Below the pieces are notes generated by a model, which ran no database searches, was not told the DNA's origin, and saw only the letters and a program-made list of their open reading frames with translations. From contig JACPYI010000002.1 in assembly GCA_016196115.1 (NCBI GenBank), positions 35,976 to 99,975 on the forward strand: 64,000 nt of DNA. Direction: 5' to 3'. Source of the DNA: Candidatus Sungiibacteriota bacterium (GTDB lineage Bacteria > Patescibacteriota > Minisyncoccia > Sungbacterales > HO2-52-23). The translations under genes were made by a program, and so were the position numbers. Positions 1 to 64,000 of this stretch are shown here, piece after piece. Each line of letters opens with the position of its first letter. The stretch's first letter is position 1.

Positions 1-1371
1 ACCGCAGCCCATTATCTGACCACCGGGCAGGTCTATGCGGAAGTTATCCGCCGCGAGCGCAATCTGGAGTACGATGGCGAAGATGTGGAGGTGGTGCCGG
101 ATATTCCCAATGAAATCATCAGGCGTATTGAGAGTGTGGCAAAAAAAGACAAGAGCGATTTTGTCGTGATCGAGATCGGCGGCACCGTAGGAGAGTATCA
201 GAACGTGCTTTTTCTCGAGGCGGCTCGCATGATGAAGTCGCGCCATAAAATCGGCGTGTTGTTTGTATTGGTAAGCTACCTTCCGATTCCGGGAAAAGTG
301 GGAGAGATGAAGACCAAGCCGACGCAGTATGCCGCCCGCACGCTCAACGCGACCGGGATCCAGGCCGATTTTATCCTATGCAGATCGGAACAGCCCATTG
401 ACGCCAAGCGGCGTGAAAAGCTGGCACTCTTTTGCAACATCGAGCCGGAAGATGCCATTGCCGCGCCCGATGTGGATTCAATCTATGACATTCCCGTAAA
501 CTTCGCCAAAGACAAGCTTGATCTGAAAATTTTAAACAAATTCGGGCTGAAACCAAAAGCCGATCGGCTCGGAGAGTGGGTTCGTCTTGCGCGAAAAATC
601 AAGTCGCTTAAAAAAACCGTGTCTATCGGCATCGTCGGCAAATATTTCAATACCGGCGATTTTACACTTTCCGATTCGTACCTCTCCGTGATCGAAGCCA
701 TCAAGCATGCGGCCTGGCATCTGGGGTTTCAGCCGCATATCTCGTGGCTGGATGCGGAAGAATACGAGAAAGACCCCAAAAAACTTCGCCGACTTTCTTC
801 GTTCGGCGGCATTATCGTACCTGGCGGATTCGGGAGCAGGGGAGTGGAGGGAAAGATTCTCGCGGTCGAGTACGTGCGCAAGCATAATATCCCATATCTC
901 GGCCTTTGCTACGGACTGCAGATGGCGGTGATCGAGTTTGCGCGCAATGTGTGCAAAATGAAAGGCGCCAACACGACTGAGGTCAACCCAAAGACGCCTT
1001 ATCCGGTCATTGACGTCATGCCGGAACAGCTTACCAATATCAAGAAGAAAAAGATGGGCGCCTCAATGCGTCTTGGCGCCTATCCGTGTGAACTCCGGCC
1101 CGGCACGATCAGCAGAAAAGCGTACGGGACAACGCGCATCAGCGAGCGCCATCGCCACCGCTATGAAGTGAATAACGACTACCGAAAATTGCTCGAGTCG
1201 GCTGGACTCACGATTGCGGGCGTGAATCCGGAGCGAGATCTCGTCGAAATAATCGAACTAAAAAACCACCCATTTTTCGTGGGTGTGCAATTCCATCCGG
1301 AGTTCAAGTCCCGTCCGCTTGACCCACATCCGTTGTTCCGGGAATTCGTGAGAGCCGCTACTTCACATTGA
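1..1371 (+). CDS. pyrG: CTP synthase, 5'-truncated by the window edge (C-terminal synthetase part plus glutamine amidotransferase domain)
   Basis: Translation from nt 1 is in frame with the listed ORF. The glutamine amidotransferase catalytic region ([15 protein letters not shown]) is present and the preceding part aligns to the CTP synthase synthetase-domain C-terminus. Confidence 0.9.
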
Positions 1372-1630
1372 CCACTTTTGCATATCTATACGTGCGGTCA
1401 AACCGCGTCTTCCGCTTGGTCATGAATTTTACCATACCTTCGCGCAACGCAAAGAGAGAATCGTCCTTGCCGTGTCCGACCCCCGCTCCCGCAAGAAACT
1501 TGCCGCCCCGCTGACGGATGAGAATCTGACCGCATTTGACCCGCTCACCGTCAAACTTCTTTACTCCCAGATATTTGGGCTGCGAATCCCTGCCGTATTT
1601 TGTAGATCCCGCTGATTTGGTATGTGCCAT
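1358..1630 (-). CDS. rpmA: 50S ribosomal protein L27
   Basis: 90 aa protein [29 protein letters not shown]...[10 protein letters not shown] matches the L27 N-terminal signature. Confidence 0.9.
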
Positions 1631-1638
1631 ATAAATCT

Positions 1639-2016
1639 ATGCTATCTCATTCCGCAGAAAAAGTCAAAGAGTGGGTTTCGGAAAACAAGACCGACCTCTT
1701 CACCGCCGCAATCATATTCCTGATCGGTATGGCAAGTTTCGGGCTGGGCCGGCTTTCTGTCTCGCTTCCTCAAAAAGAGCCGATCCGCCTTGAAGACCCG
1801 GCGTCTTCCGAGGAACGAACGGTTAGTTCGACTACCCCCACCGCAGTTGCTTTGAAAAACGGCTCATTCGTGGCGTCAAAATCAGGTTCCGTCTACTATG
1901 CCGTTTGGTGCTCCGGCGTTTCGCGCATCCGCGAAGAAAACAAGGTGTGGTTCAAAACCAAAGAAGACGCAAAAGCCCAAGGATATCGTCCGGCTAAGAA
2001 TTGTCCGGGTTTATGA
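1639..2016 (+). CDS. small membrane-anchored hypothetical protein with a C-terminal Cys-containing (Ada-like metal-binding type) motif
   Basis: N-terminal TM helix (LFTAAIIFLIGMASFGLG). C-terminus YYAVWCSGVSRIR..WFKTKEDAKAQGYRPAKNCP resembles the small Ada-like Zn-binding module family. The start is ambiguous: GTG at 1624 or ATG at 1639. Confidence 0.45.
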   Translation: MLSHSAEKVKEWVSENKTDLFTAAIIFLIGMASFGLGRLSVSLPQKEPIRLEDPASSEERTVSSTTPTAVALKNGSFVASKSGSVYYAVWCSGVSRIREENKVWFKTKEDAKAQGYRPAKNCPGL

Positions 2017-3205
2017 CAGGCTTTGTCGAGACGCTCAATGCCATGTATTCGCGCACGACGTGACGGGTCTCCATGATCGCATTGCGAATGTCTTCGGGAA
2101 CTTCTTTCAGGATCTGCTTGAGTTTCGTCTCGTCCGCTTTCAGGATCAATTCCCACTTGTTGAGAGGGGAGAGCAGCGCTTTTATTTTTTCAAGATCATA
2201 CGCATAACGCTGGATGAGTTTCTTGGAAACCGTACCGTCTTTGCCGAATACCCGCGTGAGTTTTTCCAGTTCCATGTACGCTTTGATCTGATCCTGCAGT
2301 ATCTTGATCTCCTGTTCAAGCTGTTTTTCCGTTTTTTTCAGCTCGAAATATTTTTCAATCGCCGCGTCGGCTTCGTCAGCCGCGAGCCGCGGATCCGCCT
2401 CTTTTTTATACAAATGCCGCCACGCCGGGCACATGGGCCTATATCCGCACCAGTTGCACAAGGCGCTTGGGATCGGCTCAAAGTTCTTGCCGGCTTTGAG
2501 CCGTTCTTGGATTTCCGCAATGGTTCTTAAGATATGTTGCTTTGTCTTTTCCGTGGTATCCGGATTCGTTACCGTGCTCAACTTCTCCTCGTGCCGCAAA
2601 AAATATAAGCTCAACTTTATGTCTTCGGTCTTCAACTGCGGCCATCGCTTTTGAAGCCCAGCCGAATAAAGGGAAAGCTGCAGATCCTGGTTGAGCGAAT
2701 CCTGCGACGGCATACGCCTGCCGGTTTTATAGTCAATGATCTCATATGTCCCGTCATCCAGCTTGTCTATCCGGTCGATAATGCCTGCCAGCACGTGCGT
2801 CTCGCTTGTTTTCTCATCGGTGAGCGTGAGCTCAAACCGCGATTCAAGATCGACGATGTGAAAATTCCACGGCGCGTTTTTTTCATAAAACCGCTTGAGC
2901 ATTTTTACGCCCTGCTCGAAATATATCTTCTCATCCTCTTCCGCCCACGGTTGTTTCAGCACATCGTGCGCCGCGTCTTTATTGAACGTCTCCAGCGCCG
3001 GCCAATGCGCCTGGAAATACCCCACCACTTCGTCGAGCGTCGGAAACAGGGGATCGCGCTGAAACATGAAGTGCAGCGTTGAATGCACCAAAGTCCCAAA
3101 AATCGCCTCCCGCGACTTGGGAACCCTGATCTTCCCGATCTCCTGAAACTCATACCGCTGCGGGCACTGGAGATAGGTCTGTATTGCCGAATACGACGTG
3201 CGCAT
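1994..3205 (-). CDS. PD-(D/E)XK family nuclease (RecB/Cas4-like, Fe-S Cys cluster)
   Basis: 403 aa. Conserved nuclease core motifs (IIDRID, EIIDYKTG) and a C-terminal CNWCGYRPMC Cys cluster plus an N-terminal Cys, typical of Cas4/AddB-like nucleases. Confidence 0.7.
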   Translation of the reverse strand: MRTSYSAIQTYLQCPQRYEFQEIGKIRVPKSREAIFGTLVHSTLHFMFQRDPLFPTLDEVVGYFQAHWPALETFNKDAAHDVLKQPWAEEDEKIYFEQGVKMLKRFYEKNAPWNFHIVDLESRFELTLTDEKTSETHVLAGIIDRIDKLDDGTYEIIDYKTGRRMPSQDSLNQDLQLSLYSAGLQKRWPQLKTEDIKLSLYFLRHEEKLSTVTNPDTTEKTKQHILRTIAEIQERLKAGKNFEPIPSALCNWCGYRPMCPAWRHLYKKEADPRLAADEADAAIEKYFELKKTEKQLEQEIKILQDQIKAYMELEKLTRVFGKDGTVSKKLIQRYAYDLEKIKALLSPLNKWELILKADETKLKQILKEVPEDIRNAIMETRHVVREYMALSVSTKPVINPDNS

Positions 3206-3259
3206 GGTATAAGAAGTATACTATAGGTCTTTAAAGAAAGAAAGGAGGACGGACGGGTG

Positions 3260-3424
3260 ATGGAAACTGATGATAAACTGCTTGTCTGGTCTGAAGAGGT
3301 TGAGCAAGCCAGGAAAAAAATTATAGCCGAACTGCGGGCTGCCGAAAAAACGATGGATCATCAGGAATATTGGGTTTTGACGAATCTAATACAGCGTTAT
3401 TGTTTGGGAGTAGATCAAGAATAG
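3260..3424 (+). CDS. small hypothetical protein (54 aa), not in the ORF track
   Basis: ATG at 3260 preceded by GGAGG about 11 nt upstream. Translates to METDDKLLVWSEEVEQARKKIIAELRAAEKTMDHQEYWVLTNLIQRYCLGVDQE*. Lies between the nuclease and the recombinase. Confidence 0.3.
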   Translation: METDDKLLVWSEEVEQARKKIIAELRAAEKTMDHQEYWVLTNLIQRYCLGVDQE

Positions 3425-3445
3425 GTGAGTGTAGGTAACTTCGCC

Positions 3446-3474
3446 TTTACTTATTGTAATGAATTGAGTATAAT
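3446..3474 (+). promoter_or_regulatory. sigma70-like promoter (TTTACT-17-TATAAT) upstream of the recombinase gene
   Basis: tttact at 3446-3451 and tataat at 3469-3474 with 17 nt spacing, in an AT-rich spacer. Confidence 0.4.
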
Positions 3475-3510
3475 ATCTCTATGGCTGATTTTTAAAATAA
3501 ATAAAACCCT

Positions 3511-4443
3511 ATGCTTCCTCAACAAGACGATTTTCTGTTAAGTTTAAAGGCGAATAATTATTCGCTTGAAACAATTTATAACTATGAACAGGACTTGATT
3601 ATATTTGATCTGTTTTTACAGAACGATGTAAAAATTCCTTTTGATAAAATTTCAAAGAGAACAATTGAAATGTATAAAGCTTTTCTGGCTTCCCGGGATC
3701 GAAAGACGCCAAAACTAAAAAAAGAAACACGACAATTGTCTGCCGGGTCCGTAAATAGAATGCTTTCAACACTTCGTCGATACCTAAGTTATCTCGGAGA
3801 TATGGACTATAGTATACCTATTGGTCCTGATGCAATCAAACTTGTTAAAATGCCGCACCCGCACCCGCGAGTTGCGGAACTCGATGCCTTGATTGAACTT
3901 ATTGAATCCCCTACCCAGTTTGAAAAAACAAAAGAGCTGAAGCTTCGTAATCGCGCCATGCTGGAAACGCTTTTTTCAACAGGTATGCGGATTTCGGAAC
4001 TCGTATCGCTCAATCGCAACCAGATTGACAAGACCGGAAGAATTTTTATTCGTGGCAAGGGTAAAAAAGAACGATTCGTTTATTTGACTGATCGGGCATA
4101 CGAACATATCAAGTCCTATCTTGCCATTCGGACAGATAAGCATCCGGCCCTCTTTATCCCCTATCGTGGCCGCAACGTAAAGAAAACAACAAGTCGCATC
4201 TCTCCCAACTATGTCCAGATGAAAATGAAGCAGTATCGTGAACATCTTGGTATCAATGTGCCAACTTCACCGCATTCCCTCCGCCACGGATTCGCAACTT
4301 ATCTTGCCGAACAAGGCGCCAATCCTGCCGCGATTCAAATCCTGCTCGGCCACGAATCCCTCCAGACCACGACGCGCTATGTGCATGCTTCGGACACCTA
4401 TGCTGAGAAGACCCACAAGCAATTTCACCCCCTTAAGAAATAA
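3511..4443 (+). CDS. tyrosine site-specific recombinase, XerC/XerD family
   Basis: 310 aa. The C-terminal catalytic region (HSLRHGFATYLAEQGANPAAIQILLGHESLQTTTRYVH) carries the R..HxxR..Y tyrosine recombinase signature. Confidence 0.85.
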   Translation: MLPQQDDFLLSLKANNYSLETIYNYEQDLIIFDLFLQNDVKIPFDKISKRTIEMYKAFLASRDRKTPKLKKETRQLSAGSVNRMLSTLRRYLSYLGDMDYSIPIGPDAIKLVKMPHPHPRVAELDALIELIESPTQFEKTKELKLRNRAMLETLFSTGMRISELVSLNRNQIDKTGRIFIRGKGKKERFVYLTDRAYEHIKSYLAIRTDKHPALFIPYRGRNVKKTTSRISPNYVQMKMKQYREHLGINVPTSPHSLRHGFATYLAEQGANPAAIQILLGHESLQTTTRYVHASDTYAEKTHKQFHPLKK

Positions 4444-4453
4444 ACTTTTCGGT

Positions 4454-5803
4454 CTACAAATAATTCAACGGATTCAGGTAGCCGGAGATGCCGGATACCG
4501 GGTCGCTGCCGATCACCGGGAGGGTGATGTCGCGGCGTTTGCCGCACGTATTGGCGGGGAATGAAGTGACTTGTACGGCTTGGGTGAGGGCTACGGTCAG
4601 GTGGAGGTGCGGGCCGGTGGCGTAGCCGGTGCGGCCGGAAAGAGCCATGCGCTGGCCGGAGTTTACGGTCTGGCCGGTTGAAATGTATATTTCCGAAAGA
4701 TGGCCGTAAATGGTCGAGAGATTATTGTTGTGCCGCACCAGAATCCATTTGCCGTAGGACGCGCGGGGGCACTGGGCATCGGTGTCTCCGGTCGCCACTA
4801 CGACACCGCTGCCTGCGGCAAGCACCGGCGTGCCGACCGACGCACGGAAATCAACCCCGTTATGCCCCTTGCCGCTATATGCTCCGCTTGCGGCAAACGG
4901 GGTGTATCCGAAGTACTGGGTAATGCAATTTTCATCGGCGATTATGTTTGAACCGCAGGATGCCGACACCACATTCGGAAGTGGATATGCGAGAACTCCG
5001 TGCCCGCGCGTAGGCAGCAGGGAGGCATTAAGCGTAACTTTGATCTGACGCTCGTAATCGGCAATTTCTTTTTCGAGCTGGACTTCTTTTTGTTCTTGTT
5101 CTTTGATCAATGATTGATACTTTTTCTCTTCGTTTTTCGTGATCGCGAGCAGATCGCTGCGGTCGTTTTTCGCGACAACCTGTCCTTGCTTCTGCGTGGC
5201 CAGATTACTTTCAAGATTCTGCAATTCGGCCTTCTTCTCCTCACTTTGAGATTTCTCGGCTGCGCGCTCGTTGCGCAGCTGGCGGAGATCGCCGATGGAG
5301 GCGAGCATATTTTTTTCAAGCAGGGCGGCGTCGTTTAGATTTTTAAACAGCTGCGAGAGCGGATCACCTTTGAGCAAGACGTAGACAAGGGGTTCTTGTT
5401 CATGCTGCGCAAACGTGTTCATGACATTCGCAAGGCCGCCTTTTATGTTGTGCATCGACGCGTCTTTTTGGGAGATCTCAATGCCAAGCTGCCGTATCTG
5501 GAGCCGCGCTCGCTCGATCTGCCGTTCGGTCAGGGTGATGCTGCTCGAGAGCGCCTGGATCGAAGTGTCTATGTTGGCGATCTCCTGCTTGAGCGTACTG
5601 CTCCGCTGCCGGTTTTTCTGGAGCACGGCCTGGTATTTCTTTTTCGCTTCCTGCAATTTCTGGATTTCGGCGTTCTTCTGGTCAATCCCCTTCTGCAACT
5701 CATGGATCGTGAGCGCACGAGCGGGAAAAACCGTAACAAAAAAAGCGACCGCAATAATCGCTCCGGAACATAAAAAAATAAATCTGCGCATACCGGAGGT
5801 CAT
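4454..5803 (-). CDS. M23/LytM family peptidase with N-terminal signal/TM segment and long coiled-coil (EnvC-like murein hydrolase activator)
   Basis: 449 aa. Coiled-coil in residues about 30-250. The C-terminal M23 motifs HNGVDF and HLHLTV are present. Confidence 0.85.
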   Translation of the reverse strand: MTSGMRRFIFLCSGAIIAVAFFVTVFPARALTIHELQKGIDQKNAEIQKLQEAKKKYQAVLQKNRQRSSTLKQEIANIDTSIQALSSSITLTERQIERARLQIRQLGIEISQKDASMHNIKGGLANVMNTFAQHEQEPLVYVLLKGDPLSQLFKNLNDAALLEKNMLASIGDLRQLRNERAAEKSQSEEKKAELQNLESNLATQKQGQVVAKNDRSDLLAITKNEEKKYQSLIKEQEQKEVQLEKEIADYERQIKVTLNASLLPTRGHGVLAYPLPNVVSASCGSNIIADENCITQYFGYTPFAASGAYSGKGHNGVDFRASVGTPVLAAGSGVVVATGDTDAQCPRASYGKWILVRHNNNLSTIYGHLSEIYISTGQTVNSGQRMALSGRTGYATGPHLHLTVALTQAVQVTSFPANTCGKRRDITLPVIGSDPVSGISGYLNPLNYL

Positions 5804-7293
5804 ATAAGTTTTTGGGCGGCATTAATGCGATTGCGGGATTCGTCGATGCCAAGTATCGCCATGATTTCGAACGGGCCGGGCGACGCTTTTTTGCCCGAGA
5901 GAGCGACGCGCAAAGGCCAGAGGAGCGGCCCCTTGTCGCGCTCGCCGATCTCGTCGAGAAAAGCTTTTTCAATGGCTTCTTTCGAACTGCTGGAATCAAG
6001 CTTGGCGAGGATGTCCTCGCTGCGCCGGAGCGAATTAAGAATTTCCGCATCGCTCGTGTTTTTCCAGCGAAGTAGTTCTCTCTCGTACTCTGGTTGTCTA
6101 TAGAAATATCCTGTGCGCTCCCCTATATCAGAGAGCTTTTTAAGACGTGGTTGTTCTACGGCAGAGACACTAAGATTATATCGTTCATCGTAATCTGTGT
6201 GTTCGGGTGGGAAAAAACCGCCACTATCATTAAAAAATTGTTTGGTTGTAAGTTTCTTGATATATTCACTATTCATCCAGTCCAATTTGGTAGTATCAAA
6301 AATAGCTCCTGAGTGCTGCATATGCATGAGCGAAAATGCTTCAATTAAATCTTTTTTAGGAAGAATCTCCCTATCATCTCCGGGACTCCATCCTAAAAGC
6401 GCCATAAAATTAAAGAGTGCTTCCGGCAAATATCCCTGACTTCTATACTCATCTACAGATGTCGCGCCATGCCTTTTGGAGAGTTTAGATCGGTCGGGAC
6501 CCAAGATAAGGGGCAAATGGGCATATGTCCAAGGCGCTTGCAAGTCGCCTACACCGTCTGTACTTTTTTGTGTCCACCCCAATGCCCATGCGATGAGCAG
6601 TTGTTTTGGAGTATTGGGAATATGATCCTCACCACGAATAACATGAGTAATTTTCATCTCATAATCATCAATCACCACAGCAAAATTATAAAGTGGAACA
6701 TCCAGTGATTTAGCAATGGAAAAATCTCCCAAAAGACGGGTGAAAAAATGAACTTGGTCACGAATGATATCTTGGAATGTAATTTGCGGATTATGAGGTC
6801 CCGGATCCTGATATGTTGAAACATCAAATCTAATTATAGATTCACGACCGGATACTTTTTTTTGTTCTATTTCCTCGCGCGAGAATGCCTTATGCTCACA
6901 AACATGACGTGCAGGTAATTTATTTTGCATTTGTTCCTTTTTCTCGCTTTCCAGTTCTTCTTTTGTATGAAAACAATAAAATGCTTTACCTGCCTCAAGT
7001 AGTTGACGAATGTATTTCCCATAGGTTGCCGCGCGCTCGCTCTGCCGGTACGGCCCGTACGGCCCGCCCTGCTCCGGTCCCTCGTCCGGGTCAATGCCGA
7101 GCCACCGCAATCCTTTAAAAATATTCTGCTCGTATTTCTTGTCCGAACGCCTCACATCAGTATCCTCTATCCGCAAAATGAAAGTGCCGTTGTAATGCTT
7201 TGCAAATAGATAATTAAAAAGCGCGGCGCGCGCGGTGCCGACATGAAGATTTCCGGTTGGGCTTGGTGCTATTCTTACGCGCGGAGCTGACAT
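5800..7293 (-). CDS. gltX: glutamyl-tRNA synthetase
   Basis: N-terminus RVRIAPSPTGNLHVGTARAALFNYLFA (HIGH motif) and a KLSKR (KMSKS-type) motif. Confidence 0.9.
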   Translation of the reverse strand: MSAPRVRIAPSPTGNLHVGTARAALFNYLFAKHYNGTFILRIEDTDVRRSDKKYEQNIFKGLRWLGIDPDEGPEQGGPYGPYRQSERAATYGKYIRQLLEAGKAFYCFHTKEELESEKKEQMQNKLPARHVCEHKAFSREEIEQKKVSGRESIIRFDVSTYQDPGPHNPQITFQDIIRDQVHFFTRLLGDFSIAKSLDVPLYNFAVVIDDYEMKITHVIRGEDHIPNTPKQLLIAWALGWTQKSTDGVGDLQAPWTYAHLPLILGPDRSKLSKRHGATSVDEYRSQGYLPEALFNFMALLGWSPGDDREILPKKDLIEAFSLMHMQHSGAIFDTTKLDWMNSEYIKKLTTKQFFNDSGGFFPPEHTDYDERYNLSVSAVEQPRLKKLSDIGERTGYFYRQPEYERELLRWKNTSDAEILNSLRRSEDILAKLDSSSSKEAIEKAFLDEIGERDKGPLLWPLRVALSGKKASPGPFEIMAILGIDESRNRINAAQKLI

Positions 7294-7294
7294 A

Positions 7295-8416
7295 TTATTT
7301 CTGATGCAACCCCATCTTCAAAATCTCTCTCGCGATGAGTTCTGCTGCATCGATGCGGGAGAATTTCTGGGCGGCGGCTCGCATTTTCTGTAAGAGTTCT
7401 GGATTGTCCAGGACTTTTTTAATTTCGGCGAACAGGACGTGCGGGGAGAGATTCGGCTCCTCGATCACGATGCAGGCGCCTGCCGCGGCGTACTCGTAGG
7501 CGTTTTTACGCTGGTGATCCTGCGCGGAATTGCGGATCGGGATCAGGATCGAGGGCTTGCCCCACGCGGCGATCTCGAAGAGCGAAGAGCTGCCGCGGGA
7601 GATGATGAGATCGGACACGACGTAGAAATCGCGCAAGCCCGGCTCATCGAGAAACCCGAACGCATGATAGCGCTCTTTGTGGCCAAATTCAAGGATGACG
7701 GATGCTTCCTGCATGACATCCTGAAAATTTTTCTCGCCGGTCTGGTGGATGATCTCGTAGCGTTCGGTCAGCTCTTTAAGGATGCCAAGCGCCGCATCGT
7801 TGAGGCGCGCAGCGCCTTGTGAGCCGCCGATGATGCCGATGACCGGCAGATCCGAGAGTATCGCCAGATTTTCCCGCGCGATATCGCGATTGCCGCCAAG
7901 GATCCGCTTTCTGATGGGAATGCCGACAAGCGCCACTTTTTTCTCGGAGAAAAATGGGGCTGCGCCGGGAAACGCGATCCCGATGCGCTTCGCGAAACGG
8001 CCGGCGAATTTATTCACCCTGCCCGGCACCGCATCGGATTCGTGGATGATCAACGGAATGTGCAGCACCGCAGCGGCAACGACCGCGGGAAACGCGCCGT
8101 ATCCCCCTTTTGAAAATACGACGTCCGGCGTGATAAGGAACACGTTCCAGATCGCCTGAAAAACGCCGCCGATGGTTCTAAAAAAGTCCGTGACATTTTG
8201 GAATGAGGCATACCGCCGCATCTTGCCGCTCATGATCGGGACGATGATGACTTCTTCGGCAGCCAACTGCTCCTGGCCAAAATCTTGCGGCCCCATGTAA
8301 AAAAGCTCAAGATCGAGAATCCGCTCTTCTTCGGCAATCCGTTTTAATTCGCGGATGGTCGCGATGATGGGAAATACGTGTCCTCCGCTTCCGCCGCCGG
8401 TGAATAGAATACGCAT
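7295..8416 (-). CDS. murG: undecaprenyldiphospho-muramoylpentapeptide beta-N-acetylglucosaminyltransferase
   Basis: MRILFTGGGSGGHVFPIIA N-terminal G-loop and C-terminal glycosyltransferase-28 region. Confidence 0.9.
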   Translation of the reverse strand: MRILFTGGGSGGHVFPIIATIRELKRIAEEERILDLELFYMGPQDFGQEQLAAEEVIIVPIMSGKMRRYASFQNVTDFFRTIGGVFQAIWNVFLITPDVVFSKGGYGAFPAVVAAAVLHIPLIIHESDAVPGRVNKFAGRFAKRIGIAFPGAAPFFSEKKVALVGIPIRKRILGGNRDIARENLAILSDLPVIGIIGGSQGAARLNDAALGILKELTERYEIIHQTGEKNFQDVMQEASVILEFGHKERYHAFGFLDEPGLRDFYVVSDLIISRGSSSLFEIAAWGKPSILIPIRNSAQDHQRKNAYEYAAAGACIVIEEPNLSPHVLFAEIKKVLDNPELLQKMRAAAQKFSRIDAAELIAREILKMGLHQK

Positions 8417-8419
8417 GGT

Positions 8420-9529
8420 TTAGGTATACTTTGATATGTTTAATAGTACGCCGATGCTCGCCAAAGTTATGACCAGCGACGTTCCCCCGTAGCTTACCAT
8501 AGGAAGGGGTATGCCGGTAAGCGGAAGTAGGCCGGAGATCGCGGCCATGTTGATAAATACCTGCGCCATGATGCCGACCGAGATTCCTGCCCCAAGCAGT
8601 TTGCCGAATACGTCAGGCGCGCGTCTGGCGATGAAGATGCCGCGCCAAAAAAACGTCGCAAAAAGCCCCAGCAACAGGCACACGCCGACCAGTCCCGTCT
8701 CTTCCGCGAAAATCGCGAAAATGGAATCCCCCATTGGTTCGGGCAGATACGAGTATTTCTGCAAACTTTTCCCGAACCCAAGGCCCCAGAATCCTCCCGA
8801 GCCGATGCCGATAAACGCCTGATTGATCTGGTACCCGATTCCTTTCGGATCGGTCTGCGGATCGAGAAAAACAAGAATGCGCTGCAGGCGGTACGGAGCA
8901 ATTTGAACGACCAGATAGAGCATAACCAGTCCAAGAACTATGAGCATGCCGATTTGCGAGACCTTCCCGCCGCCTAAAAAATACATGATCCCCGCGGTGG
9001 CCACAACCACGCCGAGCGTGCCGATGTCCGGCTGCATGACCAGAAAAATCCCGATGATCGCGAGCATGAGCGAGAACGGGATCATGCCGTACGACACGCT
9101 CTTGATCTCTTTTCTCCGCGCATCAAGCCAGCTTGCCAGATATACGAGAAACGAAAACTTGAGCACTTCGGACGGCTGAAAACTGAATCCTCCCGCTTGC
9201 AGCCACCGGCGCGCACCGCCGGCAACATAGCTGAAATGGGGGATGAAAAGAAGCGCTGAGAGCAGAAACGAGAGTATCATGAGCGGCAGCGCCAGCCGTT
9301 TCCATATCCGGTACGGCATCCATTGGGTGAGCGCAAGCGCTATTCCTCCAAGAATTCCTCCATACAAAAATTGCCGCAGCGTGTAGAAGTAGATATTCCC
9401 AAAATTCTTTTGCGACATCACCATGGACGCCGAAGCCAGAATCAAAAGCCCCGCGACCAAGATCGCAAGCGTGAGAAAGAGCATGGGTCTATCGAGTCGG
9501 TGAGGCATTCCGTAGTTTCCGCAACCCAA
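8420..9529 (-). CDS. ftsW: FtsW/RodA/SpoVE family peptidoglycan polymerase
   Basis: Polytopic membrane protein with the conserved C-terminal SEED-family region (PLPMVSYGGTSLV). Confidence 0.85.
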   Translation of the reverse strand: MGCGNYGMPHRLDRPMLFLTLAILVAGLLILASASMVMSQKNFGNIYFYTLRQFLYGGILGGIALALTQWMPYRIWKRLALPLMILSFLLSALLFIPHFSYVAGGARRWLQAGGFSFQPSEVLKFSFLVYLASWLDARRKEIKSVSYGMIPFSLMLAIIGIFLVMQPDIGTLGVVVATAGIMYFLGGGKVSQIGMLIVLGLVMLYLVVQIAPYRLQRILVFLDPQTDPKGIGYQINQAFIGIGSGGFWGLGFGKSLQKYSYLPEPMGDSIFAIFAEETGLVGVCLLLGLFATFFWRGIFIARRAPDVFGKLLGAGISVGIMAQVFINMAAISGLLPLTGIPLPMVSYGGTSLVITLASIGVLLNISKYT

Positions 9530-9588
9530 TCACTTTTTTGCTTAAGTTAAACTTCGTTTAAAAGTCGCAAAAAAAGTGATTGGGTTGC
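9521..9588. repeat. long perfect hairpin (21-bp stem, inner 6-bp stem with TTCG loop) in the ftsW-murD spacer; member of a hairpin repeat family
   Basis: gcaacccaatcacttttttgc [ttaagttaaacttcgtttaaaagtc] gcaaaaaaagtgattgggttgc. Shares a near-identical core with the element at 52679-52745. Confidence 0.6.
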
Positions 9589-9604
9589 TCGAGATAAGCA
9601 CAGC

Positions 9605-11014
9605 TTATTTTGATAGGTTCTTTATTTCCTTCACAAATTGATCTCCGCGATCAAATTCGTTCATGAACAGTCCGAAGCTGGTGGCGCCCGGGCTTAGCAA
9701 TATCCAATCCCCTTTCCGGGCAAGATTGAGGGCCTTTGTACAGGCATCATGCATTGTTTTCGCGTCATGTACTGGGAGCGCGTTTTTCTCTTTATTTTTG
9801 GTCTGCATTTTTTGCAGGTTTTTTTTTATTTTTTCGGTGGCATTGCCGGGCAACAGAACAAGCTCATCGGCATATCGGAGAATCACTTTTGCAAAATCGT
9901 CGAAGATGAGCTTCTTATCGCTGCCCCCCGCGATCAAAATGATGCGCTCGTTCGGTTTTTTTTGCGCATGTACGCGCATCAGTGCCGCGATCGCCGCGTC
10001 CGGAATCGTGGCAGTGGTGTCGTTGATCACATGCGCTCCTTGTACCGACGGAAGCCGTTCCTGGCGTCCTTCAAGCCCGCGGAATTTTTTCAATACGGCC
10101 AGTATATTATCCGGTTTGACCCGAAAGTGCCGGGCAACTGCGATGGCAAGGCCGACGGACGAGCGGTAGTGCGCGCCAAGATGCTCGTCCACCACCAGCG
10201 TATACTGCGGGGCGAGACGCGGCAATACAACATGTGAGTGGGCCTTTCGTATCATGGCGCGAACTTGAGGGTCATCGAAATTTGCAAAAAGATAGTCCTC
10301 TGGTTTCTGGAATTTGAAAATAACGCTTTTTGCTGCACGATACTCAGCCATGCTGCGATGCCAGTTCAGATGATCGCGCATGAAATTGGTAAGTACCGCT
10401 ACGGGAGGACTTACCCGGTCAAGAGACAAGTCCTGCAGTTGAAAACTGGAGAGTTCAAGTACTATCAGATCGTTCAGCTTTAATTCTGGAAGAAATTCAA
10501 GTACAGACTTTCGAATATTCCCTCCGAGAAAAACTCGCCTGTATTTTGTCTGTAAAAACTTCCCTATCAGCCACGCCGTAGTCGATTTCCCCCTCGTGCC
10601 CGTAATCCCGATGATCGTACCAGGACACTCCCGAAAAAAAATCCCCATGTCCGTGGTCACCGGAATTTTGTGTTTTCTCGCCAGCGCCAAGTATGGAGAA
10701 GTGGGCGGCACCCCGGGATTTTTCACGATCAGATCTGATTTCAGGACATCGTTCTCCCGATGCTTGCCAAGCACGTAAGCAATGCCTTGCAGGTCTTTCA
10801 ACTTCTCAAGCGAGGGCTGCAAAACTTTTTTAGTGCGCAAATCCGTAACCGTAACCAGCGCCCCTTGTTTGGCCAAAAACCGTACGGCTCCCACTCCCCC
10901 GCCGTGCAGCCCGAGGCCCATCACGAGCACGCGCTTATTTTTAAAATCTATTTTGTAATTTCTATCCGACTTATGCCTTGCCATGCGGAAAGTATAAGTT
11001 ATTTTCTGTGCCAA
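9605..11014 (-). CDS. murD: UDP-N-acetylmuramoylalanine--D-glutamate ligase
   Basis: VLVMGLGLHGGGVGAVRFLAKQGALVTVTD Rossmann N-terminus and the GITGTRGKSTT P-loop. The true start may be the internal Met at about 10984. Confidence 0.9.
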   Translation of the reverse strand: MAQKITYTFRMARHKSDRNYKIDFKNKRVLVMGLGLHGGGVGAVRFLAKQGALVTVTDLRTKKVLQPSLEKLKDLQGIAYVLGKHRENDVLKSDLIVKNPGVPPTSPYLALARKHKIPVTTDMGIFFRECPGTIIGITGTRGKSTTAWLIGKFLQTKYRRVFLGGNIRKSVLEFLPELKLNDLIVLELSSFQLQDLSLDRVSPPVAVLTNFMRDHLNWHRSMAEYRAAKSVIFKFQKPEDYLFANFDDPQVRAMIRKAHSHVVLPRLAPQYTLVVDEHLGAHYRSSVGLAIAVARHFRVKPDNILAVLKKFRGLEGRQERLPSVQGAHVINDTTATIPDAAIAALMRVHAQKKPNERIILIAGGSDKKLIFDDFAKVILRYADELVLLPGNATEKIKKNLQKMQTKNKEKNALPVHDAKTMHDACTKALNLARKGDWILLSPGATSFGLFMNEFDRGDQFVKEIKNLSK

Positions 11015-11092
11015 AGAAATCTTGACAAAATAAGTATTATATGATATTTATTGGGTACTTTAGTACCCCCTAAATTCAGAGAGGAGGCAGCG

Positions 11093-11533
11093 ATGCCAGC
11101 AGAGATCAGATTTTTTAGATTCTACGAGCGGAACGGATTTCTCTCCAACTTTTACCCGTCTCCTATCGAGATTGATGGCAAGGTCTGGCCTACGGTCGAG
11201 CATTATTTTCAGGCGGCAAAGTTTCCTGACTACCCAGCCTACCAGCAACGGGTAAGGGAAGCGCGAACGCCTGATGATGCCAAGCGGCTTGGCGGAACTC
11301 GCCATCTCCCAATCTTGCGGGATTGGGATAGCAGAAGAGTTCCTATTATGATCAATGCCCTTATCGCAAAATTCACGGGGCATGAAGAATTGCGGGAAGC
11401 ATTGCTCGCAACGGGCGATGCGGCTTTGATTGAAGCAAACCCTCACGATCCCTATTGGGGGAGTGGCCGCCAAGGTAGCGGCCAAAATATGCTCGGCAAA
11501 CTCCTTATGGAGTTGCGAGCGTCGTTGACGTAA
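11093..11533 (+). CDS. NADAR domain protein (YbiA/DUF1768 family)
   Basis: FYERNGFLSNFYPSPIEIDGKVWPTVEHYFQAAKF is the NADAR signature. ATG at 11093 follows GAGGAGG. Confidence 0.8.
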   Translation: MPAEIRFFRFYERNGFLSNFYPSPIEIDGKVWPTVEHYFQAAKFPDYPAYQQRVREARTPDDAKRLGGTRHLPILRDWDSRRVPIMINALIAKFTGHEELREALLATGDAALIEANPHDPYWGSGRQGSGQNMLGKLLMELRASLT

Positions 11534-11540
11534 GACAAAG

Positions 11541-11567
11541 GCGGGTGCCGTTTCGGGCCCGCCTTTA
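11541..11567 (+). terminator. GC-rich hairpin followed by T/A run downstream of the NADAR gene (putative intrinsic terminator)
   Basis: aaaggcgggtgccgtttcgggcccgccttt followed by aaaaattc. Confidence 0.4.
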
Positions 11568-11640
11568 AAAATTCTGGGAACTGTCACTAAAATTTAAATC
11601 AACAAATGGTACACGATCGTGGACGAAATGTTGATTTATT

Positions 11641-13215
11641 TTATTTCCTCCGCAAGACCTGTCCCGCTCGCTCGCCAGTCAGGGTGCCATCGCGCAGTGC
11701 CAGTTTGCCGTTGACGATGACGGCATCGAGGCCGGTGGAGTAGGCAAATGGGTCACGGTAGGTGGACTGGTCTCTGAATGCTTGGGGATCGAAGACGACG
11801 ATGTCGGCATGGTTTCCGGCTTTCAGCATGCCACGTTTGTCAATGCCGAATTTTTTGGCCGGACCGGACGTGATTTTCTGGATCGCGATTTCGGGCTTTA
11901 ATTTTTGCGAATCAGTCACGAACCGGTGCCAGAAGTGCGGGAATGCGCCGAACGAACGGGGGTGTTCCAGATCTCCGCTCTCGCGTTCGTCTATGGACGA
12001 GGTCTGCCCGTCCGACGCGACAAGCGCATGGGAATCCATGATGGCGGCGGTTACGTTTTTGGGCGAGATGGTGTGCCCGATGATCGAGGCGCGGCCTTCG
12101 GTGGCGCGCGCCGTGTTGATCAGGGTCTCCTCCGGAGATACGCCTGCCTCACGCGCGAGTTCGGCAATGGTTTTCCCGACAATAGTTTTGATTTTCGCCG
12201 AAGTAATACGCACGCGGTCATAATGGAGCGTGTAGCTTTTGAGCTCCTCGACCATTTTTTGCCGCATGTTCGGATCGTCTATATTTTTGAACAATGCTGC
12301 CATGCCGCCGGCGCGCGACCATGACGGCAGGAGGGTATAGAGGAGGGATCCGGTGGTCGCGTACGGCGAGACGTCAAAATTAATGTCAGCCCCGGACTCG
12401 TTGGCGCGGGTGATCAGTTCCAGCGCGGTTTTGAAAGAGTGCCACGACTTTCGCCCGATCGCTTTCAGGTGGCTGATCTCGACGGAAACGCCGGTTTCTC
12501 GCGCAATCCGTATCACCTCGTTCACGCCTCCCAAAAGTCCCACGCCTTCGCTCCGAAGGTGTATTTTTAAAACGGCGTCCGATCCGTGCAAAATCTTTGC
12601 AATGTCTATGATTTCTTCCGTGGTGGAGATGCGCTCATGGCCGTAGGAAAGGCCTAGAGACAGACCAAAACTTCCCTGCCGCATACTTTCGGTGATCAGA
12701 TAACGCATCTTTTCACGTTCGTCATAGGTGAGCGGGCGGATTTCATCGTCAATCAGACCCCGGCGCAGCGTGCCATAGCCGACTGAACTTCCAAAATTTA
12801 CCGCCAGATGAAAATCATGAATCTGCCGGAGAAATTCTTCAAACGTAGTCCAGTTCACGTTGATCTGGGACGGATCCGCCCATTTGCGGATTGCCTGCAA
12901 CGCCTCATGCGATGCCAAGGGCGCCAAAGAGCCGCCGCAGTTTCCTCCAAGCGCCGTAGTCACGCCCTGCGAGATAAACGAATCAAAACCGGGATATTTG
13001 AAAAGGGTCAGGTGCGTATCTGAATGGTTGGTCACGTCAACGAATCCCGGAGTCACGAATTTATCAAGCGCGTTGATGTTGAGTGCCGCATCCGACCCCC
13101 CGAGTTTCCCGATTGCCGCGATTGTGCCGTCTTTGATGCCAACATCCCCCACCTCGGGCTCGCGTCCGGTTCCATCAAGAATGGTTCCCGATGTGATTAA
13201 AATGTCGTAGGCCAT
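11641..13215 (-). CDS. N-acyl-D-amino-acid deacylase (D-aminoacylase), amidohydrolase superfamily
   Basis: 524 aa. N-terminal DILITSGTILDGTG..FVD and HSDTHL motifs are typical of D-aminoacylases. Confidence 0.75.
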   Translation of the reverse strand: MAYDILITSGTILDGTGREPEVGDVGIKDGTIAAIGKLGGSDAALNINALDKFVTPGFVDVTNHSDTHLTLFKYPGFDSFISQGVTTALGGNCGGSLAPLASHEALQAIRKWADPSQINVNWTTFEEFLRQIHDFHLAVNFGSSVGYGTLRRGLIDDEIRPLTYDEREKMRYLITESMRQGSFGLSLGLSYGHERISTTEEIIDIAKILHGSDAVLKIHLRSEGVGLLGGVNEVIRIARETGVSVEISHLKAIGRKSWHSFKTALELITRANESGADINFDVSPYATTGSLLYTLLPSWSRAGGMAALFKNIDDPNMRQKMVEELKSYTLHYDRVRITSAKIKTIVGKTIAELAREAGVSPEETLINTARATEGRASIIGHTISPKNVTAAIMDSHALVASDGQTSSIDERESGDLEHPRSFGAFPHFWHRFVTDSQKLKPEIAIQKITSGPAKKFGIDKRGMLKAGNHADIVVFDPQAFRDQSTYRDPFAYSTGLDAVIVNGKLALRDGTLTGERAGQVLRRK

Positions 13216-13217
13216 GC

Positions 13218-13802
13218 TTAAAACGCTACCTTGACCGGTCGCTGTGCCGCATCGTTGTCGGCAAGGTCGAATAGATCCTTTTTGGCAAAGCTGAATATGT
13301 TCGCGATCACGTTTGAAGGAAACGATTCGATCGCGATGTTATAGTCGCGCACGTTGCCGTTATAAAATCTGCGCGCCGCCTGGATTTTATTTTCCGTATC
13401 GGCAAGCTCGCGTTGCAAATCGAGAAAATTCGCGTTGGCTTTCAGATCAGGATAATTTTCCGAAACGGCAAAAAGAGTTTTGAGGGTGTTGGTGAGCGTG
13501 TTTTCGGCATGTCTGCGCTCCTCCGGTGTCTGCGCGCCCATGGCCTGCGTCCGCGCCTGCGTCACGCTGTCCAGCGTCTCGCGCTCGTGCGCCGCGTAGC
13601 CCTTGACGGTCTCGACGATATTGGGAATCAGATCATACCGCCGTTTCAGCTGCACCTCGATATCCGACCACGCCTCCGCGATCCGGTTCGCGCCGCTCAC
13701 AAAACGGTTATACGCAAATATAAACCAGACCACTAATAATCCGACTGCCACAAGAAGTATAAAGGGGAACGTAAAAATATTCATATATCCATAGTACAGC
13801 AA
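13218..13802 (-). CDS. LemA family protein
   Basis: N-terminal TM segment followed by the conserved LemA core YNRFVSGANRIAEAWSDIEVQLKRRYDLIPNIVETVKGYAAHERE. Confidence 0.85.
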   Translation of the reverse strand: MLYYGYMNIFTFPFILLVAVGLLVVWFIFAYNRFVSGANRIAEAWSDIEVQLKRRYDLIPNIVETVKGYAAHERETLDSVTQARTQAMGAQTPEERRHAENTLTNTLKTLFAVSENYPDLKANANFLDLQRELADTENKIQAARRFYNGNVRDYNIAIESFPSNVIANIFSFAKKDLFDLADNDAAQRPVKVAF

Positions 13803-13863
13803 AAGAAAGCAAAAGCAAATTGCGTAAAGATGCGGTATGTGTTAGATTGACTCTATCGAAATA

Positions 13864-15912
13864 ATGAGTAGCAAGGCGCATGCCAAACACGAATTGCTGA
13901 TTGCATCGGTCACTCCCCAAAATCTTGAACGGGGCGTTTTGTGGTTTTCGGAGAATCATGGGGCCATAAAGAAGGCGAGTGCGAGCCATATATGGTGGCA
14001 GAAGAATAGTATGATGGTGGAAGAGAGTTTGGTGATAAAGCCCTCGGAACTGATCAGGCGCATGACCGATATGGGGTATGAGCGCAGCCAAACAGTGGGC
14101 GGCAAGGGCCTCGTGAGCATGCGTGGAGGCATTATCGAAATCTGGCCGGTCAACACCGCGGCTCCGTATCTGATCGAGTTCGACGGAAACGTCATCTCGG
14201 AAATTTTGCCGCGGCAAAAAACCGAAGAGAGATCGAAACCGAAATTGAGCCAAAGGCACGCAATCGAGAAACTTCCCGCGGGAAGTTATGTCGTACACAT
14301 CGACCATGGCATTGGCATTTTCCGTGGCACCGGACCCGCCATTAAAAATTTAAATTTACTGGGCTTCTCTAAGATAGAATATGCGGCACCCGGTCCCGGC
14401 CGCGCACCGGACATGTTATATGTGCCGATCGGTCAAAAAGACCGGCTCTTGCCGTACGTTGGGTTCGAGATGCCGCGCGTCCATCGTCTGGGCGGCAGCG
14501 TGTGGGAGAAAACCAAACGCAAAGTCAAAGAGGAAACCGAGAAACTGGCGCGTGAACTTCTGGAGCTCTACGCGAAGCGCCACGTGGTCGAACGACCTCC
14601 GCATATGGGCGATGCCGGACTTGAGCAAGAATTGATTGCGCGGTTTCCGTTTCAGGAAACGACTGATCAGCTCAAAGCGGAGGAAGAGATCATGCACGAT
14701 CTTGCGCGCACCCGGCCCATGGACAGGATTCTGTGCGGAGATGTCGGATTCGGCAAAACCGAGATCGCGATCCGCGCGGCGCTCCGCGTGATCGCATCGG
14801 AAAAACAGGTGACGCTGCTCGCTCCCACGACCGTGCTCGCCGCGCAGCACGAACGCACGCTCAAAGAGCGTTTCGCAAACACCGCGATCTCCGTGGGCAT
14901 GCTGTCGCGACTTACTTCCCAACACGAAGAAGGAAGGACTCTGCACGGGCTCGCAACCGGAACCGTTGACTGCATAGTCGGCACGCACCGCCTGCTCTCA
15001 AAAGATATTACGTTCAAAAATCTTGGACTGGTCATCATAGATGAGGAACAGCGCTTCGGCGTCAAGCAGAAAGAAGCGCTCAAAAATCTCCGCGCCGAGG
15101 TAGACGTGCTCTCGCTCTCCGCAACCCCGATCCCCCGCACACTGCAGTTGACGTTGGCGCACGTCCGGGATATCTCGTTTCTCAAGACCCCTCCGCCCGA
15201 CCGCCTTGCCATCCATACTTTTGTCCTCCCGTATACGCAAAAGACCATCGCACAGGCCCTGCGTCGCGAGCTTGAACGAGGCGGCCAGATCTATTTTCTC
15301 CATAACCGCATCGAAACCATCGGTGCCGTCAAACAGAAACTGGAAAAACTGCTTCAGAAAGTACCGCTCCGACAAAAGCGAGAGGCGGGTATGCTTGAGC
15401 GTTTTAGCGAAGCGTCTAGCGAAAGCACGCCCGCCTCTCGCTTACCCACGAGCAAGCCGCGAATCGGCGTGATGCACGGGCGCATGAGAGAGCACGAGAT
15501 GATCAAAATCATGGATGAATTCCGCAACAAAGAAATCGATATTCTGCTCGCGACTACGATCATCGAGAACGGACTCGATATCTCGTCCGCAAACACGCTC
15601 ATCGTGGACGATGCGACTCTGATCGGCCTGGCCGAAGCCCACCAACTGCGCGGCCGCGTAGGCAGGAGCGCGGCCCAGGCATTCGCATACTTTTTCTACA
15701 AGCCGCGCCGCATGACTGAAAAAGCCGCAGACCGCCTCCAAGCCCTGCAGGATTACGCCGACCTCGGCTCCGGATACGACATCGCCCTCCGCGACCTCGA
15801 AATCCGCGGCGCCGGAAACATCCTGGGCCGCGAGCAATCCGGCACGATCAACAAAGTTGGTCTCAATCTGTATTATCAAATGCTTGCGGAGGCGATTGAC
15901 CTCCTTCGCTAA
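13864..15912 (+). CDS. mfd: transcription-repair coupling factor, short form (RID plus translocase core; lacks UvrB-homology D1/D2 and C-terminal D7)
   Basis: CarD/TRCF RID motif (GSYVVHIDHGIGIFRG). Superfamily-2 helicase motifs DEEQRFGV, SATPIPRTL and HQLRGRVGR. 682 aa versus about 1150 aa for canonical Mfd. Confidence 0.8.
   Translation: MSSKAHAKHELLIASVTPQNLERGVLWFSENHGAIKKASASHIWWQKNSMMVEESLVIKPSELIRRMTDMGYERSQTVGGKGLVSMRGGIIEIWPVNTAAPYLIEFDGNVISEILPRQKTEERSKPKLSQRHAIEKLPAGSYVVHIDHGIGIFRGTGPAIKNLNLLGFSKIEYAAPGPGRAPDMLYVPIGQKDRLLPYVGFEMPRVHRLGGSVWEKTKRKVKEETEKLARELLELYAKRHVVERPPHMGDAGLEQELIARFPFQETTDQLKAEEEIMHDLARTRPMDRILCGDVGFGKTEIAIRAALRVIASEKQVTLLAPTTVLAAQHERTLKERFANTAISVGMLSRLTSQHEEGRTLHGLATGTVDCIVGTHRLLSKDITFKNLGLVIIDEEQRFGVKQKEALKNLRAEVDVLSLSATPIPRTLQLTLAHVRDISFLKTPPPDRLAIHTFVLPYTQKTIAQALRRELERGGQIYFLHNRIETIGAVKQKLEKLLQKVPLRQKREAGMLERFSEASSESTPASRLPTSKPRIGVMHGRMREHEMIKIMDEFRNKEIDILLATTIIENGLDISSANTLIVDDATLIGLAEAHQLRGRVGRSAAQAFAYFFYKPRRMTEKAADRLQALQDYADLGSGYDIALRDLEIRGAGNILGREQSGTINKVGLNLYYQMLAEAIDLLR
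15378..15441. repeat. palindromic element (12-bp perfect inverted repeat gcgagaggcggg / cccgcctctcgc) encoding an in-frame insertion of about 30 aa inside mfd
   Basis: The arms flank a 40-nt loop. The encoded segment LRQKREAGMLERFSEASSESTPASRLPTSK has no counterpart between the conserved VP and RIxxxHGxM positions of canonical Mfd. Confidence 0.55.
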
Positions 15913-16156
15913 AGCTATGGAGGTTAAAAAGAGGTGAAGAGTCAAAAAAATAGTCTGGAAGTTATTCCAGACTGACTATGTTGCCAATTTACCCAACTGA
16001 TAGTAAGTGTGGCCGTCTTGTATTCTTTTTTCAATTCTGGATAAAGTCAATTACCAAAGATATTTTACTATCGGTTCAAATCTTTGGTAAATCTTGGAAT
16101 GTAGGGGCGCCACATATATTTGCCACTCCTTTCCCTTTATAGTACGCTGAAAGCAC

Positions 16157-17251
16157 ATGAACTCTGATCTTCCGTATCTTCATGCGTTCAATATAATTTC
16201 GCAGGTGGGGGCTGCGACGCTCCGGGCGCTGCGGGAGAGGTTTGGATCATATGAGGTCGCGTGGCAGGTTTCGGCATATGAGATTCGAGCATGCGGGTTG
16301 CGCCAGCAGGATACGGCGGACGCGATTATCGCGGGACGGCCGCTGATTGATCCGGTTCAAGAGTATGAAAAGGTTTTGGCCGCAGGCGTGTGGATGATTA
16401 CCGACACTGATGCGGGCTATCCCCCGCTTCTGAAAGAAATCCACAATCCTCCGGCGGCGCTGTATGGGAAAGGAGCATTGCTTGATGAATTATTTTCTGA
16501 TGAGAAAATCTCCATAGGCATCGTGGGTACACGCCGCACTACGGCATACGGGTTGCAGGCCGCAGAGAAAATTGTAGCCGATCTTGTTTCCGCGGGCATG
16601 ATCATCACGAGCGGGCTTGCGCTCGGCATCGATGCCAAGGCGCACCAGACCGCGCTGGACAGCGAGGGCGCAACCATTGCGGTGGTCGGGTCAGGGCTTG
16701 ATAACTCGGTGCTTTTTCCGCATGAAAATATCAAACTGTCCCGCAAGATCATCGAGAACGGCGGCACCGTGCTTTCAGAATACCCGCCTTTTACTAAAGC
16801 GCGGCGAGAATATTTTCCCATGCGCAACCGCATTCTTTCGGGACTTTCCCGCGGAATCGTGGTGATCGAAGCTCGGGAAAAATCGGGAGCGCTGATCACG
16901 GCGCGCTTCGCATTGGAACAAAACCGCGAGGTGTTTGCCGTGCCCGGCTCGATCTTCTCCCCCACCTCGCACGGGCCCAACGCGCTCATCCGCGAGGGCG
17001 CCAAACTGATCATGTCGGTTGCTGACATACTTGACGAGTTCGGCATTGTATATCAAGATGAAACGCGTCAGCGCGCGGACGTAGACGAAACGGAAGCATC
17101 GCTGCTTACATTACTTGAAGAACCCCACTCCGTTGACGAGATCAAACGAAAACTGGAAATGCAGACCGCGGACATTCTCGCAACGTTATCGCTGCTCGAA
17201 TTAAAAGGATTGGTGAGAACCATGGGCGTGGACATATATCAGAAAACATAG
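16157..17251 (+). CDS. dprA: DNA processing protein DprA/Smf
   Basis: Rossmann-like DprA core GIVGTRRTTAYG..SGLALGIDAKAHQ..GSGLD..YPP..F..RNRIISGLS. Confidence 0.85.
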   Translation: MNSDLPYLHAFNIISQVGAATLRALRERFGSYEVAWQVSAYEIRACGLRQQDTADAIIAGRPLIDPVQEYEKVLAAGVWMITDTDAGYPPLLKEIHNPPAALYGKGALLDELFSDEKISIGIVGTRRTTAYGLQAAEKIVADLVSAGMIITSGLALGIDAKAHQTALDSEGATIAVVGSGLDNSVLFPHENIKLSRKIIENGGTVLSEYPPFTKARREYFPMRNRILSGLSRGIVVIEAREKSGALITARFALEQNREVFAVPGSIFSPTSHGPNALIREGAKLIMSVADILDEFGIVYQDETRQRADVDETEASLLTLLEEPHSVDEIKRKLEMQTADILATLSLLELKGLVRTMGVDIYQKT

Positions 17252-17379
17252 CGCCAAGACATGCGCGATTGTCTTTGAACGGCTTTCCGACCCGAGAGCA
17301 GAAGTCGCGTTACGCGACGAGGCTCGAGGGGAACGGCAGTGAAAAGATAATTGCGCATATAAGCTGAAGTAACATTCGT

Positions 17380-19548
17380 ATGAAACTCGTTATCGTAGAA
17401 TCCCCGGCAAAATCAAAAACGATTTCAAAATATCTGGGACGCGAGTATACGGTCAAGGCATCCGTGGGACACGTGCGCGATCTGCCAAAGAGCAACAAGA
17501 ACGCGATAGACATCGCGCACGGTTTCGTGCCGCACTACGAAATTTCCAAAGGAAAAGAAAAAGTAATCAGCGACTTGGCCGCTTCCGCGAAAAAAGCCGA
17601 TGAAGTCCTGCTTGCTACCGACCCGGATCGCGAAGGCGAGGCGATCGCCTGGCACGTGGCACAGGCGCTGCACCTGAAAAATCCCAAGCGCGTCGTATTT
17701 CACGAGATCACGGAAGGCGCGGTCAAAAACGCGATCGGGCATCCCCGCCACATAGACCAGAATCTGCGCAAGGCCCAGGAGGCCCGGCGCGTGCTCGATC
17801 GGCTGGTCGGGTATGATCTTTCCGGCCTCGTCTGGCAAAAAGTACGCTATGGGCTTTCCGCAGGCCGCGTGCAATCCCCTGCTTTGCGCATTGTAGTCGA
17901 GCGCGAACGCGAGATCCGTGCATTCAAGCCCGAAGATTTCTGGGTGATTACCGCAGATGTCGAGACTGCCGAAAAAATGCCGCTCACGTTCACCTGTTCC
18001 CAAGAGCCGAAAACACAGGAAGAGTCCGATGCCATTCTTGCAAACGGACGAAAGAGCGCGTGGTCAGTCAAAGAGATTGCGGAAAGCGAAATGAAACGGC
18101 AGGCGCGGCCGCCATTCACCACCTCTACCCTGCAGCAGGCGGCATCGTCGCGCTTGGGCATTTCGCCTTCTCGTACTATGGGCATCGCGCAAAAATTATA
18201 CGAGGACGGCTACATCACCTATATGCGCACGGACAGCATGACGTTGAGCACGGTGGCGCAGCGGCGGATTCTCGGCGTGGTCGAGAAGGCATACGGCAAA
18301 AATTATGTCCGCGCCCAGCGCTACAAGACCAAAAGCAAAAACGCGCAGGAAGCGCACGAGGCCATCAGGCCCACCAATGCCGCAGCCACAAGCGCCGGAC
18401 AAACAGAAGAACAGCAACGACTGTATCGCCTCATCTGGCAACGGACCATCGCAAGCCAGATGGCGGCCGTGCAACTTTTGAAAACAAAAATTATCGCGCA
18501 AGTCGGCGACGGCAATACCGTACCGGATTTTTTCGTAAACGGATCACGCACGCTGTTTGACGGCTGGCTCAAAGCAGACCCGCACGCAAAAGGCGAGGAT
18601 GTGGAGCTGCCCAAAGTTTCCATTGGCGAACCCCTCACTCTGCTCGACATCAAAGACGAGCACAAACAGACCCAGCCGCCCGGACGCTATTCCGAAGCCG
18701 GACTCGTCAAAGAATTGGAAAAGCGCGGCATTGGGCGTCCCTCCACGTATGCATCAATCATCAAGACACTCCACAACCGCGGCTATGTGGAGCGTGAAAG
18801 CAGAAGTTTGCGCCCGACCGACACCGGCGAGGTGGTGAGTACGTTTTTGGAAGAGCAGTTTGCCAAATACATCAGTGATTCGTTCACTGCCGAAATGGAG
18901 GATGAGCTTGACGACATTGCCGGCGGCAAACGCGAGTACGAAAAAACGTTGCGCGATTTTTACACCCCGTTCACCAAAGACGTCGCGTCAAAAAAAGACA
19001 CGCCCAAACTCACTACGCTCGGCGACGCCCCCCAAGGCGTTCGATGCCCGATCTGCAACGCCGGCATGGTGGTTAAACTCGGCAGATCAGGAAAATTCTT
19101 AAGCTGCTCCCGCTTTCCCGATTGTATTGGCATGCGCGGGCTCGACGGTGCGATACGCGAAGGTCCCAAAGAGACCGGTGAACACTGCCCCGAGTGTACA
19201 GACGGCCAGCTCATCGAGCGCGAAGGCAGATTCGGCAAGTTCACCGCCTGCAACAGATATCCCAAGTGCAAATATATCAAGAAAGACGAAAACGGCGCCG
19301 GCGGCGAAAAAACCGGCGTTACCTGCCCCGTATGTCATAAGAGCCAGATGGCTGGCCGCCGCGGCCGCTTCGGCGTCTTCTACGGCTGTTCCGCCTATCC
19401 CGCATGCAAATATGCGATCAAAGCCAAACCTACAGGCGCCTTCTGCCCAATTTGCAACTCACTCATGATGGAAGGCACCAAAACCATCCCGGAGCGGTGT
19501 TCCAACAAAGAGTGCCCGAATCATAATCCGAAGAGAATGGAGAAATAG
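17380..19548 (+). CDS. topA: DNA topoisomerase I with C-terminal Zn-ribbon repeats
   Basis: N-terminal Toprim MKLVIVESPAKSKTISKYLG. Four C4 zinc-ribbon motifs (CPICNAG..CSRFPDC and similar) at the C-terminus. Confidence 0.9.
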   Translation: MKLVIVESPAKSKTISKYLGREYTVKASVGHVRDLPKSNKNAIDIAHGFVPHYEISKGKEKVISDLAASAKKADEVLLATDPDREGEAIAWHVAQALHLKNPKRVVFHEITEGAVKNAIGHPRHIDQNLRKAQEARRVLDRLVGYDLSGLVWQKVRYGLSAGRVQSPALRIVVEREREIRAFKPEDFWVITADVETAEKMPLTFTCSQEPKTQEESDAILANGRKSAWSVKEIAESEMKRQARPPFTTSTLQQAASSRLGISPSRTMGIAQKLYEDGYITYMRTDSMTLSTVAQRRILGVVEKAYGKNYVRAQRYKTKSKNAQEAHEAIRPTNAAATSAGQTEEQQRLYRLIWQRTIASQMAAVQLLKTKIIAQVGDGNTVPDFFVNGSRTLFDGWLKADPHAKGEDVELPKVSIGEPLTLLDIKDEHKQTQPPGRYSEAGLVKELEKRGIGRPSTYASIIKTLHNRGYVERESRSLRPTDTGEVVSTFLEEQFAKYISDSFTAEMEDELDDIAGGKREYEKTLRDFYTPFTKDVASKKDTPKLTTLGDAPQGVRCPICNAGMVVKLGRSGKFLSCSRFPDCIGMRGLDGAIREGPKETGEHCPECTDGQLIEREGRFGKFTACNRYPKCKYIKKDENGAGGEKTGVTCPVCHKSQMAGRRGRFGVFYGCSAYPACKYAIKAKPTGAFCPICNSLMMEGTKTIPERCSNKECPNHNPKRMEK

Positions 19549-19636
19549 ATTGACCACAAAGCGCGTTTGCTTTTATGCATCTCATCTGATACTGTATGGT
19601 AAGAGATGCCAATTCTCAAAGAAGAGGAGGATGGTC

Positions 19637-19942
19637 ATGGAAAGAGAAGAAGCGTTGGTAATTTTAGCGCAATGGTGTTTTACCGCGAGATCTTTAGCGG
19701 AGCTTCAATTCATGCAAGGAACCGAATATATTTCTGAAATCAAGTGCGTGCATATTTTGAATCCTTCCGCAAACGTCTATCTTATTCTTCCAAAAGCTGG
19801 ACATGAGGAAACAGTTAACAGGCTGTGTCTGCAAAACGGACTTGTAAGAATCAACGAAGACTCTTCCTCTTCATTTTCATTCCTTGAAACTTTCCGTCAA
19901 CGTCATCAGATGTTATGGGATGAACTTTTAGAAAGTATGTAG
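19637..19942 (+). CDS. hypothetical protein (about 101 aa)
   Basis: ORF with AGGAGG six nt upstream of an internal ATG. No recognisable domain. Confidence 0.35.
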   Translation: MEREEALVILAQWCFTARSLAELQFMQGTEYISEIKCVHILNPSANVYLILPKAGHEETVNRLCLQNGLVRINEDSSSSFSFLETFRQRHQMLWDELLESM

Positions 19943-19972
19943 CAGCAACGCCTCGCCGAGTTCGGTGGGGTG

Positions 19973-21130
19973 TTATTTTTGAAGGGGAAACTCGTCGTAG
20001 TCCATCATGCTGGCCAAATCCCTGAGTTCAGTCTCCGCATGCGGATTGTGCGTGAAGGCGGCCGGTTCCATGAGCTGCTTGAAACGTCCCGAAAGAGTGC
20101 CGGCCCGGTAATACGCATCAAGAATATTTGCGTCAAAATGAGAATAAATCCGTCGCATCTTTTCCCGGAAAAACTCGTTCATGTCAGGGTTGGTTTGAAG
20201 AATTTCAGCAAACCGTATCTTCTGCCATAATAAAAAACCGATTTGCGTTTGCGCCCAGGCAAGCATGTCCTTGGCCGCATTGGCCATCTCAACGACACGT
20301 TCTTTCGGCTTGTCCGACAAATCCGCAAATCCGTCCGCTATTCGTTGGCGAAGCAACGCGCGCAACTCCCAGTATTCCGCGTTGCCCTTTTTACGAAATT
20401 CGCGTGGGTCAACACGCCCGCCTTCGGAAAGGTCTCCTATCGCGACAAGGGCGGTGACGAGCGAACTCTCGGCGGTAAGAAACGGCTGAAAGAATTTCAA
20501 CCCCGCGGGTCTGCCGTCTTCTGTTTTGGAAAGCATGTCAGTCACGTCAATGACAGCTTCCACCTCGCCGGCAGAGTTGCGCCGCCCTATCTTCGCATCA
20601 TCAGGAGAAGGAAAGGGCGCGGGGAACTCAACATCGGGATACGTCGCCGCAATCGCTGCCCGCGCCATGCGCCGGACATTTTCTGTAAAGTACGCGCCGT
20701 CAGGATCTTCCTCGTTCATAATCTGCTCCAGTTCAAGCCAGCTTGCCTCTTCATTGCCGTGTCGATCCTTCTCGCCCTTAAGGGCATCCCGCACAGCCGG
20801 CGGCATCTTCTCGCCAAATCCGCGGTACCGCATGGTGGTCCCATACCCGAACGTTCCCGGCGTCATGTTAACTCTTTTCCGAATGACCATGTCATGAGCC
20901 GCAGCCGCAAACCGACCTGCACGGCGCATCTCTTTGGTAACCGTGATGCCCGACTGCTCCGCAATATCAAGGCCCTCTTCCGCAGCCGCACCCACACCCT
21001 TTGGATGTTCGGGGTTATGATACGGCTCTCCCTCAAACTCCTTCGTCACCTTGTTTTCTATCCTCTCCATGGCACGTTCCCCAATCTGCTCTAACGAGCC
21101 CTCGCGATCTTCAAGAACTCCTTCTTTCAT
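19973..21130 (-). CDS. hypothetical protein, possible HD-type phosphohydrolase fold
   Basis: 385 aa. N-terminal GEPYHNPEHP...AAAHDMV resembles the H...HD arrangement, and the GEPYxxHP start is reminiscent of RelA/SpoT-type HD domains. The similarity is weak. Confidence 0.4.
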   Translation of the reverse strand: MKEGVLEDREGSLEQIGERAMERIENKVTKEFEGEPYHNPEHPKGVGAAAEEGLDIAEQSGITVTKEMRRAGRFAAAAHDMVIRKRVNMTPGTFGYGTTMRYRGFGEKMPPAVRDALKGEKDRHGNEEASWLELEQIMNEEDPDGAYFTENVRRMARAAIAATYPDVEFPAPFPSPDDAKIGRRNSAGEVEAVIDVTDMLSKTEDGRPAGLKFFQPFLTAESSLVTALVAIGDLSEGGRVDPREFRKKGNAEYWELRALLRQRIADGFADLSDKPKERVVEMANAAKDMLAWAQTQIGFLLWQKIRFAEILQTNPDMNEFFREKMRRIYSHFDANILDAYYRAGTLSGRFKQLMEPAAFTHNPHAETELRDLASMMDYDEFPLQK

Positions 21131-21263
21131 AGATGTTTTGTGATTAATTATCTGATGAAACCGACTCTTGCCAATATACTATCACACTTCTCCCATGCAA
21201 CAACCCCAGTATGTATCTGGTTGTAAGATTTAACAGCGTTGTTTATACTTTTCTTACCGGTAT

Positions 21264-21348
21264 GTCATGCCCGTGAAAACGGGCATCCAGAAATATGAGC
21301 ATCAGAGCCAAAATCAACATACTGGATTCCCGCGTAAGCGGGAATGAC
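21264..21348. repeat. double-hairpin MITE-like repeat, copy A (H1 variant with compensatory stem changes, long spacer, H2)
   Basis: gtcatGcccgtgaaaacgggCatccag ... ctggattcccgcgtaagcgggaatgac. In H1, t>g and a>c changes keep the stem paired. Confidence 0.7.
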
Positions 21349-21398
21349 GCATAAGAGTGTAAACAACGCTATGGATTCTTACACTTAGCAATCCAAAT

Positions 21399-22442
21399 CT
21401 ACATCCCCTGCTCTCTAATCATTTTGGAGAGGATGCCGCGCAGTTCTTCTTCGGAGAAGAATTCGACTACGATCTTGCCGCGCTCGCCCATGCGCTGGAG
21501 CTGGACTTTGGTGCCGAGCTGTTCCTGGAGGCGGTTTTGCCAGTCGCGGAGTTCCGGGTCCTGGACGGAGTAGCCGGGGCGTTTGCGGGGGGTGAGGGTT
21601 TTGCCCCCTACCTGGCGGGCGTGGGCCTCGGCGGCGCGCACGCTCATATTGTCGCTCATGATGTCGCGGTAGACCTGGAGCTGCTTGAGTTGGTCGTCTC
21701 CGGCCATGAGAATGGCGCGGGCATGGCCTTCGGTAACGGCGCCGGTGTTGAGAGCGGTCTGGACTTCAGCGGGCAGGGACAAAAGGCGCAGCACGTTTGC
21801 CACGGCTTCGCGCGATTTACCGATGCGCACGGCGATCTCCCGCTGCACCAGGTGGAATTCGTCGATCAGCTGCTTGTAGGCGCGGGCGCGTTCGATCGCG
21901 TTTAAATCCTCGCGCTGCACATTTTCAATGATGGCAAGCTCGAGGCGCACGCGATCGTCCGGCACGCCGCGGCGGATAATCGCCGGGATTTGCGAAAGAC
22001 CCGCCAGCTTTGACGCCCGCCATCTGCGCTCGCCTGCGATCAGCTGGTAGCGGACTTCGAGTCCGGCTGGCGTATCAATCTCCCGTTTGGTCACGAGGAT
22101 CGGCTGCAGCACCCCGTGCTCGCGGATGGAGCGCGCCAGATCCTGCAATGCTTCCTCGTTGAATTCGCGGCGCGGCTGAAACGGATTGGGTTCTATTTTT
22201 TCAAGCTCGATCCAAAACACGGCCTCGCCTCTGCGGGGCGTGAAGTGATCTTCATAGCTTCGCGCGAGCGGGGCGGAGGTGCCGGCTCCTACCGTCGGAG
22301 TACCGGTCGGAGGTTCGACTTCAGGGAGTACCGGAGGCGCGGGAATCTCGTTTGCGGGATCAAGCGCCACAGGTTCATTCTGCGTGCGGTCGGGAATCAG
22401 GGATTCGAGTCCTTTGCCTAGAGGATCCAAAAAAATTTTCAA
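21399..22442 (-). CDS. parB: chromosome partitioning protein ParB/Spo0J with Pro-rich N-terminal linker
   Basis: LGKGLESLIP N-terminal motif. ParB box (LQPILV, IAGERRWRA) and HTH region. Confidence 0.85.
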   Translation of the reverse strand: MKIFLDPLGKGLESLIPDRTQNEPVALDPANEIPAPPVLPEVEPPTGTPTVGAGTSAPLARSYEDHFTPRRGEAVFWIELEKIEPNPFQPRREFNEEALQDLARSIREHGVLQPILVTKREIDTPAGLEVRYQLIAGERRWRASKLAGLSQIPAIIRRGVPDDRVRLELAIIENVQREDLNAIERARAYKQLIDEFHLVQREIAVRIGKSREAVANVLRLLSLPAEVQTALNTGAVTEGHARAILMAGDDQLKQLQVYRDIMSDNMSVRAAEAHARQVGGKTLTPRKRPGYSVQDPELRDWQNRLQEQLGTKVQLQRMGERGKIVVEFFSEEELRGILSKMIREQGM

Positions 22443-22470
22443 TTTTCAATTTTCAATTTTCAAACAAAGA
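22438..22470. repeat. tandem heptamer array (attttca x4) overlapping the parB start codon, followed by inverted TTGAAAAT-like copies in the parA-parB spacer
   Basis: aaattttcaattttcaattttcaattttcaaac, then gaattga / aattgaaaatt in the spacer. Confidence 0.5.
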
Positions 22471-22519
22471 ATTTGAGAATTGAATCATTGGAAATTGATT
22501 AAAAATTATAAATTGAAAA

Positions 22520-23296
22520 TTAAGCTACCCGAATTTCCTCTATGCGCAAAATTTCCTCGGCCAATCGCCGGTATGCTTTGGCGCCGTGGCTGTAGGGGTC
22601 GTAGTGCAAAATGGTCTTGCCGTATGACGGGGCTTCGGCCAAGCTGATGTTTCGCGGGATCACGGTCTCGAACACATATCCGGGAAATTTACGCTTGATC
22701 TCTTTGGCGACCGCGCGGTGCAGGCGTGATTTGCGATCGTACATCGTGAGCAGGGCGCCCATGACGCCGACGCGGGTTTTGAGATTTGCGTTGATCAGCC
22801 GGATCGTGTGCAGGAGATCGGCAAGCCCCTCAAGCGCGTAATACTCGCACTGGCTGGGAATAATGATCTTTTGCGCCGCGACCAGCGCGTTGATCGTGAG
22901 CAGTCCTAAACTGGGCGGCGAATCAATGACAATGAAATCATATCCTTTGCGAACCTGCTCAAGCGCTTCTTTCAGTTTATACTCACGCCTCGGCATGTCA
23001 ACCAGTTCCACGCCCGCTCCGGCAAGCGCAGGAGTGGCGGGCAAAATATCCACCCCCAAAATTCCGGTTTTCCTGATCGCCTCTTTCACGTCCGCTTTGC
23101 CGATGAGCGCATGGTACACCGAAATCTCGATGCGCTTGGAGTTGAGCCCCATGCCCGAGGTCGCGTTTGCCTGCGGATCAAAATCCACCAGCAGCACTTT
23201 CTGTCCGAGCGCAGCCAAGAACGCCGCAAGGTTGGTGCTCGACGTGCTCTTGCCCACCCCACCTTTTTGATTGCAAAGCGTAATAATGCGCGCCAT
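22520..23296 (-). CDS. parA: ParA/Soj family partition ATPase
   Basis: Deviant Walker A MARIITLCNQKGGVGKSTSSTNLAA. Confidence 0.9.
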   Translation of the reverse strand: MARIITLCNQKGGVGKSTSSTNLAAFLAALGQKVLLVDFDPQANATSGMGLNSKRIEISVYHALIGKADVKEAIRKTGILGVDILPATPALAGAGVELVDMPRREYKLKEALEQVRKGYDFIVIDSPPSLGLLTINALVAAQKIIIPSQCEYYALEGLADLLHTIRLINANLKTRVGVMGALLTMYDRKSRLHRAVAKEIKRKFPGYVFETVIPRNISLAEAPSYGKTILHYDPYSHGAKAYRRLAEEILRIEEIRVA

Positions 23297-23394
23297 GTGT
23301 TTTTATGATACGCCTGATCGCGCGGAAATTCAATCACCCGGGAGAGTTGATTTTTCAATAATCTTGAGTTACTATGTCCGTATAAAAAGAACAT

Positions 23395-23478
23395 GCCGCT
23401 GTGATGAAATTGGCAAACATGCGGGACTCAAAATCCCGTGGGGGCAACCCCTTGTCGGTTCAAGTCCGACCAGCGGCA
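23395..23478 (+). tRNA. tRNA-Leu (anticodon CAA), type II with long variable arm
   Basis: Manual cloverleaf: acceptor GCCGCTG/CAGCGGC, 3-bp D stem, anticodon stem CGGGA/TCCCG with loop CTCAAAA, variable arm TGGGGGCAACCCCTT, T arm GTCGG-TTCAAGT-CCGAC, discriminator A. No encoded CCA. Confidence 0.85.
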
Positions 23479-24309
23479 TTATTTTTTCCCCGTCGCGAGC
23501 GCGACGAGATTTTTGAGAAGAACGGCAATAGTGACCGGGCCGACTCCGCCGGGGATGGGGGTGAGGTAGGATGCTTTTTTTGCAACCGATTCGGGGTCCA
23601 TGTCACCGACAAACTTGCCGGCGGATTCGGATGTGCCGGCATCGATGATCACGGCGTTTTCTTTGAGCATATCTCCCTTCACGAAATGCGGTTTGCCGAT
23701 TCCGGAGATCACGATGTCGGCTTTTTGAAGCAGCTGCTCCGGATGAGCCGTGTCTTCGGTGAGCATGTTCAACGACACGCCCTCCTGCAGGAGCCAAAGC
23801 GCTATGGGCCTGCCAACCAGGTTCCCGGCTCCGAGAATCGCGACGTGTTTGTTTTTATATTCGATCTTGTATTCTTCAAGAAGTGCTTTGACGGCTCCCG
23901 CGACCGGAGGCATGATCCTACTTTTGCCGACAATAAAACTCCCGATCGCGCGGCCGGAAAGCACGTCCACGTCTTTTTCGGGCGGGATCGCATTGAGGAT
24001 GTATTGTTTGTTGATGTGAGCCGGCACCGGAAGCTGGATGATAAGACCCGTGTTGTGCGGCTCGTGCACCAGCTTTGCGATGCGTTTGCGCAGTTCATTG
24101 GTTGTGATCGCCGCATCAAACGGATAGACCCGCACATCTATGCCGATCTCCTCCGCGGCTTTCTTCTTCTGCCCCACGAACTTCTCAATCACCGGATCTT
24201 TGCCGACCACGACCACGCCAAGCCGGATTTTCTTTTTCATCGCCGAAATTTCGCCCTTCAGTTCGTCAAAAATCCGCTGTGAAAGTTTTTTCCCGTCGAG
24301 AAGAATCAT
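23479..24309 (-). CDS. folD: bifunctional methylenetetrahydrofolate dehydrogenase/cyclohydrolase
   Basis: MILLDGKKLSQ... and the GxGxxVGRP NAD(P)-binding region (ILGAGNLVGRPIA). Confidence 0.85.
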   Translation of the reverse strand: MILLDGKKLSQRIFDELKGEISAMKKKIRLGVVVVGKDPVIEKFVGQKKKAAEEIGIDVRVYPFDAAITTNELRKRIAKLVHEPHNTGLIIQLPVPAHINKQYILNAIPPEKDVDVLSGRAIGSFIVGKSRIMPPVAGAVKALLEEYKIEYKNKHVAILGAGNLVGRPIALWLLQEGVSLNMLTEDTAHPEQLLQKADIVISGIGKPHFVKGDMLKENAVIIDAGTSESAGKFVGDMDPESVAKKASYLTPIPGGVGPVTIAVLLKNLVALATGKK

Positions 24310-25616
24310 ACGATTGGAAATTTTCTGCAAAGAGCCCCAATGCTCTTTCGTGTCCCAGAAAGGTTACTCTTAGCTAATGTCTCATAGATCAGTTGGGCGA
24401 CGATCTTCATCTCTTTTTCTTTCATGCCGCGCGTGGTGAGCGAGGGGGTGCCGATCCGGATGCCGGACGGGTCGAAGGGCGAGCGCGTGTCGTGCGGAAT
24501 GGTGTTGCGATTGACGATGATGCCCGCCTGTTCGAGTTTGTCCTGCGCCTGTTTGCCGGTAAGCCCCATATTGGTGAGATCGATGAGCATGAGATGATTA
24601 TCGGTACCACCGGAGACGAGTTTGAAACGGAGTTTCCGGAGATGTTGCGCAAGCGCTTTGGCATTTTTTACGATTTGCTTGCCGTATGTCTTGAACGTGG
24701 GCTTCATTGCCTCGCTTAAGCAAACCGCGATCGCGGCGGTCTGGTTGTCGTGCGGACCGCCCTGCAATCCGGGAAATACCGCGCTGTCAATCGCGCGGCT
24801 TATGCTGACTTTCGCGCCGGCTTTGTTTTTCGACATGATCATGCGGTCGTTGCGGGAAAAAATGAGCGCGCCACGCGGCCCGCGCAGGGTTTTATGCGTG
24901 GTGGTGGTAACTACATCGGCCAATACTTGTTCCTGCCCATTCCGCAGGCGGGCGCCTTTGGCGGAAAACGGCGACGGGTGGCTGCCCGATGCAACCAAGC
25001 CCGCGATATGCGCCATGTCCACTATGAGAAACGCGCCGACTTCCCGCGCAATATCCGCGAATTTTTCAAAATCGATGATGCGGGGATAGGCGGTAGCACC
25101 CGCAATGATCATCTTCGGTTTTTCTTTGCGCGCGATTTTGCGAATCTGGTCATAATCGAGAAAACCCTTAGCCGTGACATCATATGATACGATACGAAAC
25201 AACTTACCGGAGAAATTCACCGGGCTGCCGTGCGTCAGGTGGCCGCCGGACGAGAGCGCCATACCCATGACCGTATCTCCGGGCTTGAGCAAGGCGAAAT
25301 ACACGGCCATATTGGCCGGAGAGCCGGAGAGCGCCTGCACGTTCACGCTCCATTCGTCTCCGAGTTCGAACAATTTTTTCGCGCGTTCCTGGCACAGCAT
25401 TTCCACGTCGTCCGCGACTCCATTGCCCGCGTAATATCGTTTGCGCGGATAGCCCTCGGAATATTTATTGATCAATACAGACCCGACCGCTTCGAGCACC
25501 GCGTCCGACACGATATTTTCCGAAGGAATCAAATCAAGCGTCTCGCTCTGACGCTTCGTTTCCGCCGCAACAAGCTTCGCAATGTGAGGATCTGATTTTT
25601 TGAGATAGATATTCAA
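24306..25616 (-). CDS. glyA: serine hydroxymethyltransferase
   Basis: LIPSENIVS, the PLP-lysine region TTTTHKTLRGPRG, and overall SHMT architecture. Confidence 0.9.
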   Translation of the reverse strand: MNIYLKKSDPHIAKLVAAETKRQSETLDLIPSENIVSDAVLEAVGSVLINKYSEGYPRKRYYAGNGVADDVEMLCQERAKKLFELGDEWSVNVQALSGSPANMAVYFALLKPGDTVMGMALSSGGHLTHGSPVNFSGKLFRIVSYDVTAKGFLDYDQIRKIARKEKPKMIIAGATAYPRIIDFEKFADIAREVGAFLIVDMAHIAGLVASGSHPSPFSAKGARLRNGQEQVLADVVTTTTHKTLRGPRGALIFSRNDRMIMSKNKAGAKVSISRAIDSAVFPGLQGGPHDNQTAAIAVCLSEAMKPTFKTYGKQIVKNAKALAQHLRKLRFKLVSGGTDNHLMLIDLTNMGLTGKQAQDKLEQAGIIVNRNTIPHDTRSPFDPSGIRIGTPSLTTRGMKEKEMKIVAQLIYETLAKSNLSGTRKSIGALCRKFPIV

Positions 25617-25621
25617 AAAAA

Positions 25622-26299
25622 TTACAGGCTATTAATCTCCCAATCCTTATGCATCTGCGGCATCATCTGATAGGGACTCCAGGATTTTTTGAGTTCTTCG
25701 ATGTCGTGGGAGCGCTGATATTTCCCGTTCTCACCGGTATAATCGGAATCATGCGCGATCGGTTCGACCTCATAAAACACCATCTGGCCGACGCGCCGTC
25801 CCACCACGAGCGGGATCATAAAGTGCTGCGAGTTGTTGGTCACCTCCATGGTCCAGCGGTTGAAGTAGCCCACATCGCCCCAGCCGGCGTCCTTGCATAC
25901 TTCAATAAAGTTGCGACCCATAGATGAGCGCGCATACAGTTTGGCAACCGCCCGGTCGCGTCCGCCGATAAACTCTTCCGTGTGCGCAAGAATGCTTTCC
26001 CCGGGCCGCAACAAGATTATTTTATCGCTCGGCTTGATGTTTGCAAGCTCGACTCCAAGCCGGCGCGACACCTCATGCGCGCCTTCGGCCTGATGCGGCC
26101 CCCGCCAGACCCGTCTGGTGGACTCCTCGTCGTAGATATTGTGCAGGGTGGCGCGCCCGTCAGGATGGCCTTCGCGCCAATACCATTCCCCGAGCGATAC
26201 GTCATAGCTTACGGTTTTAAGCTTGCGCTCGTCGAACGGGTCAATGACAATATTCCCCTCTTTCCAATGCCGCAAAATCGCGTTTCGGGATAGTAACAT
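25622..26299 (-). CDS. dcd: dCTP deaminase family protein
   Basis: GNIVIDPFDERKLKTVSYDVSLG dUTPase-fold motif. 225 aa, so possibly the bifunctional type. Confidence 0.8.
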   Translation of the reverse strand: MLLSRNAILRHWKEGNIVIDPFDERKLKTVSYDVSLGEWYWREGHPDGRATLHNIYDEESTRRVWRGPHQAEGAHEVSRRLGVELANIKPSDKIILLRPGESILAHTEEFIGGRDRAVAKLYARSSMGRNFIEVCKDAGWGDVGYFNRWTMEVTNNSQHFMIPLVVGRRVGQMVFYEVEPIAHDSDYTGENGKYQRSHDIEELKKSWSPYQMMPQMHKDWEINSL

Positions 26300-26303
26300 A
26301 AAG

Positions 26304-26654
26304 TCACTCTATCACGATCATTAGTAACTCATCAAGCTCTTCTTTGCTGATCGCACCCGTTCGTAAAATCATCGGCTTGGCGTCGGTATAATCAATTACT
26401 GTGTGTGAACTGTTCGCCGATGTCTGCGCAACCGGGACATCGGTATGCTGAAGCAGTTGGACAACAAGCGGATCATCGGACATGCATACGCCGATTGTAT
26501 CGGATCCGTCGGTCAGCGCTTTTGGCAAGTTTTCTTTGTGGTGGAAAATCACCGTAACCGAGCCGGGCCAGATCTTTTCGAGAAACCGCCCTTTTGCATC
26601 ACAAATATAGGCGTAACGGCGGGCCATAGCGATGTCACTCACAAAAATATTCAC
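26304..26654 (-). pseudogene. N-terminally truncated YrdC/TsaC (Sua5-family) domain ORF
   Basis: 116 aa aligning only to the C-terminal two-thirds of the YrdC domain (WPGSVTVIF...TSANSS...). The ATP-binding N-terminal roughly 85 aa are absent, and the upstream gene's stop abuts its start. Confidence 0.45.
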
Positions 26655-29518
26655 TTGAGCAAAGCGTTTATGCTCTCCCGGGTTGGCAGATCAACGCTTC
26701 CGAAACCGGTGGTGCTTTGCGTGCCCTCGCATACGATCGCCTGATCGCACTGGAATTTTTTGACTGCGGTTTCGGTTGTGCCGTCGAAAAATCCTGTGGC
26801 GTTGCCGGCCTCAAGATAGTTGCGCGAGACAAGAAACCGCTGCAGCAGCGTTACCTCCGGATGCTTGATGCCGCGGTACAGATCGCGCGTCAAGATTCGG
26901 ACATCGTTTGAAGACAATTGAAGCGGGGCCGGGGAAGAAGGCGTTTTTGACTTTGCGGGCGGAGCTTTTTTGCGATCCGATGACGGTGATTTTACGGTGC
27001 GCGCCGAGGAAGAGGCGTGCGCGATAACCGCAGGCGTGCTTTCATGAATGTCATCCGACGATTTGGCGCCGAAAGCAGGGCTCGGCGGCATCACCAAAAC
27101 CAAGGAGCCGGGCGGAGGCGCCAAGGAAAGGAGCGAGCTCACTCCGAACAGCACGAACGTGGAAAGTTCCCGGGTCACGCAACTTATCTCGTGCAGATCA
27201 TCGTTCGTGCGGCACTGGCTTGTTTCGGTCCAATCTACGCCGGTCCAGCGCCAGATTTTAAGGGAACCCGGAATAATATCGCTCACGTCTTCCGGAAGAT
27301 AGCGCATAGTCAGCGTAACCGGTTTGTCCGAGGCGAAAACGGACGTTGACGGATCCTTGAGCACTACGATCCGGTATGCGTGGCCGGCGATCAGGCGCAA
27401 TTGCGACATGGGAGCAGGAACCGCGCTTGTGATCCCCGCCGGATCAAGTCCGTTGATCTCAACCGCTGCCGCATCGGGGAATCCGGAAGGAAGCGTGATG
27501 CTTGCCGACCGGTCATCGTCGCGGACCAGCGCAAGCGTCCTGTGCGGCAAAGTTGAAAGAATGCCCTCGCTATGCACAGCCGACAGCATTGTGCTAAGAC
27601 AACCGGTCGTGGTGAGCCGGTTCGTCAAGCTCACCGCCTCCCCGTCCGCAGAATTTTTCGAATATGCGCGATAGAAATAACTTGTGCACGGAACCATACT
27701 TTGAAGATTGACGGTATGCGTTCGCTGGCGGCCATCCGTGTCAAACTCCATGGTCGAGAAACGAAGGCCGCCCACGCCGTCGTACGCGACTCGGGTGGTG
27801 CTGTTTTTATCCGTAGCCCACGTAATCATTGCGGATGTATCGCCCACCTGCTGGCTCATAAGCCGGGAAATTACGGGCAACGAGGCATCGCTCACGAACG
27901 CGAGAGAAAAATCAGTTCCGGGTATTTTCACATCTTTATTTCCTGCAAGATAGCCGGTCAAAAGGTGGGAACCGCCGGGAAGATCGGCGAACACTCGAGA
28001 ACCCTTCAGCAGCGCGTCCGCATGGCCCTTACCGTTGTCAAGCTGAAAATGAATCGAGCGGCTGCCGGGTATGTCCGCGTCTCCGGTTACGGCCGAAGAA
28101 ATCGCGAGATTCGATCCGGGTACTGTCCCGTCAAGAAACGGAGCGCTGAGCGAGACGCTGGGCACCGGCGAGAAACGATTGATCTGCAGCTTGAACGAAA
28201 TCCTTTTTTCTTTTTTCGCGCTGATTGCGGTGATCGTGATCGGATGGATGCCGACCGGTGTTGTCCGCAAGGTCGAGATATACAGCGTGGTCAGGCACGG
28301 AAGCACGCAGGAAGCCGGAGAGAATATGCCGTATGCGTCGCTGGGAATTCCTTGGGCGGTAAAAGCAACGGTTTGACCCGCGCCTGACGTGAGCCGGCCG
28401 CCAAATGAAAAACCAGCCGAAGACCCTTGCGTGGCAGAGGACCCGTGGTCATCATCAAGACCCACGAGCTCAAAATCAAATACCGGCGCATTCACCGGGA
28501 GAAGAGAATCTTCCGAGGTCCAGCCGTCATACCCCACGTCGTAGTTGATGTTCCACCATCGCGAATCCGCCACGACTTCCGGACCGCCGATGATGGTTCC
28601 TTTCGTGTCCGGCGCCTGTACCCCGATCAAAGAATTGGACTTCAAAGGAACCTGCCGCACATCGGCCGCCCGCCAATTCCGGATCCTGTCTCCCGATTTG
28701 ATTCTCGGCCCCGACGGCAGCGCGAGCAGCGGAGAGGACGAGGCGATCATCACGTCGGTGCTGCCGGCATCCCGCACGGTAAAGACAAGCGGTGTGACGC
28801 GGCTTCCCTGAAGCATTTCATGTTTGGGTTGATATGCCGCGAGTATGCCGTCAATGCGATACGTGCCCGGGGGAAATTTTTGCGCAAATGATCCGGAGCG
28901 GAGTGCAGCATTGGTCTGACTGCCAATATCAAAGGCGTCTGCCCGCGCACTCCAGGTACCGTTTCGCAATACATCCGCCCACAGGTACGCGTGCGGGGTT
29001 TGGTCAGCAGCGGGCCAGTTACCGTCGATCTGATACGTGAACGCGACGATCTGGTCTTTGAGAATTTCGTGCTGGCGCGGAGCGGTAAAGGAGAGAATTG
29101 GAGGATTTGTCGCACCGCGCGGGATTTCGCGTAGCGAGACAAGCGGAGCCGAAAACACAAACCGCTGCGACGCGATGCGGTTTCCCGCAGCGTCGACCGA
29201 AATAACGCGATAGAAATAGATTAAACCGGGCTTGAGATTGATAATCCTTACCGCATGACTGAAAACTTGAGTCGGGTCAAGATCAGAACGGTTTCCATAG
29301 TTTTCATCAAGTCCGTACTCTACTTGCGAGTTTGCCAACGCATCAGTCATCCATCTTATCACCACGGTCTTTGGCGATGCTGAAGATGTCCCGATATCAT
29401 AGAGAGTGAATACGGGAGCAGATTGTGCATAGGCAAAACCAAACACACCGAGAAGCAAACTAAAGAGAAAAGCAAGAAGCCGGACAAAGAGTTTTTTTCT
29501 TGAACTCATAGACCTCAT
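26651..29518 (-). CDS. large secreted protein with two FN3-like domains and C-terminal peptidoglycan-binding domain
   Basis: Signal peptide. FN3/PAP-N-like motifs (VVIRWMTDALANSQVEYG...LIYFYRV and AMITWATDKNSTTRVAY...SYFYRAY). C-terminal PG_binding_1-like LLQRFLVSRNYL..ATGFFDGTTETAVKKFQ. Confidence 0.65.
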   Translation of the reverse strand: MRSMSSRKKLFVRLLAFLFSLLLGVFGFAYAQSAPVFTLYDIGTSSASPKTVVIRWMTDALANSQVEYGLDENYGNRSDLDPTQVFSHAVRIINLKPGLIYFYRVISVDAAGNRIASQRFVFSAPLVSLREIPRGATNPPILSFTAPRQHEILKDQIVAFTYQIDGNWPAADQTPHAYLWADVLRNGTWSARADAFDIGSQTNAALRSGSFAQKFPPGTYRIDGILAAYQPKHEMLQGSRVTPLVFTVRDAGSTDVMIASSSPLLALPSGPRIKSGDRIRNWRAADVRQVPLKSNSLIGVQAPDTKGTIIGGPEVVADSRWWNINYDVGYDGWTSEDSLLPVNAPVFDFELVGLDDDHGSSATQGSSAGFSFGGRLTSGAGQTVAFTAQGIPSDAYGIFSPASCVLPCLTTLYISTLRTTPVGIHPITITAISAKKEKRISFKLQINRFSPVPSVSLSAPFLDGTVPGSNLAISSAVTGDADIPGSRSIHFQLDNGKGHADALLKGSRVFADLPGGSHLLTGYLAGNKDVKIPGTDFSLAFVSDASLPVISRLMSQQVGDTSAMITWATDKNSTTRVAYDGVGGLRFSTMEFDTDGRQRTHTVNLQSMVPCTSYFYRAYSKNSADGEAVSLTNRLTTTGCLSTMLSAVHSEGILSTLPHRTLALVRDDDRSASITLPSGFPDAAAVEINGLDPAGITSAVPAPMSQLRLIAGHAYRIVVLKDPSTSVFASDKPVTLTMRYLPEDVSDIIPGSLKIWRWTGVDWTETSQCRTNDDLHEISCVTRELSTFVLFGVSSLLSLAPPPGSLVLVMPPSPAFGAKSSDDIHESTPAVIAHASSSARTVKSPSSDRKKAPPAKSKTPSSPAPLQLSSNDVRILTRDLYRGIKHPEVTLLQRFLVSRNYLEAGNATGFFDGTTETAVKKFQCDQAIVCEGTQSTTGFGSVDLPTRESINALLK

Positions 29519-32487
29519 TGTACCACAAAGTTAATGAGCTTGTCAGGAATAAAGATTACTCGAGTCGGTTCACTCGGCAGACGCTGTTTTACGGCATCCA
29601 AATTCCGGGCCAGCCGTGTTGCTTCCTGTTGGGAACTGCCGCGTTTAATTTCTATGACTACGCGTGTTTTACCGTTAATCTGAAAAATAAAATCAACCAT
29701 ATTTTCTTGAATGAATCGAGGATTATATTTCGGCCATGCCTCGCGATGGATAGATCTGAATTTCCGGCTTCCAGCCCCAAGCTCCCGGTTTCCAGATTTC
29801 TGCCATAATTCCTCCGTGATATGGGGGGCAAACGGCGCGAGCAACTTGAGAAAAATTTTTATGTCTTCCGCGCCTACCGCATTCTGTGATGCCTCAACCT
29901 CATTGAGTAAAATCATCAGCGCTGATATTGCCGTGTTGTACTGCAAATTCTCAATATCCTCCGTAACTTTCTTAATTGTTTTGTGCAGTATTATTTGTAA
30001 TGCGTCATCTTGAGGGCGATGCCCGAAGGATCTCTTGAGATTCTTCTCCGCCGGTTGGCGGATCATAATGACTTTGTGTGCAAACTTCCATACGCGCTCC
30101 AAAAATCGAGTTATGCCGCGAATGCCGGTGTCGCGGAAATCCCCGCCCTGTTCGAACGGCGCGAGAAACGCCAGATACATGCGCACCGCGTCGGCTCCGT
30201 ACGCGCGAATATAGTCGTCGGGATTGACCACGTTTCCTTTCGATTTTGACATTTTAGCGCCATCTTTAGTGATGAGTCCATGCGCCCTGAATTTCGGAAA
30301 CGGCTCTTCGAACTTCAGCAGTTTCCAATCGCAGAAAGCCATAGTCAGAAAACGCGAATACATGAGGTGCAATACGGAGTGTTCGGCGCCGCCGATATAA
30401 ATGCTTACCGGCAGCCACTTCTTGGTGATTTCTTGATCCCAAGGGACTTGTCCCGAGCGAGCAGAGCGAGTCGAGGGGTAGCGAAGAAAATACCACGCCG
30501 AATCAAGAAAAGTGTCCGAGACATCGGTCTCCCGACGCGCCATTTTTTTACACTTCGGACAACGGACTTTATAAAATGTCGCAACCGATGCAAGCGGCGA
30601 TTGGTCCGTACCGGTCGGCCGGAAATCTTTTACAAACGGCAGCTTGACCGGCAGATTTTTCTCCGGCACCGCATACCATCCGGGCATCTCCGGCCGCTCC
30701 CCTCTGCCGGTATTCTTGCATACCTCGCAAAAAATCATCGGAATCGGCGGTCCCCAGTACCGCTGCCGCGAAAGCAGCCAATCGCGCAGATGATATTGCG
30801 AAACCCTTTTCCCCCTCACGAATTTCGTGATCTCCCATTTTGCCTCTTCCGAATCCATGCCGGTGAACGAACCGGAATGGGTCAAAATTCCGTCTCCCGT
30901 ATAGGCGCGAGATCTGTCAAGAATCGCAAGCGCCCAGCGATGGCTTTCAGGCGACAAAAATTTTTCCAAGTCCTCTTTTGAAAACCAGAACATATCGTGG
31001 TTCTTCTGCTCGGCTTCGGAGATTGCTTCGCGTGCTCCATCTTGCAGCTCAAAATACAGCGCCCGCGCGTGTCCGAAACGATTCACCTGTTTGGGTACGT
31101 GGTACCATTTGCCATGTATGATGCCAAGATCGGCAATAAGTTTCGGATGCAGGAATCCTGCTTCTTCCCTGATTTCAGCTTTTGCGGCTTCTTCCGCAGT
31201 CTGTCCTTTTTCAATGCCGCCGGTTACCAGGGTCTGCCATGCCACGGTCTTCCACTTGAGTCCGATATACTTTTCTTCGGACCAATGCTTCACGATGGCG
31301 ATGATCGCGTCGCGATGTTCAAACGGCAAATCTTTGCGCACAATACCAGGCTCGGTCGTCTGGATGAATACCGGCTCGATCACCTGCCGGTTCGCGATCT
31401 TGTATTTCTTCGCAAACGCAAAATCGCGCTCGTCATGCGCCGGCACCGCCATGATCGCACCCGTACCGTAGCTGCCCAGCACGTAATCGGCGACAAAAAT
31501 CGAAATCTCTTCGTTGTTTGCCGGATTAATCGCCTTGATTCCTTTCAGTTCGACGCCGGTCTTTTCCTTGCCTGCGGCAATGCGATCCGCTTCTGCTTTT
31601 GTCCGTGCCTTTTTCACATATGCCACGACTTGCACATAGTTGGTAATCTGGGACTTGTGACTCTCTATAAATTCATGTTCAGGAGCAACCACCAAGTATG
31701 TCGCCCCAAACAGCGTATCCGGACGAGTAGTAAAAACTTCAATATCGTCATTCTTCACATCACTTTTCACTTTGAACTTTATCATCGCTCCTTCCGATTT
31801 TCCGATCCAGTTTTTCTGCGCGATTTTTACCCGCTCGGACCAGTCGATCTTCTCAAGATTTTGCAACAGGCGTTCTGTATATTGAGTAATGCGAAAAAAC
31901 CATTGCTCCAATTCTTTTTTAACCACCACGGACCCGCATCGCTCGCATTCGCCTGCGATAACCTGCTCGTCCGCAAGCACGGTCTTGCACGACGGACACC
32001 AGTTGACCGCCTGTTTTTTTCGGTATGCCAAACCCCGCTTAAACATCTGCACAAAGATCCATTGCGTCCATCGGTAATATTCAGCATCGTTCGTCTCCAG
32101 TCGTTCATCCCATGCAAACCCGTTGCCCATCATGGCAAGTTGCCGGTAAAAATTCTTTTCCAGAACACGACCGTAAGTCATTGGGTGCCGTCCGGTTTTC
32201 AGTCCATAATTTTCCGAGTGAATGCCAAACGCATCAAGTCCGATTGGCTCAAATACGTCATACCCCTGCATTCGCTTGAGACGGCCGTAGATATCAACAC
32301 CGGTGAACGTCCTCATGCCCCCAATGTGCAGCCCCTCCGCAGACGTGTACGGGAACATCATGAGATTATAAAACGGCTTTTTGGCGTGCTTAAAATCTGG
32401 TTCGTACGTCTTGTCCGCAAGCCACTTTTTTTGCCATCTGGCCTCAATTTTTTTCGGGTCGTATCGCATAGTTGACAAATTTTTCAA
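29515..32487 (-). CDS. leuS: leucyl-tRNA synthetase carrying an in-frame Nudix-like domain insertion (about aa 372-528)
   Basis: HIGH (EGLHIGG), TTRPDT, AVPAHDERDF and RDWLLSRQRYWG motifs, and the C-terminal domain. Inserted segment contains a Nudix-box-like GGIEKGQTAEEAAKAEIREEAGF. Confidence 0.9.
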   Translation of the reverse strand: MKNLSTMRYDPKKIEARWQKKWLADKTYEPDFKHAKKPFYNLMMFPYTSAEGLHIGGMRTFTGVDIYGRLKRMQGYDVFEPIGLDAFGIHSENYGLKTGRHPMTYGRVLEKNFYRQLAMMGNGFAWDERLETNDAEYYRWTQWIFVQMFKRGLAYRKKQAVNWCPSCKTVLADEQVIAGECERCGSVVVKKELEQWFFRITQYTERLLQNLEKIDWSERVKIAQKNWIGKSEGAMIKFKVKSDVKNDDIEVFTTRPDTLFGATYLVVAPEHEFIESHKSQITNYVQVVAYVKKARTKAEADRIAAGKEKTGVELKGIKAINPANNEEISIFVADYVLGSYGTGAIMAVPAHDERDFAFAKKYKIANRQVIEPVFIQTTEPGIVRKDLPFEHRDAIIAIVKHWSEEKYIGLKWKTVAWQTLVTGGIEKGQTAEEAAKAEIREEAGFLHPKLIADLGIIHGKWYHVPKQVNRFGHARALYFELQDGAREAISEAEQKNHDMFWFSKEDLEKFLSPESHRWALAILDRSRAYTGDGILTHSGSFTGMDSEEAKWEITKFVRGKRVSQYHLRDWLLSRQRYWGPPIPMIFCEVCKNTGRGERPEMPGWYAVPEKNLPVKLPFVKDFRPTGTDQSPLASVATFYKVRCPKCKKMARRETDVSDTFLDSAWYFLRYPSTRSARSGQVPWDQEITKKWLPVSIYIGGAEHSVLHLMYSRFLTMAFCDWKLLKFEEPFPKFRAHGLITKDGAKMSKSKGNVVNPDDYIRAYGADAVRMYLAFLAPFEQGGDFRDTGIRGITRFLERVWKFAHKVIMIRQPAEKNLKRSFGHRPQDDALQIILHKTIKKVTEDIENLQYNTAISALMILLNEVEASQNAVGAEDIKIFLKLLAPFAPHITEELWQKSGNRELGAGSRKFRSIHREAWPKYNPRFIQENMVDFIFQINGKTRVVIEIKRGSSQQEATRLARNLDAVKQRLPSEPTRVIFIPDKLINFVVQ

Positions 32488-32500
32488 AAATGCGTATGAT
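32472..32500 (+). promoter_or_regulatory. consensus sigma70 promoter TTGACA-17-TATGAT
   Basis: ttgaca at 32472-32477 and tatgat at 32495-32500. An RBS-like aaggat lies upstream of the ATG at 32546. Confidence 0.55.
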
Positions 32501-32545
32501 TTCTAGCACACATTCGATCTTTTTACCGCAAGATAAGGATTCGCC

Positions 32546-33055
32546 ATGTATCTCACCATGAGCATCGATGCATCACTTTTGTTCAATACCCAATTATCTG
32601 TATGGGAACTCGTCTCCAGGGAACAAGGACTCATGAGCTTGAGGGAAAAGAGCCGCTCTCTCCCGGGTTGGTTCGAATATAGGTTGAAAACAAAACAATA
32701 TCAGGAACAATATAAAGAAGACTGTGCTCACTGCGAATTGACCCTTATCGGGTTGTACCCCAAAGAAAAGCAAAAGATTCACCATATAGAGCACAAGCTC
32801 GCAGAACATATCCTGACCTCACCCGATGATCGCGTTCTGGGAACAGAACTGAATGATGCGATTCCCTCGTACATGGTGGTAGTGCGCGTTGCGGTTGCAA
32901 TTTTTACGATATCATCGTTTTTGGAAATAGCGGCCACCATGAGAATGCGTCTCGATTCTCGTATGAATGACCGCGCCTATAGAGGACCGGTTCTTCATCC
33001 AGAAAGATATCCTCATCTTATGGGAGCGATGCAACATCTTTTAGCACGCGAATAA
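32546..33055 (+). CDS. hypothetical protein (169 aa)
   Basis: ORF downstream of a near-consensus promoter. No recognisable domain. Confidence 0.45.
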   Translation: MYLTMSIDASLLFNTQLSVWELVSREQGLMSLREKSRSLPGWFEYRLKTKQYQEQYKEDCAHCELTLIGLYPKEKQKIHHIEHKLAEHILTSPDDRVLGTELNDAIPSYMVVVRVAVAIFTISSFLEIAATMRMRLDSRMNDRAYRGPVLHPERYPHLMGAMQHLLARE

Positions 33056-33880
33056 CGCGCGCGCGTTCTGTGTTGTCACTCTAGCTGCCGTCTCAAACGG
33101 CAGCTTTTTTATTTCAGCGAGCTTTCTCGCAATCTCGATCATATACGCAGGTTCGTTCCGTTTGCCCCGATAGGGCACGGGCGTGATATAGGGCGCATCG
33201 GTCTCCAGCACGATCCGCTCCAATGGAATATAGCGTACCATATCGTCATAGTCCCGCGCAAACGTGATTACCCCGCCGAACGAGAATGAAAATCCGAGAT
33301 CAAGCAATGTCTTTGCGTCATCCACCGTACCGGTAAAAAAATGAATAATGCCGGGAGGCGCGGTGAATGCTGAACGATGCCCGTTTAAAACATCGATCAA
33401 ATCCGCGAACGCATTCCTGCAGTGGATCATGAGCGGCTTCCGCACCTCGCTTGCCAACGCGATCTGTTGCCCGAACACGGCAAACTGCTTCTGCTTTGTC
33501 TGCTCCCCGAGCCGGTAATAATCCAACCCGCACTCGCCTATCGCAACCACTTTCGGATTCTGCAAAAGTTTTTTATAATACGCATAATCGAATTCCTCTC
33601 CCCGGCTGACGAAAGTTTGTTCACCTCCCAATTCCTCTTTGTCATGATGCGATTTGTCCGTGTGGATCGGGTGCAACCCAACCGTCGCATACACACCCTC
33701 TGCATAGTGATGTGCCGTCTCCACCGCCGCGGCGGACGTATCTTTTTGCGTACCCACATTCACTATCCACACTTGCCGCTCCAACGCGCGTCGAATCACC
33801 GCATCCTGATTCTCGGCAAAAGCCGCAAACTGCGTATGGGTATGGACATCGAACAATAAAGGTGATATAGATTCATGCAT
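33041..33880 (-). CDS. tatD: TatD family metal-dependent hydrolase
   Basis: FDVHTH N-terminal motif and conserved TatD His/Glu/Asp positions. Confidence 0.85.
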   Translation of the reverse strand: MHESISPLLFDVHTHTQFAAFAENQDAVIRRALERQVWIVNVGTQKDTSAAAVETAHHYAEGVYATVGLHPIHTDKSHHDKEELGGEQTFVSRGEEFDYAYYKKLLQNPKVVAIGECGLDYYRLGEQTKQKQFAVFGQQIALASEVRKPLMIHCRNAFADLIDVLNGHRSAFTAPPGIIHFFTGTVDDAKTLLDLGFSFSFGGVITFARDYDDMVRYIPLERIVLETDAPYITPVPYRGKRNEPAYMIEIARKLAEIKKLPFETAARVTTQNARALFAC

Positions 33881-33913
33881 ACGAGCATCTTAACAAATAA
33901 AGGACCCCTAATA

Positions 33914-34117
33914 ATGGAGCAAATACATATTACACTTAAACTTGATAAGCAGACTGCAAGAGGATTATGCGAGTTAATTCGCAGGAGAGCAGCGAATGAA
34001 AATATGGAGGAACTGGTCAATCAACTTCTCCGAGACTGGGTAATGATAAATCGGGAAGACCTTCAGGGGCGTGGCGACCGTGGAACTCCGGATGTGGGCA
34101 ATTACGATATTTTTTAG
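33914..34117 (+). CDS. small hypothetical protein, possible ribbon-helix-helix fold
   Basis: MEQIHITLKLDKQTARGLCELIRRRAANENMEELVNQLLRDWV has a beta-alpha-alpha pattern. AAAGGA RBS upstream. Confidence 0.3.
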   Translation: MEQIHITLKLDKQTARGLCELIRRRAANENMEELVNQLLRDWVMINREDLQGRGDRGTPDVGNYDIF

Positions 34118-34184
34118 AACTAGCGAAATGTTACAATCGCGGGAATAAATTTCCCGCTTTTTAATTCTGAAACGAGAAAATATG

Positions 34185-34424
34185 TTACGCCCGCGCAGGC
34201 ACAAAAGACCCTCGCAACGGCGCATGGAGAAGGGTGGATGCCTGCTTGAGAAATTTTGACGCTTCGAGAATTTCAACATATACCGGCAAACCGCTCGGGC
34301 TAAAATGCACGATGGCGTCGCCTATCTCCGTTGCGTATGCTATCGGCCCGCTGCCCGACTCAATCCGCAGGACATCGGCCTCCGGCTCATAGCTCATTTT
34401 CATTTTTTTATTGGTTTTTTTCAT
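34185..34424 (-). CDS. DUF2283 family protein
   Basis: YEPEADVLRIE...VHFSPSGLPVYVEILEAS matches the DUF2283 pattern. Confidence 0.55.
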   Translation of the reverse strand: MKKTNKKMKMSYEPEADVLRIESGSGPIAYATEIGDAIVHFSPSGLPVYVEILEASKFLKQASTLLHAPLRGSFVPARA

Positions 34425-34508
34425 ATTGCGCTTTTCTGCCGGGATAAAAAGTGATTACAATTTTAGTTAGGATCGTAAACTTTTCCAGCGCATGTTTGGT
34501 AAAATGAA

Positions 34509-35984
34509 TCATGAAAGCCGAGGGAAAAGATTCGGCCCCTTTTTTATTACAATTTCCATTTCGCCGACGTTAATCTGCTCGTTGATTTTTCTTGCCGTGT
34601 CGGGCATGAACGGAGCAATCAGACGAGATATTGTGCCAATCCGATGGCATTCATCACCAATGATATGGCGAAGATATGCTTCGTCGGACACCGCCCATGG
34701 TTTCCGATCATTGATCTCTTTATCCCTCTCTCCAATAATTCCCCATATAAATTCCAATGCCTCGTTCAAACGAAATCCCATTACTCTCTTCTCATATGCT
34801 TCATCTATCAATCTAGTCTGCGGCTGCTCTTTTGGATAGACATCTTTTAAGGAAATGGGGCTAATTTTTTCTCCAAGTGTTGCCACGCGCGCAACCAGAT
34901 TTCCCAAACCGTTGGCGAGATCTCCGTTGTAGCGAGTCACGAATTTTTCGTAGCTGAAATCGCCGTCCTCGCCGGACGGGATCTCGCGAAGGAGGTAGTA
35001 GCGCACGGGATCCGTGCCGTATTTTTCGATCATCTCAAACGGGTCAATCGTGTTGCCGATCATTTTCGACATTTTCTGTCCGTCAACGGTTATGTAGCCG
35101 TGGACATAGAGCGCTTTAGGAAGCGGGAGCTTTGCCGAGAGCAGGAAGGCAGGCCAGTACACGGCGTGGAAGCGCGTAATGCCCTTGCCGATCACGTGTA
35201 CATCCGCAGGCCACCATTTTTGGTACTGTTGTTCGTCCCACCCGAAGCCGACGCCGGACTGGTAGATGTTAAGCGCATCAAACCAGACGTACATGCGCTG
35301 AGTGTCGTCTCCGGGCACCGGCACTCCCCAATTTTTTGCGCGCGCGTTCGTGCGCGAGATGCTGATGTCCCGCAACGGCTGTTTGAGAAACGACAAGACC
35401 TCGTTCTTTCGGCTCTTGGGAAGGATGGCGAGCGTGTCGGAAGAAACAAGTTCGATGAGCGCGTCCTGATATTTTGACAACCGGAAAAAATAATTCTCCT
35501 CCGATACGAGTTCGAGTTTTCTTCCCGGATGCTCAAAACATTCTCCATTTTCATTCAACTCGTCCGATGTATAGAACGTCTCGCAGCCGAGACAGTACAG
35601 TCCCTCATACGATTTTTTGTAAATGTCCCCGGCCGCATCGCACAACTCCCACAGCTTCTGGCTCGCGGGATAATGATGAGCGCGATCGCTGCCTTTCTGA
35701 AATCTATCAAATTGCACGTTAAGCCGCTGCGCGAGGTCGGCGAACAGAGCCGCATTGGTATCAATGAACTGCTGTACATCCATGCCGGCCGCCTCCGCCG
35801 CCTGCACGTTTTTCAGAGCATTGTCATCGCTCCCGGAAAGAAGCGCCGTTTCCCTTCCCTGCAAGCGATGATACCTTGCCACCGCGTCCGTCTGCACAAA
35901 TTCAAGAGCATGCCCAAGATGCGGCTTTGCATTTACATATGGAATCGCGGTCGTGATGTAGAATTTTTCTTGTCCGTTCTCCAT
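34509..35984 (-). CDS. metG: methionyl-tRNA synthetase (short form, no C-terminal dimerization/tRNA-binding extension)
   Basis: FYITTAIPYVNAKPHLGHA (HIGH) and KMSKM motifs. Confidence 0.9.
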   Translation of the reverse strand: MENGQEKFYITTAIPYVNAKPHLGHALEFVQTDAVARYHRLQGRETALLSGSDDNALKNVQAAEAAGMDVQQFIDTNAALFADLAQRLNVQFDRFQKGSDRAHHYPASQKLWELCDAAGDIYKKSYEGLYCLGCETFYTSDELNENGECFEHPGRKLELVSEENYFFRLSKYQDALIELVSSDTLAILPKSRKNEVLSFLKQPLRDISISRTNARAKNWGVPVPGDDTQRMYVWFDALNIYQSGVGFGWDEQQYQKWWPADVHVIGKGITRFHAVYWPAFLLSAKLPLPKALYVHGYITVDGQKMSKMIGNTIDPFEMIEKYGTDPVRYYLLREIPSGEDGDFSYEKFVTRYNGDLANGLGNLVARVATLGEKISPISLKDVYPKEQPQTRLIDEAYEKRVMGFRLNEALEFIWGIIGERDKEINDRKPWAVSDEAYLRHIIGDECHRIGTISRLIAPFMPDTARKINEQINVGEMEIVIKKGPNLFPRLS

Positions 35985-35987
35985 GAC

Positions 35988-37028
35988 TTACTCCGGCATG
36001 ATGCCGCGCTTCTTTTTGTCCCAGTCGTCTATAAATTCGGCGAGGATAGCGGTGAGCGGTACGGCGAGGAGAATGCCCAGGAGGCCGCCGAGGCGGCCGC
36101 CGACAAGCAGGGCCATAACCACGATCAACGGGCTCAAGCCTACGACGCGCCGCATGACCACCGGGACAATGACGTGGCTCTCGGTTTGCTGCACCACTAC
36201 ATAGAGCAAAAGAGTTAACACGCCAAGTACGGGTGACTGCAAAAATGCGGTCGCCACGGCCGGGATTGCGGCAAGAATGGGTCCCGCAATCGGGATGATC
36301 TCAAAAATGCCGGCAAGAAGCGCGAAAAGGAATGCCTGTTTCACTCCGAGAAACGTGAGCCCGAAAAAGATAAACACGCCCACGATCGCCCCCAGCAGCA
36401 ACTGCGCCCGCAGCCACTTGCCCAGCTTGTGCTGCGAGCGCTCCCACAGGTTGATCACATACGCCTCATGCTTGAGCGGAGTTGCCAGGCGCAAAAACGC
36501 CTCGATGCCTTTCTCCTGCACCGCCAGATAAAACGACGAGACTACGATAAGCACAAAGGAAAAGATGCCGCCGAACACCGTTGCCGCGATGTCAAAAGGC
36601 CCTTGACCGAGCTTGCCGAAGTATTCGGAAGGAACTCTGAGCAGTGCGTCGGTATTGCTGGCAAAAAAAGACAAGAACGGGAGAGCTGATGTTTGTCTGA
36701 TGCCCGCGGTAATATTTTGCTCAAGCTGGGGATAGGTTGTTGAGAGCACGCGCAGCTCCTCGGCGAGAATCGGGAATATGAGATAAAAGAGCGAGACAAA
36801 AAACCCCGCGATCACCAGATATATCAGGATCGCTCCCAGAATCCGCGGTACACTGTTTTTTTTGAGCCACATGATTGCCGGCTCAACCGCTGACGCGATG
36901 ATCACCGCGCATAGCAAGGCCAACAGGATGTCATAGATGTAATATGCCAGCGCCAAGCCGAGAACAATCGCAAAAAAGCGGATCATGGTTCCGGTGGAGA
37001 TTGACCAAGATTGATGTGGTACAGGCAT
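35988..37028 (-). CDS. AI-2E family transporter (PerM-like)
   Basis: Eight-TM architecture and conserved AI-2E C-terminal region. Confidence 0.8.
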   Translation of the reverse strand: MPVPHQSWSISTGTMIRFFAIVLGLALAYYIYDILLALLCAVIIASAVEPAIMWLKKNSVPRILGAILIYLVIAGFFVSLFYLIFPILAEELRVLSTTYPQLEQNITAGIRQTSALPFLSFFASNTDALLRVPSEYFGKLGQGPFDIAATVFGGIFSFVLIVVSSFYLAVQEKGIEAFLRLATPLKHEAYVINLWERSQHKLGKWLRAQLLLGAIVGVFIFFGLTFLGVKQAFLFALLAGIFEIIPIAGPILAAIPAVATAFLQSPVLGVLTLLLYVVVQQTESHVIVPVVMRRVVGLSPLIVVMALLVGGRLGGLLGILLAVPLTAILAEFIDDWDKKKRGIMPE

Positions 37029-37045
37029 ATGAAAACTATACTCCT

Positions 37046-37082
37046 GTCATTCTCGCGGAAGCGGGAATCCAGAAAAATGACA
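37046..37082. repeat. double-hairpin repeat family, truncated copy E (H1 plus remnant of H2 end)
   Basis: gtcattCtcgcggaagcgggaatccag aaaaatgacaa. Lies immediately upstream of the AI-2E transporter start. Confidence 0.6.
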
Positions 37083-37091
37083 ACACAAGGG

Positions 37092-38366
37092 CTAAAACTC
37101 CCGAAGGATTTTCTCAAACGGAGCGGCATCCCTAAAAGGACCGATCATGGCGAGGTTTAGTTTTTCCGGACGGATGATATCTGCGGCTGCCTCGCAAATA
37201 TCTTGGGCGGTCACGGCATCGATTCTTGCAAAGACCTCGTCGATCGTGAGCGGCTTGCCGGTCACGATCTCCTCCATGCCCACAAACCCGGCAACGGCGT
37301 TGGACTGCTCAAGGGAGATCAGCGTAGTGCCGCGGATATAATCCTTGACCCGCTTCAATTCTACCTCGTCAATTGGCTTGGTGCAAATATTTTTGTATTC
37401 GTCAAGCGCCGCGCGGATTGTTTTCTCCACATTGGCATGATCCACCCCCGCGTACGTAATGAGATATCCGCGGTTTGAGTAGGACTCGTGGCTTGACCAG
37501 ACCGTATAGGCAAGGCCGAGTTTCTCGCGGATCCGGTCCCACATGCGCGAACTCCACGATCCGCCAAGCAGCGTGGCTAAAATCTCCGCAGCATAGCGCT
37601 TGGGGTGATTCGCGTCGTATCCGCGGAAGCCCAGCGCGATGTGCGTCTGATCCGTTTCTTTATATTCGATGAGCAGTTGCGGTTCGGTCTGTTGCTCCAC
37701 CACTACGGCCGGCTTCTTCCATTTTGGCGGGGCGTGGCGGATGTCAAAGAAGAGATTCTTTATTTTCTCAATGGTCTCCTGCTCGTCAAAATTACCCGCA
37801 ATCGAGATCACGGTATTTCCTGCAACGTATTGATTATTAAAATAGTTTACAAACTCTCCCTGCTTGAGTGTGCGTATGGTTTGTTCTTTGCCGATCACGT
37901 CAAGCCCTGCCGGCTGATCGCCGTAAAGCAAGTGCTCCCATACCCACCAGATATAGAGCGTGGGCGTGTCGCGGTCTTTGTGCAGTTCCTCCACAATCAC
38001 CTGCCGCTCGCGCTCGATCTCGTCCGGCGAGAGCAGCGAATTTTTATAAATGTCAGCCAAGAGATCAAGCGACTGGTCAAGATACGTCTTTCCGGCCTTG
38101 ATATGATAGCCCGTTACCTCGTGCGTGGTAAAGGCATTGGATATGGATCCCATGCCGTCGAGTTCGTGCGTGATGGACATGGGAGTGGGCCGGTTTTTCG
38201 TGCCCTTGAAAAACATGTGCTCCAGAAAGTGCGACACGCCGCCGATCTCGGGGGATTCGTAGTCCGACCCGGTGCCGCACAATACCAAAATCGTCACCGT
38301 ATTGGTGCCGCTCATCGGAGCCGTCATAATCCGCAATCCGTTCTCAAGCGTTGTTTTTTTGAACAT
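37092..38366 (-). CDS. M16 family zinc peptidase (insulinase/pitrilysin-like)
   Basis: HFLEHMFFKGT inverted zincin motif HxxEH. Confidence 0.85.
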   Translation of the reverse strand: MFKKTTLENGLRIMTAPMSGTNTVTILVLCGTGSDYESPEIGGVSHFLEHMFFKGTKNRPTPMSITHELDGMGSISNAFTTHEVTGYHIKAGKTYLDQSLDLLADIYKNSLLSPDEIERERQVIVEELHKDRDTPTLYIWWVWEHLLYGDQPAGLDVIGKEQTIRTLKQGEFVNYFNNQYVAGNTVISIAGNFDEQETIEKIKNLFFDIRHAPPKWKKPAVVVEQQTEPQLLIEYKETDQTHIALGFRGYDANHPKRYAAEILATLLGGSWSSRMWDRIREKLGLAYTVWSSHESYSNRGYLITYAGVDHANVEKTIRAALDEYKNICTKPIDEVELKRVKDYIRGTTLISLEQSNAVAGFVGMEEIVTGKPLTIDEVFARIDAVTAQDICEAAADIIRPEKLNLAMIGPFRDAAPFEKILREF

Positions 38367-38390
38367 GATTTGGAATCAACATTCGTAACA

Positions 38391-39716
38391 TCACCTCTCC
38401 TGAATTTTTTGAAGAAAGGCGGAAATTTCAGCAATTTTTATCCTTTCCTGCTGTGCCGTATCCCGGTCACGCACAGTCACGGTATCGTCTTCGAGCGTCT
38501 GGAAGTCCACCGTGATACACCATGGCGTGCCGATCTCGTCTTGCGCATAATAGCGCTTGCCGATGTTGCCGCGATCATCCCATGCGACCACGAAATCTTT
38601 CTTGAGATCATTATAGACCGATTTTGCTTTCTCGACAAGTTGCGGCTTGTTGGCCAATAACGGAAACACGGCGGCTTTGTAGGGCGCCAGCCGCGGATGG
38701 AGTTTCAATATTTTTCTTTCTCCGTCTTCATGATACGCATCGAGCAAAAAGAATAGGATCGCACGATCCACGCCACCGGATGTCTCAATCACCCATGGGA
38801 CATAGCGCTCTTTTCGCTCTTCATCGTAATAACTCAAGTCCTGGCCCGAGAACTGTGCGTGTCGCGAAAGATCCCAATCGCCGCGATGATGGATTCCCTC
38901 CATTTCTTTCCAGCCGCCAAAGGGCGAATCGTATTCAATGTCCCAAGCCGCACGAGCATAATGCGCGCGTTCATCCTTCTCATGCTCGCGAAAGCACAGA
39001 CGCTTTGGATCCATACCGAGTGATGCATACCAGCGCATCCGTTCTTGTTTCCAGTATTCAAAGATTTCTCCGGCTTCGCGTTCCTCCGGCTTCACGTAGT
39101 ACTGAAGTTCCATCTGCTCAAACTCGCGGAGCCGAAAAAGAAAATTGCCAGGCGTGATCTCGTTGCGAAACGCCTTGCCAATCTGCACCACGCCAAAGGG
39201 AAGTTTGCGGTGCGTTGAATCAAGCACATTTTTGAAATTCACATGCACTCCCTGTGTGATTTCTCCGCGAAGATACACGGTGGTTTTTTCGCCTTCCACC
39301 GCGCCAAGCTTTGCTTCAACCAACAAATTAAACTGCCGCGGTTCGGTCCAGGAAACCGGTTCTTTCTTCTTTTTGTGCGCTTTCGCGTGCTCCTCTATCT
39401 CTTCCGAATGATCCGCACGTATTCGCTCATGGCACGTCTTACACTCCACCAACGGATCGGTAAACGCGCTCGTATGCCCCGATGCTTCCCATGCTTTGGG
39501 ATTCATGATGATTGCCGCATCCAAACCCACCGTGTCTTGCCGGTCATACACCATAGCGCGCCAGAATTCTTTTTTGAGATTATTCTTCATCTCCACTCCC
39601 AGCGGCCCGTAATCATACGTACCCGCAAGGCCGCCGTAAATCTCTGATCCGGGAAAAATAAAACCACGCCGCTTGGCCAGCGATACGATTTTCTCCATGA
39701 GCGACGCGGATTCCAT
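38391..39716 (-). CDS. glyQS: glycyl-tRNA synthetase, alpha2 dimeric type
   Basis: N-terminal FIFPGSEIYGGLAGTYDYGPLG and class II motifs. Confidence 0.9.
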   Translation of the reverse strand: MESASLMEKIVSLAKRRGFIFPGSEIYGGLAGTYDYGPLGVEMKNNLKKEFWRAMVYDRQDTVGLDAAIIMNPKAWEASGHTSAFTDPLVECKTCHERIRADHSEEIEEHAKAHKKKKEPVSWTEPRQFNLLVEAKLGAVEGEKTTVYLRGEITQGVHVNFKNVLDSTHRKLPFGVVQIGKAFRNEITPGNFLFRLREFEQMELQYYVKPEEREAGEIFEYWKQERMRWYASLGMDPKRLCFREHEKDERAHYARAAWDIEYDSPFGGWKEMEGIHHRGDWDLSRHAQFSGQDLSYYDEERKERYVPWVIETSGGVDRAILFFLLDAYHEDGERKILKLHPRLAPYKAAVFPLLANKPQLVEKAKSVYNDLKKDFVVAWDDRGNIGKRYYAQDEIGTPWCITVDFQTLEDDTVTVRDRDTAQQERIKIAEISAFLQKIQER

Positions 39717-39761
39717 GCGCCCACTATAGCAGAAACGAGAGAAAAATCAAAATGACGGGGA

Positions 39762-40325
39762 TCAGAAATTTTTTATAACATAGAGTCCGGAATTAAATCC
39801 GCTTACACCGGGACAAGCATTTGTTATCCCATCATACCAAATCCATATTTTTGCCGGACAGATTACGGTAGAAGTGTTCTCAAGTACGACCATGAGCCAG
39901 TATTTTTGATTTGTGCTGCCCGGTGCCCATACTGTGCCTGCGGCATAATGATAGGGCCAAGATCCTGACGCATATGGTGTAGGATTGTGAGGCATGGAGG
40001 GCAAGAATGGCGTAAGCCCCGGTATCCAGTTCTCAATCGGCGTTACACTGGTGTCGCTTCTCATATCTCGACACCACTGATCATCAAGGTCATTAAGACC
40101 GGGATTGCATGCGCCGCTTATAAACGGATATGCGTTATTGCTGTCGTAGTAAAATTCAAGCGCGGTTTGAAGCTGTCCGAAATCTGCAATTCTTCGCGTA
40201 TCCCGTGCTTTTGATCGAGCGCTGTTCAAAGACGCCAAAACGATACTTGCAAGAAGTGAGATGATGGAAATAACCACGAGCAGCTCAATAAGAGTAAAGC
40301 CTCTATGAGTTTTTAGGTGGCGCAT
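39762..40325 (-). CDS. type IV pilin-like protein (prepilin-type N-terminal cleavage/methylation domain)
   Basis: GFTLIELLVVISIISLLASIVLASL N-terminal signature. Confidence 0.75.
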   Translation of the reverse strand: MRHLKTHRGFTLIELLVVISIISLLASIVLASLNSARSKARDTRRIADFGQLQTALEFYYDSNNAYPFISGACNPGLNDLDDQWCRDMRSDTSVTPIENWIPGLTPFLPSMPHNPTPYASGSWPYHYAAGTVWAPGSTNQKYWLMVVLENTSTVICPAKIWIWYDGITNACPGVSGFNSGLYVIKNF

Positions 40326-40342
40326 AACATTTTAATTTTTAT

Positions 40343-40609
40343 CTATTGACCCGTACCAAGCGGAGGATGAAGCGGGGATGGGGATGATGAGAAACCGAAT
40401 GCTCCCAAAAATACGAGGATTGCCGTGAGCAAGATTATCCCGGCTGCCGCCAGTAGTATGTAGCTTGCCTGTCTGGTATTTTGAATTCTCCCGCCGGAGA
40501 GACGCATGACCAGACGGATGAAAAATCCGTACTCTTGATACGGTCGCCTTTGCGGGGCTGCGCGTACCGGTTGCGGATTTTGTTTTTCATATTCTCCAAG
40601 AAGATCCAT
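40343..40609 (-). CDS. small hypothetical membrane protein
   Basis: 88 aa with a single TM segment (ILLAAAGIILLTAILVFLGAF). Confidence 0.3.
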   Translation of the reverse strand: MDLLGEYEKQNPQPVRAAPQRRPYQEYGFFIRLVMRLSGGRIQNTRQASYILLAAAGIILLTAILVFLGAFGFSSSPSPLHPPLGTGQ

Positions 40610-40664
40610 ACGTTGTTTATCATAACACCCCCCCCGCGGAGCGCAAGAAGTTTATCCACAGGCC

Positions 40665-42621
40665 CTATTTCACCAGCCATTCTTTTGGGTTGGCCGGGGT
40701 GTCGTTTTTGAGTTCGATGGTCAGGGAACCGATGTGTTGCTCGACCGGTTGCCCGGTGAAACTATCGATGCCGATCAGTTTGACATCTCTGACCAGTTCG
40801 ATAATCTTTCCGCGGTCGAACTCCGACGGCGTGATGGATGCCTGGAAGGCGGCGGTAAGCGCGGGCGAAAAGATACCGGTGCCGGCGGGTATCTCCCCGA
40901 TGTTCCATATCAGATCCTGGGTACCGCGATCAAACGTCATTCGGGCGCTTTGCGGAAATGTTTTTTCTTCCCAATGCACATGGCTCGGCAGTGTAGTGCT
41001 TACCACGACATTCTGCAGCGTATTGGAAAAACTTCGCGCCTCGAGCAGGATTGTATACGTCGTTTTCTTGCCGACTTCCGGCGGCAGCGGTCCGCTGTTC
41101 AAAATCGGAGACGCGTGATACACGGCTCTGCCCGCAAACACGACATGCGAGCGTACTTTGAGGCGCAGCGCGTCGTTCGCGGTCAGATCAGTCCCGGCGA
41201 GTTCGCTTGGCTGCTCGCCTGCTTCAATGTGCGCGCTTATTCCGGCAGCCAGATTTTTTTCGCCGGCATTGCGAAGTATGGGTGTCTTTCGCAAATCCAC
41301 GAGGATGCTCACCTGGCCGCCCTGCCCCGGGGCAAGCTCGCGAAGCCCGGTCACGTTTGCCGGCGCCCAGATCAGGGTGCGGGTCTGGCCGTCATAGATC
41401 CCTGCATCCTGAATCCGCAGCGACGGAAAATCATATATCCGATACTCACCGCGCTCGAATCGCGTCAGCGTATCCAATGCTCCCGATGCGTTAAAAAATT
41501 CTTCAAGCGACGCGCGGATCGTGATATTTTTGAGCAGCGACAACGTATTATTCCGATATCGCAGGGTGAATGCCACACTGTCGCCTTCTCCGACCACGCC
41601 CTCGCGTTTGTCATTGAAAAACGCCTGAACGGAAAGCGGCGCCGCGGCAATGCGTGTCTCCGAACTGGCCTCGCTGTAGATCATAAACTCTTCATTCGCT
41701 CCATTGAATACGCCAAGCATGCCGTGGAATGCCTTGATGTCGCCGTCCTGCCCCGAGAGGGTACCGTGGATCGTGATGTCGCCGCCGGCTCCGGGCGAAA
41801 GCGTACCGAGATCCCAGAGCATCGTGTCTTTGGCCGGCGCGGGATCGGCGGAAGCGAACGAGAAGCCGTCCGGATACTCGAGCCGGAGCGACATGTGCTC
41901 GAATGGAAGCCGGGCACTGGACACATAATGCACTTTTACGTCTACGTTCTGCCCGCGGCTCACGGTCTGGGGCACTTCCCACGAGACCGCCAGGGGCACG
42001 CTTGCGACCAGAAGCGTTTCCGCGGCACGGGTCGTAAAGCGCGCCTGGAGATTTTGCGGGCGGTACAGAAGCACCGCTTCTATGTTTTTCTGGTCCCCTT
42101 CTTTGCCGAAGATCCGGGTGGTGATTTCGACGACGCGTTCCTCGTCCGGCTTGAGATCGTCAAGTTTTTCAACGAACCGCGACGGCACCACCGTTTCCTG
42201 GTTGCCCTGTTGGATCACGGACCCGGGAGGCAGCACGAGTGCCAATTCAACATCCTGCACGGTCGTATGAGACGTGTTATGCATGCTGACCGGAATCGTG
42301 CGCGCCTCGCCCGATATGAGCGGCCCCTGATCATGCAAAGCCAAGCGTACCTCTTGCCCGCGCGTGCCAAGATACAGGAATAAAAACGTTGCCATACCAA
42401 TGATCAGAACCAATATGAATCCGCCCAGAATAGGCCAGAAAAGCTTGCGCTCAAAAAGGCTCTGTTTTTGGACCGGAGGCGCGTATCCGGGCTCCTCCCA
42501 TGAGGCCTGCGGGCGGCGCATGGTCTCGGGAAAATGCTCGCGATATTGCATCCGCCTCTTCAACTCTTCATCCGAACCCGACTCGTATAATTTTTTTTGC
42601 AAATCTTCGACTTTGGTCATA
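40665..42621 (-). CDS. large membrane-anchored hypothetical protein with repeated beta-sandwich (DUF11/CARDB-like) modules
   Basis: N-terminal TM helix then about 550 aa of repetitive extracellular sequence. The start is taken at MTKVEDLQKK, because the longer listed ORF would run into the upstream hairpin element. Confidence 0.55.
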
Positions 42622-42643
42622 CACCTTAACTTATTTTTACCAA

Positions 42644-42712
42644 GCAAGAAAGGCAAGTGCTTTAAGCGGCTTAGCGTACTCGCGTCAAAGCGTAAGCACT
42701 TGCCTTTCTTGC
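42644..42712. repeat. long perfect hairpin (19-bp stem, 31-nt loop) between recO stop and the next gene start
   Basis: gcaagaaaggcaagtgctt ... aagcacttgcctttcttgc. Confidence 0.6.
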
Positions 42713-42716
42713 TCCT

Positions 42717-43163
42717 CTACAAATGTAATCCCAGAAACGGCGCGAAACGATCCGCAAACCTCCGGAACACTTCTTCTGAAAATTCCCGTTCATCGAGCAG
42801 CAGCATGCTTTCAAGCAAAAGCTCCCACAGCGCGGCGTCTTTTTGTCCGGGAAACGAGCGTTCGTTCATGAGCGCCGCAATCCGGAGCGCCGCAAAGAGC
42901 TTTTCGGGATTTTGCCGCATGCCCTCCCAAAACCGCGTCATGGTCGCATGCGTCAGGCGCTCGCCGCGCTTGCCTAAAACAAATGTCACGCGCACCATGC
43001 TTAATGGCTCAAGATGGCCCTTGAGCTTCGCGCCTTCCTTTTTTACGCTTTGCGCCCGGCCGCGGATTTTCCCGAATTCTTTGGTATAAATGTCGTACAG
43101 CGCGTCATATTCGCCGTATGAAGTTTTATTCAATACGATTCCTTCTGTGGTGTGATATTCCAT
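42717..43163 (-). CDS. recO: DNA repair protein RecO, N-terminal OB-fold domain only
   Basis: EGIVLNKTSYGEYDALYDIYTKEFGKIRGRAQSVKK matches the RecO N-domain. At 148 aa it lacks the C-terminal Zn-finger domain. Confidence 0.65.
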   Translation of the reverse strand: MEYHTTEGIVLNKTSYGEYDALYDIYTKEFGKIRGRAQSVKKEGAKLKGHLEPLSMVRVTFVLGKRGERLTHATMTRFWEGMRQNPEKLFAALRIAALMNERSFPGQKDAALWELLLESMLLLDEREFSEEVFRRFADRFAPFLGLHL

Positions 43164-43170
43164 TCAGCAT

Positions 43171-43237
43171 GTCATTCCCGACTTGATCGGGAATCCAGTT
43201 CTTTACCATTCCGGATTCCCGCTTTCGCGGGAATGAC
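43171..43237. repeat. double-hairpin repeat family, copy B, 7 nt upstream of recO ATG
   Basis: gtcattcccgacttgatcgggaatccag ttctttaccattc cggattcccgctttcgcgggaatgac. Confidence 0.7.
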
Positions 43238-43249
43238 GCCAATACGCTT

Positions 43250-43675
43250 TTATTTTCCTCCCACCACATGCAGCGTACCCACCATGTCGAAGTGCGTGCG
43301 CTTATGGCCGTCTACCACTCCCTCTCCGCACGGCACCGAACAGTAGAACGGAAAGTCGCCCTCCTGGGTTACGACAAATTCGACTTTGATGGTCTGGCCC
43401 GCAGGCATCCGCTGCGAGATGCCGAACGCGTCAATCGCAAACCCGTGATCGTAGTCGTCCTCGTTGATGATCGTTGCCACGATCCTGTCTCCGCGCTGGG
43501 CCTCGATGGCCTCCGGCTCAAACTGCCAGTGATTTTGCTTCGCGCGAATGGTGATTTCCCGCACCTTGCCCGTGGTCACCGGAACCGACTTTTGCGGCAG
43601 CAAAAACACGCGATACCCGACGCCGCCCGCCAGGATCAGCACGGCAATAATAATTAAAACAAGATATTTATTCAT
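43250..43675 (-). CDS. membrane-anchored cupredoxin-like protein with CuA/CoxII-type ligand pattern
   Basis: N-terminal TM. HGFAID...FYCSVPCGEGVVDGHKRTHFDM gives the H...C..C...H..M arrangement of CuA-type cupredoxins. Confidence 0.55.
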   Translation of the reverse strand: MNKYLVLIIIAVLILAGGVGYRVFLLPQKSVPVTTGKVREITIRAKQNHWQFEPEAIEAQRGDRIVATIINEDDYDHGFAIDAFGISQRMPAGQTIKVEFVVTQEGDFPFYCSVPCGEGVVDGHKRTHFDMVGTLHVVGGK

Positions 43676-43678
43676 GGG

Positions 43679-44848
43679 TCAGGGGCTCGGGTTTACTTTT
43701 AAAAAATTCTTTACTCCCCAACTGAGAAGCAAAATGGATCCGAGAGACGCAAGGAACAGGACGATTTTAGGATTCTGGCCGGGCGCCTTGTCTTCTACCT
43801 TGATCCAAAAACTTGCGGTGAGCGCTTTGTCCGGCGGCAGATTAATTCCTTGCGGACGGAACTCGGCAAACGTCTTGTAGAGCCCGGCCTCAGGGAAAAC
43901 TACTCGAAACTGAATTCCGTGATCGGCGGCGTCCGACCCGGCGATATTTTCTTCCTCTCCATGCGCCTGCGCAACCTCAAGGATGCGAAATCCTTTTTTA
44001 TCATACATCATATGTCCGGCTCCTTCAGGATGCGTATGAATAAACTGCTTCCAGTCGTCTTTGATGAGCGTCAAATGCATTGGAGCGCCAAGATAGTTCT
44101 CTGTATTGACTTCTTTTCCGTCTTTCGTATGAATCTCCAGAAACAGGCGCGTCTCGCCGTCTTTTACCGCAGGGTCCTGTATATTCAGATTTACTTCATA
44201 GGCACCGACCTCAGCCGTGCGGCTAAACGAAACAGATTTTGAAAAACGCTCGCCCACCCCCCCTACCTCAATCGGCTCCTGCCCAAAGGAGTCGTTCATC
44301 CCATCTTTTTTGACTTCAGACCAGATTTTATACCGTCCCGGCTTTTCAAAAACATGCACGATCGTGAACATGCCCGATGTCGCAGCCGGCACCGGATGAA
44401 TATGAAAGAATTCATTCATATCGTCCCGGATGCCGATCACATGCATCAGTTTCGTGTGTTCGATTTCAAGTGCGTCCGCGGGAACCGGCGTGCCCTCGGG
44501 TTTTTGATTGACATAAAAATTCAAATGAGTTCTCGTGCCGGTCGCGCCAAAAAGCGGGTGCCCTTCCGGTGGCCATGCATCATAGGACAAGTCAACACTC
44601 AATCCGCTTTTGATATCGGCGACTTCATGATATGTGCTGTCTTCATGCCCGTCGTGTTCTTCTCCCATCATCGCGTCGTGCGCATCGGGCATGGCATCCA
44701 TATGCGCATGAACGTCGGTCAGGGCATTGTACTGAAACCGCATCGGCACATACCAGCCGAACATCACGATTAAGAGACAAGTGAACGTAACGGAAAACCA
44801 AAACCGCCACGGCAGGATTTGCTGTTCGATTTTTTTATCTTCGTCCAT
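43679..44848 (-). CDS. His-rich membrane protein with two internally repeated (cupredoxin/YtkA-like) domains, putative metal binding
   Basis: N- and C-terminal TM segments. Repeated motifs FFHIHP/FIHTHPEG, MHVIG/MHLTL, and an N-terminal HAHMDAMPDAHDAMMGEEHDGHED His/Asp-rich stretch. Confidence 0.45.
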   Translation of the reverse strand: MDEDKKIEQQILPWRFWFSVTFTCLLIVMFGWYVPMRFQYNALTDVHAHMDAMPDAHDAMMGEEHDGHEDSTYHEVADIKSGLSVDLSYDAWPPEGHPLFGATGTRTHLNFYVNQKPEGTPVPADALEIEHTKLMHVIGIRDDMNEFFHIHPVPAATSGMFTIVHVFEKPGRYKIWSEVKKDGMNDSFGQEPIEVGGVGERFSKSVSFSRTAEVGAYEVNLNIQDPAVKDGETRLFLEIHTKDGKEVNTENYLGAPMHLTLIKDDWKQFIHTHPEGAGHMMYDKKGFRILEVAQAHGEEENIAGSDAADHGIQFRVVFPEAGLYKTFAEFRPQGINLPPDKALTASFWIKVEDKAPGQNPKIVLFLASLGSILLLSWGVKNFLKVNPSP

Positions 44849-45918
44849 TATAAAGATTCACGTTTCTTTTTAACATAATACCACCAAATCGGAAAAATCC
44901 AAAGCGCGATCAGCACCCAAGTGCCAAGCCGGAGCGGCAACCCGAAAAGTCCCGTCTGCCCCGCGAGTTCGGCAATGCCATGGCTATGCGGAATGCCTGC
45001 AAAGTGGAAATTATTGATGATGCGCCCCAGAAAATATTCCTCCTGCGTAAATTCTTCAAGCAGCGAATGCTGTCCGGAATACACCCACCACGCGTGGCTG
45101 AACAGCCCCAGCACGAGGATAAACCCGGCCACAAACACCATGCCCCATCCGGTCGCGCGCTCGATCTTGTCTTTGCGCGCTACGAGCCACGAGAGTCCGT
45201 TCACGCCCATGATCGCGAGTATCGCAAGAAACAGCAGCGGAAGAACCCGCCCGATCGCGTGCACGAAAAACAACAGCCACCCGTAAAAAATGCTGCCCGA
45301 CACCGCGATGCGCCCGAGAATAAACGGCGTTGCCGGATGCGGACATCCCACGCCCACATTGCCCAGGAAAAGCCCGAGCGCCAGCGCTTTGATATAATCC
45401 TGCTGTTTCTGGATGAACGCCGGAGCCGAGCCGGTGTAGGTCGGCATGTGCGCGTTGATCAGGCCGAGCTCGCCCAAGGCAAAAAGATACGCGAGAACGC
45501 CCGCAACAAAATACAGCCAGTTTTTTACTACCTCAAGCGGCGCGCCAAGCGTGCCGATCGCCACCTTGCCGATTACGGCCGCCGCCACTCCGTACAAGCT
45601 TAACGTGATGGTGACTCCGAGGCCAAAAAAAATAGCAACGCCCAGTCCCTTAACTGCTCCTTTACCCATGGAGAGCGGCACGATTACGAACGCGAGCGGC
45701 AAAGTGCAGGGCAGCACGATCATGGTAAGCCCGGCCGCAAAACTGAACACGTACCATCCGAACCCGATCGTGGATCCGGCCGCCTCAAGCCCACTGCCCA
45801 CATTGAGCGTGGTCGTAAAAAACCAAACCAGCCCGCCCGCGATCACCGCGAGCAGCACCGTCCCGAACCCCGCGAGCAAAATCTTAGCTTTGTGCGTTGT
45901 CTGTGCCTGTTCCATAAT
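44848..45918 (-). CDS. CcdA/DsbD-family transmembrane thiol-disulfide electron transporter
   Basis: Polytopic. Cys in TM1 (VLPCTLP) and a second conserved Cys (VGCPHP), as in the cytochrome c biogenesis CcdA/DsbD_2 family. Start taken at MEQAQ. Confidence 0.65.
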   Translation of the reverse strand: MMEQAQTTHKAKILLAGFGTVLLAVIAGGLVWFFTTTLNVGSGLEAAGSTIGFGWYVFSFAAGLTMIVLPCTLPLAFVIVPLSMGKGAVKGLGVAIFFGLGVTITLSLYGVAAAVIGKVAIGTLGAPLEVVKNWLYFVAGVLAYLFALGELGLINAHMPTYTGSAPAFIQKQQDYIKALALGLFLGNVGVGCPHPATPFILGRIAVSGSIFYGWLLFFVHAIGRVLPLLFLAILAIMGVNGLSWLVARKDKIERATGWGMVFVAGFILVLGLFSHAWWVYSGQHSLLEEFTQEEYFLGRIINNFHFAGIPHSHGIAELAGQTGLFGLPLRLGTWVLIALWIFPIWWYYVKKKRESL

Positions 45919-46291
45919 GCGACCTCTGCATAAAAAAGAGCGCCAGCGCCGCTCCAAGCAATCCAATATCGCGAAACGTGATGCGGTCAATTCCGACAAA
46001 AAGCAGTATGAACGCCATTTCTAATGTGGCGAGTAGGGCGGCGATACGCACGCCCCGCGCGCCGAAAAACCGCGCGATCAGCACAAGCGCCAAAATAAAT
46101 TCTCCCGTCGCCTGGACTTTCAGAAAAATGTCCAATGGCATTACCGGCGTGATCAGATGAAAAAGCCATGGGGAAACATAGCTCTTCCATTGCTGGGTGT
46201 TATAAAAAATATCGTAGCTGGAATACAGATATACGAGACCAAGACCGAGACGAAGCATCCATTCGGGAAGTTTTTGTTGAAGAGAACTCAT
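45884..46291 (-). CDS. DoxX family membrane protein
   Basis: 135 aa four-TM protein with a DoxX-like profile (LRLGLGLVYLYSSYD...). Confidence 0.7.
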   Translation of the reverse strand: MSSLQQKLPEWMLRLGLGLVYLYSSYDIFYNTQQWKSYVSPWLFHLITPVMPLDIFLKVQATGEFILALVLIARFFGARGVRIAALLATLEMAFILLFVGIDRITFRDIGLLGAALALFFMQRSHYGTGTDNAQS

Positions 46292-46306
46292 AAATTTCTC
46301 TATTCA

Positions 46307-46765
46307 CTACTCCACTTTCAACCCGAATTGCTCCGGATGCTCCAGAACATTTTTCACGGCGTGAAGAAATATGTCGAAGTCGCCAAGATTATCGCGTAGG
46401 ATGCCGTATAGTTCTTCGGGTTTGATTTCAGCATAAAAATGCGTCAGGCGATTACGATACCCGGCCATACGAGCAAGCGCGGAGTCCGCAAACTTTTTTT
46501 CCACGATTCCCAATTCTCCCAATTTTTTGGCGATATCTTTATACTCTGTCCCTCGTCCGCCGTTTAAGCGCGACAGGATATGCGTTCCGATATGAAAAAC
46601 ACCTTCCAGCGCCTCGCGAAGATGCAGCTTGGCAACGTCAAAATGATAATCCTCCCGCGCAAACTGCTCGAGCGGATAGGCGCTCAATTTTCGCAACAAC
46701 TCCAAGTCGCGCAAAATGCCGTCCATGCGGGGAATCAATGATTGTCGTTTCAGCGGGGGCGTCAT
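46307..46765 (-). CDS. hepT: HepT-like HEPN toxin (DUF86)
   Basis: Rx4HxY motif (RNRLTHFY) near the C-terminus. Overlaps the upstream NTase gene by 4 nt. Confidence 0.8.
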   Translation of the reverse strand: MTPPLKRQSLIPRMDGILRDLELLRKLSAYPLEQFAREDYHFDVAKLHLREALEGVFHIGTHILSRLNGGRGTEYKDIAKKLGELGIVEKKFADSALARMAGYRNRLTHFYAEIKPEELYGILRDNLGDFDIFLHAVKNVLEHPEQFGLKVE

Positions 46766-47184
46766 ATGCGTTGGAGAACTCCTCGATTAAATTCATTGAG
46801 CAATGGCATGAAGTCGCGATAGAGCGCTGCAACGCGTTCTTCAAAATCCAATCGAATGTCCGGGTCTGTTTCAAACAGCACCTGCCCGTGCGTAATTACG
46901 TCAAACCGAAGTTCAAGCGGCACGCGGTCAAGAAAAACAATGTCAATGTCGCGAAAACCGCTCATGTCAAAAACATCCGTGAAGACATCGTACAATGCGT
47001 TATACAATTCCGTCTTGTTTTCGGGCAACGGCAGCGCATTGCGCGAGAATAGAACGCCCACATCTATATCGCTTGCAGACGTTGCCAATCCTTCGGCGTG
47101 GGAACCAAAGAGATACAAAACCGCAACACCCAGTTGGCGCAGCCGGTCTGCTGGAATCGGTTTTTTTTGTATCGGGAAAAGCAT
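46762..47184 (-). CDS. mntA: MntA-like minimal nucleotidyltransferase antitoxin
   Basis: LFGSHAEGLATSASDIDVGVLF is the GS..(n)..DxD NTase-fold motif. Operonic with the HepT gene. Confidence 0.8.
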   Translation of the reverse strand: MLFPIQKKPIPADRLRQLGVAVLYLFGSHAEGLATSASDIDVGVLFSRNALPLPENKTELYNALYDVFTDVFDMSGFRDIDIVFLDRVPLELRFDVITHGQVLFETDPDIRLDFEERVAALYRDFMPLLNEFNRGVLQRI

Positions 47185-47193
47185 ATCTCCATC

Positions 47194-47454
47194 TTACGAC
47201 AGTTCTTTTAACTTCGCAACAAATTTTTCTTTGTCAAACCCGCCGCTTGCCCACAACTCGCCGTTGAGAATGATCCCGGGCGATGCGAGTATCATATGCT
47301 TGCCCGCCATCTCCTGTCCTTCCGGCGTTGTCACTTGTACGTTCCGATACGCCACATTCGGCCAGTCCTTTTCGATGGAGTGCCAGAACTCCTCAAAGAG
47401 TTTGCACACATGGCACCCGGGAGACGAAAGCGTTTCAAGTATAACGGATTTCAT
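47194..47454 (-). CDS. small thioredoxin-fold protein (CxxC, redox-active disulfide protein-like)
   Basis: 86 aa with SPGCHVCK CxxC near the N-terminus. Confidence 0.6.
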   Translation of the reverse strand: MKSVILETLSSPGCHVCKLFEEFWHSIEKDWPNVAYRNVQVTTPEGQEMAGKHMILASPGIILNGELWASGGFDKEKFVAKLKELS

Positions 47455-47517
47455 ATGGTCTTGAGTATACCAGAATGATCTGAAAACGCACGCGAGGTTA
47501 TCAACATGCTTCGTATT

Positions 47518-47557
47518 CCACTAAGCAAAATAGACGGCCGTCTATTTTGCTTAGTGG
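47518..47557. repeat. 40-bp perfect palindrome (20-bp arms, no loop) immediately after xseB stop
   Basis: ccactaagcaaaatagacgg|ccgtctattttgcttagtgg. Confidence 0.6.
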
Positions 47558-47559
47558 AG

Positions 47560-47778
47560 CTACTCGGCGCTTTCTTCCGCGTCCTCTTCAATCTCCTTTT
47601 TCACCTCTTCAAACTCGTTCTCGATCTGTTTGAGCCGTTCCCGGGCGGTCTTGATCAGACGCGCGCCCTCGCGCACTTTTTCAAGCCCGGCTTCCACATC
47701 CACTTCTTTCTGCTTCTCGAACCAGTTCACGATCTCCTCGAGTTTTTTCAGCGACTCATTGATATTTGTTTTGGCCAT
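47560..47778 (-). CDS. xseB: exodeoxyribonuclease VII small subunit
   Basis: 72 aa helical protein SLKKLEEIVNWFEKQ...LEKVREGARLIKTARERL fits the XseB family. Confidence 0.8.
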   Translation of the reverse strand: MAKTNINESLKKLEEIVNWFEKQKEVDVEAGLEKVREGARLIKTARERLKQIENEFEEVKKEIEEDAEESAE

Positions 47779-47789
47779 CCGGTTGTCCT

Positions 47790-47889
47790 GTCATTCCCGC
47801 GTAAGCGGGAATCCAGATCTGACAGTCGCTGGATTCCCGACCCACGCTCCGCCAAAGGCTTCGGCGAGGCGAGTCAAGTCGGGAATGAC
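47790..47889. repeat. double-hairpin repeat family, copy C, in the xseA-xseB spacer (H2 loop carries a 36-nt insertion)
   Basis: gtcattcccgcgtaagcgggaatccag atctgacagtcg ctggattcccga[ccacgctccgccaaaggcttcggcgaggcgagtcaa]gtcgggaatgac. On the coding strand the element end supplies AGGA 7 nt before the xseB ATG. Confidence 0.75.
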
Positions 47890-47903
47890 AAAATACATGC
47901 GTC

Positions 47904-49106
47904 TTAACTTCTTATCTTCTTAACTTCCGTCTCAATCATACCATCTGCGAATGTAAGATCAAGCGCGTCACCGGGATATACGTCACGCGCGCTCCGGATT
48001 ATTTTTCCCCGGACCCGGGCAATACTGTAGCCCAATTTCAATTGCCGCTCCGGATCGTATGCAAGAATTGTTTTTTGATAGCCCGAGATCGTATCGTTCA
48101 CGGCATCCAGACAGGCAGAGAAATATTTCGGAAGTGCCAAAGCAAACTCGAGCGTGTGCCGCTTGCGAAGAAGCGCTTCATGGTACGCGCCGAAAATTTC
48201 CCGTTCCGCAAGCCGCACGCGGCTTAACGCCTGCTCCCATGAACTGTTCAGCACGCGCGTCACCGCTGTCGGCGTTGATACCGCGATGTCCGCCGCAAGC
48301 GCCATGAGCGGCACGTCTTTGTCGTGCCCGATCCCGCAGATCACGGGCTTGGGAAACCGGCTGATCTCGCGCACCAGCATTTCGTTGTTGAATGCAAGCA
48401 GTGATTCCAGCGACCCGCCGCCGCGGATCACCACGAGCACGTCAATGTCTTTGTCGCGAAATGAGCGCACAGCCGCGAGCAGCTCGCCCACCGCGAGCTG
48501 CCCCTCCACGCGCGAATCGATAAACTTGATTTGATACCCGAACTTCCCGATATTGTTTAAAAAATCGTGGATCACGGCCCCGGTTTTTGACGTGATCAGC
48601 CCGATCTCCTCCGGATACTCCGGAATCGCACGCTTGCGCTCCGGCGCAAACATCCCTTCGCGTTCAAGCTTTTGTCTCAATTCATCATACGCCTTTTTCA
48701 AAGCGCCTTCGCCTATCAGCTCAATGCTGTCCGCATGAAAACTTAAACGTCCCGACGGCTTATAAATTTCCGGAAACCCGTGCGCGATGATCTCCATCCC
48801 TTCGCCGATCACTACTCCGCTCATCCGATACTCCCGCTGCCACATAAAACAGTTGATGGCACTTCCGTCATCGTTGTCCTTGAGCGTGAAAAACAAATAA
48901 TTAAGGCGAAAATCACAGCTCGACACCTCCCCCACGATCTTCGCCTCCGACGTCCGCAACCCGATATTCAAGAGATCCAAAAATTGACCCACGGAAAATA
49001 TCTTCTCTTCTGTGCCAGTAGCCACAGTATTCGAAAACAACTCAATTTGTTTCGATTTTTTCACCTTACCGCGCCGTGTTTTTGGTTTTTGCACAGGGCT
49101 TGACAT
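47904..49106 (-). CDS. xseA: exodeoxyribonuclease VII large subunit
   Basis: N-terminal OB-fold and conserved XseA catalytic core (VIRGGGS.EDL..FN). Confidence 0.85.
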   Translation of the reverse strand: MSSPVQKPKTRRGKVKKSKQIELFSNTVATGTEEKIFSVGQFLDLLNIGLRTSEAKIVGEVSSCDFRLNYLFFTLKDNDDGSAINCFMWQREYRMSGVVIGEGMEIIAHGFPEIYKPSGRLSFHADSIELIGEGALKKAYDELRQKLEREGMFAPERKRAIPEYPEEIGLITSKTGAVIHDFLNNIGKFGYQIKFIDSRVEGQLAVGELLAAVRSFRDKDIDVLVVIRGGGSLESLLAFNNEMLVREISRFPKPVICGIGHDKDVPLMALAADIAVSTPTAVTRVLNSSWEQALSRVRLAEREIFGAYHEALLRKRHTLEFALALPKYFSACLDAVNDTISGYQKTILAYDPERQLKLGYSIARVRGKIIRSARDVYPGDALDLTFADGMIETEVKKIRS

Positions 49107-49265
49107 GAAAAATGATCCTTGCTAATATTATACCAATACTTACGAAAAAGACCCCTATGCGGTTCCGTCCGCATCGGGGGCTTTTTCTTTATTTGCAATC
49201 CCCTTATGCAAATTCGCCCCATCTATGTAAGCACAGTTATTTTGTTTTTGAAAATCTTTTTTCAT

Positions 49266-50228
49266 TTATTTCGCACTTTCCAGCCCCTGCAAGATTTTTT
49301 TCATCTGCTCTACGGAATCGAAGTCGTAGATGGAGACGGGGTGGACGGATTTGTTGAGTTTTTTGAGCACGGTGATTTTTTTCTTGAGATCTTTGGGGTC
49401 GACGGCGTCGGTCTTGGTGAGAAATACGTACTCGGGTTTTTGGAGCAGTTTTTTGTGGTGGCCGGCAAGCTCCGCGCGGACGGTTTTGTAGTCGGCGGCC
49501 GGATTTTCGGAATCGGCGGCGATGAAGTGGAATAGGACTTTGGTGCGCTCGATATGGCGGAGAAATTTGATGCCAAGACCCTTGCCGGTCGAGGCGCCTT
49601 CGATCAGGCCCGGAATGTCCGCGAGGATCAGATCATAGAACACGCCGAGGTTTGGTTCAAGCGTGGTGAATCGGTAATTCGCGACTTTGGCTTTGGCGTT
49701 GGTGAGCTCGTTGAGCAAACTGGATTTGCCTACGTTTGGCAGGCCGATGAAGCCCACGTCCGCGATGTATTTTAATTCGAGCCGGAGCGTTGCCTGCTCG
49801 CCGGGCACGCCGTACTCGAATTCTTTGGGCGTGGTATTGGTCGAGGAACGGAACTGAAAATTGCCCCGGCCGCCTTTGCCGCCTTTTACAGCAAGCACGC
49901 GCTCGCCTATCTTCACGAGCTCTTGATCCATTCCATTGGTAAGATCGTGAATCACGGTCCCGACCGGCACGTGGATTACCGGATCTTTTCCGGTGGTCCC
50001 GTCGCTGAATTGCGGCCGGCCGTCCTGCCCGTTTTCGGCATGGAATTCTTTTTTAAAGCGCAATCGATTAAGCGCAGCCAAATCCGACACGGCCTCAATA
50101 TACAAATTGCCGCCGCTTCCCCCGCTTCCCCCGGCCGGCCCCAAGCTCATCAAGTTTTTATTAAACGCGACCGCGCCTTTGCCGCCGGATCCTGCTTTCA
50201 CTTTGATGGTAATGTCGTCGATAAACAT
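49266..50228 (-). CDS. obg: GTPase Obg/CgtA
   Basis: FIDDITIKVKAGSGGKG Obg-fold Gly-rich N-domain and G1-G4 GTPase motifs (GLPNVGKSS, DIPG, TKTD). Start taken at the internal Met. Confidence 0.85.
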   Translation of the reverse strand: MFIDDITIKVKAGSGGKGAVAFNKNLMSLGPAGGSGGSGGNLYIEAVSDLAALNRLRFKKEFHAENGQDGRPQFSDGTTGKDPVIHVPVGTVIHDLTNGMDQELVKIGERVLAVKGGKGGRGNFQFRSSTNTTPKEFEYGVPGEQATLRLELKYIADVGFIGLPNVGKSSLLNELTNAKAKVANYRFTTLEPNLGVFYDLILADIPGLIEGASTGKGLGIKFLRHIERTKVLFHFIAADSENPAADYKTVRAELAGHHKKLLQKPEYVFLTKTDAVDPKDLKKKITVLKKLNKSVHPVSIYDFDSVEQMKKILQGLESAK

Positions 50229-50321
50229 GAAGAAGAATAATGCAAAGCGAACGATATGTTTCTCCGCGACTTTACTTCGTAATCGAAGTATGTAAGCGGA
50301 AAACATATTCATGAGCGATGG

Positions 50322-51635
50322 CTATATTTCAGTCAGTTCTTTTGTCAGATCATAAATATCGCCCGCACCCATGAGGAGAATAATATCGCCGGGATGGGCT
50401 TCGACGCGGATTGCTTTTTTTGCATCGTCAAACGAATCAAAATATGAGACGTCTTTGCTGCGTTTCTCGATCTCGCCGGCAAGCTTGAGCGAATTTACTT
50501 GTTTCTTTGCCGCAGCGGTTTCGCGGCCCGCGACATCATATACTGGCAGAAATGAAATGCGGTCCGCCTGATCAAACGCCGTGACAAAATCATCCCATAA
50601 GAATTGAAGGCGCTGGTGCTGGTGCGGCTGGAATATGCACCAGATGCGACGCAGAGGGAAGCGGTCGCGCGCGGCCTGAATGGTCGCTTTGATTTCGCTC
50701 GGGTGGTGGCCGTAGTCGGCGATCACAAAAGCTCCGTTGATAACGCCGCGCAATTCGAACCTGCGCCACGCGCCGCTGAAACGGGAAAGCCCGCGGAGAA
50801 TATCGTGCTCGAATACGCCGAGGGCTCTCCCGAGCTTGAATGCGGCAAGGGCATTGGAAAGATTGTGCTCGCCCGGAATCTTGAGGATCGGTTTGATCAG
50901 GACCGCTTCCGGGTCGCGCAGCGAGTACCAGCGAACTTTATCGCCGAATTTCCGGCTGACCTTGGCGAGTGTCGGATCATCGGCATTTGCCACGATCACG
51001 CCCTTTGGGGGCACTTTTGCAAGATACTCGGTAAATGTTTCTTCAAGTTCGTGAAGCGTCTTATATGTATCCACATGTTCCCGATCAATATTGGTAACCA
51101 CGGCATGCTCCGGCGAATAGTTGAGAAACGAGCGATTCCACTCGTCCGCTTCGATCACGAGATACGGTCCTCTGCCCCGGCGGAAATTCGATCCGCCAAA
51201 CTCGCGCAGCTTCACGCCGATGATGACCGTGGGATCAAAATATCCCTCTTCAAGCACGAGCGAAACCAGTGCCGTGGTTGTGCTTTTTCCGTGCGATCCA
51301 GAAATCGTAGCGGTCTGGTATGTTCTGGTGAGCTCGCCAAGCGCCTCCGGATAGGTCTGGACAAGTATGCCGCGTGCGTGCGCTTCTTTCACCTCCGCAT
51401 TTTTTTCCGATATGGCCGGACTGGATACCACTGCCGTCGTGTTTTTGGGCACGTTGTTTTTTTTGTGCCGTCCGATCTTGATTTCCACTCCCTGTCGCGC
51501 AAGATCTTCGGTAATTTCCGACGACACCAAATCAGAGCCGCTTACGGTAGCGCCCATAGCCAAATAATATTTTGCAAGCGCGCTCACCCCGATCCCGCCA
51601 ATGCCGACAAAATGAATATTTGGCGAAACAATCAT
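50322..51635 (-). CDS. murC: UDP-N-acetylmuramate--L-alanine ligase
   Basis: IHFVGIGGIGVSALA N-terminus and the ISGSHGKSTTTA P-loop. Confidence 0.85.
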   Translation of the reverse strand: MIVSPNIHFVGIGGIGVSALAKYYLAMGATVSGSDLVSSEITEDLARQGVEIKIGRHKKNNVPKNTTAVVSSPAISEKNAEVKEAHARGILVQTYPEALGELTRTYQTATISGSHGKSTTTALVSLVLEEGYFDPTVIIGVKLREFGGSNFRRGRGPYLVIEADEWNRSFLNYSPEHAVVTNIDREHVDTYKTLHELEETFTEYLAKVPPKGVIVANADDPTLAKVSRKFGDKVRWYSLRDPEAVLIKPILKIPGEHNLSNALAAFKLGRALGVFEHDILRGLSRFSGAWRRFELRGVINGAFVIADYGHHPSEIKATIQAARDRFPLRRIWCIFQPHQHQRLQFLWDDFVTAFDQADRISFLPVYDVAGRETAAAKKQVNSLKLAGEIEKRSKDVSYFDSFDDAKKAIRVEAHPGDIILLMGAGDIYDLTKELTEI

Positions 51636-51643
51636 GTGATGAT

Positions 51644-52660
51644 TTACATTGCCTCCTTCATCCTCTCGCGGATTTTTTTCATGATCTCTTCGCACACTTT
51701 GGGGTTCTCTTTGAGAAAATTCTTGGCGTTATCAAAACCGACGCCGAGTTTCGTGGTATCATAGCTTAAAGTGGCACCGGTTTTTTTGACCAGATCATAG
51801 GTAAGAGCTACGTTAATCACCTCTGCCTCGCGCGAAATACCCTCTCCGTAAAAAATATCAAACTCTGCGACCCGAAACGGAGCCGCCACTTTGTTTTTGA
51901 CGATCTTCACTTTAGTACGGCTGCCGATGATCTCCTCGCCTTTCTTGATCTGCGCGGAGCGGCGGATATCCATACGCACCGATGAGTAAAATTTAAGCGC
52001 TTTGCCGCCCGGCGTGGTTTCCGGATTGCCCCACACCACGCCGATCTGCATGCGGATCTGGTTGATGAAGATCACCACGGTTTTTGATTTTGCCACAATG
52101 GCGGTGAGTTTGCGAAGCGCGTGCGACATGAGCCGCGCTTGCAGTCCCATATGCTGCTGCCCCATATCGCCCTCGATCTCTGCGCGGGGTGTGAGTGCCG
52201 CAACTGAATCAATCACGATCACGTCCATCGCGTGCGAGCGCACGAGCGACTCCACGATCTCCAGTGCTTGCTCACCGGTATCGGGCTGGGAGATGAGCAA
52301 ATCGTTGATCTTCACCCCGATCTTTTTTGCGTATTCCGGATCAAGCGCGTGCTCCGCGTCAACGAACGCCGCGAGTCCGCCCTTTTTTTGCGCCTCGCGG
52401 ACGATATGGAGACAAAGTGTTGTCTTGCCGGACGACTCCGGCCCGAAAATTTCAACAATGCGCCCGGCCGGCACGCCGCCGACTCCCAAAGCCGCATCAA
52501 GCGAAAAAGACCCGGTCGGAATCGAGTCCACATTGACCCGTGGTGCCTCGCCAAGCTTCATGATCGATCCCTCCCCATACTTTTCCTGAATATCTTTCAC
52601 CGCCGCCTCAAGCATCTTGTTTTTGTCGAGCTTGTCGTCTTTTTTTGTTTCTTTGGGCAT
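51644..52660 (-). CDS. recA: recombinase RecA
   Basis: GPESSGKTT Walker A and highly conserved RecA core throughout. Confidence 0.95.
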
Positions 52661-52678
52661 AAGTTTTGTTAGGAGTAA

Positions 52679-52745
52679 GCAAGTCGGTTGCTTTTTTGCG
52701 ACTTTTAAAGGCAGCTTAACGTAAGCAAAAAAGTGACCGACTTGC
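52679..52745. repeat. long hairpin (21-bp stem with two T.G/G.T wobble positions); inverted copy of the 9521-9588 element core
   Basis: gcaagtcggttgcttttttgc [gacttttaaaggcagcttaacgtaa] gcaaaaaagtgaccgacttgc. The reverse-complemented loop matches the 9542-9566 loop at 21 of 25 positions. Confidence 0.6.
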
Positions 52746-52754
52746 GAAACAGTG

Positions 52755-53459
52755 TTATCTCACTACTCCAGCTCGCGTGATCCGCGTCTCCTTGCCAAAA
52801 CGGCTGCGCGCCAAAAATTGGAGGATGTTTACGCCGGGCTGCATATCTATCTGCACATCAAAATGTCCCGCTCCGTCTATGGTAACTTCGCGGCCGTTCA
52901 CTGTCAATGTACTTTCTTTTTCCGTGGTCCCGGTCACTCGCACCAGCGGACTGTTCACTACAAACATATCGGCAGGTTCCCGCAATACCAGAGCCGGCGC
53001 GCCAGTGAAGTGCATCAGCTGTATGCCAAGAAAGACGAAAAACACAACGAGCGCCGCCCCGCCCAATGCCTGCATCAGCCGCATAGGCGTGAGCAGCCAG
53101 GAATACTTTTGCATGCTCGTCGGGAGCGGCACCGATTCTTCATTTTTTTCAGGGAAATGTGCGCGCCATTCTTCCTGGAACAATTCCATGCACGCGGTCT
53201 GCTGGTCTTCATCAACGACTCCGAGAAATGTCAAACTCCGTTTGAAAAATCCGTGCGCATAAATTTTTGCCGGAAATATATGGTATGCGCCTTCCTCAAG
53301 CGCCACCACATACCGCGGCGCCATTTTTAATTCGCGTGCCATCTCATCCGTGCTGATGTGTTTCGCTTCGCGACGCATGCGCAGATACTCCCCCAGCGCG
53401 ATGTCCTCCGCCGGCTTTTCCGGAAATGTGGCCTTATGCAAATCGTTGACCGATTTCAT
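52755..53459 (-). CDS. RodZ-like protein (XRE-type HTH, TM segment, C-terminal DUF4115-like domain)
   Basis: N-terminal HTH ([38 protein letters not shown]), a central TM segment, and a C-terminal beta-rich domain. Confidence 0.65.
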
Positions 53460-53468
53460 ACGATTCCA

Positions 53469-55550
53469 TCATACTTCATCCCCAAAAATATCTTCGCTCT
53501 GGGGAATGTAATCCGCGGTCTTGATGAGGACTTCGCGGGGCTTGGCGCCCTCGCCGGGGCCGATTACGCCTTCCTGCTCAAGGATGTCAAGCAGGCGCGC
53601 GGCGCGAGCGTATCCTACGCGTAGGCGGCGCTGCAAATACGATGCCGATGCTTTTCCCGAGTCGATCACGAGCGCTTTTGCTTCCGGGTAGAGGACATCG
53701 TCTCCGTCGTCAAACATCTCACCACTTGCCTTCTTGGCATCTTCTTCAGGACTGGTGTCGAGGATGGCCTCTTCATACTCGGGCGCCTCGGATTCCTCGC
53801 GCAGAAAATCAACCACGCATTTTACTTCCTGCTCGGATACAAACCCGCCCTGCAGACGGCGCGGCTTTGCGGTATCACCCGCAAGAAACAGCATGTCGCC
53901 GTTGCCGAGCAGTTTTTCCGCGCCGGCCATGTCAAGAATCGTGCGCGAGTCAACCTGCGACGCCACCTGAAATGCGATGCGCGAGGTGATGTTGGCTTTG
54001 ATGAGTCCGGTGATTACCTCTACCGAGGGCCGCTGGGTAGCCACGATCAGGTGAATGCCGATTGCGCGCGCCATCTGCGCCAGACGGATAACCGAGTGCT
54101 CGATTTCGCGCGGGAAAAGCGCCATGAGATCCGCGAGCTCGTCGATTATGAGCACGATATAGGGCAGAATTTCGCCATCCGGTTCTTTGGACACGGCGGC
54201 GTTGTAGCTCACAATGTCACGGGCGTGGCGCACGGACAACAGTTCATAGCGGCGGTCCATTTCTTTGGTGACCCATCGAAGCGCCTGCACCGTTGTTTTT
54301 GCATCGGTGATAACGGGAGTGAGCAGGTGCGGAATATCGCTGTATACGGAAAGCTCCACGCGTTTGGGATCAACCAAAATAAAACGGAGCAGTTCCGGAG
54401 GGTTGCGGTAGAGCAATGACGTAATGATTGAATGCGCCGCGATTGATTTGCCCGATCCGGTTGCGCCGCTGATGAGCAGATGCGGCATGCGCGCGAGGTC
54501 CCCGTACACCGGCGCGCCGGCAACATCGCGGCCAAGCGCCAGAAACAAGGGTTGCGACGCCTCCTGAAACGCGGCTGTTTCCATGAGCGCGCGAATACCT
54601 ACGAGCGCGATTGAACGGTTCGGAATCTCAATCCCGACAAGCGACTTGCCCGGAATCGGCGCCTCTATACGGATTGGGTGCGCCGCCAATGCCAGTGAAA
54701 GGTCATTGTGAAGCGCGATGATACGCGCAAGCTTTACGCCTTCGGCGGGTCGGAGCGTATATTGCGTGACCGTAGGCCCGATCGATACCTCGCCCATCTC
54801 GACCAAAATGCCGAAATTCTCGAGCGTGCGCTTGATGATATTGGCGTTGGCGCGGATGTCTCCGGACGACGGTTTGCCGTGATCTCCCTGCAGCAGTTCA
54901 AGCGGCGGTTTCGTATACACGAATTTTTTCGCGAATGTGCGAAGCGAGATCAGAGCATCATCCTGCTTGGGAGCGGCCGATGCCTGGCCGGCCGAGCCGC
55001 TGCCGTGGATTGGCTCATCTGTTTTTCTCTCAAGCGCCGCAGATAATTTCTCCTGCATTCCGGCGATCATTGCCTGCACACCATTCATTTCTGTGCCTTC
55101 AGTATCTGTTGCCGCATCGCTCTCTTCCGAGTTTTCATCTTCTTCATCTTGTGATCCCAATTTCCACAAGATGGGCATGTCAAAAATAAGCAAAGACGAG
55201 ATCACCAAAAGTCCTCCCACCAAAATCACGCTTGCCCAAAAATCAAAAAGTTTCAGGAAAAGCGCCCCGAGCATGAGTCCGATAAACCCGCCGGTTCCCG
55301 CTCCGAACACCACATGAAATCCGGTCAGGCACGAGACAAGCAAAAGCATGCCGCCGGCAAGCGTCACGCCGAGCACCTGCTTGGGTCCGGAGAACAGCAG
55401 CGAAAATCCCATGAGCACCAAAATCAGCGGCGCGAAAAAATACCCTTTGCCAAGCAGAAAATCAAACACCCGAAAGATGAGCGATCCCGCCTCCCCTCCC
55501 TGCCCGACATAGCTCAACACGAGAAAGGCCGTAACCAAAAAAAGAAGCAC
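53469..55550 (-). CDS. ftsK: DNA translocase FtsK/SpoIIIE
   Basis: N-terminal TM segments, motor domain with Walker A GATGSGKS, and C-terminal gamma domain. GTG start. Confidence 0.9.
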   Translation of the reverse strand: MLLFLVTAFLVLSYVGQGGEAGSLIFRVFDFLLGKGYFFAPLILVLMGFSLLFSGPKQVLGVTLAGGMLLLVSCLTGFHVVFGAGTGGFIGLMLGALFLKLFDFWASVILVGGLLVISSLLIFDMPILWKLGSQDEEDENSEESDAATDTEGTEMNGVQAMIAGMQEKLSAALERKTDEPIHGSGSAGQASAAPKQDDALISLRTFAKKFVYTKPPLELLQGDHGKPSSGDIRANANIIKRTLENFGILVEMGEVSIGPTVTQYTLRPAEGVKLARIIALHNDLSLALAAHPIRIEAPIPGKSLVGIEIPNRSIALVGIRALMETAAFQEASQPLFLALGRDVAGAPVYGDLARMPHLLISGATGSGKSIAAHSIITSLLYRNPPELLRFILVDPKRVELSVYSDIPHLLTPVITDAKTTVQALRWVTKEMDRRYELLSVRHARDIVSYNAAVSKEPDGEILPYIVLIIDELADLMALFPREIEHSVIRLAQMARAIGIHLIVATQRPSVEVITGLIKANITSRIAFQVASQVDSRTILDMAGAEKLLGNGDMLFLAGDTAKPRRLQGGFVSEQEVKCVVDFLREESEAPEYEEAILDTSPEEDAKKASGEMFDDGDDVLYPEAKALVIDSGKASASYLQRRLRVGYARAARLLDILEQEGVIGPGEGAKPREVLIKTADYIPQSEDIFGDEV

Positions 55551-55856
55551 CGCGAGTACGCTCTTCTTCGTCTCCGGTTTGAGATCGGAATGCCACGCTG
55601 GAGATGCAGGAGATTTTTTCTTTCCGCTCCCCCGACGTACGTCGGGGTTCCCGTTTGCCTTTTTTTTGTTGCCATGGCTTTCAGTATACCAACAAAAAGC
55701 TCATGAGCGCAAATGAATCGAGTTTAAAAACCCAATGGCTGATCTATTGATTCATCTACCTGCTATGCTTCTCGGTATGGCGTACGAAAAACCAAAGAGT
55801 GAGTATAATCACGCCTGCTCCCAAATAAATTAAGATAGATCCATCCATATGTCTTT

Positions 55857-57164
55857 TGAGACCGTAGAACAATACACACTTCAGAACTGGTATGCGTCCT
55901 GAAAAGCATGTCTCGCTGCTACGGGTAGAGAGATAATCTCCTGATTACCACCCTGCCTGTGGCAGTGATGAGGGGGTTTCAAGGTTCTTTAATGTTGTGA
56001 GGCAACTTGCAGAGGAAGGAGAAGAGTTACGATGCGCTTTAAGTTCATCATAAGGTAGGTCAGGAGACCTTGCACGTGTACTTTCCATCTCCCCCGATAC
56101 CGTGCGGTGCCCAGATGATGCCAGCGTTTACCTTCGGCGTACTTTCGCTCCACGTTATGGCGCTGATGCTTGAGATGAAGGTAGTGGGTATTCCATCTTT
56201 TCTGTGCTCGCTCCTCATGCATATTGTTACGGGGAATCGTGTAGTCAAGGATACCTCGTTGGTAAAGAGCTTGTGCATTACCCACATATGCCTTGTCTCC
56301 TCCCTGCTTACGAATGGTATCCTCACCCCGTGCATCCCGTTCCTTGTCTACGAGAGACGCAAGCATTGACCCGTCGCTTACTGACGCATCGGTTGTTTCT
56401 ACTGCTGTTACCAGTTCTGTTTTGGCGTCCTGATTGATGTGACTCTTGTACCCATACCAGCGTTTGCTGCCCGGAGCAGTCCCTTTTGTGCCAAATCCCG
56501 CATCTGGATCAGAGGTATTGCGGGAGATCCATCTGTGATCCTGCTCACCCTTCTTGTCTTTCAGGCATCGCGCCACATCAACATCTGCCTTGATATCGGT
56601 CGCATCCGCATTCCGTTTGCTTGAAATCTCAATACCCAGACGCTCTGCTTCTTCAAGTATTCGGTAAAACAGTCGTTCAAAGGCATCGATCCCGATCCGC
56701 TCCTTGAACTTTCCAATCTCTGTCCAGTGAGGAATTGCATCAGTCATACTCATCCCGATAAAGTAGCGGTACATGATATTGAGGTCTGTCTGTTCGCACA
56801 CAACCCGTTCAGATAGGTTGTAGAGATTCTGGAGGATCAGCAGTTTGAAGATGATCAGGGGGTGGTAGGCGTGCTGACCAATTGTTGCATAACAATCCGC
56901 TACCTCTGACTCCACAAATGACCAATCAATGAGCTGCTGCATTCTAACAAGGAGGTGGTCTTGATGCCGGTCAATGACAGATTGGTACGCATAGGAGCCA
57001 AAGAGTGAATTGTTGAATCCTTCTTGATTTTTGAACATAGAGATGTATGGTTAATTGGCGAATAATATACCTATTGTACCACACACATCCCTGTTTGAGA
57101 TGGGGAAAACAAACACGAAAGGTCGTATCAGTTGTTCAAGGGGCGGTATTGTTCTACGGTCTCA
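55857..57164. mobile_element. IS5-family insertion sequence (about 1.3 kb) with 19-bp terminal inverted repeats
   Basis: TIR TGAGACCGTAGAACAATAC at 55857-55875 and its reverse complement at 57146-57164 (18 of 19 match), enclosing a single DDE transposase gene. No clear target-site duplication. Confidence 0.75.
55989..57038 (-). CDS. IS5/IS1182-type DDE transposase
   Basis: 349 aa. DDE_Tnp_1-like regions (N-terminal HTH, DKAYVGN, C-terminal YRGRW). Confidence 0.8.
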   Translation of the reverse strand: MFKNQEGFNNSLFGSYAYQSVIDRHQDHLLVRMQQLIDWSFVESEVADCYATIGQHAYHPLIIFKLLILQNLYNLSERVVCEQTDLNIMYRYFIGMSMTDAIPHWTEIGKFKERIGIDAFERLFYRILEEAERLGIEISSKRNADATDIKADVDVARCLKDKKGEQDHRWISRNTSDPDAGFGTKGTAPGSKRWYGYKSHINQDAKTELVTAVETTDASVSDGSMLASLVDKERDARGEDTIRKQGGDKAYVGNAQALYQRGILDYTIPRNNMHEERAQKRWNTHYLHLKHQRHNVERKYAEGKRWHHLGTARYRGRWKVHVQGLLTYLMMNLKRIVTLLLPLQVASQH

Positions 57165-57184
57165 GTATAGACCCAAGAAGTATC

Positions 57185-57224
57185 TTGTCAATTGATTGAC
57201 AATAGATTAATTTTATAGTAAACT
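57185..57224 (+). promoter_or_regulatory. operator-like palindrome TTGTCAAttgaTTGACAA overlapping a TTGACA-17-TAAACT promoter
   Basis: Palindrome at 57185-57202. The -35 ttgaca is at 57196-57201 and the -10 taaact at 57219-57224. Lies upstream of the 57287 ORF. Confidence 0.45.
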
Positions 57225-57286
57225 CGTATTAATTTTCAATGATCTATAGCGTGATTAAACTGGCGGATAAAATCAGGAGAGGGATC

Positions 57287-57649
57287 ATGGAAATTGCTGA
57301 TATAGCAGAAGTTAAAGTTCTTTTTGAGAGAAATAAGTACCTACTAGTTAAAGTTTCGGCACCGGACGGTTCTGAAAAGTTTATTGTGCGAACTGGGCCC
57401 GATCCAGGTCTTCATAAACAAATCTGGCGCAATATTATTCAAGAATTGTCCGGATTTAAGGTACGGCGTTTCGGAGGCGGATCACTCTTTGTTGACGAAC
57501 AGTCCAAGCACATAAAAATCTCTGATTTCAGTGGTGATTACGGACTTGCTGACCATAACAAAACGGCAAAGATACTTGCGCAACAAGAGTGTTTTCGTGA
57601 ATACTCTATTGAAACGCACTTTCCCAAAGATTTGAAAGTGGTTCAATAA
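57287..57649 (+). CDS. hypothetical protein (about 120 aa)
   Basis: ATG preceded by AGGAGAG. No recognisable domain. Confidence 0.4.
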   Translation: MEIADIAEVKVLFERNKYLLVKVSAPDGSEKFIVRTGPDPGLHKQIWRNIIQELSGFKVRRFGGGSLFVDEQSKHIKISDFSGDYGLADHNKTAKILAQQECFREYSIETHFPKDLKVVQ

Positions 57650-57722
57650 AGTCTCCCACCCTTATCATGAGAGCTTCCCCTCAAGGAAGCTCTCATTTTT
57701 TAATATCGATAATTTATACGAG

Positions 57723-60700
57723 TTACAAATTCTTCCGGTACCCCGTCCCTGCGGGGATGAGGCGGCCGATGATGACGTTTTCTTTTAATCCTTTGAGTTC
57801 GTCTTTGCGGCCTCGGATGGCGGCGTCTATGAGGACCCTGGCGGTTTCCTGGAAGGAGGCGGCGGAGAGAAAAGAAGAGGTGGAAAGGGAGACGCGGGTG
57901 ATGGCCATAAGAAGCTGGTAGGCGGTCGCCGGCTTTTTGCCGGCTTTGACGCATGAGCGGTTGGCGTTGCGGAATTCGAATTTCTCGACCACCTCGCCGG
58001 CGCTGAATTCGGTGTCTCCGGCGTCTTTGATCTTGACGCGCGAGAACATCTGCTTGACCACGATCTCGATGTGCTTGTCGTTGATGGGCGCGCCCTGCAG
58101 AGAATAGATTTTCTGCACCTCTTTGATCACATAGCGCTCGACGGCATCCTTGCCGGCAAACTTGAAAAGCTCGCGAAGATCCGCATGGCCTTCGGAAAGA
58201 ATGTCGCCGCGCTTGATCGTGGAGCCGAGCTTCACTAATATGCCGATTCCCGGCGCTACGCGGAATTCTCGGATGCCGCCGTCATCCACGACTCCCTTCT
58301 TTTTTGATTTTGATTTCTTCGCGGTTTTTGCGTTTTCATCCGGCAGCATTTCGATCTTGATCACCCACTCGCGGCCGACTTCGGACATCTCGATCACCTC
58401 GCCCGAAACATCGCTCACAATCGCCTTGCCTTTGGGCGGGCGCACCTCGAAAATTTCTTCCACGCGCGGCAGACCGCTCGTGATGTCCGTGCCTCCGGCA
58501 ACCCCTCCCTGGTGGAACGTGCGCATGGTGAGCTGGGTGCCCGGCTCGCCGATTGCCTGTGCGGCAACTATGCCGACTGCCTCGCCCAAGCGCACAAGCA
58601 TGTTTTTGCCAAGATCAAATCCGTAGCACTGCTGGCATACGCCCCGCAAACTCCGGCACGTGATGGGAGAGCGCACCACCAGGCGCTGGACTTTTTTCTC
58701 ATCAAGCAGTTTGACGCGCTCGTAGTCCACGATCTCGCCTTTCGCAACCACCATATTTCCGTCCGCATCCAGCGCATCCTCAAAGAGCACGCGGCCGAAT
58801 GCGCGGCTCGCAAGAGGCTTATTGATCTCCTCCGAGTCCTTTGCGAGAATTTCATATCCGTTTTTGATCTTGCAATCGGGTTCGGTCACGATCACGTCCT
58901 GCGATACGTCAACGAGCCGGCGCGTCAGGTATCCTGCCGCAGACGTGCGGAGGGCCGTATCCGCAGTTCCTTTTCGAGCTCCGTGCGTGGAGATGAAGAA
59001 TTCAAGCACGTTCAAACCCTCTTTATATGATGACAGCACCGGCAGCTCGATAATGCGCCCTGCCGGGTTTACCACCAGCCCCTTCATGCCGGACATCTGG
59101 CGCAGCTGGGTCCAGGATCCGCGCGCGCCGGAGTTGACGAGCGTTGAGATGGAGCCGGCCGGATCAAGCGCGGTCGGCACGAGCTTGGTCACCTTCTCAA
59201 CCACTCCGGTCCAGATTTCCACGATCCGCGCGTAGCGTTCGCGCTCGGTAAGCAGCCCGCGCTGGTACTGGTCGATCACGCTGTTTACCTCCTCTTCTGC
59301 CTTGCCGATCAGCGCCGTCTTCTCTTTCGGGATCACGAGATCGCCCATGCCCCACGATATGCTCGAGACCGTCGCATATGTAAAACCGAAGTCCTTAATA
59401 TTGTCCAAAATCTGGGGCGTGCCTTCAATCCCGTATTTCTTGATGACCCGCGCCACAATGTCTCCGAGATCGCGGCTGCGAAGATGATTGTTTACGTACG
59501 GGAAATCAGGCGGCAGCGCACGATTGAATAAAATCCTGCCGACTGATGTTTCAATAATTTCGGTTTCCTGAAAATCGGCGGACGTTTCATCCGGATACAA
59601 TTTCGCTTTAGGCGTGCGCACTTTTATTTTCGCCTGCAGATCAACAATGCCAAAATCCTTGGCAAGCACGGCCTCCTGCTCCGAGCCGAATATCTTTCCT
59701 TCTCCGGTCAGTCCGTCTTTGACCGTGGTCGCGAAATAGCATCCGAGCACCATGTCCTTGGTCGGGTCAACAATAGGGCCCCCGGTCGCGGGCTTGAGCA
59801 AATTTTTAGCCGAGAGCATGACGTTACGCGCCTCGTCCTGCGCCTCGTCCGTGAGCGGCAAGTGCACCGCCATCTGGTCTCCGTCAAAGTCCGCGTTGAA
59901 CGCGGGACACACCATGGGGTGGATTTGGATGGCATCGCCCTCGATCAGAATCGGCTGAAATGCTTGGATGCCGAGCCGGTGCAATGTTGGCGCGCGGTTG
60001 AGGAGAATACAGCGTCCTTTGATCACTTCTTCCAGCACTTCCCACACGTGCGGATCCTGGTCTTCAATGAGTTTGCCGGCGCCGCGCACATTGTGCGCAA
60101 CCTCGCGCTCGATGAGCTTACGGATCACGAACGGCTTGAACAACTCAAGCGCCATTTTTTTCGGCAGCCCGCACTGGTGCAGTTTCAAATACGGACCCAC
60201 CACGATCACGGATCGTCCCGAATAATCCACGCGCTTGCCCAGAAGATTTTGACGGAAGCGGCCCTGTTTTCCTTTGAGGATGTCGGCAAGGGACTTCAAA
60301 GGTCTTCGCTGCACCTGCGAGGCAACGGGCGTGGTGCCGCGGCGGATTGAATTGTCTATCAGAGCGTCCACGGCCTCCTGCAGCATGCGCTTTTCGTTTC
60401 GCGTGATCACGTCGGGCGCCACAAGTTCATGCAAACGCTTGAGCCGGTTGTTGCGGTTGATCACGCGGCGGTACAGATCATTAAGGTCGGACGTGGCATA
60501 GCGGCCGCCGTCAAGCTGCACCATGGGGCGCAGATCCGGCGGGATAATCGGGATTTGCGTCAGAAACATCCATTCGGGGCGTACGCCGGAGCGGATCATG
60601 CCGCGGATCACCGCAAGGCGGCGTTCGGTTTTGTGGCGCTGGATCGGCGTCTGATTGGGCAGCTCAAGCGTGAGCGTTGATTCAAGTTCCACCAGATCAA

Positions 60701-61370
60701 TACTTTGCAAAATATCGCGGATGGCCTCGGCGCCGATTGCGGCGTCAAACACCTCACCGAATTTTTTCGAAAGCCGGTGGTACTCGACTTCCGAGATCAC
60801 GTCGTGGAATGAGATGGAGCGCAACTCATCTTTGATCTTTTCTTTCGCGTCTTTGAGCCGGGCGATTTCTTCCTTACCCGCGTCTTTTGATTTTTGCTTG
60901 AACTCGCGTTCAATCTCATCAAGCGCCGTGAGCCGTGCCTGCTCGTCAACGCGCGTGATCACATAGCCCGCAAAGTAGATCACCTTTTCAAGATTGCCCA
61001 CGGACATGTCGAGCATGAGCCCGACTTTCGACGGCACGCCGCGCAAAAACCAGATATGACTCACCGGAGCCGCAAGCGAAATATGCCCCATGCGCTCGCG
61101 CCGCACGATCGCGCGCGTCACCTCCACCCCGCACTTGTCGCAGACAATCCCCTTGTACCGGATCCGGCGGTACTTCCCGCAGTAGCACTCCCAGTCCTTA
61201 ACCGGCCCGAAAATCCGCTCGTCAAACAACCCATCGCGCTCCGGCTTGGCGGTCCGGTAATTGATCGTCTCCGGCTTGGTCACCTCTCCGAACGACCACG
61301 CCAAAATATTCTCCGGCGAGGCCAGCTTGAGCGAAATCCCCTCAAAATCAGTCAGCGATGATTGTTCCAT
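57723..61370 (-). CDS. rpoC: DNA-directed RNA polymerase subunit beta'
   Basis: ASPENILAWSFGEVTKPETINYRT, the Zn-binding CxxC..CxxC motif, NADFDGD catalytic motif, and the rest of the beta' protein. Start taken at MEQSSL, since the upstream ATG lies inside the repeat element. Confidence 0.95.
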   Translation of the reverse strand: MEQSSLTDFEGISLKLASPENILAWSFGEVTKPETINYRTAKPERDGLFDERIFGPVKDWECYCGKYRRIRYKGIVCDKCGVEVTRAIVRRERMGHISLAAPVSHIWFLRGVPSKVGLMLDMSVGNLEKVIYFAGYVITRVDEQARLTALDEIEREFKQKSKDAGKEEIARLKDAKEKIKDELRSISFHDVISEVEYHRLSKKFGEVFDAAIGAEAIRDILQSIDLVELESTLTLELPNQTPIQRHKTERRLAVIRGMIRSGVRPEWMFLTQIPIIPPDLRPMVQLDGGRYATSDLNDLYRRVINRNNRLKRLHELVAPDVITRNEKRMLQEAVDALIDNSIRRGTTPVASQVQRRPLKSLADILKGKQGRFRQNLLGKRVDYSGRSVIVVGPYLKLHQCGLPKKMALELFKPFVIRKLIEREVAHNVRGAGKLIEDQDPHVWEVLEEVIKGRCILLNRAPTLHRLGIQAFQPILIEGDAIQIHPMVCPAFNADFDGDQMAVHLPLTDEAQDEARNVMLSAKNLLKPATGGPIVDPTKDMVLGCYFATTVKDGLTGEGKIFGSEQEAVLAKDFGIVDLQAKIKVRTPKAKLYPDETSADFQETEIIETSVGRILFNRALPPDFPYVNNHLRSRDLGDIVARVIKKYGIEGTPQILDNIKDFGFTYATVSSISWGMGDLVIPKEKTALIGKAEEEVNSVIDQYQRGLLTERERYARIVEIWTGVVEKVTKLVPTALDPAGSISTLVNSGARGSWTQLRQMSGMKGLVVNPAGRIIELPVLSSYKEGLNVLEFFISTHGARKGTADTALRTSAAGYLTRRLVDVSQDVIVTEPDCKIKNGYEILAKDSEEINKPLASRAFGRVLFEDALDADGNMVVAKGEIVDYERVKLLDEKKVQRLVVRSPITCRSLRGVCQQCYGFDLGKNMLVRLGEAVGIVAAQAIGEPGTQLTMRTFHQGGVAGGTDITSGLPRVEEIFEVRPPKGKAIVSDVSGEVIEMSEVGREWVIKIEMLPDENAKTAKKSKSKKKGVVDDGGIREFRVAPGIGILVKLGSTIKRGDILSEGHADLRELFKFAGKDAVERYVIKEVQKIYSLQGAPINDKHIEIVVKQMFSRVKIKDAGDTEFSAGEVVEKFEFRNANRSCVKAGKKPATAYQLLMAITRVSLSTSSFLSAASFQETARVLIDAAIRGRKDELKGLKENVIIGRLIPAGTGYRKNL

Positions 61371-61380
61371 GATTTTTATT

Positions 61381-61447
61381 GTCATTCCCGCGAACGCGGG
61401 AATCCAGAGTCAATATGTCCTGGATTCCCGATCAAGTCGGGAATGAC
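61381..61447. repeat. double-hairpin repeat family, copy D, filling the rpoB-rpoC spacer
   Basis: gtcattcccgcgaacgcgggaatccag agtcaatatgtc ctggattcccgatcaagtcgggaatgac. Coordinates are plus or minus 1. Confidence 0.75.
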
Positions 61448-61458
61448 AGATCGGCAAT

Positions 61459-64000
<2,542 letters not shown>

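Follow-up and report, generated by a model that had tools for sequence, protein, structure and literature searches.

The repeat family that concerns us here was first noticed in Neisseria, where it was described as dRS3 in 2000, and members are now recorded from many phyla. The Neisseria intergenic mosaic elements (NIMEs) consist of inverted dRS3/NTS hairpins with RS repeat units of 50-150 bp between them. Two other groups of hairpin-bearing elements are useful for comparison. Insertion sequences of the IS200/IS605 family transpose by way of single-stranded DNA; they have subterminal hairpins, and their left end differs from their right end. REPINs (or REP-BIMEs) reportedly go together with RAYT transposases, and a GTAG/CTAC tetranucleotide is said to be typical of REP ends. 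The genomes of Patescibacteria (CPR) are tiny and usually poor in repeats.

The closest described system is that of the NTS (Neisseria Transformation Sequence) and the nuclease Ssn. The NTS is a 28-nt sequence, CGTCATTCCCGCGMAVGCGGGAATCYRG, which contains the dRS3 core ATTCCC-N8-GGGAAT (Chenal et al., 2025, Nat Commun, PMC11893778). A degenerate form, the SRM ("Ssn-related motif"), has been written as HGTCWYN(0-2)YYVSBRHN(0-5)WNVSBRGN(0-2)RNCYNB, from a motif curated in four phyla (Chenal et al., 2025). SsnA is a single-domain GIY-YIG protein of 94 aa that binds and cuts the NTS hairpin, but only as single-stranded DNA and on one strand only, and the RNA form of the hairpin is not bound. The cut falls just 5' of GTC. 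Cleavage is governed mainly by these three bases 5' of the palindrome, and binding mainly by the C just 3' of it (Chenal et al., 2025). The same study, which surveyed RefSeq representative genomes and allowed one mismatch when matching the NTS, established a genome-wide association of the repeat with ssnA. SRMs flank ssn genes in 71% of cases, and among genomes with more than 200 SRMs 81% carry ssn and 19% do not. The analogy with insertion sequences was raised there as well.

Both the repeat and its partner enzyme were therefore already described in 2025, and the element itself is no discovery. What is new is that the family extends to Patescibacteria, including spacers inside essential operons, and that recent insertions with empty-site relatives provide concrete junctions for studying how SRMs multiply. 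Also new are a loop variant (ACTTGAT) outside the published motif and a hetero-doublet architecture that mirrors that of ssn cassettes.

Hairpin units in a Sungbacteria genome

The DNA analysed is a stretch of 64,000 nt, referred to below as the window. Nine hairpin units are spread over five of its intergenic sites (A to E), where they make up four head-to-head doublets and one solo unit; this total comes from a window search that allowed variable loops. The sequence-only reading of this DNA had listed five loci, and all five are present at the coordinates given there. With up to three mismatches GTCATTCCCGNNNNNNCGGGAATCCAG finds six matches in the window and none in any of 100 dinucleotide-preserving shuffles. 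Additional degenerate copies were not found in the window at up to six mismatches. The units and the segments between them are as follows.

21264-21290, plus strand: unit A1, type I variant GTCATGCCCGTGAAAACGGGCATCCAG; matches the published SRM expression
21291-21321, no strand: spacer of doublet A, 31 nt, not conserved
21322-21348, minus strand: unit A2, stem of type I, loop TTAC when read in unit orientation; NTS with two mismatches
37046-37072, plus strand: unit B, solo type I, GTCATTCTCGCGGAAGCGGGAATCCAG; one unpaired stem position
43171-43198, plus strand: unit C1, type II, GTCATTCCCG-ACTTGAT-CGGGAATCCAG
43199-43210, no strand: spacer of doublet C, 12 nt
43211 to 43237 or 43238, minus strand: unit C2, type I, CGTCATTCCCGCGAAAGCGGGAATCCGG; no mismatch to the Neisseria NTS consensus
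47790-47816, plus strand: unit D1, type I, GTAA loop; NTS with two mismatches
47817-47828, no strand: spacer of doublet D, 12 nt
47829-47889, minus strand: unit D2, type II, ACTTGAT loop split by a nested insert
47841-47873, no strand: nested insert in the D2 loop, 33 nt, GC-rich, with its own small hairpin
61381-61407, plus strand: unit E1, type I, GAAC loop; NTS with one mismatch
61408-61419, no strand: spacer of doublet E, 12 nt
61420-61447, minus strand: unit E2, type II, identical to C1

Two classes of unit can be told apart. Type I units (A1, B, C2, D1 and E1) have an 8-bp stem, ATTCCCGC/GCGGGAAT, with a G-N-A-R tetraloop. Type II units (C1, E2 and D2) have a 7-bp stem, ATTCCCG/CGGGAAT, with the 7-nt loop ACTTGAT. 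The TTAC loop of A2, on a type I stem, reads as an inverted GTAA. The loops had been said to differ freely between copies, but they fall into these two classes instead. Likewise, site B is not a truncated copy, as had been thought, but a solo type I unit, and it is situated between the stop codon of the gene for the M16 peptidase and the start codon of that for the AI-2E transporter. The insertion in D2, put at 36 nt before, measures 33 nt and interrupts the ACTTGAT loop; loci of Methylocystis have similar inserts in their loops. A compensated change that had been pointed out in A1 (ATGCCCG/CGGGCAT) is genuine, and this stem has two compensated pairs (T>G/A>C, and a C-G>T-A change of the closing pair). 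All four doublets have the same polarity, head-to-head with the CCAG ends inward (..CCAG-spacer-CTGG..). Doublet A has a spacer of 31 nt, and the other three have one of 12 nt. In this lineage a doublet mainly joins one unit of type I to one of type II.

From A to E, the sites lie between a parB-like gene and a 385-aa ORF, genes for an M16-type peptidase and the AI-2E transporter, cupredoxin-like and RecO-like genes, xseA and xseB, and rpoB and rpoC. Each is a short spacer between minus-strand genes. Long ORFs occupy about 95% of the window, so that five intergenic placements out of five are not due to chance. The gene contexts given earlier (rpoB/rpoC, xseA/xseB, recO, the AI-2E transporter and parB) and the placement in tiny spacers are thus confirmed. 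However, the repeat does not itself supply a Shine-Dalgarno sequence to the downstream gene, as had been proposed for two copies. The AGGA(G) at B and D is just outside the terminal GAC, in the flank.

The units belong to the NTS/SRM family

Are these units a family of their own? The earlier reading took them for one, but C2 matches the Neisseria NTS consensus exactly, and E1, D1 and A2 come within one or two mismatches of it. The published SRM expression is matched by four of the nine units (A1, D1, E1 and C2), and not by B, A2 or any of the three type II units. The dRS3 core fits A2, C2, D1 and E1; the type II units have N9 in place of N8, and A1 and B each have one substitution in the core. 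Both the 5' GTC and the 3' C, by contrast with this scatter, are found in all nine. Judged by sequence, the window units are best regarded as copies of the published NTS/SRM repeat with its dRS3 core, and not as a new family. A literature search on the raw sequence strings found nothing relevant.

The likeness to the Ssn/NTS system is a close one. It comprises the sequence of 27 or 28 nt, the ability to form a hairpin, the intergenic and multi-copy distribution, the conserved 5' GTC and 3' C, and the presence in related CPR contigs of genes for GIY-YIG proteins of about 95 aa that are bracketed by units (see below). There are also differences. The host is a Patescibacteria (Sungbacteria) MAG, and half of the paired units are of the 7-nt-loop ACTTGAT variant, which falls outside the SRM expression. 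The paper on the system does not describe tight hetero-doublets like those seen here, with 12 nt between the units, and there is no ssn gene within the 64-kb window. NIMEs resemble the doublets in being built from dRS3/NTS hairpins in inverted orientation. However, the spacers here are 12-31 nt long and mutually unrelated, in contrast to the 50-150 bp of the NIME RS units.

The conservation of the unit was followed in a set of 182 distinct 27-nt units from more than 300 loci. Where both partners of a stem pair have changed, pairing is kept in 90 cases and lost in 5, and compensatory changes occur at six of the eight stem pairs. The loop consensus is G-N-A-R, and at the GTC and the 3' C conservation is 92-97%. 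The stem and the flanks critical for Ssn are thus under strong selection. The suggestion that the stems are compensated and structurally constrained is in this respect borne out on a much larger sample, with pairing kept in 90 of 95 double changes. The suggestion that a doublet folds as a cloverleaf is not. Folded as single strands, C, D and E are each predicted to give, on both strands, a long interrupted hairpin with z-scores from -4.8 to -6.8; its arms are the two units, paired with each other, and its loop is the spacer. Only doublet A is predicted to fold as two separate hairpins.

Insertion into operon spacers

Judged by homologues of the RpoC and XseA that it encodes, the window belongs to Patescibacteria, near Candidatus Sungbacteria, and the XseA has the same sequence (100% identity) as MBI3442250.1, a protein encoded on a 101-kb contig of a Sungbacteria MAG. 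A 1.5-kb Logan contig (L001) is identical to the xseA-xseB region of the window. In the window the rpoB/rpoC junction reads GTGTAA-attgccgatct-[67-nt doublet]-aataaaa-ATCATGGAACAATC. The same junction in relatives looks as follows.

L245 (RpoC 92% identical): GTGTAA-tcttcattttcaaag-ATCATGGAACAATC, a 15-nt spacer with no unit
L242/L243 (RpoC 90% identical): a different perfect palindrome
L244 (RpoC 90% identical): an extra gene
L246 (RpoC 76% identical): genes 1 nt apart

At the other operon junction, the xseA-xseB gap of the window is 125 nt, 100 nt of which is doublet D. In three relatives whose XseA is 76-79% identical, xseA and xseB overlap, by ATGA in two of them (L367 and L368) and by 23 nt in the third (L369). 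Units are absent from the whole of the rpoB/rpoC and xseA/xseB loci of these relatives. This means that the doublets are recent, lineage-specific insertions and not conserved features of the operons. The check for empty sites in relatives, which had been proposed with the first reading, has therefore come out in favour of insertion at both junctions. One of the unit-free relatives does carry a doublet of the order type II-12 nt-type I (L241), elsewhere in the genome of the same MAG.

The filled and empty sites do not give a clean junction alignment. There is no direct repeat in the flanks of any of the four doublets (cggtat/gcataa, cagcat/gccaat, tgtcct/aaaata and tttatt/agatcg), and hence no target-site duplication.

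A doublet with two different ends

The unit and the doublet are widespread. The single unit matches at least 120 viral contigs in IMG/VR, whereas both the doublet with a 12-nt spacer and the type II unit are absent from that collection. Head-to-head doublets with spacers of 8-35 nt occur in at least 120 stretches of GTDB representative genomes from more than 15 phyla. The matches listed include Alpha-, Beta-, Gamma- and Deltaproteobacteria, Nitrospirae, Planctomycetota, Acidobacteria, Gemmatimonadota, Elusimicrobia, Kiritimatiellia, Anaerolineae, Zixibacteria, Hydrogenedentes, Bacteroidota and Rickettsia, together with six Patescibacteria MAGs. The exact type II unit is found in at least 120 metagenome contigs.

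One idea that did not survive is that 12 nt is the spacer length of such doublets in general. Among the cross-phylum matches listed, spacer lengths range from 10 to 35 nt and show no peak at 12, and among the type II-containing metagenome contigs listed there are modes near 11, 18 and 26 nt.

The pairing of the units, on the other hand, follows a rule. Among the contigs listed, head-to-head doublets with a type II unit comprise 43 of type I with type II, 11 of type II with a unit of some other loop type and none of type II with type II. In the same contigs solo units are type II in 75 cases and type I in 21. That type II never pairs with itself despite this excess indicates that the doublet has two different ends.

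A link to ssn cassettes is the next clue. GIY-YIG ORFs (PF01541, and putatively of the ssn type, cd10448) of about 95 aa stand between or beside units whose CCAG ends point inward in four loci (L060, L085, L228 and L236). In two of these, L060 and L085, the order is unit(+)-ssn-unit(-), the polarity of the window doublets. Two cassettes show the two classes of unit at their ends.

L321: type II-12 nt-ATG...TGA-0 nt-type I
L266: type II-10 nt-ATG...TAG-2 nt-type I

The first of these can be placed in the CPR, since L321 is syntenic with the Parcubacteria-like L246 and the Ssn that it encodes has a 100% identical counterpart in Candidatus Moranbacteria. Among the homologues nearest to this Ssn, many bear the names Patescibacteria, Parcubacteria, Moranbacteria or Paceibacterota. 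L266 and L236 likewise count as related CPR contigs with an ssn gene flanked by the repeats. Compared with PDB sequences and NCBIfam, the CPR Ssn gave only distant matches to UPF0213 and group I intron endonucleases. The asymmetric architecture of the doublets is shared with these ssn cassettes. The ends of the doublet are the same two ends that bracket ssn, which supports the notion that Ssn cassettes are like insertion sequences and have non-autonomous derivatives.

Removing the ORF from L321 or L266 would leave about 12 nt (12+0 and 10+2), the spacer length of C, D, E and L241. The doublets may derive from cassettes by loss of the ORF. However, the fit is one of lengths, and the sequences of the cassette junctions and the doublet spacers are unrelated. 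Nor is there any relation between the 12-nt spacers of C, D, E and L241 themselves, so the doublets are neither copies of one master nor simple ORF deletions of one cassette.

An ssn gene was not found in the window. A profile built from seven GIY-YIG ORFs (PF01541, about 95 aa) that adjoin units in other loci, searched against the six-frame translation with filters off, gave a best E-value of 3.1. A regular-expression search and tblastn with GIY-YIG queries gave no match in the window either. On the account given below, the genome from which the window comes would encode an Ssn.

A model for the spread of the doublets

The account that we consider likely is that the window elements are NTS/SRM copies and that the doublets among them are gene-less, REPIN- or MITE-like derivatives of typeII-ssn-typeI cassettes, spread by way of their hairpin ends and probably by Ssn acting in trans. 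Ssn would recognise the unit as a single-stranded DNA hairpin and would cut it just 5' of GTC. The hetero-doublet, with type II and type I 12 nt apart, would be what a CPR typeII-ssn-typeI cassette becomes when it lacks its gene. Such doublets would be copied into intergenic spacers, including those between genes that formerly overlapped or abutted. The copying would depend on the hairpin ends and probably on Ssn supplied in trans, so that it is Ssn, or perhaps another specific enzyme, that would mobilise the doublets.

A bolder proposal sees in the typeII-ssn-typeI cassette a genuine mobile element, new in its mechanism, driven by a GIY-YIG nuclease of single-stranded DNA, ended by hairpins and having two different ends, with the 12-nt hetero-doublets as its MITE-like and recently active progeny. 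We hold this only tentatively and rather doubt it. If it were true, doublets in CPR would recently have split the translationally coupled essential pairs rpoB/rpoC and xseA/xseB, and the pairs of filled and empty sites would be the first natural insertion junctions for the spread of SRMs.

The elements can also be compared with the IS200/IS605 family. The features in common are hairpin ends recognised as single-stranded DNA, two ends that differ, a very compact cassette and the lack of a target duplication. However, the nuclease fold is different, and for Ssn transposition is an analogy. Moreover, Ssn cuts in one strand orientation only, which puts the cut sites of a doublet on opposite strands, unlike those of IS200/IS605.

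Could the repeats act as RNA?

Another possibility is that the hairpins are RNA-level elements of the operons, such as mRNA stabilisers, processing sites, attenuators or small RNAs. This has some appeal because all window copies are inside strings of co-directional genes and must be transcribed, and because the folds of C, D and E are very stable. There is also a precedent in FtrB, a 115-nt small RNA of Francisella that has been detected experimentally. The Northern probe for FtrB is the reverse complement of GTCATTCCCGCGTAGGCGGGAATCTC, which is a type I unit (Postic et al., 2010, PMC3091763), and so repeats of this kind can accumulate as RNA. The resemblance goes further. The FtrB consensus contains GUCAUUCCCGCGUAGGCGGGAAUC, followed by a second hairpin with a UCAAG loop, and it is this second hairpin that the covariance model aligns to the type II unit of E. 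FtrB shows that a doublet of this kind can accumulate as a stable RNA. However, FtrB is transcribed from a promoter of its own and has flanks of its own, and deleting ftrB has no phenotype (Postic et al., 2010). When the Rfam model of FtrB (RF02748) is set against doublets D and E it scores 21.1 and 23.3 bits, far below the gathering threshold of 66, so that the window elements are not members of the FtrB family. At gathering thresholds, Rfam finds one tRNA in the whole window and nothing else.

Other observations also speak against a role in RNA. There is no T-run 3' of any unit in the window, and terminator prediction gave no call at element D. Intrinsic termination, as one form such a role might take, can be rejected on these two grounds. 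The doublets are strand-symmetric. Solo units between co-directional genes, in loci other than those of the window, are in the same orientation as the genes in 45 cases and in the opposite one in 28 (p = 0.06), and units in both orientations do not indicate selection for an RNA function. The same 27-mer recurs in more than 15 phyla in unrelated contexts, and the operon junctions that are filled in the window are empty in the closest relatives, where genes even overlap. Finally, outside the stem the conserved bases are the ones that matter to Ssn, a nuclease that acts on DNA and leaves RNA unbound (Chenal et al., 2025).

Taken together, this makes an RNA-level role improbable, and the copies presumably have none beyond being tolerated in transcripts. 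The repeats had been described as structurally selected and co-transcribed within essential operons. That description is right in so far as the stems covary, but the solo orientations (45 versus 28) and the flanks that suit a DNA nuclease do not favour its implication of a function in RNA. Mobilisation of hairpin DNA, probably by Ssn, remains the preferred explanation.

Other mobile repeats and recombinase targets

The doublets might instead be REP sequences or REPINs mobilised by a RAYT, a Y1 transposase of the IS200/IS605 type. The geometry is the same: two inverted hairpin repeats, a short distance apart, together make up a single long hairpin. In both cases the copies are scattered over intergenic sites and the associated gene is flanked by repeats. 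However, the protein repeatedly bracketed by units is a GIY-YIG protein and not a Y1 HUH transposase, and the published genome-wide association is with ssnA (Chenal et al., 2025). The units carry GTC and lack the GTAG/CTAC of REP ends, and the two halves of a doublet are unlike (type I and type II). Mobilisation by a RAYT is thus very unlikely. This also bears on what had been proposed at the outset, a MITE- or REP-like element with an IS200/IS605 TnpA as its possible partner. The first part stands to the extent that the element is dispersed, constrained in structure and inserted. The second does not, for the documented partner is the small GIY-YIG single-strand nuclease Ssn (Chenal et al., 2025), and the target-site duplication that a MITE would bring is lacking.

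Could the units be attachment or target sites that are kept for, or created by, site-specific recombinases? In Neisseria, Nf filamentous prophages are reported to integrate at dRS3 by means of an IS110-like transposase (references 28-30 in Chenal et al., 2025), and the many IMG/VR contigs that match the unit pattern (at least 120) would fit such a role. Yet no integrase, IS110-type gene or prophage is next to any of the five window sites, and being a target explains neither how the repeat spread nor why the doublets have the architecture they do. We give this explanation, too, very little chance.

The least probable explanation is that of classical MITEs, deletion derivatives of an insertion sequence with a DDE transposase, terminal inverted repeats and target-site duplications. 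In its favour, a doublet has inverted repeats of 27 nt, its two units, at the ends of the element, and relatives with empty sites exist. Against it, the four doublets lack target-site duplications, units often stand alone, each end forms a hairpin of its own, the spacers are unrelated between copies and the only gene found between such ends is a 95-aa GIY-YIG ORF.

The assignment of the window elements to the NTS/SRM family has consequences for annotation. At least one catalogued family of small RNAs, FtrB, appears to contain an NTS/SRM repeat. The repeats also give rise to spurious peptides, as had been noticed before, and SFPRKRESR and DSRLRGND are indeed present in the list of ORFs. Elements of this kind account for recurrent spurious ORFs in the annotation of MAGs (VIPAKAGIQ, DSRLRGND).

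Francisella FtrB and the copying of doublets

A known small RNA appears to contain the hairpin repeat. FtrB (Francisella sRNA B, Rfam RF02748) was compared with window positions 61369-61462 and 47759-47912. Its consensus contains a type I NTS unit and, after it, a second hairpin that has the UCAAG loop of type II; taking the reverse complement of GTCATTCCCGCGTAGGCGGGAATCTC gives the Northern probe published for FtrB (PMC3091763). Judging from this make-up and the probe sequence, FtrB looks like a transcribed SRM doublet rather than the Francisella-specific gene originally described.

Unit pairs were compared for spacing and spacer sequence in the metagenome contigs with type II units (L247-L366), among the matches listed. 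Tail-to-tail pairs (..ATGAC-spacer-GTCAT..) are tightly grouped at a spacing of 18-20 nt. Some head-to-head spacers form conserved subfamilies, one example being accctc...gagaat (26-27 nt), which is common to L252, L258, L267 and L311. Therefore, at least some doublets are copied whole.

The type II unit of the xseA-xseB doublet (D2) carries a nested insert:

47841-47873, GC-rich insert of 33 nt in the D2 loop, with a hairpin of its own

Units with large GC-rich loop inserts occur in Methylocystis too (loci L186, L194, L203, L220, L234 and L240), which suggests that the unit loop is an insertion point in its own right.

Gene neighbourhoods of the doublets

In two relatives whose RpoC is 90% identical to that of the window, the rpoB-rpoC spacer holds a perfect palindrome, ATTCCAGACTTAGTCTCC-AA-GGAGACTAAGTCTGGAAT (L242, 800-850; L243, 696-746). 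This differs from doublet E of the window, although both occupy the same spacer. The junction seems to be a magnet for hairpin elements from more than one family. In another relative with 90% RpoC identity (L244), a 535-aa ORF with Kre9_KNH and PG_binding_1 domains lies between rpoB and rpoC (6233-7840). Both this ORF and rpoC start with ATGGAACAATCATCG, as if the ORF's insertion had duplicated the rpoC start.

Four relatives have toxin-antitoxin-related genes directly upstream of xseA:

L367:1043-1520, HicA/HicB
L368:1011-1488, HicA/HicB
L369:1241-1480, HicB only
L370:1827-2210, PemK

The window's xseA neighbourhood is unlike that of these relatives, so the region is generally plastic within the lineage.

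Beside doublet C lies a partial match to RecO:

42717-43163 (-), RecO-like ORF of only 148 aa, matching model positions 2-133 of 239

Only the N-terminal part of the model is matched, and the start codon is 7 nt downstream of the doublet's end.

Long spurious ORFs also run through the repeat:

47506-47907 (+), spurious ORF
47748-47855 (-), spurious ORF

Their peptides include ..SFPRKRESRS.. and ..DSRLRGND.., and these motifs will turn up as contaminants in the protein predictions for any genome carrying the repeat.
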